From: Escherichia coli
GTDB lineage: Bacteria; Pseudomonadota; Gammaproteobacteria; Enterobacterales; Enterobacteriaceae
DNA length: 64,000 nt
NCBI RefSeq assembly: GCF_013315695.1
Contig: NZ_CP054353.1
Direction: 5' to 3' (one strand)
Part shown: one piece after another, positions 1-64,000 of the stretch
Layout: every line of letters begins with the position of its first letter
How positions within the stretch are numbered: position 1 is the first letter of the stretch
Notes under the pieces: generated by a model
Told to the model about the DNA's origin: nothing
Databases searched by the model: none
The model's input: only the letters and a program-made list of their open reading frames with translations
Made by a program: the position numbers and the translations under genes

Positions 1-284
1 CGCAGGCACGCGAGCAGTACGGCGACGATCAGGTGAAAGTGTATAAATCCTCTTTCACCGCGATGTATACCGCCGTCACCACTCACCGCCAGCCGTGCCG
101 CATGAAACTGGTATGCGTTGGACCGGAAGAGAAGATTGTCGGAATTCACGGCATTGGTTTTGGTATGGACGAAATGTTGCAGGGCTTCGCGGTGGCACTG
201 AAGATGGGCGCAACCAAAAAAGACTTCGATAATACCGTCGCCATTCACCCGACGGCGGCAGAAGAGTTCGTGACCATGCGTTAA
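1..284 (+). CDS. gor: Glutathione reductase, C-terminal fragment (5' end lies outside the window)
   Basis: ORF 33..284 translation ...[47 protein letters not shown] matches the Gor C-terminus; reading frame is open back to position 1; stop TAA at 282-284. Confidence 0.85.
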
Positions 285-290
285 ATGTTA

Positions 291-321
291 AAGGGCTAAG
301 AGTAGTGTGCTCTTAGCCCTT
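291..321. terminator. Perfect 12-bp stem hairpin (aagggctaagag/ctcttagccctt) between convergent gor and dinQ; likely bidirectional terminator
   Basis: Inverted repeat read directly; lies 7 bp after the gor stop and 14 bp after the dinQ stop (minus strand). Confidence 0.55.
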
Positions 322-334
322 AGCTACGTTTCCG

Positions 335-421
335 CTACCAGTTCAGAAGCTGAAGCAGAAAGCGGATCAGTTCCAGCAGCGCAATTAACGCCCCAAGAAC
401 GATGATTGCTTTATCAATCAC
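335..421 (-). CDS. dinQ: DinQ small hydrophobic membrane toxin peptide (type I toxin), GTG start
   Basis: Minus-strand translation from GTG at 421: VIDKAIIVLGALIALLELIRFLLQLLNW*, a single transmembrane helix matching the DinQ peptide as I recall it; position between gor and agrA/agrB as in K-12. Too short to appear in the ORF track. Confidence 0.6.
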   Translation of the reverse strand: MIDKAIIVLGALIALLELIRFLLQLLNW

Positions 422-614
422 CCGTGTTCTCCATACGATGGAGTGAGAATGCATCCGCTTACTCATCCATTGCCTGTCACGGCGCATGCCCTATTGTTAG
501 ATAATGGCATTCTCACTCCGGCCAGAGCATCAGTTAACGGCACCACCCGTACCACTGATCAGGACTTTGAAAGCGTTTATGCGCATTGCCAGAGTGAAAA
601 TGCCTCAGAGCTAA

Positions 615-632
615 CTGGATAATCATACAGTA
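615..632 (-). promoter_or_regulatory. LexA (SOS) box-like site CTGG-N8-ACAG upstream of the dinQ transcript
   Basis: ctggataatcatacagta has CTGg-N8-ACAG spacing with one mismatch to the LexA consensus CTGT-N8-ACAG; dinQ is a known damage-inducible gene. Confidence 0.5.
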
Positions 633-695
633 TATTCAGGTTATAAAACCAGCATGTCCTTGCAATAGTTTCAGTATGGTATTAGCATTGATGCG

Positions 696-779
696 TTAGA
701 TGATGGCATTCTCACTCCAGCCAGAGCCACCAACTCAGGGCTGGAAAGTAAAAAACCGACGCAAAGTCGGTTTTTTTAC
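696..779 (+). ncRNA. agrA: agrA-like small RNA (antisense-type regulator of dinQ), approximate ends
   Basis: Repeat unit carrying the motif gatgatggcattctcactccagccagagc (also present at about 500-530 in the dinQ leader region) and ending in a rho-independent terminator (ccgacgcaaagtcgg + T7 at 756-777); putative -35 ttgcaa at 660-665. Confidence 0.5.
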
Positions 780-928
780 ATCCGGATTCGGACAAGGCTT
801 GGTACGGCAGCGACCCGATGAAAGTATATCAATCCTCTTTCACCACCATGTATAGCAAACTGTCCCTCCGCCAGCTGAAGAAATCGCTAATTCTTGCAAT
901 GTTAGTCACTGGCTAATAGTATTGAACC

Positions 929-1010
929 GTTAGATAAGAGCTCTCTCACTCCAGCCAGAGCCACCAACTCAGGCTGAAGAGTAAAAAACCGACGCAAAGT
1001 CGGTTTTTTT
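929..1010 (+). ncRNA. agrB: agrB-like small RNA (antisense repressor of dinQ), approximate ends
   Basis: Second copy of the repeat unit, 233 bp downstream of the first; ends in the same hairpin + T7 terminator (989-1010); putative -35 ttgcaa / -10 tagtat upstream; lies 153 bp before arsR. Confidence 0.55.
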
Positions 1011-1162
1011 ATGTCCTGATTCAGACCTCCTTTCAAATGAATACCCAACTCAAAATTCACACCTATTACCTTCCTCTGCACATACGAATTCGTTAAACCA
1101 TATATGTTTTTGACTTATCCGCTTCGAAGAGAGACACTAAGTGCAACAATCAGGAGCGCAAT

Positions 1163-1516
1163 ATGTCATTTCTGTTACCCATCCAACTCTTCAAAATTCT
1201 TGCCGATGAAACCCGTTTGGGCATCGTTTTACTGCTCAGCGAGCTGGGAGAGTTATGCGTCTGCGATCTCTGCACTGCCCTCGATCAGTCGCAGCCCAAG
1301 ATCTCCCGCCATCTGGCATTACTGCGTGAAAGTGGGCTATTGCTGGACCGCAAGCAAGGAAAGTGGGTTCATTACCGTTTATCGCCGCATATTCCAGCAT
1401 GGGCGGCGAAAATTATTGAGCAGGCCTGGCGATGCGAACAGGAAAAGGTTCAGGTGATTGTCCGTAACCTCGCCAGACAAAATTGTTCCGCAGACAGTAA
1501 GAATATTTGTAGTTAA
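1163..1516 (+). CDS. arsR: Arsenical resistance operon repressor ArsR (ArsR/SmtB family)
   Basis: 117-aa ORF with winged-HTH and the As(III)-binding motif ELCVCDLC; followed by arsB and arsC. Confidence 0.9.
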   Translation: MSFLLPIQLFKILADETRLGIVLLLSELGELCVCDLCTALDQSQPKISRHLALLRESGLLLDRKQGKWVHYRLSPHIPAWAAKIIEQAWRCEQEKVQVIVRNLARQNCSADSKNICS

Positions 1517-1570
1517 AAAATTTATCTAAACACATATGAATATTCGAATGTGTTTTATCAAGGAGGCATG

Positions 1571-2860
1571 ATGTTACTGGCGGGCGCTATCTTTGTCCTG
1601 ACCATCGTATTGGTTATCTGGCAGCCGAAAGGTTTAGGCATCGGCTGGAGTGCGACACTGGGCGCCGTACTGGCGTTAGTTACTGGCGTGGTCCATCCGG
1701 GCGATATTCCGGTGGTGTGGAATATCGTCTGGAACGCGACGGCGGCGTTTATAGCCGTCATTATCATCAGCTTGCTGCTGGATGAGTCCGGCTTTTTTGA
1801 ATGGGCGGCGCTGCACGTCTCACGCTGGGGCAATGGGCGCGGTCGCTTGCTGTTTACCTGGATTGTCCTGCTCGGTGCTGCCGTTGCAGCTCTGTTTGCC
1901 AATGATGGCGCGGCGCTTATTTTGACACCGATTGTCATCGCCATGCTGCTGGCTTTAGGGTTCAACAAAGGCACTACGCTGGCGTTTGTTATGGCGGCCG
2001 GATTCATTGCCGATACCGCCAGCCTGCCGCTTATTGTCTCTAACCTGGTGAATATCGTTTCGGCAGATTTCTTTAGCCTCGACTTTCGCGAATACGCCTC
2101 GGTGATGGTGCCGGTGGATATCGCTGCAATACTGGCTACCCTGGTGATGTTGCATCTCTATTTCCGCAAAGATATTCCGCAGAACTACGACATGGCGCTG
2201 CTAAAATCTCCCGCAGAAGCGGTTAAAGATCCTGCCACCTTCAAAACTGGCGGGGTTGTTTTACTGCTTCTGCTGGTGGGATTTTTCGTCCTGGAACCGC
2301 TCGGCATTCCGGTAAGCGCCATTGCGGCAGTGGGCGCGCTGATATTATTTGTCGTCGCTAAACGCGGTCATGCGATTAATACGGGTAAGGTGCTGCGCGG
2401 TGCGCCCTGGCAGATTGTCATCTTCTCGCTCGGCATGTATCTGGTGGTTTATGGCCTGCGCAATGCCGGATTAACGGAATATCTTTCTGGCGTACTCAAC
2501 GTGCTGGCGGATAACGGCCTGTGGGCGGCGACGCTCGGCACCGGATTCCTCACCGCCTTCCTCTCTTCTATTATGAACAATATGCCGACGGTACTGGTTG
2601 GCGCGTTGTCCATTGATGGCAGCACGGCATCTGGTGTCATCAAAGAAGCGATGGTTTATGCCAACGTAATTGGCTGCGATTTGGGGCCGAAAATTACACC
2701 GATTGGTAGCCTGGCAACGCTGCTCTGGCTGCACGTACTTTCGCAGAAGAATATGACTATCAGCTGGGGATATTACTTCCGTACAGGGATTATCATGACC
2801 CTGCCGGTGCTGTTTGTGACGCTCGCCGCGCTGGCGCTTCGTCTCTCTTTCACTTTGTAA
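1571..2860 (+). CDS. arsB: Arsenite/antimonite efflux pump ArsB
   Basis: ORF 1550..2860 is a polytopic membrane protein; start moved to ATG 1571 ([10 protein letters not shown]..., 429 aa), 4 nt after RBS aggagg at 1561-1566. Confidence 0.9.
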
Positions 2861-2872
2861 TGAGATACTGAT

Positions 2873-3298
2873 ATGAGCAACATTACTATTTATCACAACC
2901 CGGCCTGCGGCACGTCGCGTAATACGCTGGAGATGATTCGCAACAGCGGTACAGAACCGACCATTATCTATTATCTGGAAACTCCACCCACACGCGATGA
3001 ACTGATCAAGCTCATTGCCGATATGGGGATTTCCGTTCGTGCGCTGTTGCGTAAAAACGTTGAGCCGTATGAGGAACTGGGCCTTGCAGAAGATAAATTT
3101 ACTGACGATCGGTTAATCGACTTTATGCTGCAATATCCCATCCTGATTAACCGCCCGATTGTGGTGACACCGCTGGGAACTCGCCTGTGCCGCCCTTCAG
3201 AAGTGGTGCTGGAAATTCTGCCAGATGCGCAACAACGCGCGTTCACCAAGGAAGATGGCGAGAAAGTGGTTGATGAGGCGGGTAAACGCCTGAAATAG
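2873..3298 (+). CDS. arsC: Arsenate reductase ArsC (glutaredoxin-coupled)
   Basis: 141-aa ORF MSNITIYHNPACGTSRNTLEMI... with the catalytic Cys in the HNPACGTSR motif; last gene of arsRBC. Confidence 0.9.
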   Translation: MSNITIYHNPACGTSRNTLEMIRNSGTEPTIIYYLETPPTRDELIKLIADMGISVRALLRKNVEPYEELGLAEDKFTDDRLIDFMLQYPILINRPIVVTPLGTRLCRPSEVVLEILPDAQQRAFTKEDGEKVVDEAGKRLK

Positions 3299-3299
3299 C

Positions 3300-3321
3300 T
3301 AAAGGGGGATATGCCCCCTTA
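3300..3321. terminator. Hairpin agggggatatgccccctt between convergent arsC and the ArsR-family regulator
   Basis: 7-bp GC-rich stem (aggggg.../...ccccct) immediately after the arsC stop, followed by tatttgtt. Confidence 0.5.
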
Positions 3322-3639
3322 TTTGTTCTTCGTGGCTCCTTCGCCATCTGTTTTGCTGTTTACGCAGCACTCCTCACGTAAAAATTCAATTATCGCTTCC
3401 AGCATTGCGTATTGCGAAACACACATCAGCGTCCGACTCTCACGGTTTTGTTTGACCAACCCTACCGATACCAGTGCTGAAATATGGTGACTGAGTGTAG
3501 AGCCGGGTATCCCAAGCTGCTTTTGCAACTCACCGACCGGCAAACCTTGTTCCCCCGCTTTGACCAGATGCTTAAATATGAACAAACGGGTCGGGTGACC
3601 TAGCTCTTTCAGCGCTTTAGCAACTTCTTCCAACTGCAT
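3319..3639 (-). CDS. ArsR/SmtB-family transcriptional regulator with C-terminal vicinal cysteines (candidate organoarsenical or metal sensor)
   Basis: ORF 3319..3702; preferred start ATG at 3639 (MQLEEVAKALKELGHPTRLFIFKHL..., 106 aa) preceded by SD gagggga; HTH LPVGELQKQLGIPGSTLSHHISALVSVGLV; C-terminal EECC pair; divergent from the ArsP-like permease. Confidence 0.7.
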   Translation of the reverse strand: MQLEEVAKALKELGHPTRLFIFKHLVKAGEQGLPVGELQKQLGIPGSTLSHHISALVSVGLVKQNRESRTLMCVSQYAMLEAIIEFLREECCVNSKTDGEGATKNK

Positions 3640-3663
3640 ATGACTCCCCTCTGTCTGGTTGAT

Positions 3664-3720
3664 ATTTCGATAATACCAGAAATATCTTGATTTGAATTTC
3701 ATTTCGATTATTCTGGAAAT
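3664..3720. promoter_or_regulatory. Two 20-bp dyad-symmetric sites (ATTTC-N10-GAAAT) in the divergent promoter region; candidate operator
   Basis: atttcgataataccagaaat (3664-3683) and atttcgattattctggaaat (3701-3720) are 16/20 identical, each with 5-bp inverted arms; they sit between the regulator start (3639) and the permease start (3746). Confidence 0.4.
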
Positions 3721-3745
3721 ATAGATTTATTCAATGAGGTTACGT

Positions 3746-4747
3746 ATGAGTAGTTGGCTTGCGATGCTGCAAGATGCCGCAGAGATGTTTGTGTTTCTCG
3801 CCGTCGAGCTTTCTTTGCTGTTTATAGTGATTAGTGCCGGTGTCAGCCTGATAAGACAAAAGGTGCCAGACCATAAAATCCAGCAGATGATGGGGGCCAG
3901 AAAAGGGAGAGGCTATCTCCTGGCTGCTCTGTTGGGAGCCGTTACCCCGTTCTGTAGTTGCTCGACAATACCCATGTTACGTGGATTGTTATCAGCGAAA
4001 GCCGGGTTTGGTCCGACCCTCACTTTTTTATTTGTTTCCCCATTACTTAATCCCATTATCGTCGGGTTAATGTGGGTGACCTTTGGCTGGAAAGTTACCT
4101 TGTTGTACGAGATTATCGCCGCCGGCGTCTCCGTACTTGCCAGTATTATCCTGGATTCCCTGGGATTTGAACGTCATATCATTGCCAGTAAAAGCTCATC
4201 AGCAAATTGTTGTGCTCCAGCCAAAACTTCGCCGGGGACGACATATACGCCAATAAAAGTGAGTTGCTGTAGTCCAGCGGCTAAAGCCATTGAGAAACCT
4301 GTAGTAAACTGTTGCAGTACCAAAGCTGTGGTAAGTATTAATCCCATAAAACTAGCCACCAAAGATGCGTTGCAACAGTTTAAAGATGTACTGCCATATC
4401 TTTTGTTAGGGGTATTAATAGGCTCTTTTATTTATGGCTTTATTCCCTCAGAGTGGATTGCCGCTCATGCAGGGGCAGATAATCCCTTCGCCATCCCATT
4501 GAGCGCCGTTGTTGGTATTCCGCTATATATCCGGGCAGAGGCAGTTATCCCTCTGGCATCTGTTTTGATGACAAAAGGAATGGGTCTGGGAGCATTAATG
4601 GCATTAATCATCGGCAGTGCCGGCGCAAGCCTGACGGAAGTGATATTACTTAAATCAATGTTCAGAATACCGATGATAGTTGCATTCCTGACGGTTATCT
4701 TAGGTATGGCTATCTTGATGGGCTATTTGACTCAAATGCTATTTTAA
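3746..4747 (+). CDS. arsP: ArsP-like permease (putative organoarsenical efflux permease) with a Cys-rich cytoplasmic loop
   Basis: Polytopic membrane ORF (3734..4747; start preferred at ATG 3746 after SD tgagg). Contains TPFCSCSTIP (nt 3944-3973), which matches the TPFcSCSxxP motif I recall for ArsP methylarsenite permeases; also has three CC pairs (NCCAP, SCCSP, NCCST). Confidence 0.6.
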   Translation: MSSWLAMLQDAAEMFVFLAVELSLLFIVISAGVSLIRQKVPDHKIQQMMGARKGRGYLLAALLGAVTPFCSCSTIPMLRGLLSAKAGFGPTLTFLFVSPLLNPIIVGLMWVTFGWKVTLLYEIIAAGVSVLASIILDSLGFERHIIASKSSSANCCAPAKTSPGTTYTPIKVSCCSPAAKAIEKPVVNCCSTKAVVSINPIKLATKDALQQFKDVLPYLLLGVLIGSFIYGFIPSEWIAAHAGADNPFAIPLSAVVGIPLYIRAEAVIPLASVLMTKGMGLGALMALIIGSAGASLTEVILLKSMFRIPMIVAFLTVILGMAILMGYLTQMLF

Positions 4748-5113
4748 ATAGATGCCAGCAGTAAACTATAAGGAGTATTGTGAGTGCCTTATCCTTCTGA
4801 GTAGAAAATCATAGATAGGATAATCCTTAAAAATAACAAATAACTTAACTAATGCTTTGAGAATGATGACGGATCCGTCAGTAAGTCATCAATCGACAAT
4901 CACCACGCAATCATGCTTCTCTGACATTTTATCGGAGAAGCAATGTCTCTTTGTCTCAGTATCATCCCCCTTTTAAAGGGTAGATTTCAGTCGCCAATAC
5001 AACACATTTTTAAATACACTTTAACCTGGTTCATTATTACACATCTAAAACATCACAAAAATATCACTTCACACACTATCGGAGAACATCATAACTTCGG
5101 TAATGACTCCAAC

Positions 5114-5617
5114 TTATTGATAGTGTTTTATGTTCAGATAATGCCCGATGACTTTGTCATGCAGCTCCACCGATTTTGAGAACGACAGCGACTTCCGTCC
5201 CAGCCGTGCCAGGTGCTGCCTCAGATTCAGGTTATGCCGCTCAATTCGCTGCGTATATCGCTTGCTGATTACGTGCAGCTTTCCCTTCAGGCGGGATTCA
5301 TACAGCGGCCAGCCATCCGTCATCCATATCACCACGTCAAAGGGTGACAGCAGGCTCATAAGACGCCCCAGCGTCGCCATAGTGCGTTCACCGAATACGT
5401 GCGCAACAACCGTCTTCCGGAGCCTGTCATACGCGTAAAACAGCCAGCGCTGGCGCGATTTAGCCCCGACATAGCCCCACTGTTCGTCCATTTCCGCGCA
5501 GACGATGACGTCACTGCCCGGCTGTATGCGCGAGGTTACCGACTGCGGCCTGAGTTTTTTAAGTGACGTAAAATCGTGTTGAGGCCAACGCCCATAATGC
5601 GGGCTGTTGCCCGGCAT
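5114..5617 (-). CDS. insB: IS1 InsB (expressed as InsAB' transposase by -1 frameshift)
   Basis: 167-aa [28 protein letters not shown]... overlapping the insA 3' end in the -1 frame. Confidence 0.9.
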
Positions 5618-5811
5618 CCAACGCCATTCATGGCCATATCAATGATTTTCTGGTGCGTACCGGGTTGAGAAGCGGTGTAAGTGAACTGCAGTTGCCATGT
5701 TTTACGGCAGTGAGAGCAGAGATAGCGCTGATGTCCGGCGGTGCTTTTGCCGTTACGCACCACCCCGTCAGTAGCTGAACAGGAGGGACAGCTGATAGAA
5801 ACAGAAGCCAC
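5536..5811 (-). CDS. insA: IS1 InsA (transposition inhibitor / N-terminal part of InsAB' transposase)
   Basis: 91-aa [40 protein letters not shown]... with zinc-finger Cys motifs; the A6C frameshift motif ttaaaaaactc is present at its 3' end. Confidence 0.95.
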
Positions 5812-6142
5812 TGGAGCACCTCAAAAACACCATCATACACTAAATCAGTAAGTTGGCAGCATCACCCATACAACGACATAATAAAATATCAGCAAGAATT
5901 CCAAAAAGAATGTTACAAGCAAGTTAAAGATTTTACAACACCCTCTCGATACAATAGAATTAAAAAATGGGCACAAATGTCTGAATATCAATTCGAAATA
6001 TTTCAACACGATACGTTTCATCCTAAAAAAATGTCATACGCACCTTATTTAAAGAGATCGCTACCTGATGAAAAAACTATAAATTATGGGGTAGAAATAG
6101 AAACACCAATTGGCAAAAGAATTCGCTGGTAATGACTCCAAC

Positions 6143-6646
6143 TTATTGATAGTGTTTTATGTTCAGATAATGCCCGATGACTTTGTCATGCAGCTCCACC
6201 GATTTTGAGAACGACAGCGACTTCCGTCCCAGCCGTGCCAGGTGCTGCCTCAGATTCAGGTTATGCCGCTCAATTCGCTGCGTATATCGCTTGCTGATTA
6301 CGTGCAGCTTTCCCTTCAGGCGGGATTCATACAGCGGCCAGCCATCCGTCATCCATATCACCACGTCAAAGGGTGACAGCAGGCTCATAAGACGCCCCAG
6401 CGTCGCCATAGTGCGTTCACCGAATACGTGCGCAACAACCGTCTTCCGGAGCCTGTCATACGCGTAAAACAGCCAGCGCTGGCGCGATTTAGCCCCGACA
6501 TAGCCCCACTGTTCGTCCATTTCCGCGCAGACGATGACGTCACTGCCCGGCTGTATGCGCGAGGTTACCGACTGCGGCCTGAGTTTTTTAAGTGACGTAA
6601 AATCGTGTTGAGGCCAACGCCCATAATGCGGGCTGTTGCCCGGCAT
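6143..6646 (-). CDS. insB: IS1 InsB (InsAB' by frameshift)
   Basis: Identical 167-aa InsB ORF. Confidence 0.9.
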
Positions 6647-6840
6647 CCAACGCCATTCATGGCCATATCAATGATTTTCTGGTGCGTACCGGGTTGAGAA
6701 GCGGTGTAAGTGAACTGCAGTTGCCATGTTTTACGGCAGTGAGAGCAGAGATAGCGCTGATGTCCGGCGGTGCTTTTGCCGTTACGCACCACCCCGTCAG
6801 TAGCTGAACAGGAGGGACAGCTGATAGAAACAGAAGCCAC
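6565..6840 (-). CDS. insA: IS1 InsA
   Basis: Identical 91-aa InsA ORF. Confidence 0.95.
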
Positions 6841-7181
6841 TGGAGCACCTCAAAAACACCATCATACACTAAATCAGTAAGTTGGCAGCATCACCGAATT
6901 CGCTTATCAAATCATTACCAGAATATAATCCCATAATATTGAACATTAGCGCTTTATAATCATTGAATAAAAATAGATTTTATGCACCTTTAAAAAAAGG
7001 CTATTTTATGGGGCGATGGATACTCATGTCACGCCCCAAAATTAACAGAATTAAACTAAACAGAAGGGATATAAACATCAGACAGGTTTACGTTACTATC
7101 AGGCATATCGCCTCAGAATCAGATGAAAACTATAAAGAAATATCTATTATGGTTTTAATATTTGTTGATAAGGATAGTAAC

Positions 7182-7748
7182 ATGAACATGACAAAAGGTG
7201 CACTCATCCTCAGCCTTTCATTTTTGCTTGCCGCATGTAGTTCAATTCCGCAAAATATCAAAGGCAATAACCAACCTGATATTCAAAAAAGTTTTGTTGC
7301 TGTTCATAACCAGCCGGGGTTATATGTTGGTCAACAAGCGCGCTTTGGTGGGAAGGTTATCAACGTTATCAATGGCAAAACGGATACGTTGTTAGAAATC
7401 GCTGTATTACCGTTGGATAGCTATGCGAAGCCTGATATTGAAGCCAACTATCAGGGCCGACTGCTCGCCAGACAAAGCGGCTTCCTTGATCCAGTGAACT
7501 ATCGTAATCACTTTGTTACCATCCTCGGTACCATTCAGGGTGAACAACCTGGCTTTATCAATAAAGTCCCGTATAACTTCCTCGAAGTGAATATGCAGGG
7601 CATCCAGGTGTGGCATTTGAGAGAAGTGGTTAATACCACCTATAACCTGTGGGATTACGGCTATGGTGCATTCTGGCCGGAACCGGGCTGGGGTGCGCCT
7701 TACTACACCAACGCGGTGAGTCAGGTAACACCTGAGCTGGTCAAATAA
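7182..7748 (+). CDS. slp: Outer-membrane starvation lipoprotein Slp
   Basis: ORF 6963..7748; start set to MNMTKGALILSLSFLLAACSS (lipobox LAAC) giving 188 aa; matches Slp. Confidence 0.85.
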   Translation: MNMTKGALILSLSFLLAACSSIPQNIKGNNQPDIQKSFVAVHNQPGLYVGQQARFGGKVINVINGKTDTLLEIAVLPLDSYAKPDIEANYQGRLLARQSGFLDPVNYRNHFVTILGTIQGEQPGFINKVPYNFLEVNMQGIQVWHLREVVNTTYNLWDYGYGAFWPEPGWGAPYYTNAVSQVTPELVK

Positions 7749-7900
7749 CACCACCGAAAGATGCAGATGCTTTCTCAGCATCTGCATCATGCATTACATC
7801 AAATTAATACACAGCCAGCTAATTATTATTATAAGCCCTGTCCTGTTAATTACCTTTGGCAAACTGATTATAAAGTTAATGTCCGCACCAGGAGTCGGTT

Positions 7901-8431
7901 ATGTTTCTTATAATTACCAGGGATACGATGTTCTTCACTGCGATGAAAAACATTCTGAGTAAAGGTAATGTCGTTCATATACAGAACGAAGAAGAGATCG
8001 ACGTAATGTTGCATCAGCATGCCTTCGTCATTATTGATACATTAATGAATAATGTATTTCATTCTAATTTGCTCACTCAAATTGAACGATTAAAACCTGT
8101 CCATGTGATTATTTTCTCCCCCTTTAATATTAAACGCTGCCTGGGGAAAGTACCGGTGACCTTTGTTCCGCGAACTATCACCATCATCGACTTTGTCGCA
8201 CTCATCAATGGCAGTTACTGCTCTGTGCCTGAAGCGGATGTGTCCCTTTCGCGCAAGCAGCATCAGGTTCTGAGCTGCATTGCGAATCAAATGACAACGG
8301 AAGATATTCTGGAGAAACTGAAAATATCGCTAAAAACGTTCTACTGCCATAAACACAATATCATGATGATCCTCAATCTTAAGCGGATCAATGAGTTGGT
8401 ACGCCATCAGCATATTGATTATCTGGTGTGA
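7901..8431 (+). CDS. dctR: LuxR-family regulator DctR (YhiF)
   Basis: 176-aa ORF with C-terminal LuxR-type HTH; position after slp as in the K-12 acid fitness island. Confidence 0.85.
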   Translation: MFLIITRDTMFFTAMKNILSKGNVVHIQNEEEIDVMLHQHAFVIIDTLMNNVFHSNLLTQIERLKPVHVIIFSPFNIKRCLGKVPVTFVPRTITIIDFVALINGSYCSVPEADVSLSRKQHQVLSCIANQMTTEDILEKLKISLKTFYCHKHNIMMILNLKRINELVRHQHIDYLV

Positions 8432-8491
8432 TCGATTGATTAATATAAAGAGGCCCAGCAATAAATAGCCAGACCTCCCGTTAATTATACG

Positions 8492-9520
8492 TTATGCAGT
8501 AACGCCTTCCGGTATCAGCGAAGCAATTTGCTTACGCCATTGCGCTTGCTCCTGTTCGCCTTCTGTACGTTGACCATAAAGTTGCGCTATCTGCGTACCA
8601 TCATGGGCAAACAATTCCAGACTGGTCACATAACCGTCACTAGCAGGTTTACGGGTTACCCAGGTTTCAGCAATGCTCTCTTCTAATAGATGAAGAGTAA
8701 ACGTCGGGTTAAAAATATTCAGCCAACCTTTCATTGGCACCACTTTTTCTACCACGCCAGTGAAAATCTGTACGCAGCCACGGTTGCCAACAAACACCAT
8801 GATTTCATTGCCATCCTGCTGTGCAGATTCAAGAATTTGCGCCAACGCACTGTTGGATACTTTGCAGGCCAAATCGTCTGCCACCAGATTGAACGCCTGT
8901 TGGCGCGTCAGGTTGTGGCGCTTGAGCAACGTAAAAAACTGATGAACGTCGGTCATCGCCCGCCACTCTTGCTCGACCACACTGGCATCGGCTCGCGTTT
9001 GAACAACTGGCGCATCAACGGCTTTTAACTCAAGCGGCGTATTCTCATCGGTGATAAACCGTGCCAGAAGCTCACTCCATGCCGCCATATCGGTATTGTC
9101 GGTGGCATAAACTTTTAGTAATGCATCGCCCTGATGATCAAAGAACTGAATACTCTGGCGTTCGCCACGAGCCGTGTTTTCTTTGATGTGGAAAACACTG
9201 GCCCATTGATTGAGAAACAGACGTAAATCCAGCGCGCGCGGATTGAGGATCAATCCGGCATGTCCGTTCAAATGCTGGTTTGTGAACGCACCAACTTGCT
9301 CATGGACTGCATATTCATTACGACAAATACATTTGGTTTCGCCAACACTTTCGAGCGCCGCCAGAATTTCACGAATATCGCCGCGCATCCGCCACGCGTC
9401 GTGCGTGACGCGCGCAAATGCCAGTTCTGCTTCGCTGATATTCATTAAACCTGCGATGTCACGCGCGTACTTTCCGGGATTTTGTTCTTTTAACTCAAGC
9501 CAGCGTGTGTAGTGGTTCAT
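8492..9520 (-). CDS. chuS: Heme-degrading / heme oxygenase protein ChuS (ShuS/HemS family)
   Basis: 342-aa ORF MNHYTRWLELKEQNPGKYARDIAGL...; immediately downstream of chuA on the same strand, as in chu/shu loci. Confidence 0.85.
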   Translation of the reverse strand: MNHYTRWLELKEQNPGKYARDIAGLMNISEAELAFARVTHDAWRMRGDIREILAALESVGETKCICRNEYAVHEQVGAFTNQHLNGHAGLILNPRALDLRLFLNQWASVFHIKENTARGERQSIQFFDHQGDALLKVYATDNTDMAAWSELLARFITDENTPLELKAVDAPVVQTRADASVVEQEWRAMTDVHQFFTLLKRHNLTRQQAFNLVADDLACKVSNSALAQILESAQQDGNEIMVFVGNRGCVQIFTGVVEKVVPMKGWLNIFNPTFTLHLLEESIAETWVTRKPASDGYVTSLELFAHDGTQIAQLYGQRTEGEQEQAQWRKQIASLIPEGVTA

Positions 9521-9568
9521 TGTCTCTCTTCCTTCCAGATAAATGCCCCGAAATATCGGGGCAGATGA

Positions 9569-11551
9569 TTACCATTGATAACTCACGAAAATTTTTCCGT
9601 TACGACCATCCTGTGGGATGCCTTGCGGCGACCAGTACTCTTTATCGAAGGCGTTGCCCAATACCAGAGTAGTGGTCATGCCTTTGAGCGCCTGTTGTCC
9701 TTGATAACTGACGTAAAAATCATTCACACCATAGCCAGGTTGTTTGCTGTAACTGCTGCTGATATGTGTTGAGCGATCGGCAAACGTACCGACCCAACCA
9801 ACAGAGAAGCCACTGTGAGCGATCGGAATATTCAGGGTACTGGTAACGGTATCCGGGTTAATGCTGGAGATATATTCCCCAGTATCGGTGTCTTTGCCGC
9901 GGGTACGGTTATAGGCCACATCAAGGCTAAACAGATCAGTGGTATATTTCGTCATTACATCCCAGCCCCAGATTTTGGCGTTCGGGACGTTATACGACAT
10001 AGTTGTCGCCGCCGCGAAATCGACGGTCGTGGAGATGTAATCCTTCGCTTTGGTATCAAAGTAGCTGGCTTTAAATTCCAGAGCATCATTGGACAACATC
10101 AGGTCATCAAAACGCAGCCCAAAACCGTACTCCTGAGTTTCGTTAGTTTCCGGACGTAAGTTCGGGTTTGGCACCCAATAGTTGGTATAGAAGCGACCAA
10201 TCGAGAAGTGCTTAGAATCGTTATACATTTCGCCCATCGTCGGGGCGCGGAATGCCTGGGCATATGAGCCAAATAACATCAGCCAGTTGGTCGGGTTGAT
10301 AGTCATCCCCGCACGAGATGACCATTTGTCAGCATCAACATCTTTGTAGCCGTCGCTGCTACCGCGATAACTGTCATAGCGGGTTCCGCCAAGCAGGGTA
10401 ATCGGCAGATCGCGTAAGGTGATCTCATCCTGTAGCCAACCAGAGCTAAAATCGATTTTTGCTTGCGGGAAGCCCGTGGTCGCGCCACCCGGATGTTGTT
10501 CCTGACGATAATACTCACCGCCATATGTCAGTAAGTGAGAAGCGAAACTGTCGGCAAATAGAGTGGAACGGTTCTCCAGCCTGGCTCCTTTTGTTATCTG
10601 TTCACGATACTCGCCGGAACTCCCCGTGTTTTGCGCATTAATACGGACTTCCGACCAGTAAATTTTTGCATCTGCATTTAACCAGTCGTTGCCCTGCGGG
10701 GCGAGTTTATAAGAAAGCTGCGCATCGCGTTGAATTGTTGAACGATCAACCATCGGGTTGCTGCTATCAGAAGCCTCAACAGTCTGCGGATTTTTTGGTT
10801 CACGCGCGTCGTTGTTGTAGTAACGCACTAAACCGCTCAGAGACTGGGCTGAATCAATTTGCCAGGTCCCTTTCGCCAGCATGTTATTAATGGACTCGTC
10901 ATTCGGCGCGGTTTCACCATTGCTCTGGCGTAAATCACCCCGATCGCGACTGGACCAGGCCACAATACCATCCAGATTTTCAGTTCGCCCAAACGCGCTC
11001 GCGCCTAATCCCAGGCTATGGTCCCCCGTGCCGCCAGTACCAAAGACACGAAAACCACTACTTTGTCCTTCCTGCAATAAATCTTTTGCATCGACCGTAT
11101 CGTAGGAGATCACCCCACCCAGCGCGCCACTGCCATACAGTAATGCTGAAGGTCCGCGAACAATCTCAACACGCTTGATCAGCGCCGGATCAAGAAAAGT
11201 ACCATTCAGGTGTCCGGTATCCGTTCCCTGGCGAACACCATCGACAAGAACCAGCACGCCGCGATGATCATAGCCACGCATATTTACATCCTGACCGTTG
11301 GTTCGTCCGGTACCATCAAGAGTAATTCCAGGAACATGACGCAGCAAATCAGTGGCTGAAGTAGCAGTTTGATTTTCAGGAGCGGAAGTGTCGATAACGC
11401 TGACCATCATAGGCGCTTCGAAGGAACTACGTGCATTCCCCGTTGCCGTAACGGTCATGGTTTCAGTAGCAAAAGCAAATGTTGGCAAGGTGGCAGAAAC
11501 AGCCAAAGCCAACAAACTCAAACGCAACGAGGTAAATTGCGGACGTGACAT
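9569..11551 (-). CDS. chuA: TonB-dependent outer-membrane heme/hemoglobin receptor ChuA (ShuA)
   Basis: 660-aa ORF with signal peptide, N-terminal plug region and C-terminal terminal-F beta-barrel residue (…VSYQW); Fur box upstream. Confidence 0.9.
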   Translation of the reverse strand: MSRPQFTSLRLSLLALAVSATLPTFAFATETMTVTATGNARSSFEAPMMVSVIDTSAPENQTATSATDLLRHVPGITLDGTGRTNGQDVNMRGYDHRGVLVLVDGVRQGTDTGHLNGTFLDPALIKRVEIVRGPSALLYGSGALGGVISYDTVDAKDLLQEGQSSGFRVFGTGGTGDHSLGLGASAFGRTENLDGIVAWSSRDRGDLRQSNGETAPNDESINNMLAKGTWQIDSAQSLSGLVRYYNNDAREPKNPQTVEASDSSNPMVDRSTIQRDAQLSYKLAPQGNDWLNADAKIYWSEVRINAQNTGSSGEYREQITKGARLENRSTLFADSFASHLLTYGGEYYRQEQHPGGATTGFPQAKIDFSSGWLQDEITLRDLPITLLGGTRYDSYRGSSDGYKDVDADKWSSRAGMTINPTNWLMLFGSYAQAFRAPTMGEMYNDSKHFSIGRFYTNYWVPNPNLRPETNETQEYGFGLRFDDLMLSNDALEFKASYFDTKAKDYISTTVDFAAATTMSYNVPNAKIWGWDVMTKYTTDLFSLDVAYNRTRGKDTDTGEYISSINPDTVTSTLNIPIAHSGFSVGWVGTFADRSTHISSSYSKQPGYGVNDFYVSYQGQQALKGMTTTLVLGNAFDKEYWSPQGIPQDGRNGKIFVSYQW

Positions 11552-11585
11552 AGCGATTCTCCATGAGGAAAATAAAAAATGCTGG
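11552..11585 (-). promoter_or_regulatory. chuA translation-initiation region with U-rich tract next to the SD (candidate FourU RNA thermometer)
   Basis: Minus-strand mRNA reads ...auuuuuuauuuuccucauggagaaucgcuAUG; a U-run adjacent to the GGAG Shine-Dalgarno; a FourU thermometer has been reported for shuA (from memory). Confidence 0.4.
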
Positions 11586-11841
11586 CTGCCTGGGTTAATA
11601 CCGGGGTGGCTGGCGAAAAATAAATTTATTTACAATTCAAATGATTAGATATCACCACGGGAAGCTATTAGCGTATATATCCCGTAAAATTGCCGAATAT
11701 TTCTGATAATTCAGCAAAAGCACGCCCTCTTTGTCAGGCAAAGTAGTACGCCACGTCTGAAGTGAAGAGTGCTGTGCGTTTTCCCTTACAAAAGATATGA
11801 TTTTGTTATCCATGATGTCATATTTTGTTAAACTCAAACGT

Positions 11842-11860
11842 GATAATGAGAATTATTATC
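11842..11860. promoter_or_regulatory. Fur box (iron-responsive operator), about 290 bp upstream of chuA
   Basis: gataatgagaattattatc matches the Fur consensus GATAATGATAATCATTATC at 17/19 positions. Confidence 0.75.
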
Positions 11861-12192
11861 GATCAATTTTTTATGATCAAGCTTTTTTTAACCGCCATTA
11901 ACACAATAAACAGGGGGTTATGAAATCTATCCAGCATCCAGAAAACCATCCTGTGTTTATGGCTATCCCCCCACAACCTCATCACAAAACGTTGTCGTTA
12001 ACAGTGATAATTTTCTCTTCTCTTTGCTCTGCAAGCCGCGATATCTCCGGGTTCTCAGCTTTTTCCCGCGCTGAAATTTAATCGGTAACAAGAACATTAG
12101 CTGACGAAGCATCTTGATAAAAATCAAAAATAAATACGCTTGTAACGCCTTGCGTATTGAATCGACGGTTGTATTTCATATATAACTCAAAT

Positions 12193-12211
12193 GATAATCA
12201 TGATCATTCTC
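12193..12211. promoter_or_regulatory. Fur box upstream of chuT
   Basis: gataatcatgatcattctc matches the Fur consensus at 16/19 positions; 24 bp before the ATG at 12235. Confidence 0.7.
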
Positions 12212-12234
12212 AATTTGATAAGAGTTCTCACATT

Positions 12235-13149
12235 ATGCCAAGGATCATCACCAGGCCGTTTCTTTTTTCCCCACTGACGTTATGTATTTCAGCCGTGGCC
12301 TCTGCCGCGAAGACCATGGTAAAACGAAAAAAATTGTTTACGGCATTACTGGCTCTTAGCTGGACTTTTAGCGTAACGGCTGCCGAACGTATCGTGGTCG
12401 CAGGAGGATCGCTGACGGAGCTAATCTACGCGATGGGCGCTGGCAAACGCGTGGTTGGTGTCGATGAAACGACATCTTATCCACCAGAAACCGCCAAACT
12501 GCCGCATATTGGTTACTGGAAACAACTCAGCAGCGAAGGCATTTTGTCACTTCGCCCGGATAGCGTAATTACCTGGCAGGATGCCGGGCCACAAATTGTG
12601 CTCGACCAACTACGAGCGCAGAAAGTCAACGTCGTCACCCTGCCGCGTGTGCCTGCCACCCTTGAGCAGATGTACGCCAACATTCGCCAACTGGCAAAAA
12701 CGCTACAGGTTCCTGAACAAGGCGAGGCGCTGGTGACACAGATCAACCAACGCCTGGAGCGAGTACAGCAAAACGTGGCGGCCAAAAAAGCCCCGGTTAA
12801 AGCCATGTTTATTCTCTCCGCAGGCGGAAGTGCGCCACAGGTTGCCGGTAAAGGCAGCGTCGCGGACGCCATTCTTTCGCTTGCCGGAGCAGAAAACGTC
12901 GCTACCCACCAGCAGTACAAAAGCTACAGCGCGGAATCGCTGATTGCGGCTAACCCTGAAGTGATTGTCGTCACCTCACAAATGGTCGATGGCGATATTA
13001 ATCGGCTACGTTCTATTGCCGGAATTACCCACACCGCCGCCTGGAAGAACCAGCGCATTATCACCGTTGATCAAAACCTGATTCTGGGAATGGGTCCGCG
13101 TATTGCTGATGTCGTTGAGTCTTTACACCAGCAGCTTTGGCCGCAATAA
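12235..13149 (+). CDS. chuT: Periplasmic heme-binding protein ChuT (ABC transporter substrate-binding); start uncertain
   Basis: ORF 12157..13149. The ATG at 12235 lies just after the Fur box; an internal ATG at 12316 (MVKRKKLFTALLALSWTFSVTAA-ERIVVAGG) gives a canonical signal peptide and may be the true start. Confidence 0.8.
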   Translation: MPRIITRPFLFSPLTLCISAVASAAKTMVKRKKLFTALLALSWTFSVTAAERIVVAGGSLTELIYAMGAGKRVVGVDETTSYPPETAKLPHIGYWKQLSSEGILSLRPDSVITWQDAGPQIVLDQLRAQKVNVVTLPRVPATLEQMYANIRQLAKTLQVPEQGEALVTQINQRLERVQQNVAAKKAPVKAMFILSAGGSAPQVAGKGSVADAILSLAGAENVATHQQYKSYSAESLIAANPEVIVVTSQMVDGDINRLRSIAGITHTAAWKNQRIITVDQNLILGMGPRIADVVESLHQQLWPQ

Positions 13150-13168
13150 ATGGATTTAAATCAGACGA

Positions 13169-14506
13169 ATGAACACAAATAACACCCTGGATCTCACGCC
13201 ACATTTTGCTTTAGACGGTGATCAGCCATTTAAAGACAGGCGCGCCATGATGCCGTTTCGTGGGGCCATTCCAGTTGCCAAAGAGCAACTGGCACAGACC
13301 TGGCAAGAGATGCTCAATCAAACGGTATCACCACGTAAGCGACTGGTTTATCTACACATTCCTTTTTGTGCAACACACTGCACGTTTTGTGGTTTTTATC
13401 AGAACCGTTTTAATGAAGATGCGTGTGCTCATTATACCGACGCCCTGATTCGTGAAATAGAACGGGAAGCAGACAGCGTATTGCATCAGTCTGCCCCCAT
13501 CCACGCGGTCTATTTCGGTGGCGGTACGCCTTCCGCGCTTTCGGCACACGATTTGGCCAGAATCATCACCACATTACGAGAAAAGCTGCCACTGGCCCCT
13601 GATTGTGAAATCACTATCGAAGGCCGGGTACTGAATTTTGACGCTGAGCGAATCGATGCTTGCCTTGATGCAGGAGCAAACCGCTTCTCAATTGGTATTC
13701 AGTCGTTTAACAGCAAAATCCGCAAGAAAATGGCCCGCACCTCGGATGGCCCAACCGCTATTGCGTTTATGGAAAGCTTGGTCAAACGCGACCGTGCCGC
13801 GGTGGTCTGTGACCTGCTGTTTGGTCTGCCGGGTCAGGATGCGCAAACCTGGGGAGAAGATCTGGCTATTGCCCGCGATATCGGTCTCGACGGCGTCGAT
13901 CTCTATGCGCTCAATGTCCTGCCCAATACACCGCTGGGCAAAGCCGTGGAAAATGGGCGCACTACCGTGCCCTCTCCGGCAGAACGTCGCGATCTTTACC
14001 TGCAAGGGTGTGATTTTATGGACGATGCCGGTTGGCGCTGCATCAGTAACAGCCACTGGGGCCGTACCACACGCGAACGCAATCTCTATAACCTGCTGAT
14101 TAAACAAGGTGCCGATTGTCTGGCCTTTGGTTCTGGAGCCGGTGGTTCGATTAATGGTTACTCCTGGATGAACGAACGCAATCTTCAGACCTGGCATGAA
14201 TCCGTCGCGGCAGGCAAAAAACCGCTGATGATGATCATGCGTAACGCCGAACGTAACGCGCAGTGGCGTCATACCTTGCAGTCGGGCATTGAAACGGCGC
14301 GTGTACCGCTGGACGAACTTACGCCACATGCCGAAAAACTCGCGCCGTTACTGGCCCAGTGGCACCAAAAAGGCTTAAGCCGCGATGCGTCAACGTGTCT
14401 GCGGTTGACCAATGAAGGTCGTTTCTGGGCAAGCAACATTTTGCAGTCTCTTAATGAACTGATTCAGGTACTTAATGCGCCAGCAATTGCGCTTGAAAAA
14501 CCATAA
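13169..14506 (+). CDS. chuW: Radical SAM heme-degrading enzyme ChuW (HemN-like, anaerobilin synthase)
   Basis: 445-aa ORF with radical SAM CxxxCxxC motif (CATHCTFC). Confidence 0.85.
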   Translation: MNTNNTLDLTPHFALDGDQPFKDRRAMMPFRGAIPVAKEQLAQTWQEMLNQTVSPRKRLVYLHIPFCATHCTFCGFYQNRFNEDACAHYTDALIREIEREADSVLHQSAPIHAVYFGGGTPSALSAHDLARIITTLREKLPLAPDCEITIEGRVLNFDAERIDACLDAGANRFSIGIQSFNSKIRKKMARTSDGPTAIAFMESLVKRDRAAVVCDLLFGLPGQDAQTWGEDLAIARDIGLDGVDLYALNVLPNTPLGKAVENGRTTVPSPAERRDLYLQGCDFMDDAGWRCISNSHWGRTTRERNLYNLLIKQGADCLAFGSGAGGSINGYSWMNERNLQTWHESVAAGKKPLMMIMRNAERNAQWRHTLQSGIETARVPLDELTPHAEKLAPLLAQWHQKGLSRDASTCLRLTNEGRFWASNILQSLNELIQVLNAPAIALEKP

Positions 14507-14518
14507 CAGGAGTGATTT

Positions 14519-15013
14519 ATGAGCCATGTCTCGTTACAGGAATTTTTGAAAACGGAGCCGGACGGTACGCTGGAGGCGATCGCCGAACAATACAACACCA
14601 CGCTGCTGGAGGTAGTGAAAAATCTGCCCTCTCCGACTGTTGTGTCAGGTGATAAATTCGATACTGTCTGGGATACCGTCTGCGAATGGGGCAACGTCAC
14701 CACGTTAGTACATACTGCCGATGTCATCCTCGAATTTAGCGGCGAACTGCCTTCGGGTTTCCATCGCCACGGCTATTTCAACCTACGCGGAAAGCACGGC
14801 ATGTCCGGGCATATCAAAGCAGAAAACTGCACACATATTGCCTTGATCGAACGTAAATTTATGGGCATGGACACCGCATCCATTCTCTTTTTCAACAAAG
14901 AAGGCAGCGCCATGCTGAAAATCTTCCTCGGCAGGGATGACCATCGTCAGCTCCTGAGCGAACAGGTCAGCGCCTTCCATGCTCTGGCAGCATCGTTAAA
15001 GGAACACGCCTGA
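14519..15013 (+). CDS. chuX: Heme utilization protein ChuX
   Basis: 164-aa ORF in conserved position between chuW and chuY. Confidence 0.8.
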   Translation: MSHVSLQEFLKTEPDGTLEAIAEQYNTTLLEVVKNLPSPTVVSGDKFDTVWDTVCEWGNVTTLVHTADVILEFSGELPSGFHRHGYFNLRGKHGMSGHIKAENCTHIALIERKFMGMDTASILFFNKEGSAMLKIFLGRDDHRQLLSEQVSAFHALAASLKEHA

Positions 15014-15636
15014 TGACACCGTGGCTACTCTTTGGCGCAGGCGGAAAAGGTGTGGGTGCCAGAACGCTTGAACTGGCGCTGGCGGAACAACGTCCGGTCG
15101 TTGCTGTCATTCGTCATGCCGATGCCGCCACGAAACTGGCGCAACAAGGCGTACAGGTTTTTACAGGCGACGCCTGTGATGCCAGCGTAGTCGCGGCTGC
15201 TTGCCGCGCAGCTGGCCCGGATGCGCTTATCATCTCAACAATGGGCGGAGCTCAGGATTATCTGGCGCACAGAACAGTGATTGACGAGGCCGAGAAGGCT
15301 GGCATCAGTCGCATGATTCTGGTGACCTCTTTGGGATGCGGCGATAGCTGGCCGTTTTTATCAGAGCGGGCAAAGGCTGCGTTTGGTCAGGCGGTACGGG
15401 AAAAAACGCTGGCGGAAAGCTGGTTGCAAACCAGCCAGCTTGATTATGCCATTCTCCGCCCTGGCGGTCTGCTTGATGGTGCGGCAACGGGCAAAGCACA
15501 ACGGATACAAAATCAGGAGTGTCATGGTTTTGTTAACCGTGCTGATGTCGCCGCACATATCCATGAACTGGCAAATGCGCCAGCACTTAACCAGCAGGTC
15601 TACAGTCTGATTGAACCGGACCTGAAACCGGCGTGA
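15013..15636 (+). CDS. chuY: NAD(P)-dependent reductase ChuY (anaerobilin reductase)
   Basis: 207-aa ORF with N-terminal Rossmann-type GAGGKGVGA motif; start overlaps the chuX stop. Confidence 0.8.
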   Translation: MTPWLLFGAGGKGVGARTLELALAEQRPVVAVIRHADAATKLAQQGVQVFTGDACDASVVAAACRAAGPDALIISTMGGAQDYLAHRTVIDEAEKAGISRMILVTSLGCGDSWPFLSERAKAAFGQAVREKTLAESWLQTSQLDYAILRPGGLLDGAATGKAQRIQNQECHGFVNRADVAAHIHELANAPALNQQVYSLIEPDLKPA

Positions 15637-15684
15637 TCCCCCGGCGCGGTATGTCCGCGCCGTAATGTCGTAACGGAGTTTTGC

Positions 15685-16677
15685 GTGCTCAAGGATTCAC
15701 TCTCTTCCGCCAGGGTCTTTATGGGGCTATCACTATTATTGCTCGCTCTGGTGCTGTTTGGTGCCAGTCAGGGAGCGTTAAAGATCAGTTTTGATGCCCT
15801 TTTTGATGAGGAATACCGCGATATCTGGCTCAATATTCGTCTACCACGGGTTTTGCTGGCGGTGCTGGTAGGTGCAGCGTTGGCAACCGCCGGGGTAATT
15901 ATGCAAGGGCTTTTTCGCAACCCAATGGCTGACCCTGGATTACTTGGCGTCAGTAGCGGTTCTGCATTAATGGTTGGCGTTGCTATTGTGCTGCCCTTCT
16001 CCTTCCCAGTGGTGCTGGTGCTCTATGAGCAAATGGTGTTTGCCATTGCCGGAAGTTTAGTGGTCTGCACCATCATTTTTCTCATCACGCAGCGCCATCG
16101 CGATGGCAGCATGATGCAATTATTACTCGCCGGTATCGCCATCAATGCCCTGTGCGGCGCAGCGATCGGCATCCTGAGCTATATCGGCGATGAGCAGCAG
16201 CTACGACAACTCACATTGTGGATGATGGGCAATCTTGGACAGGCGCAATGGCCGACGTTATTGGTTGCCAGTTCATTCATCCTACCGGCCATTATCGCAA
16301 CAACTTGTCTCGCCGGAACGCTGAATTTACTGCAGCTCGGTGATGAAGAAGCCCACTACCTCGGCGTGAACGTTAAGCGTAAACGCCAGCAATTACTGTT
16401 AGTGAGCTCACTGCTCGTTGGTGCCGCCGTATCGGTAAGCGGCATTATCGGCTTTATTGGCCTGGTGATCCCGCATCTGATTCGTATGACTACCGGGGCA
16501 AATCACCGCTGGCTAATCCCTTGCTCCGCCCTCGCCGGAGCCTGTTTATTGCTGATGGCAGACACGCTTGCCCGCACACTGGTACAGCCAGCAGAAATGC
16601 CCGTGGGATTATTAACCAGCCTGCTTGGTGGCCCTTATTTTATGTGGTTGATTCTGCGCAACCGGAGGATCACATGA
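15685..16677 (+). CDS. chuU: Heme ABC transporter permease ChuU
   Basis: 330-aa polytopic membrane protein of the FecCD/BtuC family. Confidence 0.85.
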
Positions 16678-17444
16678 TCAGCGCCCAGAATCTGGTTTAT
16701 AGCCTTCAGGGGCGGCGTCTGACTGATAATGTCTCGCTGACTTTTCCCGGTGGGGAAATTGTTGCCATCCTCGGCCCTAATGGTGCGGGAAAATCTACGC
16801 TGCTTCGCCAGCTAACCGGCTATCTTCAACCTGATAGCGGCGAATGTCGGTTGTTTAATAAGCCATTAAATGAATGGTCGATTACTGAACTGGCGAAACA
16901 CCGGGCCGTGATGCGTCAAAATAGCCACATGGCGTTTCCATTCAGCGTACAAGAAGTTATCCAGATGGGGCGGCATCCGCATCGTACTGGTAATCAGGAT
17001 AATGAAACAGCACAAATAATGGCGTTATGTGACTGTCAGGCGTTAGCAAACCGCGACTACCGGCAATTATCCGGTGGTGAACAACAGCGCGTGCAATTAG
17101 CGCGCCTGCTGGTGCAACTCTGGGAACCTACTCCCTCACCGAAATGGTTATTTCTTGATGAACCAACTTCGGCGCTGGATATTCACCATCAGCAGCACTT
17201 GTTTCGTTTATTACGCCAGTTAGTTCACGAACGGCAGTTCAATGTTTGTTGCGTATTGCACGATCTAAATCTTGCCGCGCGTTATGCAGACCGTGTTGTA
17301 TTAATGCAAAAAGGAAAGGTTATCGCAAATGGTAAGCCGCAGGACGTATTGACACAGCAGGCGCTGACAATGCTCTACGGCGCGGATATTACCGTACTTA
17401 AAGATCCTGCCAACCATTCACCACTGATCGTCCTCGATCATTAA
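16674..17444 (+). CDS. chuV: Heme ABC transporter ATP-binding protein ChuV (HmuV)
   Basis: ORF 16521..17444; start set to ATG 16674 ([11 protein letters not shown]...) after RBS ggagga, overlapping the chuU stop by 4 bp (ATGA); Walker [10 protein letters not shown] and signature LSGGEQQR. Confidence 0.85.
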
Positions 17445-17450
17445 AACCAA

Positions 17451-17475
17451 CAGGAGTACCGCACTGGTACTCCTG
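17451..17475. terminator. Hairpin caggagtac-cgcactg-gtactcctg between convergent chuV and yhiD
   Basis: 9-bp perfect stem read directly; lies between the two convergent stop codons. Confidence 0.55.
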
Positions 17476-17495
17476 CGAATAAATAACTATACAGA

Positions 17496-18143
17496 TTAGC
17501 TAATTGAAACACCTTTCACCCCTGCCATACCTTTTAATAATCGCAACAGATCTTCTATCGACGTCGTGGCATGAAGCTGGATATCAATGGCGACCACTTC
17601 ATGATCTTCATTTTCCTGCAACGAAACTAAATCCGTTTTTATTTTTTGCTGCTTAAACCAGTCGAGCATTGATACCGTATTACCGTTCACTAATGTCAGC
17701 TGTAAATGGTAATTTTTGTTCATCAGGCGGAAGGTTAATTGATGGAAGACTTCCAGCACCAGCAAGGTCATCACTGAACCATAAATACCCAGTTCGTACA
17801 TACCGCTGCCAATAACCATACCAATGGCGGCGGTCACCCAGATATCCGCTGCCGTCGTCAGACCTACAATATTTTGGTTACGAACGAGAATGTTACCTGC
17901 ACCGATAAACCCGACGCCCGTCACAACCTGAGCAGCAATACGGCTGGGGTCCAGTCCGACGTGACCTAAAGACAGCACGTCAGCAAAACCATATTTCGAA
18001 ACAATCATAAACAGGGCGCTTCCCATGCCAATTAATACATGTGTGCGTAACCCTGCTCCTTTGCCGCGCATTTGCCTTTCCATGCCAATAGCGCCACAGG
18101 CAATTACCGCAAGTATAAGTCGTATAATAAATTCTGCTGTCAT
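17496..18143 (-). CDS. yhiD: MgtC-family inner membrane protein YhiD
   Basis: ORF 17496..18155; start set to MTAEFIIRLILA... (215 aa). Confidence 0.85.
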   Translation of the reverse strand: MTAEFIIRLILAVIACGAIGMERQMRGKGAGLRTHVLIGMGSALFMIVSKYGFADVLSLGHVGLDPSRIAAQVVTGVGFIGAGNILVRNQNIVGLTTAADIWVTAAIGMVIGSGMYELGIYGSVMTLLVLEVFHQLTFRLMNKNYHLQLTLVNGNTVSMLDWFKQQKIKTDLVSLQENEDHEVVAIDIQLHATTSIEDLLRLLKGMAGVKGVSIS

Positions 18144-18157
18144 ATAAAAATGCAAAA

Positions 18158-18195
18158 AGGAGCAGCAAGATGGCTCAACTTGCTACTCCTTTTTA
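18158..18195 (-). terminator. Rho-independent terminator downstream of hdeB
   Basis: Stem aggagcagcaag / cttgctactcct (one mismatch), flanked by an A-run (plus strand) giving a U-run on the minus-strand transcript. Confidence 0.5.
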
Positions 18196-18206
18196 CTTGT
18201 ACCTTA

Positions 18207-18533
18207 TTAATTCGGCAAGTCATTAGATGCTTGATTTTTGAAGGTATACAAATTTTTCTGCGGGTTTTTCTTGCAGTATTCGATCACTTTAGGAATTTGA
18301 GTGAGATCGGTTTCATTTAAAGTAACGGTATCGCCACCTTTATATACTGTTTCTTCATGCAGCATCCACCACGCAACTGGTGTCATTGCTTTTGGATTCA
18401 GATCAATAAATTCCTGGCAGGTCATATCTTTAGCGGATTCATTGGCTGCCAGCGCAGATTGTGCGTTCACCAGTGACAAAGCCGCTACAGCGCCCATAAA
18501 AATAAACGCTTTACGGAGAGATGCAATGTTCAT
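18207..18533 (-). CDS. hdeB: Periplasmic acid-stress chaperone HdeB
   Basis: ORF 18207..18545; start set to MNIASLRKAFIFMGAVAALSLVNAQSALA (108 aa). Confidence 0.9.
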   Translation of the reverse strand: MNIASLRKAFIFMGAVAALSLVNAQSALAANESAKDMTCQEFIDLNPKAMTPVAWWMLHEETVYKGGDTVTLNETDLTQIPKVIEYCKKNPQKNLYTFKNQASNDLPN

Positions 18534-18648
18534 TTTGTAACCCATTCAATATAGAGATTATATACAAACAGGAGGAATAGCTGCTTTTAAAGAAGATATT
18601 CCGGCCTGTTCAATATGCAAGGAAATACGATGTAACGCATTCCCGGAA

Positions 18649-18981
18649 TTACATATCTTTCTTAATTTTGTCCCATTCGCCTTTAACTTTATCTTTAAAG
18701 CTGGCTTTTTTATCCTGAGTACAAGCCTGAACGATAGCTGGGGTTACGGTTGCAATACCCTGAACATCTAAAACCGCATCTTCTGGTTTATCTTTGTTGT
18801 TCAGTGCTTCAGCAAAACCAACTGCAGTTGGCTGGAAGGATTCGTCCACAGCCAGGAAATCTTCACAGGTCCAGGAGTTGACCGGTTTTTTGTTATCAGC
18901 TGCTTTTTGTGCATCCGCTGCATTGCTCACTACTGGCAGAAGAAGCAGACCACCAAGAATAACGCCTAATACTTTTTTCAT
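18649..18981 (-). CDS. hdeA: Periplasmic acid-stress chaperone HdeA
   Basis: 110-aa ORF MKKVLGVILGGLLLLPVVSNA-ADAQKAADNKKPVNSWTCEDFL... Confidence 0.9.
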   Translation of the reverse strand: MKKVLGVILGGLLLLPVVSNAADAQKAADNKKPVNSWTCEDFLAVDESFQPTAVGFAEALNNKDKPEDAVLDVQGIATVTPAIVQACTQDKKASFKDKVKGEWDKIKKDM

Positions 18982-19235
18982 CGTAATATCCTCAACTATA
19001 AAGTGAAAGAGCCGTCACGAATCAATTTCGACACTGAGGTTATAACCTGGTTTTCTGTATATGTCATGTTGATGGAAAATATCAAAATCAGATATTTTTA
19101 TTTCAATACAATGAGTTACAGATGCATCAGATACTGTAATTAGGAAATTTTTATTAAATCGACTGCATTCTTACACGCGTTTTTGGCATAGATTGATAGC
19201 AGGGGATTTTCTTCTTAATTTTATAGGGTGGTTCT

Positions 19236-19808
19236 ATGTTATATATAGATAAGGCAACAATTTTGAAGTTTGATCTGGAGATGCTTAAAAAACATCGCAG
19301 AGCAATCCAGTTTATTGCCGTGCTGCTGTTTATCGTCGGGTTGCTGTGTATCAGTTTTCCGTTCGTCTCTGGCGATATTTTAAGCACAGTAGTGGGTGCA
19401 TTATTAATCTGCTCGGGTATTGCGCTTATTGTCGGGTTATTCAGCAACCGCAGTCATAATTTCTGGCCGGTATTATCCGGTTTCCTCGTCGCAGTCGCCT
19501 ATTTATTGATCGGCTATTTCTTCATCCGCGCACCAGAGCTGGGCATTTTTGCCATTGCGGCATTTATTGCCGGTTTGTTCTGTGTGGCAGGGGTTATTCG
19601 CCTGATGAGTTGGTATCGTCAGCGTTCAATGAAAGGCAGTTGGCTACAGCTCGTTATTGGTGTGCTGGATATCGTCATTGCCTGGATATTCCTTGGTGCT
19701 ACGCCGATGGTGTCGGTAACGCTGGTTTCCACACTGGTGGGAATTGAACTGATATTTAGCGCCGCCAGTCTGTTCAGCTTCGCCAGTTTGTTCGTTAAAA
19801 AGCAATAA
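19236..19808 (+). CDS. hdeD: Acid-resistance membrane protein HdeD
   Basis: 190-aa multi-TM ORF divergent from hdeAB. Confidence 0.9.
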   Translation: MLYIDKATILKFDLEMLKKHRRAIQFIAVLLFIVGLLCISFPFVSGDILSTVVGALLICSGIALIVGLFSNRSHNFWPVLSGFLVAVAYLLIGYFFIRAPELGIFAIAAFIAGLFCVAGVIRLMSWYRQRSMKGSWLQLVIGVLDIVIAWIFLGATPMVSVTLVSTLVGIELIFSAASLFSFASLFVKKQ

Positions 19809-19824
19809 TTATCCCTATTTCCAC

Positions 19825-19859
19825 CTGGATCATAGTCACATTAAGTGACTATGATCCAG
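19825..19859 (+). terminator. Perfect 15-bp inverted repeat (ctggatcatagtcac/gtgactatgatccag) after hdeD
   Basis: Read directly; 16 bp after the hdeD stop; only a weak T-tract follows. Confidence 0.5.
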
Positions 19860-20606
19860 TTAATACTCTCTTAGCTATACAGTGTTTCAGTTCAATTACG
19901 CACTATCATTGAAACAATTGCCTGCTGTTGATTATTTCAACCTACTGAATTTAATCTGATTTTTTTCGTTCCATGGCAAATTAGCCATTTCAAACATTAT
20001 CATGGCTGATATTTTCCGTGGTCAGGTTTAATGTTTTAAAAGTGCTGTGGGAAAGTGAACAAAGAGTTCCGTAAGCGTTGATGCTATAGGCGGTTAAATA
20101 AGTAATCCGGGTTCATTTTTTTGCAGCTGGCGTTGATTACATTGCATAAATATCCGTGTCTCCAGACGCTATATAAAAACCTGAAGACATGAATGAGTTA
20201 TCTACTCAGGTAATTTCAATGCGTTAAAAGAAAGCTGGCAATCCAATTGCCAGCCTAAGTCGAAACAAGGAGACTCGATATTTAAATCGGATTACATTTT
20301 AACTTTAGTAATATTCTTCAGAGATCACAAACTGGTTATTGATAACTTATTCTTGGGCAGTAATCCGCAAACGTTAACCTTTTGTTTACTGGTTACAAAC
20401 TGATAACAACCAGGAATCTTACTTAGGATCAATATATGGAGTGCGTGATGGATAAATCTGAAGTATTGATTAGTGTTAATAGACGTATTAGTTCACGAAG
20501 GGCAAAGTTCTTATAGGCGTTTACTATATTGAACAACGATTCGGACAAGGATGTAAATAATGAAAAGGATGACATGTTCGAAACGATAACGGCTAAGGAG
20601 CAAGTT

Positions 20607-21134
20607 ATGATTTTTCTCATGACGAAAGATTCTTTTCTTTTACAGGGCTTTTGGCAGTTGAAAGATAATCACGAAATGATAAAAATCAATTCCCTGTCAG
20701 AGATCAAAAAAGTAGGCAATAAACCCTTCAAGGTGATCATTGACACCTATCACAACCATATCCTTGATGAAGAAGCGATTAAATTCCTGGAGAAATTAGA
20801 TGCCGAGAGAATTATTGTTTTGGCACCTTATCACATCAGTAAACTAAAAGCTAAAGCGCCTATTTATTTTGTCAGCCGTAAAGAAAGTATCAAAAATCTT
20901 CTTGAGATTACTTATGGTAAACACTTGCCCCATAAGAATTCACAACTATGTTTTTCACATAATCAGTTCAAAATTATGCAACTGATTCTGAAAAACAAAA
21001 ATGAAAGCAATATCACGTCAACGCTCAACATTTCGCAACAAACATTAAAGATTCAGAAATTCAACATTATGTACAAGCTGAAATTAAGACGTATGAGCGA
21101 CATCGTCACCCTGGGTATCACATCTTATTTTTAG
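20607..21134 (+). CDS. gadE: LuxR-family acid-resistance master activator GadE
   Basis: ORF 20529..21134; start set to MIFLMTKDSFLLQGFWQL... (175 aa); about 800 bp regulatory region upstream. Confidence 0.9.
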   Translation: MIFLMTKDSFLLQGFWQLKDNHEMIKINSLSEIKKVGNKPFKVIIDTYHNHILDEEAIKFLEKLDAERIIVLAPYHISKLKAKAPIYFVSRKESIKNLLEITYGKHLPHKNSQLCFSHNQFKIMQLILKNKNESNITSTLNISQQTLKIQKFNIMYKLKLRRMSDIVTLGITSYF

Positions 21135-21472
21135 TAAGGACATAAGCAACTGAAATTGATGGCTGGCATGACGAGGGATGCAGATGCTGATTTCAATACC
21201 CCCGGTGATTATTGAAGGAGAGACGAAAACGACTTTATTCCCCTGGTATGTGTATCCACCAGTAGAACCCTTCGTTGCCCGAATGCTGGCAGAAACTGTT
21301 GGCAGAACGGCAACATTTTTTTTGTCGTTGACCTCACCATGTCGATCATTGTGCTTGCATCCCATCTTACTGGCTGACAACCCCACTATGCCGCTGGTCT
21401 GTAAATCCCTCATATCTCTCCTCGCGCGCAATTTAAAGAACCGTTATTTCTCAAGAATTTTCAGGGACTAAA

Positions 21473-22630
21473 ATGAACAGAAGAAGAAAACTGTTAATAC
21501 CGTTGTTATTCTGCGGCGCGATGCTCACCGCCTGCGATGACAAATCGGCGGAAAACGCCGCCGCCATGACGCCTGAGGTCGGTGTCGTCACACTCTCCCC
21601 CGGTTCGGTCAATGTGTTGAGCGAATTGCCCGGTAGAACCGTTCCTTATGAAGTTGCCGAGATACGTCCCCAGGTGGGCGGTATTATCATTAAACGCAAC
21701 TTTATCGAAGGCGATAAAGTGAACCAGGGCGATTCGCTGTATCAGATTGATCCTGCGCCTTTACAGGCAGAGCTGAACTCCGCCAAAGGTTCGCTGGCGA
21801 AAGCGCTCTCTACCGCCAGCAATGCCCGCATCACCTTTAACCGCCAGGCATCGTTGCTGAAGACCAACTATGTTAGCCGTCAGGATTACGACACCGCGCG
21901 CACCCAGTTGAATGAAGCAGAAGCCAATGTCACCGTCGCCAAAGCGGCTGTTGAACAGGCGACTATCAACCTGCAATACGCAAATGTCACCTCGCCGATT
22001 ACGGGCGTCAGCGGGAAATCGTCGGTGACCGTCGGCGCACTCGTTACCGCTAATCAGGCAGATTCGCTGGTTACCGTACAACGTCTGGACCCGATTTATG
22101 TCGATCTCACGCAGTCGGTGCAGGATTTCTTGCGCATGAAAGAAGAGGTCGCCAGTGGGCAAATCAAACAGGTTCAGGGCAGTACGCCAGTACAGCTCAA
22201 TCTGGAAAATGGTAAACGTTACAGCCAGACCGGCACGCTGAAATTCTCCGACCCGACGGTGGATGAAACCACGGGCTCCGTGACGTTACGGGCGATTTTC
22301 CCCAACCCAAATGGTGACTTGCTGCCTGGTATGTACGTCACGGCATTAGTGGATGAAGGTAGCCGCCAGAATGTATTACTGGTGCCGCAGGAAGGCGTCA
22401 CCCACAACGCCCAGGGTAAAGCAACGGCGCTCATTCTGGATAAAGACGATGTTGTGCAGCTACGCGAAATTGAAGCCAGCAAAGCCATCGGCGACCAGTG
22501 GGTTGTCACCTCTGGCTTGCAGGCCGGCGATCGGGTGATCGTTTCCGGTTTGCAACGCATTCGTCCGGGTATCAAAGCACGAGCAATTTCCTCCAGCCAG
22601 GAAAACGCCAGCACCGAATCGAAACAATAA
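21473..22630 (+). CDS. mdtE: RND multidrug efflux periplasmic adaptor MdtE
   Basis: 385-aa ORF with lipoprotein signal (LLFCGAMLTAC) and membrane-fusion-protein character. Confidence 0.9.
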   Translation: MNRRRKLLIPLLFCGAMLTACDDKSAENAAAMTPEVGVVTLSPGSVNVLSELPGRTVPYEVAEIRPQVGGIIIKRNFIEGDKVNQGDSLYQIDPAPLQAELNSAKGSLAKALSTASNARITFNRQASLLKTNYVSRQDYDTARTQLNEAEANVTVAKAAVEQATINLQYANVTSPITGVSGKSSVTVGALVTANQADSLVTVQRLDPIYVDLTQSVQDFLRMKEEVASGQIKQVQGSTPVQLNLENGKRYSQTGTLKFSDPTVDETTGSVTLRAIFPNPNGDLLPGMYVTALVDEGSRQNVLLVPQEGVTHNAQGKATALILDKDDVVQLREIEASKAIGDQWVVTSGLQAGDRVIVSGLQRIRPGIKARAISSSQENASTESKQ

Positions 22631-22654
22631 CGTTGCAGGCTTAAGGGGACTTTC

Positions 22655-25600
22655 ATGGCTAACTATTTTATTGATCGCCCGGTTTTTGCCTGGGTACTTG
22701 CCATTATTATGATGCTTGCAGGTGGTCTGGCGATCATGAACTTACCGGTTGCGCAGTATCCGCAGATTGCGCCACCGACCATTACCGTCAGCGCTACCTA
22801 TCCAGGTGCCGATGCGCAAACGGTAGAAGACTCGGTCACTCAGGTGATTGAGCAAAATATGAATGGGCTTGATGGCCTGATGTACATGTCTTCAACCAGT
22901 GATGCGGCGGGTAATGCCTCTATTACTCTGACCTTCGAGACTGGGACATCGCCTGATATCGCACAGGTTCAGGTGCAAAATAAACTGCAACTCGCTATGC
23001 CTTCATTACCTGAAGCGGTGCAGCAGCAGGGGATTAGTGTCGATAAGTCGAGCAGTAATATCCTGATGGTAGCGGCGTTTATTTCTGATAACGGCAGCCT
23101 CAACCAGTACGATATCGCCGACTATGTAGCGTCTAATATCAAAGACCCGCTAAGCCGTACCGCGGGCGTTGGTAGCGTACAGCTCTTTGGTTCCGAGTAC
23201 GCCATGCGTATCTGGCTGGACCCGCAAAAACTCAATAAATATAACCTGGTACCTTCCGATGTTATTTCCCAGATTAAGGTGCAAAACAACCAGATTTCCG
23301 GTGGTCAACTGGGTGGCATGCCACAGGCGGCAGACCAGCAACTGAACGCCTCGATCATTGTGCAGACGCGTCTGCAAACGCCGGAAGAATTTGGCAAAAT
23401 CCTGTTGAAAGTTCAGCAAGATGGTTCGCAAGTGCTGCTGCGTGATGTCGCCCGCGTCGAACTTGGGGCGGAAGATTATTCCACCGTGGCGCGCTATAAC
23501 GGCAAACCTGCTGCCGGGATCGCCATCAAACTGGCTACCGGAGCAAACGCCCTGGATACCTCGCGAGCGGTGAAAGAGGAGCTGAACCGTTTATCAGCCT
23601 ATTTCCCCGCAAGCCTGAAGACGGTTTATCCTTACGACACCACACCGTTTATCAAAATTTCTATTCAGGAAGTTTTCAAAACGCTGGTTGAGGCTATCAT
23701 CCTCGTCTTCCTGGTCATGTATCTGTTTTTGCAGAATTTCCGCGCCACAATCATCCCGACGATTGCCGTACCGGTGGTTATTCTCGGGACGTTTGCGATC
23801 TTGTCGGCGGTCGGTTTCACCATCAACACGTTAACTATGTTCGGGATGGTGCTGGCGATAGGGTTACTGGTGGATGACGCCATCGTGGTGGTGGAGAACG
23901 TCGAGCGTGTCATTGCGGAAGATAAGCTACCGCCGAAGGAAGCGACGCATAAATCGATGGGGCAGATCCAACGTGCGCTGGTCGGGATTGCCGTTGTTCT
24001 TTCCGCAGTGTTTATGCCGATGGCCTTTATGAGCGGTGCGACCGGGGAGATCTACCGCCAGTTCTCCATCACGCTGATCTCCTCCATGCTGCTTTCAGTA
24101 TTTGTAGCAATGAGCCTGACCCCTGCCCTGTGCGCCACCATTCTGAAAGCCGCGCCGGAAGGCGGTCATAAACCTAACGCCCTGTTCGCACGCTTCAACA
24201 CGCTGTTTGAAAAATCAACTCAGCACTATACCGATAGCACCCGCTCGCTGTTGCGTTGTACCGGTCGCTACATGGTGGTCTACCTCCTGATTTGCGCCGG
24301 GATGGCGGTGCTGTTCCTGCGCACGCCGACCTCTTTCTTACCAGAAGAGGATCAGGGGGTATTTATGACCACCGCGCAGTTACCTTCCGGTGCCACCATG
24401 GTTAACACCACGAAAGTGCTACAACAGGTGACGGATTATTATCTGACAAAAGAGAAAAATAATGTTCAGTCGGTGTTTACCGTTGGTGGCTTTGGCTTCA
24501 GTGGTCAGGGGCAAAACAACGGTCTGGCGTTTATCAGCCTCAAGCCGTGGTCTGAACGTGTCGGCGAGGAAAACTCGGTTACCGCGATTATTCAGCGGGC
24601 AATGATTGCGCTAAGCAGTATCAATAAAGCCGTCGTCTTCCCGTTCAACTTACCCGCGGTGGCTGAACTGGGTACCGCGTCAGGTTTTGATATGGAACTG
24701 CTGGACAACGGCAACCTGGGGCACGAAAAACTGACCCAGGCGCGAAACGAGCTGTTATCACTGGCAGCGCAATCACCGAATCAGGTCATCGGGGTACGCC
24801 CGAACGGCCTGGAAGATACGCCGATGTTCAAAGTGAACGTCAACGCTGCGAAAGCCGAGGCTATGGGTGTGGCGCTGTCTGATATCAACCAGACAATTTC
24901 CACCGCCTTCGGCAGCAGCTACGTGAACGACTTCCTCAACCAGGGGCGGGTGAAAAAAGTGTATGTCCAGGCAGGCACGCCGTTCCGTATGTTGCCGGAT
25001 AACATCAACCAATGGTATGTACGCAACGCCTCTGGCACGATGGCACCGCTTTCTGCCTATTCGTCTACCGAATGGACCTATGGTTCACCGCGACTGGAAC
25101 GCTACAACGGCATCCCGTCAATGGAGATTTTAGGTGAAGCGGCGGCCGGGAAAAGTACCGGTGACGCCATGAAATTTATGGCAGACCTGGTCGCTAAACT
25201 TCCGGCAGGCGTCGGCTACTCATGGACCGGACTGTCGTATCAGGAAGCGTTATCCTCAAATCAGGCTCCCGCGCTGTATGCCATTTCACTGGTCGTGGTG
25301 TTCCTCGCCCTCGCCGCACTTTATGAGAGCTGGTCAATTCCGTTCTCGGTGATGTTGGTTGTACCGTTAGGCGTCGTTGGCGCATTACTGGCCACCGATC
25401 TACGCGGCTTAAGTAATGACGTCTACTTCCAGGTTGGTTTGCTGACCACCATCGGGCTTTCCGCCAAAAACGCCATCCTGATTGTCGAATTTGCCGTTGA
25501 GATGATGCAGAAAGAAGGGAAAACGCCGATAGAGGCGATCATCGAAGCGGCGCGAATGCGTTTACGCCCAATCCTGATGACCTCTCTGGCCTTTATTCTC

Positions 25601-25768
25601 GGCGTGCTGCCGCTGGTTATCAGTCATGGTGCCGGTTCTGGCGCGCAAAACGCGGTAGGTACCGGCGTAATGGGCGGGATGTTTGCCGCAACAGTGCTGG
25701 CAATTTACTTTGTTCCGGTCTTTTTCGTTGTAGTGGAACATCTCTTTGCCCGCTTTAAAAAAGCGTAA
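22655..25768 (+). CDS. mdtF: RND multidrug efflux transporter MdtF
   Basis: 1037-aa ORF, AcrB-like 12-TM RND permease. Confidence 0.9.
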
Positions 25769-26130
25769 CGTGTAAATGAGAGTAAGGTTGAACGTGAAGG
25801 TTCAGCCTTACTCTTTCCTGCTAACCATTCACCATTCAACAACCAGCTAACCGTCAGGAATACCAGGCTTAGTACACAGCACTGAAAGTAGAAACCACTC
25901 CAGCCATTCGTCATCAATTTGAACAGCACAATACTGACCCACATTCCCGTAATCGTATGAATTGTCAGCTTAATAATCCCAAACATGCCGAGTCTTTTCC
26001 TCCTGAAAATACCTATACCGCCTGGCAAACTGCGAAAGAGAATTAGCCGGTAGCCCGGCAGAAATCATCAGGGAAGAGTTTCACATGAAGCAGGTGTGAG
26101 ATCCTGACCAATATTCAAATGCAAAATATG

Positions 26131-26859
26131 TCAGGAAAAGGTACCTGGCGAATGTTGCGCAAACTGATGTGGCGTTACACCATAATATTGTCGAAATGTG
26201 TTTATAAAGTACGACGTACTGCTATATCCACATTTTTCCGCAATAGTATGCAGAGGAATTTGACGTAACTCGAGTAATCGTCTGGCCATCGACATCCTGG
26301 AGGCGAGTAATATTTTACTGAAACAGGTATTTTCATCCTGCAACTTTTTTTTGATGAGACTCTCGCTGGTATACATTCTTTCTGCGATATCGCGCAGATA
26401 CCAACGTTTGGCGATATCAAAGCTAATAAGGCGTTCAACTTTTCCTGAAACAGTACTGATACTATTGAAAAGTAAGGGGATCAGTTCTTTCTTATGAGAA
26501 AACATTGATAAACAGGAAAGGTAGAGCATTTTGCTCAGTATCGGCGAATTGACCCGGGGGTCATTGAAACTATCAAAAATCGCCGTCACCAGCGGCATGG
26601 GGGGTGACTGGTTAATTAACAGACGGTCTTTGCTATGTAACCCTAAATTGCGTGGTATCTGACGAATATTTTGTAAGTAATGGCAAACTGTCAGCTCATC
26701 GATATCCAGTCGTCGCGTATCCGGTGAACAAAACGCAAAATCGTCTGCCAAATTTTTATCCAGCAGCAGGATACTCTCGTTGTGCAACGATATTTTTTGC
26801 TGTTCATGATAAATATCGAATGAACGACGAACGAGGATCACCGAGCAGACATGAGTCAT
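26131..26859 (-). CDS. gadW: AraC-family regulator GadW
   Basis: 242-aa ORF with C-terminal AraC-type HTH. Confidence 0.9.
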   Translation of the reverse strand: MTHVCSVILVRRSFDIYHEQQKISLHNESILLLDKNLADDFAFCSPDTRRLDIDELTVCHYLQNIRQIPRNLGLHSKDRLLINQSPPMPLVTAIFDSFNDPRVNSPILSKMLYLSCLSMFSHKKELIPLLFNSISTVSGKVERLISFDIAKRWYLRDIAERMYTSESLIKKKLQDENTCFSKILLASRMSMARRLLELRQIPLHTIAEKCGYSSTSYFINTFRQYYGVTPHQFAQHSPGTFS

Positions 26860-27105
26860 GACTATCCCTTATATTTCATTACTGCGATTATTTCAATTTC
26901 AGTATACTAATGAAATGATGCCAGACTGTTTCTTAGCGCAAAAACTGCCAGATTTGGTAGGACCAAAATTTATCCACAAAGTAGTTTTGCATAACAGTTA
27001 ATTGACAATAAGTAAATGCAACACGAATATATTTTCGCACAGCGTATAGCTTATGTTTATAAAAAAATGGCTGATCTTATTTCCAGTAAAAGTTATATTT
27101 AACTT

Positions 27106-27210
27106 ACTGAGAGCACAAAGTTTCCCGTGCCAACAGGGAGTGTTATAACGGTTTATTAGTCTGGAGACGGCAGACTATCCTCTTCCCGGTCCCCTATGCC
27201 GGGTTTTTTT
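27106..27210 (+). ncRNA. gadY: GadY small RNA (antisense to the gadX 3' UTR)
   Basis: actgagagcacaaagtttcccgtgccaacagggagtg... ending in hairpin cccggtcccctatgccggg + T8; located between gadW and gadX on the strand opposite gadX. Confidence 0.75.
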
Positions 27211-27227
27211 TATGTCTGAGTAAAACT

Positions 27228-28052
27228 CTATAATCTTATTCCTTCCGCAGAACGGTCAGTGCCGTAAAAATTCCCTTGCGCAGCTATACTTGCCGCCGGG
27301 CCACAGTTCGGTAATTCCTGCGCCGATCGCTCCTGATACTCTGTGGGCGTCATCCCATAATAATTTCGAAAAACGTAAATGAAATACGACACGCTGTGAT
27401 ATCCACAGGATACTGCAACTCGCTTAATTGAAACCCCATATATAACAATAAGTTGTAAAGCACGCTGCATCCTACACTCAGTAAGCAACTGTGAATATGA
27501 CGTACCTTCTTCGCGCAATTTTTTCTTTAACAGGCTTGGACTCATCAACAATTCGCTAGCAATTCGGGCTAATGTCCACTCATGGGCGATATTATTATTG
27601 ATGACCGTACAAACTCGTGTTCGCATATTCGGTTGCAACACGTTCAGAAGTAACGGTATAAACTGCGTATCCTCAAGAAAAACAGATAACAACGCAAAGA
27701 TTAATGCCCTTTTACGTAGCATTTCTGCATAGCGAAGATTCTTATTCTGCGATAGTTGCGCAACTTCCTGAAAAACAGGAATATCTCTGGTACAGTGATG
27801 AACGAGTAATGAAGGAACTTTTTTATGTGCATGAAGTTTTAATGCCTCCTCCTTGAGCATCGGGAGAAATAATGAAAGCGTGTCTCTTGAAACTAATACG
27901 AAATTCTCAACACACTTATCCACTTGAATTTGGCTTGCATCCGCAAAAACCAGATCACCGCCATTAAAATAGCGATATTCACCATTAACCATGGTGAGAA
28001 TATATTTATGTCTTGCGTACGCAATTAGACAATTACCATGTAGTGGTTGCAT
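27228..28052 (-). CDS. gadX: AraC-family regulator GadX
   Basis: 274-aa ORF MQPLHGNCLIAYARHKYILTMVNGEYRYFNGGD... Confidence 0.9.
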   Translation of the reverse strand: MQPLHGNCLIAYARHKYILTMVNGEYRYFNGGDLVFADASQIQVDKCVENFVLVSRDTLSLFLPMLKEEALKLHAHKKVPSLLVHHCTRDIPVFQEVAQLSQNKNLRYAEMLRKRALIFALLSVFLEDTQFIPLLLNVLQPNMRTRVCTVINNNIAHEWTLARIASELLMSPSLLKKKLREEGTSYSQLLTECRMQRALQLIVIYGVSIKRVAVSCGYHSVSYFIYVFRNYYGMTPTEYQERSAQELPNCGPAASIAAQGNFYGTDRSAEGIRL

Positions 28053-28352
28053 AGTTGACTTAATATTACATAAACATATTACTGTTTATTAATGTAGCAC
28101 GCCGCCCTCTTAAGTCAAATTGATTGATAAATAAATTTAAACGACGCGGGAAAACAGGATGATAATCTACGGGCAGGATGACTGGATTTATAATACAAAA
28201 GGCGTGCTTAAGAACGCAGTAAAATTAATAGTAAGCAAATAATCCCTTGTAGTGACATTAAGAATATCCGTTACATTGAATAAACATTCATATAACATAT
28301 ATCTTATCAACACGATGAATAGACAGCCAATATATTATTGCGATTAATAAGC

Positions 28353-28397
28353 AACCGAATGCCCAACTGTTTTTTAAAGGTTGGGCATTCGGTTTTT
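28353..28397 (-). terminator. Rho-independent terminator after gadA
   Basis: Perfect inverted repeat aaccgaatgcccaac / gttgggcattcggtt with flanking T/A runs, 15 bp beyond the gadA stop. Confidence 0.65.
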
Positions 28398-28411
28398 ACA
28401 ACGTTATGTTA

Positions 28412-29812
<1,401 letters not shown>

Positions 29813-29891
29813 TTCGAACTCCTTAAATTTATTTGAAGGCAATAAAAAATTAGGATTTATCCGCAATGGAAGCAAGGTATTACAGGCTTAA

Positions 29892-29911
29892 TTTAAATAA
29901 CAAAATCCTAA
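29892..29911 (-). promoter_or_regulatory. GAD box (GadE/GadX-GadW binding site) upstream of gadA
   Basis: Minus-strand reading ttaggattttgttatttaaa matches the GAD box consensus TTAGGATTTTGTTATTTAAA; about 80 bp upstream of the gadA start. Confidence 0.7.
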
Positions 29912-30022
29912 GCATAAAAACGACTTTTTATAATATAAACATTTAACATGATAATATTAAAAACAGACTTTATTATCGTAATAAAAATCGCCCAAACATT
30001 CCTGTTCGGGCGATTAAATTAA

Positions 30023-31420
30023 TTATTGTTTATCCTGCATATACGGCGTGTAAACCCCGTTCAGACTGTGCAGGAAAGCTACGATATCATCCACATCCTC
30101 CTGCGGCAGCTCTTTGCCTACCTGATAGCGCAGCATCAGTTTCACCGCCCCGTCCAGCGTCGGCACGTCACCGCGATGGAAGTACGGTGCCGTTAAAGCA
30201 ACGTTACGTAAACCGGGTACTTTCTGACGCAATTTATCACGCTCTTCTTTAGTAACATTCATACGACCAATATCCGCCGCCGTAATTTCACCAAAGTTAA
30301 AGTCTTTTTTCAGCCCCAACGGTTCGAAGGAACGTCCGCCGAGAATAATACCACCATGACAAGTTGCACATTTATTATCTTTAAATAATTGATAGCCTTT
30401 TTTCTGTTGTGCCGTCAGCGCATTCTCATCTCCACGCAACCATTTATCAAATGGGGAATCCGGCGTAATTAATGTTTTTTCAAATTCAGCAATGGCATCA
30501 GTAATATTTTCACCGCTGAAACCTTGCGGATAGACTTCGAGGAACTGCGCTTTAAGCTGCGGATCTTTTTCCAGCTTAGCAATAATTTCGTCCCAGGATT
30601 TCGACGCCATTTCAATCGGGTTCAACGGCGGTCCACCAGCCTGATCCTGCAATGTTGCCGCACGACCATCCCAGAACTGCTCAACGTTAAATACTGAGTT
30701 AAATACCGTCGGCGCGTTAATCGGCCCAACTGCGCCACCAACACCAATCGATGTTTTTCTGCCATCGACGCCCCCCGCATTCAACGCATGGCAATGAGCG
30801 CATGAAATGGTGCTATCAGCCGATAAACGGGGATCGTGATACAGCGCAAAGCCCAACGCCACTTTTTGCGCATCGGTAGGCAGTTTTTGCGGGATGGGCT
30901 GCACCGGTTCATTACGATGATCCGGTGCAGTATCATTACTGGCGTAATATTCTGCGCGTTGTTTTGCAATCCAGGCGAGTATTTCCGCCCGCTCTTCATC
31001 ACTCACCTTACCCGCCCAGTGTAGCGCGGTATAACGCGTTGGTGGCATGGTTTCATACTGCATTACCCATTCAATCTTATTCAGATCGCTTTGCGAAACG
31101 GGTTTATCAGCCAGCAGAGCCGCACGCACGGCCTCGAGGTTAAAAGATTTATATCCAAGCTTAATGTCGTAATCCATCAACTGTTTCGCGCCAGGAATAT
31201 AATAATAGGCGGGTAATTCTGCCGAAGGCGTATGGCAATAGTCGCATCCTTTTTCGCGAAGAAAACCTAAAACCTGATTATTTTCACTGACAGCAGATGC
31301 CTGAACATCGGCCTGTTTACTGCGTTTATTATCGTGGTACCACACATAACCAGATAACCCTAAATAGCAAATCGCGACGCCAGCCAGGCCGATCGCGGTA
31401 ATACGTGAGACCATTTTCAT
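30023..31420 (-). CDS. yhjA: Di-heme cytochrome c peroxidase YhjA (Ccp)
   Basis: 465-aa ORF with heme-binding CxxCH motifs (CDYCH, CAHCH, CATCH). Confidence 0.85.
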   Translation of the reverse strand: MKMVSRITAIGLAGVAICYLGLSGYVWYHDNKRSKQADVQASAVSENNQVLGFLREKGCDYCHTPSAELPAYYYIPGAKQLMDYDIKLGYKSFNLEAVRAALLADKPVSQSDLNKIEWVMQYETMPPTRYTALHWAGKVSDEERAEILAWIAKQRAEYYASNDTAPDHRNEPVQPIPQKLPTDAQKVALGFALYHDPRLSADSTISCAHCHALNAGGVDGRKTSIGVGGAVGPINAPTVFNSVFNVEQFWDGRAATLQDQAGGPPLNPIEMASKSWDEIIAKLEKDPQLKAQFLEVYPQGFSGENITDAIAEFEKTLITPDSPFDKWLRGDENALTAQQKKGYQLFKDNKCATCHGGIILGGRSFEPLGLKKDFNFGEITAADIGRMNVTKEERDKLRQKVPGLRNVALTAPYFHRGDVPTLDGAVKLMLRYQVGKELPQEDVDDIVAFLHSLNGVYTPYMQDKQ

Positions 31421-31794
31421 TATTCTTCCCTCACGGTGGTGAGTTATTGTGACCCAGAAAATTTTCCAGAATGCTGCAAACGTCTCTGCGAGACAAAGCC
31501 ATCATAAAAAACAGTGAGATACGCTTTTTGATAGGAATCAATCAATTACATGAATATAAACTATCAATAAGATAGCCTGTGCCTATTACCCAGATCAGGA
31601 ATGGCATATCATGATTGCGGCGAGAGCAGGATTGAATGTTCTGAAAATGAAAAACAACACGAAATCCGTATTTTTATAAATTCCATGGATATTAGTGCGT
31701 TATATTTTTTGGCAGGTTAATAAACGTGATCCACCGCACGCTTTGTCGCCCACCAGGCGGAGCGAATGACTACCCTTAAAGAAAAGCCCGATAA

Positions 31795-33474
<1,680 letters not shown>

Positions 33475-33524
33475 TATTTTTACAGCCAGCCGCTAACTTC
33501 CTGCTGGCTGTAAAATTATCCTCT

Positions 33525-34127
33525 TCAGGAGGAGATATTTAACATCATTGCCGCCTGGGTGCGATTTTTCACTTCCAGACGGCGATACAGGGATTCCAGA
33601 TGCGCTTTTACCGTTCCGGTACTGATATTCAGCGCCCTGCCGATCTCCTTATTTGATTCGCCCGCCGCTAACATGGTTAAAATCTCCCGCTGGCGGGCGC
33701 TTAACGATTTGAGATCTTTAATGTCCTTTTCCGGCGTCGTTCGCCAGTCTCCCGGCAGAAACATCATCCCCATCGCCGCACTATTTACCGCCAACGCAAA
33801 TGTCTCGACGGTTGAATCACGAGGCACAATGGCCAGCACATTAAAATGGATAACCTCCTGTAACCACCGTTTATTGCAATCCGTCGCCGTAATTAACACC
33901 TTAACCTCAGGAAACTGCACCACGGTTTTTTGCAGCAACCAGTAGCAAAACTCACCATCCTGATCGCCATCGAGCATCACTAAGGCTTCAGGGTAACTTT
34001 CCAGCTTTTGCCATAACTCGTCTGCCTGACCGGCCCCCTGAATACTCACTCCTGGAATACGCTGCTGTAAACTGATTTTCATTCCATGAATAAATATTGA
34101 CTGCCTGTCAAACATGACTATTTGCAT
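33525..34127 (-). CDS. yhjB: LuxR/FixJ-family response-regulator-like protein YhjB
   Basis: 200-aa ORF with C-terminal LuxR HTH (LSARQREILTMLAAGESNKEIG...). Confidence 0.85.
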   Translation of the reverse strand: MQIVMFDRQSIFIHGMKISLQQRIPGVSIQGAGQADELWQKLESYPEALVMLDGDQDGEFCYWLLQKTVVQFPEVKVLITATDCNKRWLQEVIHFNVLAIVPRDSTVETFALAVNSAAMGMMFLPGDWRTTPEKDIKDLKSLSARQREILTMLAAGESNKEIGRALNISTGTVKAHLESLYRRLEVKNRTQAAMMLNISS

Positions 34128-34645
34128 AACTGAATCTCCACCTGAATACGTTAAAAAGACTTAAGTAGTGGAAGGGTATTACCCGCGAGAAAAAATAAGA
34201 ATTCGCCATTTGGCGGTGGCCATTCTACAGAGATGACGCGTAGAAAATAGTTACCGATATAAATAGTTACAGCTAAACGCCTGAAATTACATGTCGAGTG
34301 CACTATTTAAAACAATTTTGAGGATTTCCTTATATTGATGGTTAGTACGCATGCAATTAAAAATGAAACTCCGCGACCACAAGCAAAAATAACAAATGGC
34401 AATGAGACAAAAATAAGCACAAATAGCCAACACGTCCTCTGTTCACTTTAAAGGGAATCGCTGAAAAAAACGCTCTGTTTAGGGAAATTCACCTTTCTCA
34501 TAAAGCTATTCCGCCCTTTTCCTGCTGAGAAATCGCCACATTCGTCATGACAACATTGTGAAACCCGGCATTAGATGTTAGAAAAAACAAGGTGATGCTG
34601 CCAACTTACTGATTTAGTGTATGATGGTGTTTTTGAGGTGCTCCA

Positions 34646-34921
34646 GTGGCTTCTGTTTCTATCAGCTGTCCCTCCTGTTCAGCTACTGACGGGGTGGTGC
34701 GTAACGGCAAAAGCACCGCCGGACATCAGCGCTATCTCTGCTCTCACTGCCGTAAAACATGGCAACTGCAGTTCACTTACACCGCTTCTCAACCCGGTAC
34801 GCACCAGAAAATCATTGATATGGCCATGAATGGCGTTGGATGCCGGGCAACAGCCCGCATTATGGGCGTTGGCCTCAACACGATTTTACGTCACTTAAAA
34901 AACTCAGGCCGCAGTCGGTAA
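34646..34921 (+). CDS. insA: IS1 InsA
   Basis: Identical 91-aa InsA ORF. Confidence 0.95.
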
Positions 34922-35343
34922 CCTCGCGCATACAGCCGGGCAGTGACGTCATCGTCTGCGCGGAAATGGACGAACAGTGGGGCTATGTCGGGGCTAAATC
35001 GCGCCAGCGCTGGCTGTTTTACGCGTATGACAGGCTCCGGAAGACGGTTGTTGCGCACGTATTCGGTGAACGCACTATGGCGACGCTGGGGCGTCTTATG
35101 AGCCTGCTGTCACCCTTTGACGTGGTGATATGGATGACGGATGGCTGGCCGCTGTATGAATCCCGCCTGAAGGGAAAGCTGCACGTAATCAGCAAGCGAT
35201 ATACGCAGCGAATTGAGCGGCATAACCTGAATCTGAGGCAGCACCTGGCACGGCTGGGACGGAAGTCGCTGTCGTTCTCAAAATCGGTGGAGCTGCATGA
35301 CAAAGTCATCGGGCATTATCTGAACATAAAACACTATCAATAA
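34840..35343 (+). CDS. insB: IS1 InsB (InsAB' by frameshift)
   Basis: Identical 167-aa InsB ORF. Confidence 0.9.
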
Positions 35344-35423
35344 GTTGGAGTCATTACCAAAAAACAATAAACAATGCGATATGCGCGCTACTGTTTCGCT
35401 GTGAACAACAATCGGTCAAAGAA

Positions 35424-36323
35424 ATGGATAAAATTCACGCAATGCAGTTGTTCATCAAAGTCGCTGAGCTGGAAAGTTTTTCCCGCGCAGCGGATTTCTT
35501 TGCTTTGCCAAAGGGAAGTGTTTCGCGCCAGATACAGGCACTGGAACATCAACTTGGCACCCAGCTTCTCCAGCGCACCACGCGGCGGGTCAAACTCACG
35601 CCAGAAGGCATGACCTATTATCAACGGGCAAAAGATGTGTTGAGTAATCTCAACGAACTGGACGGTCTGTTTCAACAGGATGCCACCAGTATCAGCGGTA
35701 AATTACGCATCGACATCCCGCCAGGAATCGCGAAAAGCCTGTTACTGCCGCGCCTGTCGGAATTTCTCTATCTGCATCCGGGAATTGAGCTGGAGCTGAG
35801 TAGCCATGACCGTCCGGTAGATATTCTTCACGATGGTTTTGATTGCGTGATACGCACTGGCGCGTTACCGGAAGATGGCGTTATCGCCCGTCCCCTCGGC
35901 AAACTGACCGTGGTCAATTGTGCCAGTCCACACTATCTGACGCGCTTTGGTTATCCTCAAAGCCCCGACGATCTGACTTCGCACGCAATAGTGCGTTACA
36001 CACCGCACCTGGGTGTACATCCGTTAGGTTTTGAGGTTGCCAGCGTTAATGGCGTCCAGTGGTTTAAGTCTGGCGGCATGTTGACGGTAAACAGTCGCGA
36101 AAACTATCTCGCCGCCGGTCTTGCCGGTCTGGGGATTATTCAGATCCCGCGCATTGCCGTGCGCGAAGCCCTGCGTGCCGGGCGGCTTATTGAAGTGTTG
36201 CCTGGCTACCGTGCCGAGCCGCTGTCCCTTTCACTGGTTTATCCGCAGCGTCGGGAGCTTTCCCGGCGTGTAAACCTGTTTATGCAGTGGCTGGCTGGCG
36301 TAATGAAAGAGTACCTGGACTGA
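35424..36323 (+). CDS. yhjC: LysR-family transcriptional regulator YhjC (RcdB)
   Basis: 299-aa ORF with N-terminal LysR HTH (MQLFIKVAELESFSRAADFFALPKGSVSRQIQALE). Confidence 0.85.
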   Translation: MDKIHAMQLFIKVAELESFSRAADFFALPKGSVSRQIQALEHQLGTQLLQRTTRRVKLTPEGMTYYQRAKDVLSNLNELDGLFQQDATSISGKLRIDIPPGIAKSLLLPRLSEFLYLHPGIELELSSHDRPVDILHDGFDCVIRTGALPEDGVIARPLGKLTVVNCASPHYLTRFGYPQSPDDLTSHAIVRYTPHLGVHPLGFEVASVNGVQWFKSGGMLTVNSRENYLAAGLAGLGIIQIPRIAVREALRAGRLIEVLPGYRAEPLSLSLVYPQRRELSRRVNLFMQWLAGVMKEYLD

Positions 36324-36371
36324 CCGACTATACTTTTTAAGAATGACCACGACAGAAGGACAAAAGAGCGG

Positions 36372-37385
36372 ATGACGCAGGAAAACGAGATCAAACGTCC
36401 CACCCAGGATCTGGAGCACGAGCCGATTAAGCAGTTGGATAATAGCGAGAAAGGCGGCAAAGTTAGCCAGGCGCTGGAAACCGTCACCACTACTGCCGAG
36501 AAAGTCCAACGCCAACCGGTTATTGCGCACCTGATTCGCGCGACAGAACGCTTTAACGATCGGCTGGGTAACCAGTTTGGTGCGGCTATCACCTATTTCT
36601 CATTTTTGTCGATGATCCCGATTTTGATGGTGTCGTTTGCCGCAGGGGGCTTTGTGCTGGCCTCCCATCCGATGTTGCTACAGGATATCTTCGACAAAAT
36701 TCTGCAAAACATCAGCGATCCGACGCTAGCCGCCACGTTGAAAAACACCATCAACACCGCCGTTCAGCAGCGTACGACTGTAGGGCTTGTCGGCCTGGCG
36801 GTGGCACTTTATTCCGGCATCAACTGGATGGGTAACCTGCGTGAAGCGATTCGTGCCCAGTCGCGCGATGTCTGGGAACGCTCGCCGCAAGATCAGGAGA
36901 AGTTCTGGGTAAAATATCTGCGTGATTTTATTTCGCTGATTGGTTTGTTGATTGCGCTGATTGTGACGCTTTCTATCACCTCGGTTGCCGGTTCTGCGCA
37001 GCAAATGATTATTAGCGCCCTGCACCTGAACAGCATTGAGTGGCTGAAACCGACGTGGCGGTTGATTGGCCTGGCGATTTCCATCTTCGCCAACTATCTG
37101 CTTTTCTTCTGGATCTTCTGGCGGTTACCGCGCCACCGTCCGCGCAAAAAAGCCCTGATTCGCGGAACATTTCTGGCTGCTATTGGTTTTGAAGTGATTA
37201 AAATTGTGATGACTTACACCCTGCCATCGCTGATGAAATCCCCCTCTGGCGCAGCATTTGGTTCCGTGCTGGGGCTGATGGCATTTTTCTACTTCTTCGC
37301 CCGTTTGACGCTGTTTTGCGCGGCGTGGATTGCCACCGCCGAATATAAAGACGACCCGCGAATGCCGGGGAAAACGCAGCGGTAA
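36372..37385 (+). CDS. yhjD: Inner membrane protein YhjD (YihY/virulence factor BrkB family)
   Basis: 337-aa multi-TM ORF. Confidence 0.8.
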   Translation: MTQENEIKRPTQDLEHEPIKQLDNSEKGGKVSQALETVTTTAEKVQRQPVIAHLIRATERFNDRLGNQFGAAITYFSFLSMIPILMVSFAAGGFVLASHPMLLQDIFDKILQNISDPTLAATLKNTINTAVQQRTTVGLVGLAVALYSGINWMGNLREAIRAQSRDVWERSPQDQEKFWVKYLRDFISLIGLLIALIVTLSITSVAGSAQQMIISALHLNSIEWLKPTWRLIGLAISIFANYLLFFWIFWRLPRHRPRKKALIRGTFLAAIGFEVIKIVMTYTLPSLMKSPSGAAFGSVLGLMAFFYFFARLTLFCAAWIATAEYKDDPRMPGKTQR

Positions 37386-37776
37386 TTCATTGGTTTATAA
37401 TGCCTGATAAACGCACGGTCGATCCCCTCGCCCCTTCGGGGAGAGGATTAGGGTGAGGGGGTACAAGCCAGCCAGAGACCAGGCAATGACATGCACATAA
37501 CCACCTGAAACTACATCTCTTCAGGAGCAAACAATTTCATTCCAACTCATAACCCCAGCATATAAATCCAGTTGGTAACTTTTATTTAACCTGAAACCAG
37601 TTTTATCCACTATTTATAAAATTATGTGAAGCATTTCATAGAAGAAAAATCACTGGCCTAAACATTATCCCCTTTTTGCCTGGTTTTTGACCATTTCCGC
37701 GATTTGTTACACATTGAAATATCACTTTTGCTGTGCGTAATATGGCTATTCGTTAGCCAAAAAATAAGAAAAGATT

Positions 37777-39099
37777 ATGCAAGCAACAGCCACAACACTC
37801 GACCACGAGCAAGAATACACGCCGATCAACTCGCGTAATAAAGTCCTTGTCGCCTCTCTCATTGGCACGGCCATTGAGTTCTTCGACTTTTATATTTACG
37901 CCACTGCGGCCGTTATTGTGTTTCCGCATATCTTCTTCCCGCAGGGTGATCCTACGGCAGCAACGCTACAGTCGCTTGCCACCTTCGCCATCGCCTTCGT
38001 CGCGCGCCCCATTGGCTCTGCCGTTTTTGGTCATTTTGGCGATCGCGTTGGGCGTAAAGCGACGCTGGTCGCCTCGTTGCTAACGATGGGGATTTCGACC
38101 GTGGTGATTGGTCTGCTGCCGGGCTATGCCACGATTGGTATTTTCGCCCCGCTGCTGCTGGCGCTGGCTCGATTTGGTCAGGGTCTGGGTTTAGGCGGCG
38201 AATGGGGCGGAGCGGCTCTGCTGGCGACTGAAAACGCCCCACCGCGCAAACGTGCACTGTATGGCTCCTTCCCGCAGCTGGGCGCACCGATTGGCTTCTT
38301 CTTTGCCAACGGCACTTTCTTACTGCTTTCCTGGCTACTGACCGACGAGCAGTTTATGAGCTGGGGCTGGCGCGTGCCGTTTATCTTCTCGGCGGTGCTG
38401 GTCATTATCGGCCTGTATGTTCGCGTGTCGCTGCATGAGTCGCCGGTGTTTGAGAAAGTCGCTAAAGCGAAAAAACAGGTGAAGATCCCGCTGGGTACGC
38501 TGCTGACCAAACATGTTCGCGTAACCGTACTGGGTACGTTCATTATGCTGGCAACCTATACGCTGTTTTACATCATGACGGTCTACTCTATGACCTTTAG
38601 TACCGCCGCCGCGCCAGTTGGGCTTGGCCTGCCGCGTAACGAAGTATTGTGGATGCTGATGATGGCAGTGATTGGTTTTGGCGTGATGGTGCCAGTCGCC
38701 GGATTACTGGCTGATGCCTTTGGTCGCCGTAAAAGCATGGTAATCATCACCACGCTGATCATCCTGTTCGCGCTGTTCGCCTTTAACCCTCTGCTCGGTT
38801 CTGGCAACCCGATTCTGGTTTTTGCCTTCCTGCTGCTGGGGTTAAGTCTGATGGGACTGACCTTCGGGCCGATGGGCGCGCTGTTACCAGAGCTGTTCCC
38901 GACAGAAGTGCGTTACACCGGAGCATCGTTCTCTTACAACGTAGCGTCGATTCTCGGGGCTTCCGTTGCGCCGTATATCGCAGCCTGGTTGCAGACTAAC
39001 TACGGGTTAGGTGCGGTGGGGTTATATCTGGCGGCGATGGCTGGCTTGACGTTAATCGCCCTGCTGCTGACCCATGAGACACGACATCAGTCGTTGTAA
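37777..39099 (+). CDS. yhjE: MFS transporter YhjE (metabolite:H+ symporter family)
   Basis: 440-aa 12-TM ORF with MFS signature (GHFGDRVGRKATL). Confidence 0.85.
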   Translation: MQATATTLDHEQEYTPINSRNKVLVASLIGTAIEFFDFYIYATAAVIVFPHIFFPQGDPTAATLQSLATFAIAFVARPIGSAVFGHFGDRVGRKATLVASLLTMGISTVVIGLLPGYATIGIFAPLLLALARFGQGLGLGGEWGGAALLATENAPPRKRALYGSFPQLGAPIGFFFANGTFLLLSWLLTDEQFMSWGWRVPFIFSAVLVIIGLYVRVSLHESPVFEKVAKAKKQVKIPLGTLLTKHVRVTVLGTFIMLATYTLFYIMTVYSMTFSTAAAPVGLGLPRNEVLWMLMMAVIGFGVMVPVAGLLADAFGRRKSMVIITTLIILFALFAFNPLLGSGNPILVFAFLLLGLSLMGLTFGPMGALLPELFPTEVRYTGASFSYNVASILGASVAPYIAAWLQTNYGLGAVGLYLAAMAGLTLIALLLTHETRHQSL

Positions 39100-39104
39100 T
39101 AAGA

Positions 39105-39275
39105 GTGAAAAGCCTGATGCGCTACGCTTATCAGGCCAGAATTTCCATACAATATATTGAATTAGCAAGGATTTGTAAGCCGGAGGCGTTCACGCCGCAT
39201 CCGGCATGAACAAAGCACACTTTGCCAACAATCTAAATCTGTTTAATTGCCGGATGTCAGACATCCGGCAATTAT
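39105..39275. repeat. REP / BIME-type palindromic repeat cluster
   Basis: REP-like palindromes gcctgatgcgctacgcttatcaggcc, gccggaggcgttcacgccgcatccggc and ccggatgtcagacatccgg between convergent yhjE and yhjG. Confidence 0.7.
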
Positions 39276-39277
39276 CA

Positions 39278-41338
39278 TCACTTCTTCATCTGCGACAAAA
39301 TTGTCCTGCACTGATTAGCCTCCCCTTCGGAAGGTGAGATCAGCGCCAGTAACGCCGCCGCCGGTGTTACCAGCGTTGCCAGTGCCGCCGCAACGGCTCC
39401 GCGAGCAATCAACGGCCCGGCTTTCACCCCAGCCTGCGGATTTTTAAACGTCCCACGTACATACAGCGGCGAACGCAATGTGATAATCCGAATCCCTTTA
39501 CTCTCCGGATCAATAGTCAAATCCAGCTGTTCCGAAGCAAAACTTGCCGTACCGGTAACGTTAATCAACGCGTTCTCAGTATCGAAAGCAAAAATCTGCG
39601 GGCGCGCCACGCCGTTGGCAATATCCAGATTCGCCGCCGCACAGTTCACCCGCACCTCATCATCACCAAATATCGCACCGACAATGTAGTTACCGACATT
39701 CAGCCCGACAATCTCCATCAGGTTGCGGCTCACCAGCCCGTCATTCATCAGCAGTTTCAGGTTGCCGTTACTGTTGCCTAAAAGCGCCGCCACCGAGTTA
39801 CCGCTACCGCGTAGTTCCGCGTCACCGTTCATTTCCCCCAGCGTCTTCTGCATCAGTTCCACATCGGGCATCAGTTCTTTCAGTTTCAGTCGACGAGCCT
39901 GAATATCTGCCCGCCCTTGCATCGGTTTTTTATCACCTTCCAGATGAATATTCGCCGCAATGCTGCCGCCCGCCATGCCAAATTTCAGCGGTTGCAGGCG
40001 CAGGTCAGCATTTTTGAGGATGATATGAGTAGAAAGATCGCTAATCGGCAGGCTACTGCCATGCTCAATGCGCCGCCCTTTGAAGCGAACATCGGCATCC
40101 ATAACGTCCCATTTATCGGTTTCGAAGCGGTCATAAGGCAGCACTTTGCCCGCAGGCTGAACGCTTTTTTCACCCTTCTTCTGTTCAGACCGTGTCGACT
40201 TTTCAGCTCCTTTCCCGGAATCAACGCCAATCAACGGTCCCAGGTCCGCCAGCCGCAATTGCCGCGACTCGACATCACCTTCCAGTTTTGGTCGTGGCTT
40301 GCCGGTGGTGTAGACCAGAGAACCGTGGATATCGCTATCGCCAATGCGCCCATTAAAGCCGCGATAATCAAAGACCGACGATTTTTCAGTGTCGATTTTC
40401 GCTACCAGCCGACCATCCGTTTCAAACGGCGGGGTATCGGGCAGCAGAACGCCCGTCAGTTCATAGAGATCACCCAGCGAATCGCCAGAAAATTTAAGCC
40501 GTAAATCGACACCCCCCATCTTCATTGGGTCATTCACAACGCCATCAAAAGCAACACGGGTGTTACCAGAGCGGAAATCAGCCTGTACCGGAAACGGCGT
40601 ACCTTCGCCACGCAGCGCCAGCATACCGCCTATTTTTCCCGTACCAGTGAGCGGTTCACCGTTATAACGTCCCTGCGCCTTCAGGCCAAAAACGTAATCA
40701 CCCACCTTTTCTTTATCCGCTTTACCTTTCGATCCAGTAACTTCGCTGAACGGCAGCGGCTTGCCTAACGGATCGACAAAAATTTCTAGATCCGCTTTGC
40801 TTACTTTGTCATCAATGGCGATCCGCCCTTGATCGAACAGAATATTATCCAGCCGAAACGACCATGCCGACGGCTTTGCATTCGCGTCTTTGTTGTCATC
40901 GCTGGCAAGATTAAACGTCCAGTTATTGTTCTTTTCAGAGAGGCGAATCAGGCGCGCGTCGGGCTTTTCGAGCTTGACCCACGGCAGCCAGACCGTTTTG
41001 GACAGCAGCGCCAGCGGTGCCAGCGTCGCTTCTACGCGTGGCAAATGCACCATTGTGACTTCGGGAATATCTGGTGGGTTGCCGAGAATGATGTCTTCCG
41101 CGTGTACATGAGGCCACGGCACCCAGCTGCGCCAGCCGGTTTCCTGTTTTTGCCGCTCCCACACCACGCCCAGATCGCCACGGATAGCGAACGGACGATT
41201 CAACTCCGCAGAGACTTTCTGGTTGATGGTCGGTTTGAGTCGATTCCAGTCAAAAGTTGCAATCAAAATGATCGCCACGACAATCAACAACAAGAAAGCC
41301 CCTGAAATCGCAGCGGTTATTTTGCCTGCCTTGCTCAT
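39278..41338 (-). CDS. yhjG: AsmA-family protein YhjG
   Basis: ORF 39278..41353; start set to MSKAGKITAAISGAFLLLIVVAI... (686 aa). Confidence 0.8.
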   Translation of the reverse strand: MSKAGKITAAISGAFLLLIVVAIILIATFDWNRLKPTINQKVSAELNRPFAIRGDLGVVWERQKQETGWRSWVPWPHVHAEDIILGNPPDIPEVTMVHLPRVEATLAPLALLSKTVWLPWVKLEKPDARLIRLSEKNNNWTFNLASDDNKDANAKPSAWSFRLDNILFDQGRIAIDDKVSKADLEIFVDPLGKPLPFSEVTGSKGKADKEKVGDYVFGLKAQGRYNGEPLTGTGKIGGMLALRGEGTPFPVQADFRSGNTRVAFDGVVNDPMKMGGVDLRLKFSGDSLGDLYELTGVLLPDTPPFETDGRLVAKIDTEKSSVFDYRGFNGRIGDSDIHGSLVYTTGKPRPKLEGDVESRQLRLADLGPLIGVDSGKGAEKSTRSEQKKGEKSVQPAGKVLPYDRFETDKWDVMDADVRFKGRRIEHGSSLPISDLSTHIILKNADLRLQPLKFGMAGGSIAANIHLEGDKKPMQGRADIQARRLKLKELMPDVELMQKTLGEMNGDAELRGSGNSVAALLGNSNGNLKLLMNDGLVSRNLMEIVGLNVGNYIVGAIFGDDEVRVNCAAANLDIANGVARPQIFAFDTENALINVTGTASFASEQLDLTIDPESKGIRIITLRSPLYVRGTFKNPQAGVKAGPLIARGAVAAALATLVTPAAALLALISPSEGEANQCRTILSQMKK

Positions 41339-41407
41339 CGTTCGCTTCCTCATATTCTTCCTGTGCCAGTCCTAAAGATAGTCCAGCCAGGCGGAAAATG
41401 AGGCAGC

Positions 41408-42175
41408 TTATAGCGCCAGAACCGCCGTATTCAGCGTTTCTATCGGTGCCGGGCGTGAAAGAAACCAGCCTTGTGCGGCGAATGCGGGCGAGTTCTGTAC
41501 ATCGCGCCACTCTTCCGGCGTTTCTACGCCCTCGACGATCACCCCGCGACAATAGCGATTCATGAGATGTAAAAGCTGAGAAAAGAGTGTGCGTCCTTCC
41601 GGCGACTGACGCAGCATCACAAACAGTTCTCGCGCGATTTTGATGTAGTCATAACGCACTTCACTTAGTGCAGAGAAATTTGCCATCCCGGTACCAAAAT
41701 CATCCAGCCACAGCGGGCCAAATTCACACATCGAGGCAAAGGTTGAATCTTTCGGCAGGCGGATGTGTTCCACCAGTTCGAAACGCAGCCAGGGAAGATC
41801 CTCAATCTGGCGCAGGATTTTTGGTTGCTGACGCAGGGCGATGAGCGTAGGGCCATCAATATTGACCGATGCCAGCAGGCCGTGCTCTACAAAGAAGTCG
41901 GCTTTTTGCGCCAGCAAATCAATCTGCTCTTTCACAACTTCCATCCGATGGCTAACGGTGATTTCAGTAAAATAGCGATCCGGCGGCAGGCGTTGCGAAG
42001 GGTTCAAGGGATGCGTGACCACCGTTAATAGCTCCACGGCCATTAACCGCCCGCATGTTTGATAGATCGGCTGCCAGGTGTAAGCACGCTCACACTGCAA
42101 CCAAAAACGCCGTTCCTGCAAGCTCTCGATGCTTGCTTCAGGGTTGCTTATTCGCTGGATAACCTGCCTTATCAT
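41408..42175 (-). CDS. pdeH: c-di-GMP phosphodiesterase PdeH (YhjH), EAL domain
   Basis: ORF 41408..42220; start set to MIRQVIQRISNPEA... (255 aa); EAL-domain protein. Confidence 0.85.
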   Translation of the reverse strand: MIRQVIQRISNPEASIESLQERRFWLQCERAYTWQPIYQTCGRLMAVELLTVVTHPLNPSQRLPPDRYFTEITVSHRMEVVKEQIDLLAQKADFFVEHGLLASVNIDGPTLIALRQQPKILRQIEDLPWLRFELVEHIRLPKDSTFASMCEFGPLWLDDFGTGMANFSALSEVRYDYIKIARELFVMLRQSPEGRTLFSQLLHLMNRYCRGVIVEGVETPEEWRDVQNSPAFAAQGWFLSRPAPIETLNTAVLAL

Positions 42176-42406
42176 CAAAGATGTCCTGTGTTTAAAAGTG
42201 ATGCTGCCCGGACTCGACAAAGATTATCGGCGCGCAAGGGCAGAACTTTACCGCCTGGCTGGGGTAAATTTCCCCACTCCACAACGGAATCTTTCAGGAA
42301 TACGTTCTGGCTCAAAAAAATAATGGAACACTGTTTTAATATGGTTGACCAGCAAACCACCACAGCGCAAACTAACGCTAATTTTTTACAGATCAGGTTC
42401 ACGACT

Positions 42407-43336
42407 ATGTCCAAAAAGATTGCCGTGATTGGCGAATGCATGATTGAGCTTTCCGAGAAAGGCGCGGACGTTAAGCGCGGTTTCGGCGGCGATACCCTGA
42501 ACACTTCCGTCTATATCGCCCGTCAGGTCGATCCTGCGGCATTAACCGTTCATTACGTAACGGCGCTGGGAACGGACAGTTTTAGCCAGCAGATGCTGGA
42601 CGCCTGGCACGGCGAGAACGTTGATACTTCCCTGACCCAACGGATGGAAAACCGTCTGCCGGGCCTTTACTACATTGAAACCGACAGCACCGGCGAACGT
42701 ACGTTCTACTACTGGCGTAACGAAGCCGCCGCCAAATTCTGGCTGGAGAGTGAGCAATCCGCGGCGATTTGCGAAGAGCTGGCGAATTTCGATTATCTCT
42801 ACCTGAGCGGGATTAGCCTGGCGATCTTAAGCCCGACCAGCCGCGAAAAGCTGCTTTCCCTGCTGCGCGAATGCCGCGCCAACGGCGGAAAAGTGATTTT
42901 CGACAATAACTATCGTCCGCGCCTGTGGGCCAGCAAAGAAGAGACACAGCAGGTGTACCAACAAATGCTGGAATGCACGGATATCGCCTTCCTGACGCTG
43001 GACGATGAAGACGCGCTGTGGGGTCAACAGCCGGTGGAAGACGTCATTGCGCGCACCCATAACGCGGGCGTGAAAGAAGTGGTGGTGAAACGCGGGGCGG
43101 ATTCTTGCCTGGTGTCCATTGCTGGCGAAGGGTTAGTGGATGTTCCGGCGGTAAAACTGCCGAAAGAAAAAGTGATCGATACCACCGCAGCTGGCGACTC
43201 TTTCAGTGCCGGTTATCTGGCGGTACGTTTGACGGGCGGCAGTGCGGAAGACGCAGCGAAACGCGGGCACCTGACCGCAAGTACCGTTATTCAGTATCGC
43301 GGCGCGATTATCCCGCGTGAAGCGATGCCAGCGTAA
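42407..43336 (+). CDS. kdgK: 2-dehydro-3-deoxygluconokinase KdgK
   Basis: ORF 42059..43336; start set to MSKKIAVIGECMIELSEKG... (309 aa); PfkB-family sugar kinase motifs (DTTAAGDSF). Confidence 0.85.
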   Translation: MSKKIAVIGECMIELSEKGADVKRGFGGDTLNTSVYIARQVDPAALTVHYVTALGTDSFSQQMLDAWHGENVDTSLTQRMENRLPGLYYIETDSTGERTFYYWRNEAAAKFWLESEQSAAICEELANFDYLYLSGISLAILSPTSREKLLSLLRECRANGGKVIFDNNYRPRLWASKEETQQVYQQMLECTDIAFLTLDDEDALWGQQPVEDVIARTHNAGVKEVVVKRGADSCLVSIAGEGLVDVPAVKLPKEKVIDTTAAGDSFSAGYLAVRLTGGSAEDAAKRGHLTASTVIQYRGAIIPREAMPA

Positions 43337-43431
43337 AAGCAGCATATGCAAAAGGCTGGATAGAGTGTTACCCCCCTATCCAGCTCATCCATAAATACCT
43401 GATGGTTGTGCTAACTCATCACCATCAGGCA

Positions 43432-44928
43432 TTACTGTACAGGTGGAATATCCGTCACTTCAGGATGTACGTCATCCGTGGCGACAGATGTGGCGGCAGC
43501 CGCAGTCGATGGGGCCATGATTTGATCCCAGGCCGCCTGCAACGCTTTCATGTTAAATTCCGGCTCGCCTTTCGGCTGCAGCAGTATTAACGCCATATCA
43601 TTCGACAACTGCTGACGCAGATCCTGATTTAACATCTCCACCGTCAGGCTGTTAAGGAAATCCTGACGCAGTTTCTGATATTGCTCCGGCGCGATATCGA
43701 CGACCTGATTTTGCAACGAACGCATCCGCTGCCCCATCAGAATATCGGTATCAGCTCGCGCATAGGCGGCAAACAGTTTCTGCAGCTCCAGTTTCTTTTG
43801 CGCCACTAACGCATTGAACTCTTCTTCCGGCAGACCTTTATCGCGAACCTTCGCCAGTTCACGCGCCACCAGATTAAGGTTGCTGTTCAGCTTGTCGTTT
43901 GGTGATTCGATGTTGATGGCACACTGCGCACGCAGATACAGCACACGGCAGTCAAATCCAAGACCGATGTCTTTACTGTTACTGGCGCTTAACGCTTGCT
44001 GAACATGCCAGAACAGCGCCTCACGGGCCAGGTCCGCACGCCAGTAGCGCAGCAGTGCGGCTGATTCACGAATCGGCTGCCACGGCGTATCCCACATGAT
44101 TGATAACCGGTCCTGACGCACCGCGTCAGTCATAATGCTCACCGCTTCCGCACGCAGCGGAGAAAGCGTCGGCACCGGAGCCGGTGTTTCACGTTTGCCT
44201 TTCAGTTCGCCAAACGTTTTATTGATTTGGTCGACAACCGAGCGCGCATCCACGTTTCCCACCACCAGCAGCGTCATTGCATCCGGGGTGTACCATTTCT
44301 GATAGAAATCTTTAATCTTTTCCGCTTCAACGGGTTGTTTCAGCGGATCGGCAGGATCGTGACCTAACAAGGTTGATCCTTTCAGACGATAGCGCCACCA
44401 GCCCTCTTTAGTATCGGCAGGCCAGGTTGCCACCATGTCCTGACTTTGCAGCGCGTGGTTGATGGTTTCTGGCGTGATAGTCAGTTTGCCAGTGGCATTT
44501 GCCAGATAAGAGAGCGCTTCTTTCAGCAAGTCGTTACGGTTATTGGGCAAACTCAGATTAAACAGCGTGGTGTCATAAGAGACAATTACCGGCGGCATCG
44601 GGCGTTTAGGGTCGATCCCCTGCTGCCACAATGAACGCGCCTGCGCTGCGTCAAGGCCACCGCTTTGCGTTAACGCAATACGAGGGATGGCGTGGCTGTA
44701 ACCGCTCTGTTGTGTACTTTCGGCGAGCGAACCGGTATTAACCAGCAGGCGAATTTCAACACGATCGCTGGGACGCTGGGGCGTGGTCAGCACTTGCCAC
44801 TGTAAACCGTTGGAAAGCGTCCCCTGTTGCCATGCTGGATCAGGCTGGAGCGCATCTGCCTGCACATAGCCAGCAGTGGCCATCATCAGCAAACCGCCCG
44901 CTAAAAGTCGAATTTTTGTGCCCTGCAT
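43432..44928 (-). CDS. yhjJ: Periplasmic M16-family peptidase-like protein YhjJ
   Basis: 498-aa ORF with signal peptide MQGTKIRLLAGGLLMMATAGYVQA. Confidence 0.8.
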   Translation of the reverse strand: MQGTKIRLLAGGLLMMATAGYVQADALQPDPAWQQGTLSNGLQWQVLTTPQRPSDRVEIRLLVNTGSLAESTQQSGYSHAIPRIALTQSGGLDAAQARSLWQQGIDPKRPMPPVIVSYDTTLFNLSLPNNRNDLLKEALSYLANATGKLTITPETINHALQSQDMVATWPADTKEGWWRYRLKGSTLLGHDPADPLKQPVEAEKIKDFYQKWYTPDAMTLLVVGNVDARSVVDQINKTFGELKGKRETPAPVPTLSPLRAEAVSIMTDAVRQDRLSIMWDTPWQPIRESAALLRYWRADLAREALFWHVQQALSASNSKDIGLGFDCRVLYLRAQCAINIESPNDKLNSNLNLVARELAKVRDKGLPEEEFNALVAQKKLELQKLFAAYARADTDILMGQRMRSLQNQVVDIAPEQYQKLRQDFLNSLTVEMLNQDLRQQLSNDMALILLQPKGEPEFNMKALQAAWDQIMAPSTAAAATSVATDDVHPEVTDIPPVQ

Positions 44929-45147
44929 GTGAACCCCTGATCAACTATCCTGGTAATAAAAAACTGCCCGTTGTCGGTCAGTCTAAATGACGTTAAAAAC
45001 ACTTCGTGTTAGACCGCAAGAACATGAAAATGTCACGGAAGAAGTGAAATAAACCTGAACTCACCCAGGTGGTAAGTTCAGGCACAGGGGTCAATTATGC
45101 GCAAACACCCGCACTCGGGGAAGGGAGTGCGGGCATAAGTGGTGAGA

Positions 45148-46470
<1,323 letters not shown>

Positions 46471-46616
46471 TTATGGGGTACCTGCGGCCTTAAAATAACA
46501 CCCAGACAACATCACAGAAATGTACCTGGATCATAATTGAAACAAAAAGGTTAAAAAGTTTGAGCTGGCTCGCACAAACCAGCACTTTTTAAAGTTTTGT
46601 AATCAGTTTGGGGTAG

Positions 46617-48605
46617 CTACTTTTCTTCCAGGTAACTCTCTTCGAAGATTTCAATAGGGAGTGGGCGAGCAAAAAGGAAGCCCTGGGCAATACCAACGCC
46701 CGCTTTTGCCAGCCAGTCGCGTTGTGCTTCAGTCTCCACGCCTTCGGCAATCATTTGTAAGTTCAGGCTTTGCGCCAACATGATAATTGCAGCAATCATG
46801 CTGCTATCTTCCGGCAAGCCTTCAACAAACATTTTGTCGATTTTTAACACGTCGATTGGCAACGATTTCATATGCTGCAGCTGACGCAGCCCTGCGTAGC
46901 CCATGCCGAAATCATCCAGCGCCACCCGAACGCCGGCATTACGCAACGGGCGGAGGATTGCCACCGCTGCATGAGGGTCGTCAATACGTCGGCTTTCTGT
47001 CACTTCCAGAATCAGTGTTCCCGGCTGAATGCGATAGCGGGTTAACAGTTCCAGCATATCCGCTACCATATTCGGGTGCATCAGTTGCAGCGCTGAGAGG
47101 TTTACCGACAAGGGCAACATAATGCCGCGCTCTTGCCAGGCAGCCAGCAGTCGACAGGACTCTTCCAGCACCCAGTGACCGACGGTAACCATCAGCCCAC
47201 AGCACTCAATGCGATCGATTAAGCCATCCGGCAGATCCCAACTGCCATCCGGTTGCTGGATACGCAGTAACACTTCCGCACTGACCAGTTTACCGCTGGT
47301 CATCTCGACCTGTGGCTGTAACCAAATCGCAAACTGATGATTTTCCAGTGCATTAAGGATATCGCTCTCTTCCGTCAACCGCTGTTGGGCGGCTTCCATC
47401 TGCTGCGGATCAAAGAACTGAATCTGATTCTTGCCTTTATGGCGAGCGGTAAATGCCGCAGAAATAGCGCGACTGTAAAGCTGTTCGGCGGTGAGATCGC
47501 CGTAGAACATCGCCACGCCAATGCTACAGTGCGGACGGAGTTGAATACGTTCAATCGGCAGGCGCTCGCTCATGATAGTGAGCACTTGCTGACCCAAAGT
47601 GATTGCGTGCCACGGTTCCTGTACCCCGTTGGCAATGACAGCAAAGTCATAACCGCTAATCTGCGCGAGGATCATACGTGGCGACAGTACCGATTTGAGT
47701 TTTTCCACCAGCGTCAGCAGCAGAATTTCTCGTTGCGCCTCTTTCAGCACGCCCGCAGTATCACGCAGGGTTTCACAGGTGATAATCATCAGCGCGGTGG
47801 TTTGTTTACGCGCGACAACCTGCTCCAGCATCTCCATCAGCAAAGCTTTGTTCGGCAAATCCGACACCGGGAAGCGCATCGCGTTTTCGTTCTGTTCTTC
47901 ATAATGGCGCTGCAGCAATTGCTGGTTGAGGTTGTAACTGCGCACCAGCATACCGATTTCATCGTCCTGATGCAGACGTGGTAATGCCAGTTGGTGACCA
48001 ACAAGTTCCTGGGCAGGGATGGCGTTAAGTTCGCGAGCAATATTGCGTAACGGATGCAAAATCAGGCGGTTAATGCACCAGCTAATCGCCACCGTCAATA
48101 TTAACGACAAAAGTAAGTAAATGGTCACTAACGTTGAGAGGGTACTCATCACGAACTTATACATGCGGAAGGAATCCGCCTGTAGCACCAGATAGGCAAT
48201 TGGCTGCGGATTTGCCGGACGTTCGAGCGAGTAGACACCCAGCGAGATTTGAACCGGTAGCTCAAACAGGCGAGTAACCATTACCGATACCGGACGCTCT
48301 GGAATAAAACTTTTACGCAGCGCCTGGAACTGGTTAGGCAGCACCACATCGGCACGGCTGACCACGCCTGCCGGTTTAATGCTGGCAAGAATAGCTTCCG
48401 CTTCGGGAATATCGCCTTTCAAAATGGCAGAAGATAAGGGTTCGCGGACAGAGCGAGCAATGCTTTCCAGTTGCGTAGCCGTGTTATAGCGATTCTGCTG
48501 GACCAGATGGAACAGCAAAACGGTGCAAAAAATAAAAACGAACACCATGACAACGGCTGCCACCATTGCCATCTGCTTGATTGTTAACGAGCGACTTACG
48601 CGCAA
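46617..48605 (-). CDS. pdeK: c-di-GMP phosphodiesterase PdeK (YhjK); membrane-anchored, degenerate GGDEF + EAL
   Basis: 662-aa ORF with N-terminal TM segments and C-terminal EAL domain. Confidence 0.85.
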
Positions 48606-48686
48606 ATTGTCTCCCCCCGGAAATCCCAGATTGCCGCCCGAGTATACCCGATCGCAGCGGCATTAAGAGAGGCGCTATCTGAAAAC

Positions 48687-51600
48687 TTACCAGTCGGCGT
48701 AAGGTATCAGCGGCTGCGGCGGTAAATCCATGTCACCCTGCCATCCGGCGGCGGAATAACGTACGTAGAGCAGGAAATGGCTGGGTGCGTAATCTTTTGC
48801 CTGCTGGATATCAATTGCCGTGCCGACAAACCAGTTGGAAGTAACACGTCGTTCAAGTAATGCCCGCGCCGTGTAGCCAAAGCCCTGACTGCTGCCGCCA
48901 TCGTTGGATTGTTGTGCGGCTTCTTCCTGCCAGTCGCTCGGGATCAGATTCATCAGCGGATAACGCGGCATGGTTTTGGTGCGTGAATGCGACCACGATC
49001 CAGACGCCCCCAGCTCCCACGACCAGTTTTCCGTGCGCTCCCGCCACATCACCGGTATGGCAAACGACAGGTATTCCTGCGGACTGTAGTAACCGCCCTG
49101 ACCGAGTGAGTAGCCACTCAGGTCTTTGTCGTAATGCCAGATCATGTTGTTCAGGCCGATTGTGACGCGGCGATTGTTCTGGTTAATGACCTTATAGTAA
49201 TAGCCCGTCATCCAGCGCACACGCCAGTTATCTTCGACATTTTTACCGGTTAACTGGTCGCCACTAAGCGATGCCCAGACGCCGTTTGCTTCACCTTTAT
49301 CGTAGCTCAGGCTTAGCCCCACGCCGTCGGCACGCACGCCGCCCCATTTTTTCCCGGTATTGCTCGGAGAGTCTTTTTGCCCACCAAAGGCCAGCAAAGA
49401 ACTGGAGATGGGCCGACGATGGGCGTTAACGGTGTAACCCAGCGGCCCAATATCATCGCTGTAACTGATGCCGCCGACCACATCCACCACGTTGAAGCCC
49501 ATCGGCGTGGTGCCGATATCCCAGCTCCAGACGTCATTTCGCCAGCCGACCGCCACGCTGGCACCGGAATCCGACTGGCTGCGGTTGCCGCTACAATCCT
49601 GTAATGTACAGGTGCCCCAGTTGTCATCCCATTTACCATCGGCATTAGTGGAGAAACTGCCGACGTTCATATTGACGAAATCACTGCGAAAGAACATCCG
49701 CCCGTCAGAATACGGCGCGTCCACCTGCAACATAGTGGTGTGCGCTTTCAGATCGGAATAACCACCGGTGCCGCTCGAACCCCAGTAATCATGCTCAAGG
49801 GTGACGTTAAGATCCTGCTGGCGATAGAGGTCCGCCGCATCGCTGCGCACGCCGCGTTTCAGCCAGTCATCTTTCTCGTCGTTACGGGTCAGTCGGGTAA
49901 AGGTGTCGTTATCCTGCGGGCGCGTCGTAGTCACACCGGATGCGACCATGGCGTCTTTGTAGGTTTCCAGCGCCTGCTTTGGATCGCCCGCCTGTGCTTC
50001 AAACTTCGCACCGTCGCGCAGCACCATCGCGCTTTCCATCGACGGTGGCTGAGATTTTGCCTGCGGGATCAACTTATTAAACGTCTGCTGCGCCGCTGCG
50101 GTATCGCCAAGCTGCGCCTGTGCCAGCGCCACGCGCCGCTGAGTGTTCAGCGAGGCGTTATTGGTGGCAGGCAGCTTCGCCAGCTGGCTACGTGCCGCCG
50201 CTTTGTCACCGGCAGCAATATCCACTTCCGTCAGACCAAGAATGGCATCGGCGTTAGTTGGCTCCCGCGTCAGGACATTCTGATATGCAGCGCGAGCGGC
50301 GGTGTAATCACGTCGTTGTTGCGCCCAGTCAGCCAGCGTGAGGTCTATGCGCGTGGAAGGTGGTTGCTGGCGCAGCATCGCTTCCGCTTCAGCTTCTTTG
50401 CCGCTTTCTCGCAGGCGATTAGCGGTTTCCAACACCTGATCGCTTTGCAGTCGATTAACCAGCTCCTGAATATTGCTGTTCCATTGCGCGCGCGGCAGGC
50501 TGTTGATATGCGCCAGCACCGCTCTGTCCTGGTCATGACCAGAGAGATACAGCCCGTAAGCGTAAACCTGCTCCGGGTCGTTCGGCTTCTGCTGTGCCAG
50601 ATTGCGCATTAATGTATCAGCCTGGCTGCGTTGTCCGGCCTGCCAGAGATCCTGCGAAAGTCGGTAAGTAATCCATACGCTGCCGGGATCCAGCGCCAGT
50701 CGTTGCCGCTGAAGTGCTGCCGCCTGCGCCCATTTGCCCTGGTTTTCCAGTGCCTCTGCCTGCTGTGCCAGACAGTCGTTTTGCAGGCTGCGTTCGATAT
50801 CATCAATGCTACGCCGCTGACTGGCAGAGAGCGAGGCGATAAACGCTTCAGCTTTTTCTGGCGATTGCTGGCGGTAAATATTCGCCAGCCCGCGCACGGC
50901 GTTAGTGTTGCCGCTGTCCATACGCAGGGTCTGCTGATAATAGCGTTCAGCGGCGGGGTAATCTTTGCGCGCCATCGCCACATCGCCCAGCCCCAGCACC
51001 GCATAGCTGTCGGTGTTATCGACATTACGTGCCTGCTGGAACAACCGTTCCGCCCGGTCAGGATTATTGGCTTTCAGCGCAGCATCGCCCTGCTGGATTG
51101 CCAGCCAGTAGCGGTTTACTTTCAGCAGACTGTTCCATTTGTCGTTGTTGCTGCTGTGCGGGTCCAGTGCGAGGGCTTTTTCCAGATTCGCCACCGCATT
51201 GGCGCGATCGCCTTTCTGAGAATACGCCTGGCCCAGCGCCCCCAGAGCCTCACTATCTTTCGGGTTCGCCCGCACCGCCTGTTGTAGTTCGGGAATGGCT
51301 TTACCCGCCATACCAGAGTCCACCGCCGCTAAACCTTGCGCACGAGCGCGGAAAGCAGAGTCGGCCAGCTGTTTTTGCTGTTCTGCCAGTTGCGATTGCG
51401 CCGTAGCTACGCTATCGCCATCACTAAAGATCGAGAGATATTTTTTCAGCGCCGACACACTGGCATCGCTGACGGGCATGTCTTTAATCTGCCCGTACCA
51501 GATTTTAGAGGCCCCTTCGCGCCCGGCGTTTGATTTCGCCATCTGTTCCAGGACGGCAAAACCTTCGTCACGGCGATCGCTACTAAACAGCAATAGCGCC

Positions 51601-52160
51601 AGATTGTTTTGCAGGCCCGTATTGCCCGGCGTATCCGCATTAATGCGTTTTAGCTGATTAATCGCTTCGCCACGGCGAGCCGGAATTTTCGCCACCGTAC
51701 TCCAGTACTCGACGGCAATGTCACCTTCCGGCGGCGCACCGTTGAACAGTTTGTTGTAACTCGCCACAGCTTCTTCTGCATGACCAGTAGTCGCCTGCAA
51801 TCTTGCCTGTTGCAGTGCCTGACGACCATCCGGCGTGGAAAGCAACATTGTGGTCCGCGACGATTTATACGCATTTGAACTCGGCGCTAACTGCGACAGC
51901 CGATCGAGCTGTTTTTGCGCGCCATCAATATCGCCCTGACGTAACAGAGAACGGAAACGGGCGGCAACGACGTCCGGGTTATTCGGATCAATAAGTTCCA
52001 GACGATACAACGACTGCTGCACCAGGTCTTCACGATGGGTCGCTTCGCCTAACCGAACTTGCTCCAGCAACTGTTGCTGAGCGGTTGGTGCTGCCTCGAC
52101 CATCGGCATGACGGCCAGACCGAGGGAAAGCGTGAATATGTTTAGTGTGAATTTGCGCAT
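48687..52160 (-). CDS. bcsC: Cellulose synthase outer-membrane subunit BcsC (TPR repeats + beta-barrel)
   Basis: 1157-aa ORF, signal peptide, Ala-rich TPR region and C-terminal barrel; overlaps the bcsZ 3' end by 19 bp. Confidence 0.9.
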
Positions 52161-53248
52161 TCCTGGCCCCAGTCAGGTAATAACTCACCTTTTGTCGAGA
52201 AGCGGAAACGGTGTTGATCCCAGCCTTGTCCAAACAGGGTCAGCACATAGTTGTAATAGGCATCGCTGCCGGGAAAGTTATCGGCCACGCGCTGGCGCTG
52301 AACGGCCTGTGCATCGCGGTTTTGTAAAAAGGGCAGCATGGCGGCAGAAAAACCGACCGGTCCTTTACCCTGCGCTTTCCCCGTAGCCACATCCACTTTT
52401 TCTGGCGGATAGCCGTTTTTCTCGGTGAATGTCGCCATCGGTTTAAACCGGTTGAGCATCCGCGCTTTTTGCGGATCGCTGTCAGGCATCATGCCTACCC
52501 ACATGTAAACGCGGATCGCGTCGTAGCTGCTGATCAATGTTTTTTCGGCTTTTAGCTGCCAGCCTTTGTCTTTCTCATAGCGCACCCAGTCTGGCGAAAA
52601 GCCTTTCGGGGCGGTTTCCAGCAATAAACGTTGATTGGTTTCGCGCAGCGTAGTCCACGGCGCGCCAAAGCGGGTGAAATACTGCGCCAGCGTCGGCGGC
52701 AGGTAGCTGGGGTTAAAACGCCAGCTGTTATCCTCTGCAAATCCCACTTTGCCCGGCAACAACATGGAACCCAGCCCAGGCACCGTCACCACTTCCTCCC
52801 GCGCAATACGTTTTAACAACGCGCTGCCGATGTCGGTATAACGCTGCTCTTTCCACAAACGCCCCGCCTCCAGCAACGACCAGGCCATCCAGACATCACC
52901 ATCGGAGGCCGAATTGCTGTCCAGCACTTCCCACTTACTGTTCTCTTTCTTGCCCCACAGCCATGCGGGCAAACGTTCTTTTAAAGAACCCTGAGCGAGA
53001 TTGTTCTGCGTCCAGTCGAGAATATTATCGAAAGCTGCACGGTCGTTAGCCGCCAGGGCAAAGAACATGCCGTAACTTTGCCCTTCGGAAGTGGTGATTT
53101 TACGCGCGTCACTTGGGTCAATGACGCGCCCTTCCTGACTGATGTAATCCTTTTTGAACTGCTCCCAGGCAGGCCAGTTGCAGGCTGCCTGAACACTAAA
53201 GGCAGCCAGCAGCAGCATCGTCACGAGTCCACTACGCAACACATTCAT
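52142..53248 (-). CDS. bcsZ: Endoglucanase BcsZ (glycoside hydrolase family 8)
   Basis: ORF 52142..53254; start set to [21 protein letters not shown]... (368 aa). Confidence 0.85.
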
Positions 53249-53254
53249 CTTCAA

Positions 53255-55594
53255 TTACTCGTTATCCGGGTTAAGACGACGACGGCTGATAATACGCAGC
53301 AAACGCCACAGTACCCATGCCAGCAGCACGACGCTGATTGCCGCCAGCACCGCCAGCAGAATCGGATGGTTTGCCAGGGCATACCATAAGCGTTCGAACC
53401 ACGGCAGATGGCCAACGTAATAGACGTCGCCAACGCGTAGGCTATTGATACCGGACTCGCGGATCACCGCGACCGAACCGAACATGGTGGCGCGTTTGCC
53501 GCTATCGTTCACCGCATCGTTAAGCATTTCATAACCGCGTGGGCTATCTGCCAGCAGCGCAATCACGCTACGCTGGTCGTTATACGGCGACTGGAAGCCA
53601 ATCACCGCTGCCATCGCACCGGAAGAGGTCAGCGTTGACTGAGTTTCTGCCGCGCGATCGCTCTCGTCCGGTACAATGCCGGGGAACGGGGTCTGGCGCA
53701 TCGGCGTTTTCACCCAGCTTTCGGTCGCCTGCACCAACAGGTCGATCTGCTTGTCGTCTTTCAGTTTGTCCGGGATACCACCGACGATCATGATGTCGGC
53801 ATCTTTGCCCTGAATGGTGCTGCCATCATCGGTCACCGTCAGGTTAATCGCCGGGAAGCCCGTCTGCGCACCGATAAAGCCAACGGTATTCAGCAAGGTT
53901 TCCATCTGTGCTTCGTTAGGCGCTTTCGGCATCACGGTGATGGTTTGCGACAGATCCGCCATCCGGCTGAACGGGAAGCCCGCGTTAGCAAAGGCGCGTA
54001 GATCCGGCATCGGGATGAAGTGGTAATACTTCGAGAAGTCGATGGTGGAGTCGTCACCAATCACCACATGATTCTGCACCGGCTGGAAGGTAATACAGTT
54101 ATCCACCGAACCGCCCGGCATCGGGTTCATATACTCAAAGTCGAAGCGCAGCTGGTTGGTCGCGCCCAGTTTCAGCGCCGGAATAGAGACATCCGTTTTG
54201 CCATCCAGCAAACCTTGTAATACCGGAATACGCAGCAGCAGGCGGTTCGCCTCCTGTTTACTGCTCAGGTTGAAGGATTGCAGGAACTGGTTATTCAGGC
54301 TGATATCCATCCGCGAACTGTCTTTCACCGGCGGCATGGTGTAGCGATAGTTGATATCCATATCAATGCCGGTACTGCGCATCAGGTAGAGATCCGGCGG
54401 CAGATTTAGCGAAACGTTAATCGCTGCTGGCTCAAGACCGCTGGATTGTAACTGTTCTTCATAGGTTTTCAGTTCACCAAAGGTGACCGGACGATCGGTA
54501 CGCACCCAGTTCGGCGCATCGTACGGCTTACGCGGTAGCAGCGGTTTCACTTCATTCACTACCACGCTTTCACCACGGAACAGAATGTTACCCTGAGCGA
54601 TACCTTTCGCTGCCTGCAACAAGTCTTTGTCGTCACGGCCAAACACCACCAGCAGTTTGACGTAAGGATTCTGCGGATGGTTAATCATCTCAATCACCGG
54701 GGCTTTTACCGCCGGATGATCGCGCAGGAAGTCCGGGCGTTTGTCATTGGTGGCAAAGACAATGGCATTGCGATCCGGCAGTTGGTTATAGAGCACCGGG
54801 AAGTTCTGCCCACGCCAGCCTGAACGCGAACCAAACCACGAGGCGACAATGGCAGATGCTTGTTGCAGCTCAACATCCGGCGCACCCGCAAAGACCATCG
54901 GCAAGGTGTTGGTGCGGTTATCACGCGGGTCAAAGAATGGTACCGGGAAGTGTGACAGGTCATTCTTCACATTCAGGGTCTGATAGGTCAAATCCAGTCC
55001 ACTGCTCCGCCCAACATCCAGCCAAAGCGTGGTGCTGGCCGGGTTTTCGCACACGTCCTGATAATGGCCGACAAACTCCAGCCGCACACGGTTGAAGTCG
55101 GTAATAAACAGTGGGTTAATGGGCATTTGCGCCAGCGTTTTTTTACCCAACTGTTCTTTGGTCACTGGCAGCACGCCCATCAGTTCATCATTGAGATAAA
55201 CCTTTAACTGCGACTGGACAGGCAGTAACGATGGCGATGGCGTGTATTCGAGGTTGAGCATCGCCTTCGTCACCACTTCATCACTGCGCATACCAAACTC
55301 AATGCTGCCGTTCGGGTTAATGCCACGTAGCACCATGCTGCCCGGCGGCGGCGCAATTTGCGCAAAGGTCAGCTTCACATCACGCGAAGGACCGTTCTGC
55401 GCCACGATGGGGGCATCAGCGCCCTGCACGCCCGGCATCACTTGCCCCACCTGCGGATTTTGTTCCGTCTGGGCGGCTACAGCTGGCTCAGCATTGATCA
55501 GTGGTTGCGTTGCTGGCGTCGCCTGCGTCATGAAAGAGGGGAACGCACTCATCCCCATAGCCACTGCACAAATCCAGAATAGTTTTCTTTTCAT
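53255..55594 (-). CDS. bcsB: Cellulose synthase periplasmic subunit BcsB
   Basis: ORF 53255..55681; start set to MKRKLFWICAVAMGMSAFPSFMTQA... (779 aa). Confidence 0.85.
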   Translation of the reverse strand: MKRKLFWICAVAMGMSAFPSFMTQATPATQPLINAEPAVAAQTEQNPQVGQVMPGVQGADAPIVAQNGPSRDVKLTFAQIAPPPGSMVLRGINPNGSIEFGMRSDEVVTKAMLNLEYTPSPSLLPVQSQLKVYLNDELMGVLPVTKEQLGKKTLAQMPINPLFITDFNRVRLEFVGHYQDVCENPASTTLWLDVGRSSGLDLTYQTLNVKNDLSHFPVPFFDPRDNRTNTLPMVFAGAPDVELQQASAIVASWFGSRSGWRGQNFPVLYNQLPDRNAIVFATNDKRPDFLRDHPAVKAPVIEMINHPQNPYVKLLVVFGRDDKDLLQAAKGIAQGNILFRGESVVVNEVKPLLPRKPYDAPNWVRTDRPVTFGELKTYEEQLQSSGLEPAAINVSLNLPPDLYLMRSTGIDMDINYRYTMPPVKDSSRMDISLNNQFLQSFNLSSKQEANRLLLRIPVLQGLLDGKTDVSIPALKLGATNQLRFDFEYMNPMPGGSVDNCITFQPVQNHVVIGDDSTIDFSKYYHFIPMPDLRAFANAGFPFSRMADLSQTITVMPKAPNEAQMETLLNTVGFIGAQTGFPAINLTVTDDGSTIQGKDADIMIVGGIPDKLKDDKQIDLLVQATESWVKTPMRQTPFPGIVPDESDRAAETQSTLTSSGAMAAVIGFQSPYNDQRSVIALLADSPRGYEMLNDAVNDSGKRATMFGSVAVIRESGINSLRVGDVYYVGHLPWFERLWYALANHPILLAVLAAISVVLLAWVLWRLLRIISRRRLNPDNE

Positions 55595-55604
55595 CGCGTT
55601 ATCA

Positions 55605-64000: not shown

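Follow-up and report, generated by a model that had tools for sequence, protein, structure and literature searches.

The region between chuA and chuT is the divergent control region of haem uptake in Escherichia and Shigella, and it operates as the literature already describes. The 61-codon ORF in its chuA leader appears from sequence comparison not to be a gene, and the long leader itself is probably a remnant of a hemP-receptor operon; we consider this account, taken as a whole, highly probable. The region is 100% identical to that of E. coli 2014C-3075, and the neighbours annotated around it are chuS, chuA, chuT, hutW, hutX, chuY and shuU. The allele in the window (the whole 64-kb stretch of DNA analysed here) is of UPEC/B2 type, with 99.5% identity to SE15. 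A combined ChIP-exo and expression study found chuASTUVWXY to be Fur-regulated in the pathogenic strains 042, CFT073 and Sakai. Control by iron through Fur and by temperature through an RNA hairpin is already known here, and the interpretation given in the initial annotation adds nothing new: it re-describes a textbook-level virulence control region, in which iron, temperature, sRNA and Rho inputs bear on haem uptake. The functional statements made below draw on published work with S. dysenteriae, EHEC Sakai and UPEC; the analysis itself is computational. Feature coordinates are collected in Table 1.

Table 1. Features of the chuA-chuT region, in positions of the 64-kb window.
Feature	Position	Strand	Description
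chuA CDS	9569..11551	-	660-aa ORF, ATG at 11551; TonB-dependent haem receptor; RefSeq annotation of the 100%-identical strain 2014C-3075
FourU RNA thermometer	11549..11580	-	5' arm AUUUUCC 11573..11567, loop UCAU, 3' arm GGAGAAU 11562..11556
Conserved leader 3' block	11552..11631	-	Strongly conserved; corresponds, in other genera, to the hemP stop (AAATAA 11631..11626) and the spacer between hemP and the receptor gene
Distal anti-SD strand AGCAUUUUUU	11583..11574	-	In the 3' block
Motif GGCAGCCAGC	11590..11581	-	In the 3' block; resembles the published HmuP-responsive element
Motif CGCCAGCCAC	11614..11605	-	In the 3' block; resembles the published HmuP-responsive element
Motif CGCCAGCC	11614..11607	-	In the 3' block
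61-codon ORF	11652..11837	-	TTG start, in-frame ATG 11813; fast-evolving leader middle, in the place of hemP
chuA promoter	11842..11880	-	-35 TTGATC 11880..11875; -10 AATAAT 11857..11852; Fur box 11842-11860; TSS ~11843
53-codon ORF	11920..12081	+	GGGGG Shine-Dalgarno-like run; variable part of the spacer
FNR-consensus palindrome TTGATAAAAATCAA	12114..12127		Perfect palindrome, candidate site; centred 72.5 bp upstream of the chuT TSS
chuT promoter (putative)	12157..12192	+	-35 TTGAAT 12157-12162; -10 TATAAC 12181-12186
chuT Fur site	12187..12211	+	16/19 box 12193-12211 (transcript +1..+19) and overlapping 15/19 box 12187-12205
chuT 5' UTR	12193..12237	+	42 nt, putative hsp17-like RNA thermometer; AUUCU 12206-12210 predicted to pair with SD AGAGU 12221-12225
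chuT CDS	12235..13149	+	Periplasmic haem-binding protein; RefSeq annotation, identical strain and Sakai

Both Fur-consensus matches reported in the initial annotation were recovered: 11842-11860 reads GATAATGAGAATTATTATC, agreeing with the consensus GATAATGATAATCATTATC at 17 of 19 positions, and 12193-12211 reads GATAATCATGATCATTCTC, agreeing at 16 of 19. These are the only sites of at least 16/19 on either strand of the whole 64-kb window, and a further 15/19 site (12187-12205) overlaps the second. Shuffling the window 20 times gave, on average, 0.0 matches at 16 or more and 0.1 at 15 or more; both boxes are far above chance expectation. The chuA promoter was placed by promoter scan, Fur scan and the Sakai dRNA-seq start transferred by alignment, and its block is without differences among six Escherichia alleles. 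Its Fur box spans the -10 element and the mapped +1, a start taken from the published work and not from the window's strain. The chuT promoter was read off the sequence and positioned by the published shuT start, and its block is kept in five Escherichia alleles. In Shigella, the shuT Fur site was located in silico and defined with reporters, and lies at +1 to +19 with three mismatches, the transcript starting 42 nt before the ATG (PMC5458455); these numbers map exactly onto 12193-12211. Fur-Fe would repress both promoters, at the -10 and start site of chuA (11842-11860) and at +1 to +19 of chuT (12193-12211).

The long chuA leader proposed in the initial annotation is borne out, with the Fur box 291-309 nt upstream of the ATG and published dRNA-seq in agreement with a leader of 291 nt. 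In EHEC Sakai the chuA +1 lies 291 nt upstream of the ATG (Sy & Tree 2022, PMC9002310), and it aligns to position 11843, on the border of the 17/19 Fur box. The chuA transcript would carry a leader of about this length. Within it would also lie an inhibitory stretch (+177 to +217), a Rho-dependent stop (+271) and, some 15 nt before the SD, a site for activation by CyaR. The published Rho stop maps to about 11572 and the inhibitory/rut stretch to 11666..11626. The predicted CyaR pairing site is 11595..11575 (duplex -17 kcal/mol, using nt 1-51 of CyaR only), in agreement with PMC9002310; RNAduplex of whole CyaR against the leader gave meaningless long-range pairings, the best 25-nt match using the CyaR terminator stem, and was discarded. 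The window shares its promoter, TSS context and predicted CyaR site with the Sakai chuA 5' UTR used in the sRNA and Rho experiments, and the last 100 nt (11533-11632) have no differences, but the leader middle differs by about 25%, and the inhibitory stretch is its most diverged part, with 20 differences in 50 nt. The UPEC chuA leader has been reported to retain CyaR activation, to lack ChiX repression and to be expressed 55% more highly, no explanation being offered there of how CyaR activates (PMC9002310). An ops/RfaH element, sought in the leader since RfaH has been reported to influence chuA, was ruled out, as GGCGGTAGNNTG has no match with at most one mismatch in 11552-12234.

The suggestion that the U-run beside the SD forms a FourU-type thermosensor is upheld by an Rfam match above the gathering score and by published mutagenesis, and the mention in the initial annotation of such an element in shuA was correct (Kouse 2013, PMC3660397). 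The SD GGAG (11562..11559) lies 7 nt before the ATG, and the U-run UUUUUUAUUUUCC occupies 11579..11567. AUUUUCC and GGAGAAU form a 7-bp hairpin (-6.1 kcal/mol at 37 C, z = -2.8) in which UUUU 11572..11569 pairs with AGAA 11560..11557 of GGAGAA. The element matches RF02597 (shuA_thermo) with 60.1 bits against a gathering score of 58 (E = 5e-8), and agrees with the consensus at all 32 positions (model positions 1-32). Elsewhere the score is equalled in E. albertii and falls to 41.3 in Pseudocitrobacter, and the model has no match in six further genera. Hairpin, SD and position are those of the S. dysenteriae shuA and E. coli chuA thermometer (PMC3660397), the identity over the 32 nt to the AUG being with the Rfam consensus; there are no differences inside the element, and in that system too the leader is long and lies behind a Fur-controlled promoter. 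Stabilising and destabilising point mutations established that the hairpin confers control between 25 and 37 C (PMC3660397), and the U273A mutant in chuA likewise supports the FourU element (PMC9002310); U273, or -19, maps to 11570, within the hairpin arm. The last 32 nt of the leader would fold as the FourU hairpin, with GGAG hidden at 25 C and opened at 37 C. Structure prediction at 25 versus 37 C, proposed earlier as a check, did not reproduce this, as the nearest-neighbour model gives no FourU melting between 25 and 42 C.

The 42-nt leader of chuT corresponds to a second RNA thermometer in the literature, one missed in the initial annotation. Function as an hsp17-like thermometer has been published for shuT (Wei et al. 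2017, PMC5458455), and the chuT leader would act in the same manner. In its predicted fold the whole UTR makes one weak hairpin, with internal loops and a U-rich anti-SD strand paired to the SD; only two of the pairs are G-C, U15.G32 and U16-A31 pairs are present, and the AUG at 12235 is partly paired. At -3.5 kcal/mol (z = +1.1) its stability is not above that of shuffles. The published mutated residues U+15 and U+16 map to 12207 and 12208. The likeness to S. dysenteriae shuT extends to the start at 42 nt, the 19-nt Fur site at +1 to +19 with three mismatches, and the predicted weak hairpin in which two pairs are G-C and U+15/U+16 are paired to the SD, and is a likeness to the numbers and features stated in PMC5458455, not one of aligned Shigella sequence.

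The 61-codon ORF in the chuA leader, whose coding status had been left open, does exist as a mechanical ORF and is resolved here as non-coding. It has no Pfam match at E <= 10 and no NCBIfam match. Over six Escherichia alleles its end and length vary (about 61, 49-57, 40, 45-53 and 34-56 codons, by the start chosen), with a 1-nt deletion in one allele, a 1-nt insertion in one and a 125-nt insertion in one, and the variable columns are spread evenly over codon positions (13/12/15 and 19/17/15). In most allele pairs the divergence of the leader middle amounts to 0.5-0.9 times chuA dS, and positive selection on this hypervariable stretch was rejected as its divergence is about neutral by that measure. 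The window and Sakai differ there by 2.7 times chuA dS, and this elevation, being found in that pair only, fits recombination. Four comparisons in the ORF frame, small and not independent of one another, gave dN/dS of 0.17-0.76, which speaks faintly against complete neutrality.

In other genera the same interval encodes HemP. An intact ORF with the C-terminus GKL(I/L)LTK is present in all 73 loci from outside Escherichia, bounded by a Fur box at about -300 and by the receptor ATG; the three examples tested match PF10636 (E 1e-16 to 1e-17), and the loci are same-strand hemP-hemR-hemS-hemT operons. The intact hemP ORF is absent from all six Escherichia loci. Published hemP-hemR (hemPRSTUV) operons of Yersinia and other Enterobacterales (PMC6158557) resemble the window in having a Fur box about 300 nt upstream of the receptor and a U-tract that pairs with the SD; in contrast, Escherichia has no intact hemP in cis and its leader ORF fails PF10636, the hemP domain (...LLG..G...I.H.GQ.Y.LR.T..GKLILTK), and S. 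dysenteriae was described in the Yersinia paper as without a hemP homolog at the locus. An intact HemP paralog, ydiE, lies elsewhere in the genome in 5422 of 5426 E. coli genomes. The 61-codon ORF sits, as hemP does, between a Fur-controlled promoter and the receptor gene, with interval and length as in the 73 loci, and nhmmer against a 67-locus profile detects homology in the flanks (3' block E = 2e-17, 5' block E = 6e-7), the similarity of the hemP start region without the Fur box being weak (E = 0.004 in Sakai, 0.15 in the window). Since this interval encodes HemP elsewhere and Escherichia keeps only its flanks, the long chuA leader is probably a decayed hemP, as judged from position and flanks. 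From an ancestral hemP-receptor operon the promoter, Fur box, hemP start region, stop and spacer would have been retained, and the hemP body would have decayed at about the neutral rate. No HemP was recognised in the body of the leader: a custom HMM of the 73 syntenic HemPs scores negative, a frameshift-tolerant profile-to-DNA alignment is no better than shuffles, and global DNA alignment stays near z = 0, where a Budviciaceae hemP used as control reaches z = 25. HemP homology of the ORF from a likeness of LPDKEGVLLLNYQKY to LLGKEGRVIIEHDGQHY was likewise unsupported by Pfam, NCBIfam, the custom HMM and both alignments. Between genera chuA has reached saturation at synonymous sites (pS 0.71-0.77), so that a neutral hemP relic is expected to be unrecognisable. 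Such a relic offers an evolutionary reason for the length of the leader. It would also account for the 9-fold rise in expression on truncation at +217, since that construct is exactly the ancestral hemP-receptor spacer, and the differences between the UPEC and EHEC leader middles are suggested to follow from its evolving at about the neutral rate.

The absence of detectable hemP similarity in three tests, and the weakness of the start-region similarity once the Fur box is removed, would also be met if the leader middle were foreign DNA that replaced hemP during rearrangement to the divergent chuAS / chuTWXYUV arrangement. The Escherichia locus is a mosaic, in which the divergent ChuT shares only about 33% identity with HemT from the other genera, and the 2.7-fold figure for the window and Sakai suggests recombination. 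We nevertheless regard replacement as unlikely: the length of the leader has been kept (Fur box at -307 to -309 in Escherichia and -291 to -325 in most other genera), the distance from the Fur box to an ATG..ATGGATAAC equals that to the hemP start, AAATAA falls on the hemP Lys-stop in the alignment, and neutral decay alone, with synonymous sites saturated, predicts the loss of similarity. A translated uORF with an unconserved peptide, comprising the 61 codons or the first 28 or so from ATG 11813 and modulating Rho loading or chuA, seems very improbable. None of the six Escherichia alleles interrupts the frame over those first codons, dN/dS in the frame is below 1 in the four comparisons (0.17-0.76), and the Sakai ORF stops just before the published inhibitory/rut stretch (+177 to +217). 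Against this, neither 11813 nor 11837 is preceded by a Shine-Dalgarno, the ATG is replaced by GTG in one allele and by ATT in another, variation is even over codon positions (13/12/15), the C-terminal halves differ through frameshifts, neither Pfam nor NCBIfam gives a family match, and the published leader analysis names no uORF.

How the SD of chuA is masked also admits another reading, in which the main mask is a longer distal helix of AGCAUUUUUU (11583..11574) with GGAGAAUCGCU (11562..11552), placing GGCA over the AUG, and CyaR activates by pairing to the distal strand. ViennaRNA favours this fold in a 50-nt context, at -9.6 kcal/mol, compared with -7.1 kcal/mol for a distal helix two pairs shorter, with AUUUUCC kept unpaired, and -6.1 for the FourU hairpin in isolation. 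The distal pairing of U-tract and SD is the RNAalifold consensus of 73 sequences (97.5% of cells paired, versus 35-54% when slid), the SD is paired at three or more of its four bases in 53 of 54 distinct sequences, and the best CyaR duplex spans 11595..11575. One pair in the helix is compensatory (CG:51, UA:7), but this is one covariation event, in the alignment from which the structure itself was computed. The distal fold would leave the published mutations U-19C, U-19A/U273A and C-17A in its loop, but their effects on expression are those predicted from the proximal hairpin. That the U273A mutant is still activated by CyaR (PMC9002310) is compatible with the distal helix and no demonstration of it. 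We hold this combined proposal for masking and CyaR action to be unlikely, and retain the proximal FourU hairpin.

The GCCAGCC and GGCAGCCAGC motifs of the conserved spacer are invariant or nearly so in 73 sequences and overlap the CyaR site. They resemble the HemP/HmuP-responsive element (HPRE) of the HemP/HmuP system, CCCGCAAGCCAGCCGACAGCCAGCCAGCG as quoted in PMC9131926. YdiE is a core, Fur-regulated HemP paralog, and these side results raise the possibility that it acts on the conserved GCCAGCC motifs. A joint reading can be built on this, in which the leader is a fossil hemP whose last 75 nt or so, perfectly conserved, are a surviving HemP/HmuP-responsive element served in trans by YdiE, and in which CyaR activates chuA by pairing with this element, also the family-wide distal anti-SD strand; we offer it tentatively, as improbable in all its parts together.

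The 53-codon ORF on the plus strand was rejected as a gene, as its ATG is missing in three of five Escherichia alleles and its frame is broken in Sakai; a family search gave only a chance match. For chuA of APEC O1 an FNR site, TTGTAATGTTTCAA, has been predicted (PMC5481319); it was rejected for the present locus, having no match with two or fewer mismatches in the window. A perfect FNR palindrome (TTGAT-N4-ATCAA) is found at 12114-12127, one of two matches in 64 kb against 0.14 expected, the other lying upstream of ccp, and it is kept in five of five Escherichia alleles. Class I FNR sites are centred near -61.5, -71.5 or -82.5, and the chuT box is 1 bp off canonical. The sequence makes 12114-12127 a candidate for FNR binding, and raises the possibility that FNR acts on chuTWXY, the anaerobic haem-degradation operon.

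The region between chuA and chuT had been annotated as carrying two Fur-consensus matches (17/19 and 16/19), and both are present exactly as described. The first occupies positions 291-309 nt ahead of the chuA ATG, where about 290 nt had been proposed, and is overlapped by a sigma-70-like promoter, TTGATC-17-AATAAT, on the chuA strand. When both strands of the full 64 kb were scanned by 19-mers, no further site of at least 16/19 appeared; a 15/19 match overlaps the chuT box, and 20 shuffles of the window gave means of 0.0 matches at 16 or more and 0.1 at 15 or more. A combined ChIP-exo and expression study lists chuASTUVWXY among the Fur-regulated genes of 042, CFT073 and Sakai (PMC10164565). 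The long chuA 5' UTR implied by the initial annotation is in agreement with dRNA-seq in Sakai, where the mapped +1 gives 291 nt (Sy & Tree 2022, PMC9002310), and the shuA leader measures 278-342 nt (Kouse et al. 2013, PMC3660397). A U-run and GGAG do stand immediately upstream of the chuA ATG, and their proposed role as a FourU thermosensor is borne out by a match to RF02597 ('shuA/chuA 5' UTR thermoregulator', Rfam; 60.1 bits, gathering score 58), identical to the consensus at 32/32 positions, and by published mutagenesis: with a stabilising U-19C mutation and destabilising mutations, the hairpin was shown to place both shuA and chuA under post-transcriptional 25/37 C control (Kouse et al. 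2013, PMC3660397). The observation is confirmed and its interpretation supported, and both were already known; what we add is the assignment of the leader ORF as non-coding, a reasoned but unproven origin for the leader, and two leads, one joining YdiE to a motif like the HmuP-responsive element (HPRE) and one an FNR box. The segment of the window between chuA and chuT matches E. coli strain 2014C-3075 at 100% identity. Of 5426 complete E. coli genomes, 2236 carry the chu locus, and its alleles fall into two main classes, whose identity to the window over 11400-12400 is at least 99% in one and 90-95% in the other; the window allele is of the B2/UPEC-like class (99.5% to SE15) and EHEC Sakai of the other.

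Features of the chuA-chuT region, with published Sakai leader features placed on the window by alignment
Feature	Window position	Strand
chuA (chuS downstream)	9569..11551	minus
RF02597 match	11549..11580	minus
3' block shared with hemP intervals	11631..11549	
Sakai U273	11570	
Sakai +271	11572	
Predicted CyaR pairing, ACCCAGGCAGCCAGCAUUUUU	11595..11575	
CGCCAGCCAC, GGCAGCCAGC	11581-11614	minus
Sakai +177..+217	11666..11626	
61-codon ORF, TTG start	11652..11837	minus
UCUUUUGUAAGGGAAAACGCACAGCA	11770-11795	minus
Sakai +1	11843	
First Fur box	11842-11860	
TAAACAGGGGGTTA	11907-11920	
53-codon ORF	11920-12081	plus
FNR consensus TTGATAAAAATCAA	12114-12127	
15/19 Fur match	12187-12205	
Second Fur box	12193-12211	
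shuT transcription start	12193	
42-nt chuT leader	12193-12237	
chuT ATG (followed by hutW/chuW, hutX, chuY, shuU)	12235	plus
Codons ahead of and into KRKKLFTALLALSWTFSVTAA	12235-12318	
In-frame ATG within chuT	12316	
Second TTGAT-N4-ATCAA	31528-31541	

The 61-codon ORF noted in the leader is present, and six Escherichia alleles (window, Sakai, two other E. coli, Escherichia sp. and E. albertii) were compared across it. It has no Shine-Dalgarno sequence and no Pfam or NCBIfam match, its end varies among the six alleles because of 1-nt indels, its in-frame ATG is replaced by GTG in one allele and by ATT in a second, and one leader carries a 125-nt ERIC-like insertion. Variable columns show no preference for any codon position (13/12/15 in codons 1-28, 19/17/15 in the rest), and in most allele pairs the divergence of the leader middle amounts to 0.5-0.9 of the chuA synonymous rate. 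A translated uORF would draw some encouragement from dN/dS values in the ORF frame that fall faintly below 1 (0.17-0.76), from counts that are small and non-independent, but we give it a low probability and conclude that the ORF is not a protein-coding gene. Window and Sakai differ at a background of 0-6 positions per 50 nt, mostly 0-3; 51 differences fall within the 200 nt of 11633-11832 and none within 11533-11632. This island has 2.7 times the chuA synonymous divergence for that pair, against 0.5-0.9 times in most others, a pattern which suggests recombination within the locus. A second island, 11932-11981, has 12 differences in 50 nt, and both islands adjoin stretches with zero differences. 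ERIC-like repeats (core ...GAATCCCGATGAGCTTACATAAGTAAGTGATTCGGGTGA...) are inserted in one Escherichia sp. leader (retrieved locus L003, 2249-2373), and several Buttiauxella loci carry one or two copies in the stretch that separates hemP from the receptor gene; besides L003, the loci with such repeats upstream of the receptor ATG are L038, L041, L042, L051 and L069. These insertions shift the Fur box to -419..-515.

A ChuA search with one genome per species gave 80 loci from Enterobacteriaceae and Budviciaceae, in nearly all of which a Fur box (15-18/19) precedes the receptor ATG by about 300-325 nt. In all 73 analysable non-Escherichia loci the interval from Fur box to receptor encodes an intact small protein ending ...GKL(I/L)LTK, and the three such proteins tested match Pfam hemP (PF10636; E 1e-16 to 1e-17). 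These loci are same-strand hemP-hemR-hemS-hemT operons; a divergent chuT is found only in Escherichia, and ChuT is just ~33% identical to their HemT. Intact hemP is absent from 6/6 Escherichia loci, and S. dysenteriae has been reported to have no hemP homolog at this locus (PMC6158557). When a DNA profile of 67 hemP intervals was compared with the Escherichia leader, only two blocks aligned: a 5' block of promoter, Fur box and hemP start (TATGACA-TCATGGATAACA vs tatgtcacgtatggataaca; E = 6e-7), and a 3' block of the hemP Lys-stop AAATAA and the spacer to the ATG (E = 2e-17). Without the Fur box the start-region match is weak (E = 0.004 in Sakai, 0.15 in the window).

A protein HMM, a frameshift-tolerant alignment and a global DNA alignment all fail to show hemP similarity in the ~165-190 nt between these blocks; in the last, z is near 0, and a distant real hemP used as control reaches 25. 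Such a result would fit a history in which other DNA replaced hemP in the leader middle. Synonymous sites of chuA are, however, saturated between Escherichia and other genera (pS 0.71-0.77), so that a hemP decaying at the neutral rate should no longer be recognisable. In-situ decay of hemP is the simplest reading and probably the correct one. Our limited literature search found no statement that the leader is a former hemP, and hemP and uORFs both go unmentioned in the principal study of this leader (Sy & Tree 2022, PMC9002310). That study placed a Rho-dependent stop at +271 and strong inhibition in the stretch +177..+217, and the +217 truncation raised expression 9.2-fold and abolished Rho sensitivity (PMC9002310). 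This truncation begins at what would be the hemP-stop relic, and therefore leaves exactly the ancestral spacer.

Within the spacer, the block CGCCAGCCACCCAGG...CCCAGGCAGCCAGC shows little or no variation across 73 sequences, and the same holds for CGCCAGCCAC and GGCAGCCAGC in 73 receptor leaders from many genera. The block resembles the HPRE quoted for Chromobacterium chuR, CCCGCAAGCCAGCCGACAGCCAGCCAGCG (PMC9131926), and the two motifs are like the HPRE of rhizobia and Chromobacterium; Escherichia, however, has no adjacent hemP. It does have ydiE, an intact HemP paralog ending ...GKLLLTK (K-12, locus L084, 3614-3805, outside the window), labelled 'PF10636 family protein' in K-12 and hemP by PGAP. 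It is found in 5422 of 5426 E. coli genomes, compared with 2236 for chu, and a Fur-like box (15/19) lies at -41; the gene is a member of the core Fur regulon (PMC10164565). We speculate that YdiE might be a trans-acting partner of the leader motifs. CyaR activates chuA through a site ~15 nt upstream of the SD (Sy & Tree 2022, PMC9002310), and the best predicted pairing of its single-stranded part (-17 kcal/mol) agrees with that site and overlaps the second conserved motif. The terminator stem of CyaR is strongly complementary to UCUUUUGUAAGGGAAAACGCACAGCA (-22.9 kcal/mol), a match that is probably irrelevant since the stem is base-paired within CyaR. The U-tract directly 3' of the second motif can pair with the SD, and this distal helix is the RNAalifold family consensus (97.5% of cells paired vs 35-54% when slid; one compensatory pair) and the predicted minimum for E. 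coli in a 50-nt context (-9.6 kcal/mol). Published point mutations act as the proximal FourU hairpin predicts (PMC3660397, PMC9002310), and for this reason the modelled distal helix is kept as a hypothesis only.

Between the two promoters, a perfect FNR consensus, conserved in 5/5 Escherichia alleles examined, is centred 72.5 bp upstream of the chuT start. Two perfect copies of the TTGAT-N4-ATCAA pattern are present in 64 kb, where 0.14 would be expected, and the other one, ~110 bp ahead of ccp (yhjA, cytochrome c peroxidase), an FNR- and OxyR-activated gene, provides an informal positive control. ChuW and ChuY are anaerobic haem-degrading members of chuTWXY, so FNR control would make sense, and on this motif evidence the box could place chuTWXY under FNR. 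We found no paper describing the site. In APEC, FNR is reported to bind a 'chuA promoter' fragment, with lower chuA-lacZ expression in an fnr mutant; the weak FNR site predicted there is absent from the window (PMC5481319). The plus-strand 53-codon ORF in this spacer was rejected as a gene, being unconserved among Escherichia alleles. TAAACAGGGGGTTA is identical in 5/5 Escherichia alleles and the sequence immediately downstream is highly variable; since the ATG that follows is unconserved, it does not represent a conserved ribosome-binding site.

The initial annotation noted just the Fur box on the chuT side and missed a second thermometer. The shuT start has been mapped 42 nt upstream of the ATG, with a Fur site at +1..+19 that has three mismatches and corresponds to the second Fur box of the window; in reporter assays the 5' UTR with this site confers iron- and Fur-dependent regulation, and the 42-nt leader is an hsp17-type RNA thermometer (Wei et al. 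2017, PMC5458455). The chuT leader is predicted to form a single weak hairpin as described for shuT, with two G-C pairs only, in which U15 and U16, mutated in that study, pair with G32 and A31 of the SD region. Its stability is not above that of shuffles (z = +1.1), as would be expected of a thermometer, although the computation alone proves nothing. The annotated ChuT start, which corresponds to the shuT start used experimentally, lies 27 codons ahead of a typical signal peptide, KRKKLFTALLALSWTFSVTAA. Just ahead of this peptide the window allele has an in-frame ATG, which is GCA in Sakai.

Follow-up and report, generated by a model that had tools for sequence, protein, structure and literature searches.

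The window analysed here is a stretch of 64,000 nucleotides of Escherichia coli DNA (contig NZ_CP054353.1), in which a single IS1 element lies between two divergent regulatory genes, yhjB and rcdB (also named yhjC). The genes and the parts of the element are arranged as follows.

31825-33474, + strand: treF
33525-34127, - strand: yhjB, LuxR/GerE-type regulator of 200 amino acids, intact (Pfam GerE; RefSeq)
34582-34590, no strand: left copy of the 9-bp target-site duplication AAAAAACAA, equivalent to K-12 NC_000913.3 3672349-3672357
34591-35358, + strand: complete IS1 of the IS1A type, 768 bp, with exact terminal repeats
34591-34613, + strand: left terminal repeat (IRL) GGTGATGCTGCCAACTTACTGAT, exact match, carrying on the - strand an outward -35-like TTGGCA (34604-34599)
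34646-34921, + strand: insA, open reading frame of 91 amino acids (Pfam Zn_ribbon_InsA and HTH_Tnp_IS1)
34840-35343, + strand: insB' frame, open reading frame of 167 amino acids (Pfam DDE_Tnp_IS1, E = 2e-78)
35336-35358, + strand: right terminal repeat (IRR) GGTAATGACTCCAACTTATTGAT, present as its reverse complement and facing rcdB, with TTGGAG at 35345-35350
35359-35367, no strand: right copy of the target-site duplication AAAAAACAA, abutting the right end of IS1
35424-36323, + strand: rcdB (= yhjC), LysR-family regulator of 299 amino acids, intact (Pfam HTH_1 and LysR_substrate; RefSeq)
36372-37385, + strand: yhjD

The yhjB-rcdB intergenic region is 519 bp long with a GC content of 38.7%, and in K-12 there is no IS1 between the two genes. 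A first-pass annotation of this DNA had placed the element 66 bp upstream of the yhjC start and upstream of the divergent yhjB. These positions were found to be right, as 65 bp lie between the end of IS1 and the rcdB ATG (35424), which puts the final IS1 base at -66, and 463 bp separate the left end of the element from the yhjB ATG (34127, - strand).

The assignment of the element to IS1 was likewise well founded. Both canonical 23-mer terminal repeats were found as exact matches at the two ends of a 768-bp sequence, and the products of insA and insB' scored far above the Pfam cut-offs. A -1 frameshift motif, TTAAAAAAC (A6C), begins at 34895, and frameshifting at this motif is predicted to join the two frames into the insA/insB' transposase, as is expected of IS1. 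Compared with the IS1A of K-12 MG1655 (NC_000913.3 19796-20563), which is also 768 bp long, the window copy is identical at 767 of 768 bases, and the two have in common the terminal repeats, the insA and insB' frames, the A6C motif and a 9-bp target duplication, differing at position 444 (G instead of T in the window copy) and in chromosomal location. In RefSeq the same element is labelled 'IS1-like element IS1A family transposase, programmed frameshift' in the genomes AF3 and MSB1_4I. In length, repeats, reading frames, target duplication and identity to the reference, that is, in all of the defining features that were tested, the element is an IS1.

The sequence AAAAAACAA occurs twice in the whole 64-kb window, and each of the two copies directly touches one end of IS1. 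Since such a word is frequent by chance (1.29 occurrences expected per window), it is the positions of the copies and not their number that serve as evidence. The first-pass annotation had described a simple IS1 insertion with a 9-bp duplication, in a span (34582-35367) that comprises the element and both duplication copies, and the duplication is indeed perfect on both flanks. When the empty site was rebuilt by deleting IS1 and one duplication copy, at least 26 other complete E. coli genomes were found to hold the resulting 600-bp sequence unbroken and with 100% identity. The uninterrupted allele of these genomes has a single copy of AAAAAACAA, which upholds the description of the insertion as simple. 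Among 5,426 complete E. coli genomes, on the other hand, the exact IS1 junction was found in two only, namely AF3 (NZ_OZ547117.1, from a blood culture in the UK) and MSB1_4I (NZ_LR898874.1, from an Australian rectal swab). Because the junction is this rare and the empty site is intact in so many genomes, the insertion is a simple and recent transposition with no other change at the site. An assembly artefact is ruled out by the identical junction in two independent complete assemblies. The allele is private to a single lineage, as an IS1 at this site was found in the window's lineage only. That lineage lies outside phylogroups A and B1; its empty-site allele is 99.7% identical to that of strain SMS-3-5, and the window carries a chu/shu heme-uptake cluster (8492-17444) between dctR and yhiD.

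The window contains four copies of IS1 (5099-5866 -, 6128-6895 -, 34591-35358 + and 59050-59817 -) that are 100% identical to one another, in keeping with a recent insertion, and the copy between yhjB and rcdB is the single one in the plus orientation, as had been claimed earlier. The nearest identical copies in inverted orientation are 27.7 kb away on its left and 23.7 kb away on its right. The two leftmost copies have the same orientation and lie 261 bp apart near slp. Of these, the copy at 5099-5866 lacks a target duplication and so points to a deletion or rearrangement in association with it; the copy at 6128-6895 is flanked by a 9-bp duplication, GAATTCGCT, and is missing from both AF3 and MSB1_4I. 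From this absence it follows that the copy at 6128-6895 transposed very recently, into a gene for a hypothetical protein, and that the window represents a third, very close relative of the two strains; over 6896-64000 it is colinear with AF3 and MSB1_4I, with 7 and 3 mismatches, respectively, in 57 kb. IS1 is still mobile in the window's lineage, and the lineage is rich in IS1, since AF3 and MSB1_4I each hold at least 40 IS1 matches per record.

The fourth copy, at 59050-59817 (- strand; flanks 58984-61146), also has no target duplication; a 66-bp remnant of bcsR borders it on one side and bcsE, truncated at the N-terminus, on the other. At this copy both cellulose operons have lost their 5' ends together with the divergent promoter region, and the window strain is therefore probably cellulose-negative. 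The same bcs deletion is found in AF3 and MSB1_4I. In AF3 the bcsA gene has, in addition, an internal stop, and in the window bcsA is intact.

Both genes that flank the insertion encode regulators. RcdB has been described as an activator of csgD, in work cited in PMC9068703, and its Shigella counterpart YhjC as an activator of virF (PMC8218686). In K-12, the yhjB/yhjC site is marked as bound by H-NS (PMC10294691, Table 1), and both genes of this H-NS-bound region gave low RNA-seq counts (PMC10294691). A PhoB site at yhjB/yhjC was reported as a weak ChIP-seq peak with a score of 2, and the RNA levels of yhjB and yhjC did not depend on PhoB (PMC10294691); in another study, binding of PhoB in vitro was of low affinity, and reporter and array results were inconsistent (PMC3465305). 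Literature on yhjB together with IS1 yielded an unrelated mention only. When 33400-36400 was compared with Rfam at E <= 1, no RNA family was found, and the insertion thus has no known small RNA or riboswitch to disrupt.

It was further suggested in the first-pass annotation that IS1 cuts yhjC off from its native promoter, or else provides an outward or hybrid promoter. A mapped transcription start for rcdB or yhjB was not found, as the Cappable-seq supplements were without coordinates near the locus and the Kim 2012 and Cho 2014 supplements were without a yhjC or yhjB entry. Promoter candidates were called by consensus and PWM scans, in which the PWM is a simple approximation built on consensus frequencies. 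The relevant sites are as follows.

34546-34563, - strand: published weak PhoB motif TTTCACAATGTTGTCATG, now on the yhjB side of IS1
34556-34584, + strand: nearest native rightward candidate, TTGTGA-17-TAGAAA with TGn (PWM 7.5, prediction)
34575-34604, - strand: candidate hybrid promoter toward yhjB, TTGGCA-18-TAACAT, with the -35 in IS1 and the -10 in the flank (PWM 11.3)
35345-35375, + strand: weak hybrid candidates toward rcdB, TGGAGT-18-AACAAT (PWM 5.3), TTGGAG-19-AACAAT (4.9) and TTGGAG-17-TAAACA (3.6)

In the empty site, all rightward sigma-70-like candidates with a PWM score of at least 6.2 lie to the left of the insertion point. The -10 of the nearest one, TTGTGA-17-TAGAAA, stops 6 bp short of the insertion point, and transcription from it would be expected to start at the insertion site itself. 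This candidate is intact in the IS1 allele and is predicted to read into IRL instead of rcdB. With these candidates and the PhoB site left of IS1, the proposed separation of yhjC from its native promoter holds in silico. A promoter within the 65 bp that remain upstream of rcdB was also considered and rejected, as the best scores there were 5.3 or less and each required the end of IS1 as its -35. A comparison of the rcdB sequence from -130 to the ATG among E. coli was uninformative, because this stretch is almost invariant within the species.

On the other side of the element the picture is different. It was reported that the inverted repeat of IS1 carries an outward -35 from which hybrid promoters form, with an effect that depends on the flank (PMC8764528), and that the 5' terminus of IS1 carries a partial promoter (PMC5526668). 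The geometry of such a promoter, an outward -35 with 16-18 bp to a -10 in the flank, is predicted on the IRL side of the window copy, where TTGGCA-18-TAACAT outscores all other sites of the region in the PWM scan (11.3); with ATCGCA, the poor -35 that it has in the empty site, this -10 scores 5.1. The suggestion of an outward or hybrid promoter is thus best supported, by prediction, in the direction of yhjB, whereas toward yhjC the candidates are weak (3.6-5.3). In a study of ST131, IS1 was found upstream of afaA, osmB and ugd, likewise in 5' regulatory regions and with an outward -35 that can pair with a -10 in the flank (PMC8764528). Expression was measured there, and afaA rose, osmB fell and ugd did not change (PMC8764528), while the hybrid of the window is a predicted one and faces yhjB, not the adjacent rcdB.

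We have found that the window is not alone in carrying IS1 at this location. In a survey of E. coli genomes, queries consisted of an IS1 end fused to the first 200 bp of rcdB, and the matches were mapped on the K-12 locus, where 3895 marks the yhjB ATG and 4415 the rcdB ATG. The following are simple insertions with a target duplication.

3931-3939, - orientation: cM2a
4050-4057, - orientation: AREA_502
4081-4088, - orientation: YPE10
4090-4098, + orientation: HCP30S3_I2
4090-4098, + orientation: KUEC74, a 96.5% IS1 variant in a divergent background and hence independent
4109-4117, - orientation: CFSAN061762
4220-4228, + orientation: FG92-1 group, 11 genomes
4239-4247, + orientation: MB51
4283-4290, - orientation: F467
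4350-4358, + orientation: the window's lineage
4409-4417, + orientation: 14EC001, with a duplication, AAAGAAATG, that takes in the rcdB ATG

As in the window, the other natural insertions in the 519-bp region have duplications of 8-9 bp and leave the flanking genes intact; they differ in position (3931 to 4417 of the K-12 reference), in IS1 variant (93-100% identical) and in orientation, both of which occur. In 14EC001 (IS1 at 1233-2000 of its locus) as few as 6 native bases are left upstream of an otherwise intact rcdB. HCP30S3_I2 and KUEC74 (IS1 at 1233-2000 of each locus) have the same site, orientation and duplication, GGATTTCCT, and yet their IS1 variants are 99.9% and 96.5% identical to the window copy, respectively, and their backgrounds are divergent, which makes this a case of target re-use at the nucleotide level.

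In addition to the simple insertions, an IS1 within yhjB itself (3801-3810, with a 10-bp duplication) is common to 13 complete genomes, the GZ04-0086 group. Nested-deletion derivatives of this allele were seen in Ecol_AZ155, where the deletion ends at 4239, and in strain 4848, where it ends at 4283; both keep the left yhjB::IS1 junction and have lost the 5' end of yhjB together with 344-388 bp of the intergenic region. The two deletion ends coincide exactly with the independent simple insertions of MB51 and F467. Further deletion joins end at 4258 (G1/2 group) and at 3949 (GCU-H1, with a start in gad). In GCU-H1 (59-2000 of its locus), a 93.4% IS1 variant directly links what is left of a glutamate decarboxylase gene with the yhjB-rcdB intergenic region, implying an IS1-associated deletion of the remaining gad, ccp, treF and yhjB. 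An initial count of 15 independent insertions was accordingly corrected, as several of these represent the one yhjB::IS1 allele and its nested deletions and one a large deletion from gad. The totals are 11 independent simple insertions and 4 deletion joins, or 15 target joins at 12 positions, three of which were used twice. With 6 simple insertions in the + and 5 in the - orientation, no orientation bias is seen. The spacing of yhjB and rcdB is intact in 5,368 of 5,423 genomes, and about 41 of the 55 exceptions involve IS1.

As controls, neighbouring genes were searched with the same query design, with the right end of IS1 facing the gene.

rcdB: 35 genomes, 9 distinct junction positions
gadE: 7 genomes, 5 distinct junction positions
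treF: 8 genomes, 3 distinct junction positions
yhjE: 0 genomes, 0 distinct junction positions

The yhjB-rcdB region is a recurrent target of IS1, and its enrichment is to be read against three neighbouring controls only, with event counts that are confounded by clonality and by genomes rich in IS1. Literature cited in PMC12428005 has tied IS1 transposition to H-NS. The region itself is rich in AT, as noted above. A preference of IS1 for AT-rich DNA is known and is the simplest reading of the recurrence; the lack of orientation bias and of clustering does not require selection and is compatible with it.

Taken together, the evidence shows a recent transposition of an IS1A-type element into an AT-rich region in a lineage in which IS1 is expanding, and the whole account, with a preferred target and consequences for promoters that we infer, is very probable. 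A functional-looking IS1 transposed lately into the yhjB-rcdB region and made its usual 9-bp duplication, and the preference of IS1 for this region, not a special function, is most likely what brought it there. The 768 bp of the element would separate rcdB from every upstream promoter-like site and from the weak PhoB site. IS1 is strongly transcriptionally polar in both orientations. As only weak hybrid sites at the right end face rcdB, transcription of this gene would most likely be reduced to their output, and on the side of yhjB the TTGGCA of IRL, 18 bp from TAACAT in the flank, may act as a new and good-looking promoter. Such effects on rcdB and yhjB expression are suggested by the promoter scans. 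Given that yhjB and rcdB are low in K-12 in a region bound by H-NS (PMC10294691), there was perhaps little native transcription to lose.

This last point bears on a reading to be taken seriously, though we do not favor it, in which the two genes are largely silent or dispensable in the niche of the strain and the insertion is a neutral passenger that persists by drift under a high IS1 load. It agrees with the low RNA-seq counts and H-NS binding in K-12 (PMC10294691), with the finding that natural isolates tolerate IS1 at positions from -6 to -484 of rcdB, in either orientation, as well as within yhjB, and with measurements elsewhere in which some upstream IS1 insertions made no change (PMC8764528). 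However, both flanking genes stay intact, and it is somewhat unlikely that 768 bp placed at a predicted start, together with a new high-scoring outward promoter, would have zero effect. It was also proposed in the first-pass annotation that the element could pair with the other copies to mediate inversions, and a role as a recombination substrate that reorganises the region by such pairing was considered. With the element in the + orientation and the three other identical 768-bp copies in the -, inverted partners do exist, and the copies at 5099-5866 and 59050-59817, being without duplications, indicate IS1-associated rearrangements nearby. Nevertheless, the window, AF3 and MSB1_4I are colinear over 6896-64000, and no inversion between IS1 copies was seen in either of the two relatives compared. 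Inversion is a generic possibility of such copies, and as an account of this insertion it is highly improbable.

Selection presents a further alternative. Insertions of IS1 and IS5 activate the H-NS-silenced bgl operon and the upstream region of flhDC, and insertions between yhjB and rcdB might in the same way be selected for relieving silencing or for changing the expression of RcdB and/or YhjB. The likeness is that the region is AT-rich, reported as H-NS-bound in K-12, and hit repeatedly and independently of orientation in natural isolates. The orientation independence that relief of silencing would predict is seen in the 11 simple insertions (6 + and 5 -), independent insertions have re-used exact sites, events exceed those in the three neighbouring control regions, and two insertion alleles are common to 11 and 13 genomes. 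Moreover, a second IS1 in the lineage has deleted the promoter region of bcs, another biofilm-matrix locus. Against this, IS1 prefers AT-rich DNA in any case, the H-NS-bound control gadE likewise gathers insertions, the insertions are not clustered at one regulatory position, and, as a difference from bgl and flhDC, the locus is affected in only about 1% of genomes, with no linked phenotype. We therefore regard adaptive rewiring as unlikely. Its stronger form, also by analogy, would make the yhjB-rcdB region a natural evolutionary switch, in which IS1 hits are selected to rewire RcdB and/or the orphan regulator YhjB, and through them the control of curli and biofilm, and, together with loss of the bcs promoter, retune the biofilm matrix, and this we hold to be quite doubtful.

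Recent transposition into a preferred target is nothing new in kind, as it involves a known element, annotated by RefSeq in two genomes, and mechanisms that are found in textbooks. Polarity, hybrid promoters and IS-mediated deletion and inversion all belong to these mechanisms. Taken alone, one further copy of the best-known bacterial insertion sequence is of small importance, and the allele is of modest value as a natural one with which transcription of rcdB and yhjB can be tested. The pattern of IS1 at this locus could be used for studying the choice of targets or selection on RcdB and YhjB expression. If the region did act as an evolutionary switch, the insertion and the loss at bcs would together shut down or retune production of the biofilm matrix.

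Follow-up and report, generated by a model that had tools for sequence, protein, structure and literature searches.

The 391-nt spacer between yhjD and yhjE in Escherichia coli (37386-37776 of the window, the 64,000-nt stretch of DNA analysed here) contains a GC-rich imperfect palindrome, and the question raised by this locus is whether the palindrome is the terminator of yhjD or a member of a dispersed repeat family and, if the latter, which family it belongs to. The palindrome was found at 37421-37464 exactly as quoted in the original prediction (gatcccctcgccccttcggggagaggattagggtgagggggtac, 44 nt) and begins 36 nt downstream of the yhjD stop codon. Its hairpin, cctcgcccc-ttc-ggggagagg, is paired at eight of nine positions, with a single G/A mismatch, and a tail, GGGTGAGGGGG, comes after ATTA on the 3' side of the hairpin. 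The element is very probably a copy of BoxC, also called the PIT element or TMECO, of subtype A: a known kind of repeat that has slightly decayed. The features of the locus are as follows.

36372-37385, + strand: yhjD coding sequence, a 337-aa ORF with its TAA stop codon at 37383-37385 (name from RefSeq, identical sequence in other strains)
37381-37492, no strand assigned: segment in which the two E. coli spacer alleles differ (alignment with K-12, O157 and UPEC 26-1)
37402-37472, + strand: full reach of similarity to BoxC copies elsewhere (113-nt query, 37383-37495)
37413-37472, + strand: BoxC unit of ~60 nt, consisting of left flank GCACGGTCGATC, triplex-motif core and right flank GGTACAAGCCAGC (15 type-A copies compared, core-anchored)
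37424-37434, + strand: block 1, the C-rich strand CCCCTCGCCCC (read from the sequence)
37435-37437, + strand: loop 1, TTC (read from the sequence)
37438-37447, + strand: block 2, GGGGAGAGGA, which forms Watson-Crick pairs with block 1 (triplet table and K-12 copies in Table 1 of PMC4666352)
37448-37450, + strand: loop 2, TTA, diagnostic of TMECO type A
37451-37461, + strand: block 3, GGGTGAGGGGG, the third (reverse-Hoogsteen) strand in the proposed triplex (scheme from PMC4666352)
37777-39099, + strand: yhjE coding sequence, a 440-aa ORF whose start lies 316 nt 3' of the element (RefSeq name, identical DNA in other strains)

Family identity of the palindrome

The motif was named BoxC (Bergler et al. 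1992), later the PIT element (Hoyne et al. 2000) and later TMECO (Holder et al. 2015) (PMC4666352). It is an intergenic repeat of ~56 bp found in E. coli and other enterobacteria (PMC4666352, PMC5172473), and the K-12 GenBank record holds 33 BoxC elements of 56 bp, with a range of 51-59 (PMC5172473). The TMECO consensus is CCCTCNCCC-N3-6-GGGNGAGGG-N3-GGGNGAGGG, of which K-12 MG1655 possesses 23 strict copies, and the second loop is TTA in type A and CCG in type B (PMC4666352). The commonest K-12 form, 'A mm' (CCCTCGCCCCTTTGGGGAGAGGGTTAGGGTGAGGGG), has a G in block 1 opposite an A in block 2 and is represented by 13 K-12 copies (PMC4666352).

The core of the window copy (CCCTCGCCCCTTCGGGGAGAGGATTAGGGTGAGGGG, 37425-37460) is identical at 34 of 36 positions to the 'A mm' copies of K-12 (for example no. 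7 of PMC4666352, Table 1), and the two differences are a T to C change in loop 1 and a G to A change at 37447. The original prediction had left the family unassigned and called for comparison with known repeat consensus sequences, and this comparison now supplies the name: the BoxC consensus pattern fits at 37425-37459 with one substitution, in block 2 (GGGAGAGGa). The strict zero-substitution TMECO pattern is missed by this one base (A37447), and copies that miss the strict pattern have been called 'mutated TMECO' (PMC4666352). The A at 37447 is specific to the window copy, as the family base is G. Assignment to subtype A follows from TTA at 37448-37450, and the G37430/A37442 mismatch recurs in all 13 'A mm' copies of K-12.

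The conserved unit extends beyond the core. Fourteen further type-A copies were compared, comprising four loci from other strains (trmJ-iscR, recA-recX, fepB-entC and flgG-flgH) and ten K-12 copies taken from the coordinates in PMC4666352. When anchored on the core, the family exhibits a conserved left flank of ~12-14 nt, G.GCACGGACGGTC, with an A-rich stretch on its left, and a conserved right flank of ~12 nt, GAACAG.CCAGC. The flanking motifs GCACGG.CG.TC and ..ACA.GCCAGC are common to the window copy and the 14 others, and within them the window left flank GCACGGTCGATC is two positions off the consensus GCACGGACGGTC and the window right flank GGTACAAGCCAGC fits GAACAGGCCAGC with one extra base. 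Similarity to the trmJ-iscR copy covers 37402-37460 (91.5%), and the recA-recX and fepB-entC copies match from 37409/37413 to 37472 at 83-88%, both ending at 37472. The repeated unit is accordingly ~60-70 nt, larger than the 44 nt first delimited, and at ~60 nt the window unit compares with 56 bp (51-59) for BoxC. All 15 copies, that of the window included, are intergenic. The window copy thus shares with BoxC the three-block core, the TTA loop, the flanks, the ~60-nt unit, the intergenic position and the dispersed, multi-copy distribution, but differs from BoxC in K-12 in its location, as yhjD-yhjE is not a BoxC site there.

The proposal that the palindrome belongs to a dispersed intergenic family, for which a genome-wide search for further copies had been suggested and uniqueness named as the contrary outcome, is borne out by its recurrence. 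Of 5,426 complete E. coli genomes, 5,425 contain matches to a 49-nt query (37418-37466), 87,079 similar places in all, with a median of 17 and a maximum of 32 copies per genome; 87,030 of these places are chromosomal and 49 lie on plasmids. The element is single within the 64-kb window. No match with three or fewer mismatches was obtained from 100 shuffles. Recurrence across genomes is the decisive sign that the element is more than a product of chance, whereas its folding energy as DNA is by itself unremarkable (-9.2 kcal/mol, z = -1.4 relative to shuffles). A search of 37000-38000 against Rfam at a permissive threshold returned only matches at the level of chance, the best over the element being Antizyme_FSE at 18.6 bits (gathering score, 40), and in the accessible part of the supplement to PMC4666352 the yhjD-yhjE copy was not found by sequence, by gene name or by IAI39, SMS-3-5 or CE10 coordinates. 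On the minus strand, a 47-aa ORF (37387-37530) runs across the element; it was treated as a chance reading frame.

Two other families of dispersed intergenic imperfect palindromes in enterobacteria, ERIC/IRU (127 bp) and RSA (~150 bp), are set apart from BoxC by their unit lengths (PMC5172473). Similarity of the window element to other copies extends over no more than 71 nt (37402-37472), and its unit is ~60 nt. As a sequence feature the BoxC element is an ordinary member of a family that is already known; its name resolves the palindrome and cautions against annotation as a yhjD terminator.

History of the yhjD-yhjE spacer

The BoxC allele of the yhjD-yhjE spacer is present in 599-600 of 5,426 genomes, including IAI39, SMS-3-5 and CE10, which we take to be phylogroup F strains. 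In the other genomes 77% of the 581-nt query aligns and the middle part is left unaligned; alignment with K-12, O157 and UPEC 26-1 places a two-REP BIME of similar length in the position of 37381-37492 of the window. The first REP of UPEC 26-1 is internally deleted. The variable region starts within the last codon of yhjD, where the last sense codon (37380-37382) is CGG in the window and E. albertii, CCT in K-12, CAT in E. whittamii and AAT in a divergent Escherichia genome (L012). Downstream of the variable region lies an indel of ~20 nt at 37507-37528, which reads GAAACT-ACATCTCTTCAGGAGC in the window and GAAACTCGTCCCCAGAGCCTCTTCAGCCATCTATTTGGGAGC in K-12, O157 and E. albertii, and the short form of this indel is also present in L012.

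Outgroup spacers were obtained from the yhjD neighbourhoods of 80 species-representative genomes, which yielded 72 spacers with both anchors. The BoxC half-motif was present in none of these 72 enterobacterial yhjD-yhjE spacers. Around 50 species possess a spacer of 125-138 nt with a plain hairpin, GGGCTGAA-loop-TTCAGCCC, located ~10-70 nt after the yhjD stop codon; Salmonella and several Citrobacter possess REPs after yhjD; and BIMEs are present in all five Escherichia-labelled representatives (two E. coli, one Escherichia sp., E. whittamii and E. albertii). The absence of BoxC from the outgroups, together with the BIME in most E. coli and in all five Escherichia-labelled representatives, indicates that BoxC is derived at this site and confined to a minority E. 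coli lineage, and the occurrence of REPs in Escherichia, Salmonella and some Citrobacter suggests that the ancestral plain hairpin was replaced by repeat elements more than once. As read from these alignments, BoxC is likely to have replaced the BIME at yhjD-yhjE in the minority lineage, in agreement with the published link between the motif and unstable spacers (PMC4666352); in that study, rearrangement between E. coli strains was far more extensive in TMECO-bearing spacers than in controls.

On either side of the BoxC core, the sequences at 37402-37414 and 37467-37484 are similar to the halves of a REP of the GCCTGAT type (GCCTGATAAACGC ... GCCAGC-CAGAGACCAGGC), with compensatory differences relative to the resident GCCGGAT...ATCCGGC REP of other Escherichia. 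They could represent a REP that has been split or merely a longer BoxC subfamily unit, and the second reading is suggested by the presence of GCACGG and GCCAGC in the BoxC flank consensus and by the left extension that the trmJ-iscR copy shares. Alignment of the window allele, minus BoxC, with the resident REP gave a score of 21.5 against 9.1 +/- 3.4 for shuffles, most of which comes from the shared right flank. A search for target-site duplications at the filled recA-recX and yhjD-yhjE sites found only short, ambiguous repeats (CTAACGAA; ATGC).

The BoxC/BIME dimorphism of the yhjD-yhjE spacer is a small but clean addition that is absent from the literature examined. Two alleles exist within E. 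coli and the outgroup species indicate which of them is older, making the spacer a natural test case for the turnover of small repeats and for any influence of these repeats on the expression of neighbouring genes.

BoxC spacers at other loci

Five BoxC loci were compared between strains, and replacement of BIME by BoxC, or the reverse, was seen at two of them, yhjD-yhjE and trmJ-iscR. The trmJ-iscR spacer contains a multi-REP BIME cluster in K-12 and a type-A BoxC with a decayed inverted partner in strain 2014C-3051, and the two are exchanged between identical flanks (AAGGCC ... GACAACAGG; L004:294-593 versus L009:1133-1583). The recA-recX spacer is 68 nt in K-12 (L008:841-908) and 242 nt in strain 210205630 (L005:269-510), where the additional DNA consists of a BoxC and a degenerate, inverted second element; the K-12 site is simply empty. 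At adk-hemH, K-12 possesses a BoxC followed by a hairpin, GGCCGGATATTCATTCGGCC-TTTT (L092:278-512), whereas O157:H7 and ~2,500 other genomes possess an unrelated segment of ~55 nt (L101:219-349). The zntA-tusA BoxC is retained in all strains compared, with point mutations in a B2-like isolate (L102) and in SCU-484, and in SCU-484 a three-REP BIME is inserted ~25 nt upstream of it (L103:232-400).

A general rule by which BIME and BoxC replace one another was rejected, given the unrelated segment at adk-hemH and the empty K-12 site at recA-recX. The trmJ-iscR, recA-recX and adk-hemH spacers are unstable where BoxC is concerned, in agreement with PMC4666352. This association between BoxC and spacer instability is correlative, and the spacers might simply be permissive sites.

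REPs are mobilised by the RAYT transposase; we know of no mobilising enzyme for BoxC. One explanation of the swaps is that BoxC preferentially enters or replaces REP/BIME spacers, through recombination between REP-like flanks or through the REP-mobilising machinery, so that the two families compete for sites. This seems distinctly improbable, but if correct, the exchanges at yhjD-yhjE and trmJ-iscR would be footprints of that competition.

BoxC-like sequences also occur near yhjD in other genera. In 463 kb of yhj neighbourhoods 37 BoxC-like matches were found, never at yhjD-yhjE and often as inverted A/B pairs; they lie at two other spacers (locus positions ~290-640 and 5125-5505) and come from Pseudocitrobacter, Enterobacter, Pluralibacter, Phytobacter, Huaxiibacter and one E. 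coli-labelled genome.

Folding of the element and its possible functions

As RNA the element is clearly more stable than its shuffles (-26.5 kcal/mol, z = -3.4). In the minimum-energy fold of the window copy, the C-block is paired with the last G-block and not with the middle one, so that block 3 is an alternative Watson-Crick partner of block 1 under ordinary folding; this choice reflects the design of the element, in which one C-block is accompanied by two G-blocks that can each pair with it. The single-stranded G-rich form of the motif has been shown in vitro to fold back twice into a purine-motif intrastrand triplex, the in vitro evidence concerning consensus copies, whereas DMS footprinting gave no sign of the triplex in vivo (PMC4666352). 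When the window copy is laid out in this scheme, eight of ten predicted triplets are canonical. One of the two broken triplets is the family-typical mismatch between G37430 and A37442, and the other is terminal and due to A37447, which also disrupts the second G-run. Any triplex formed by the window copy would therefore be one triplet shorter.

The position of the element invites the reading that it is the Rho-independent terminator of yhjD, as it resembles such terminators in being a GC-rich stem-loop soon after a stop codon (36-40 nt past that of yhjD) with high stability as RNA, and as ~50 other species have a plain hairpin at this position behind yhjD. The original prediction already preferred a repeat to a simple terminator, and the evidence agrees with it. 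A T-run, and hence a U-tract, is absent after both alternative stems, which are followed by ATTAGGG and TACAAGCC, and a promoter and terminator scan gave no terminator-like site in 37386-37776 and no signal of either kind at the element. The motif also recurs, at ~17 copies in each genome and oriented either way with respect to genes, and earlier work on PIT elements found that they arrest DNA polymerase in vitro, with neither promoter nor terminator activity and without effect in vivo (Hoyne & Maher 2002, via PMC4666352). Termination of yhjD by this element is accordingly very unlikely. As there is no terminator between yhjD and the element, the element is probably transcribed within the yhjD 3' UTR, and this opens a second reading, in which it stabilises yhjD mRNA as a substitute for REP/BIME and has been retained for that purpose. 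REPs block 3'-5' exonucleases, the element stands where other strains have the BIME and other genera the plain hairpin, and it forms a strong RNA stem-loop. Retention for this role is nevertheless doubtful. TMECO copies favour neither one orientation nor neighbouring genes of any particular function, and in K-12 they are found upstream of ORFs more often than downstream (PMC4666352). The decaying substitution at 37447 and the point mutations of the B2-like zntA-tusA copy suggest, in addition, that constraint is weak.

A degenerate REP or BIME is a further candidate, as this is the family resident at the site in K-12, where two REPs occupy exactly the same position, and the sequences that flank the core, GCCTGATAAACGC and GCCAGC..CCAGGC, resemble REP halves. 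BoxC and REP/BIME are both short, GC-rich, palindromic intergenic repeats at the 3' ends of genes, and they often share spacers (frlR-yhfS, fimH-gntP, pstB-pstA and zntA-tusA), but they differ in consensus, and the third G-rich block of BoxC is absent from REPs. The REP stem of the GCC(G/T)GATG...CATC(C/A)GGC type was not found in the core, the flanks contain only weak half-sites, and the K-12 BIME allele does not align with the core, which is dissimilar to the REP consensus and matches BoxC copies at 83-92% over ~60 nt. The GCACGG and GCCAGC flanks, moreover, belong to the BoxC consensus. For the core this reading is refuted, and as an account of the element it is hardly credible. That the relevant structure is a G-quadruplex, instead of a triplex or hairpin, is suggested by the family consensus GGGGAGAGGGTTAGGGTGAGGGG, which contains four runs of at least three G separated by 3-nt loops (PMC4666352). 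The window copy departs from the canonical motif (four runs of at least three G, 1-7 nt apart), as its runs are GGGG, GG, GGG and GGGGG; the second has become GGA (37445-37447), leaving three runs of G3. The adjoining C-block would compete through Watson-Crick pairing, and NMR imino-proton counts favoured the triplex (PMC4666352). A quadruplex is therefore extremely improbable here.

The identification as a BoxC copy of subtype A is thus retained, and a history can be proposed for it. A segment containing BoxC would have taken over from the resident BIME in the ancestor of what is now a minority lineage of E. coli. The copy is likely to have no dedicated role for yhjD or yhjE and most likely represents a selfish or neutral repeat, surviving in gene-end spacers tolerant of inserts, its chief effect probably being to make the spacer prone to replacement. 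By analogy with the REPs that it would have replaced, its RNA stem-loop of ~-26 kcal/mol may also serve as a barrier to 3' exonucleases.

The strand context bears on where a triplex, if any, might form. GC skew of the + strand is negative in all 8-kb blocks of the window (1-64000; -0.01 to -0.05), in keeping with a + strand that serves as leading-strand template, the role predicted by the position of yhjD on the K-12 map (left replichore). The G-rich strand would accordingly be the template for the leading strand and, in yhjD transcription, the non-template strand, and we infer that a transcription bubble would be a likelier setting for any triplex than lagging-strand replication.
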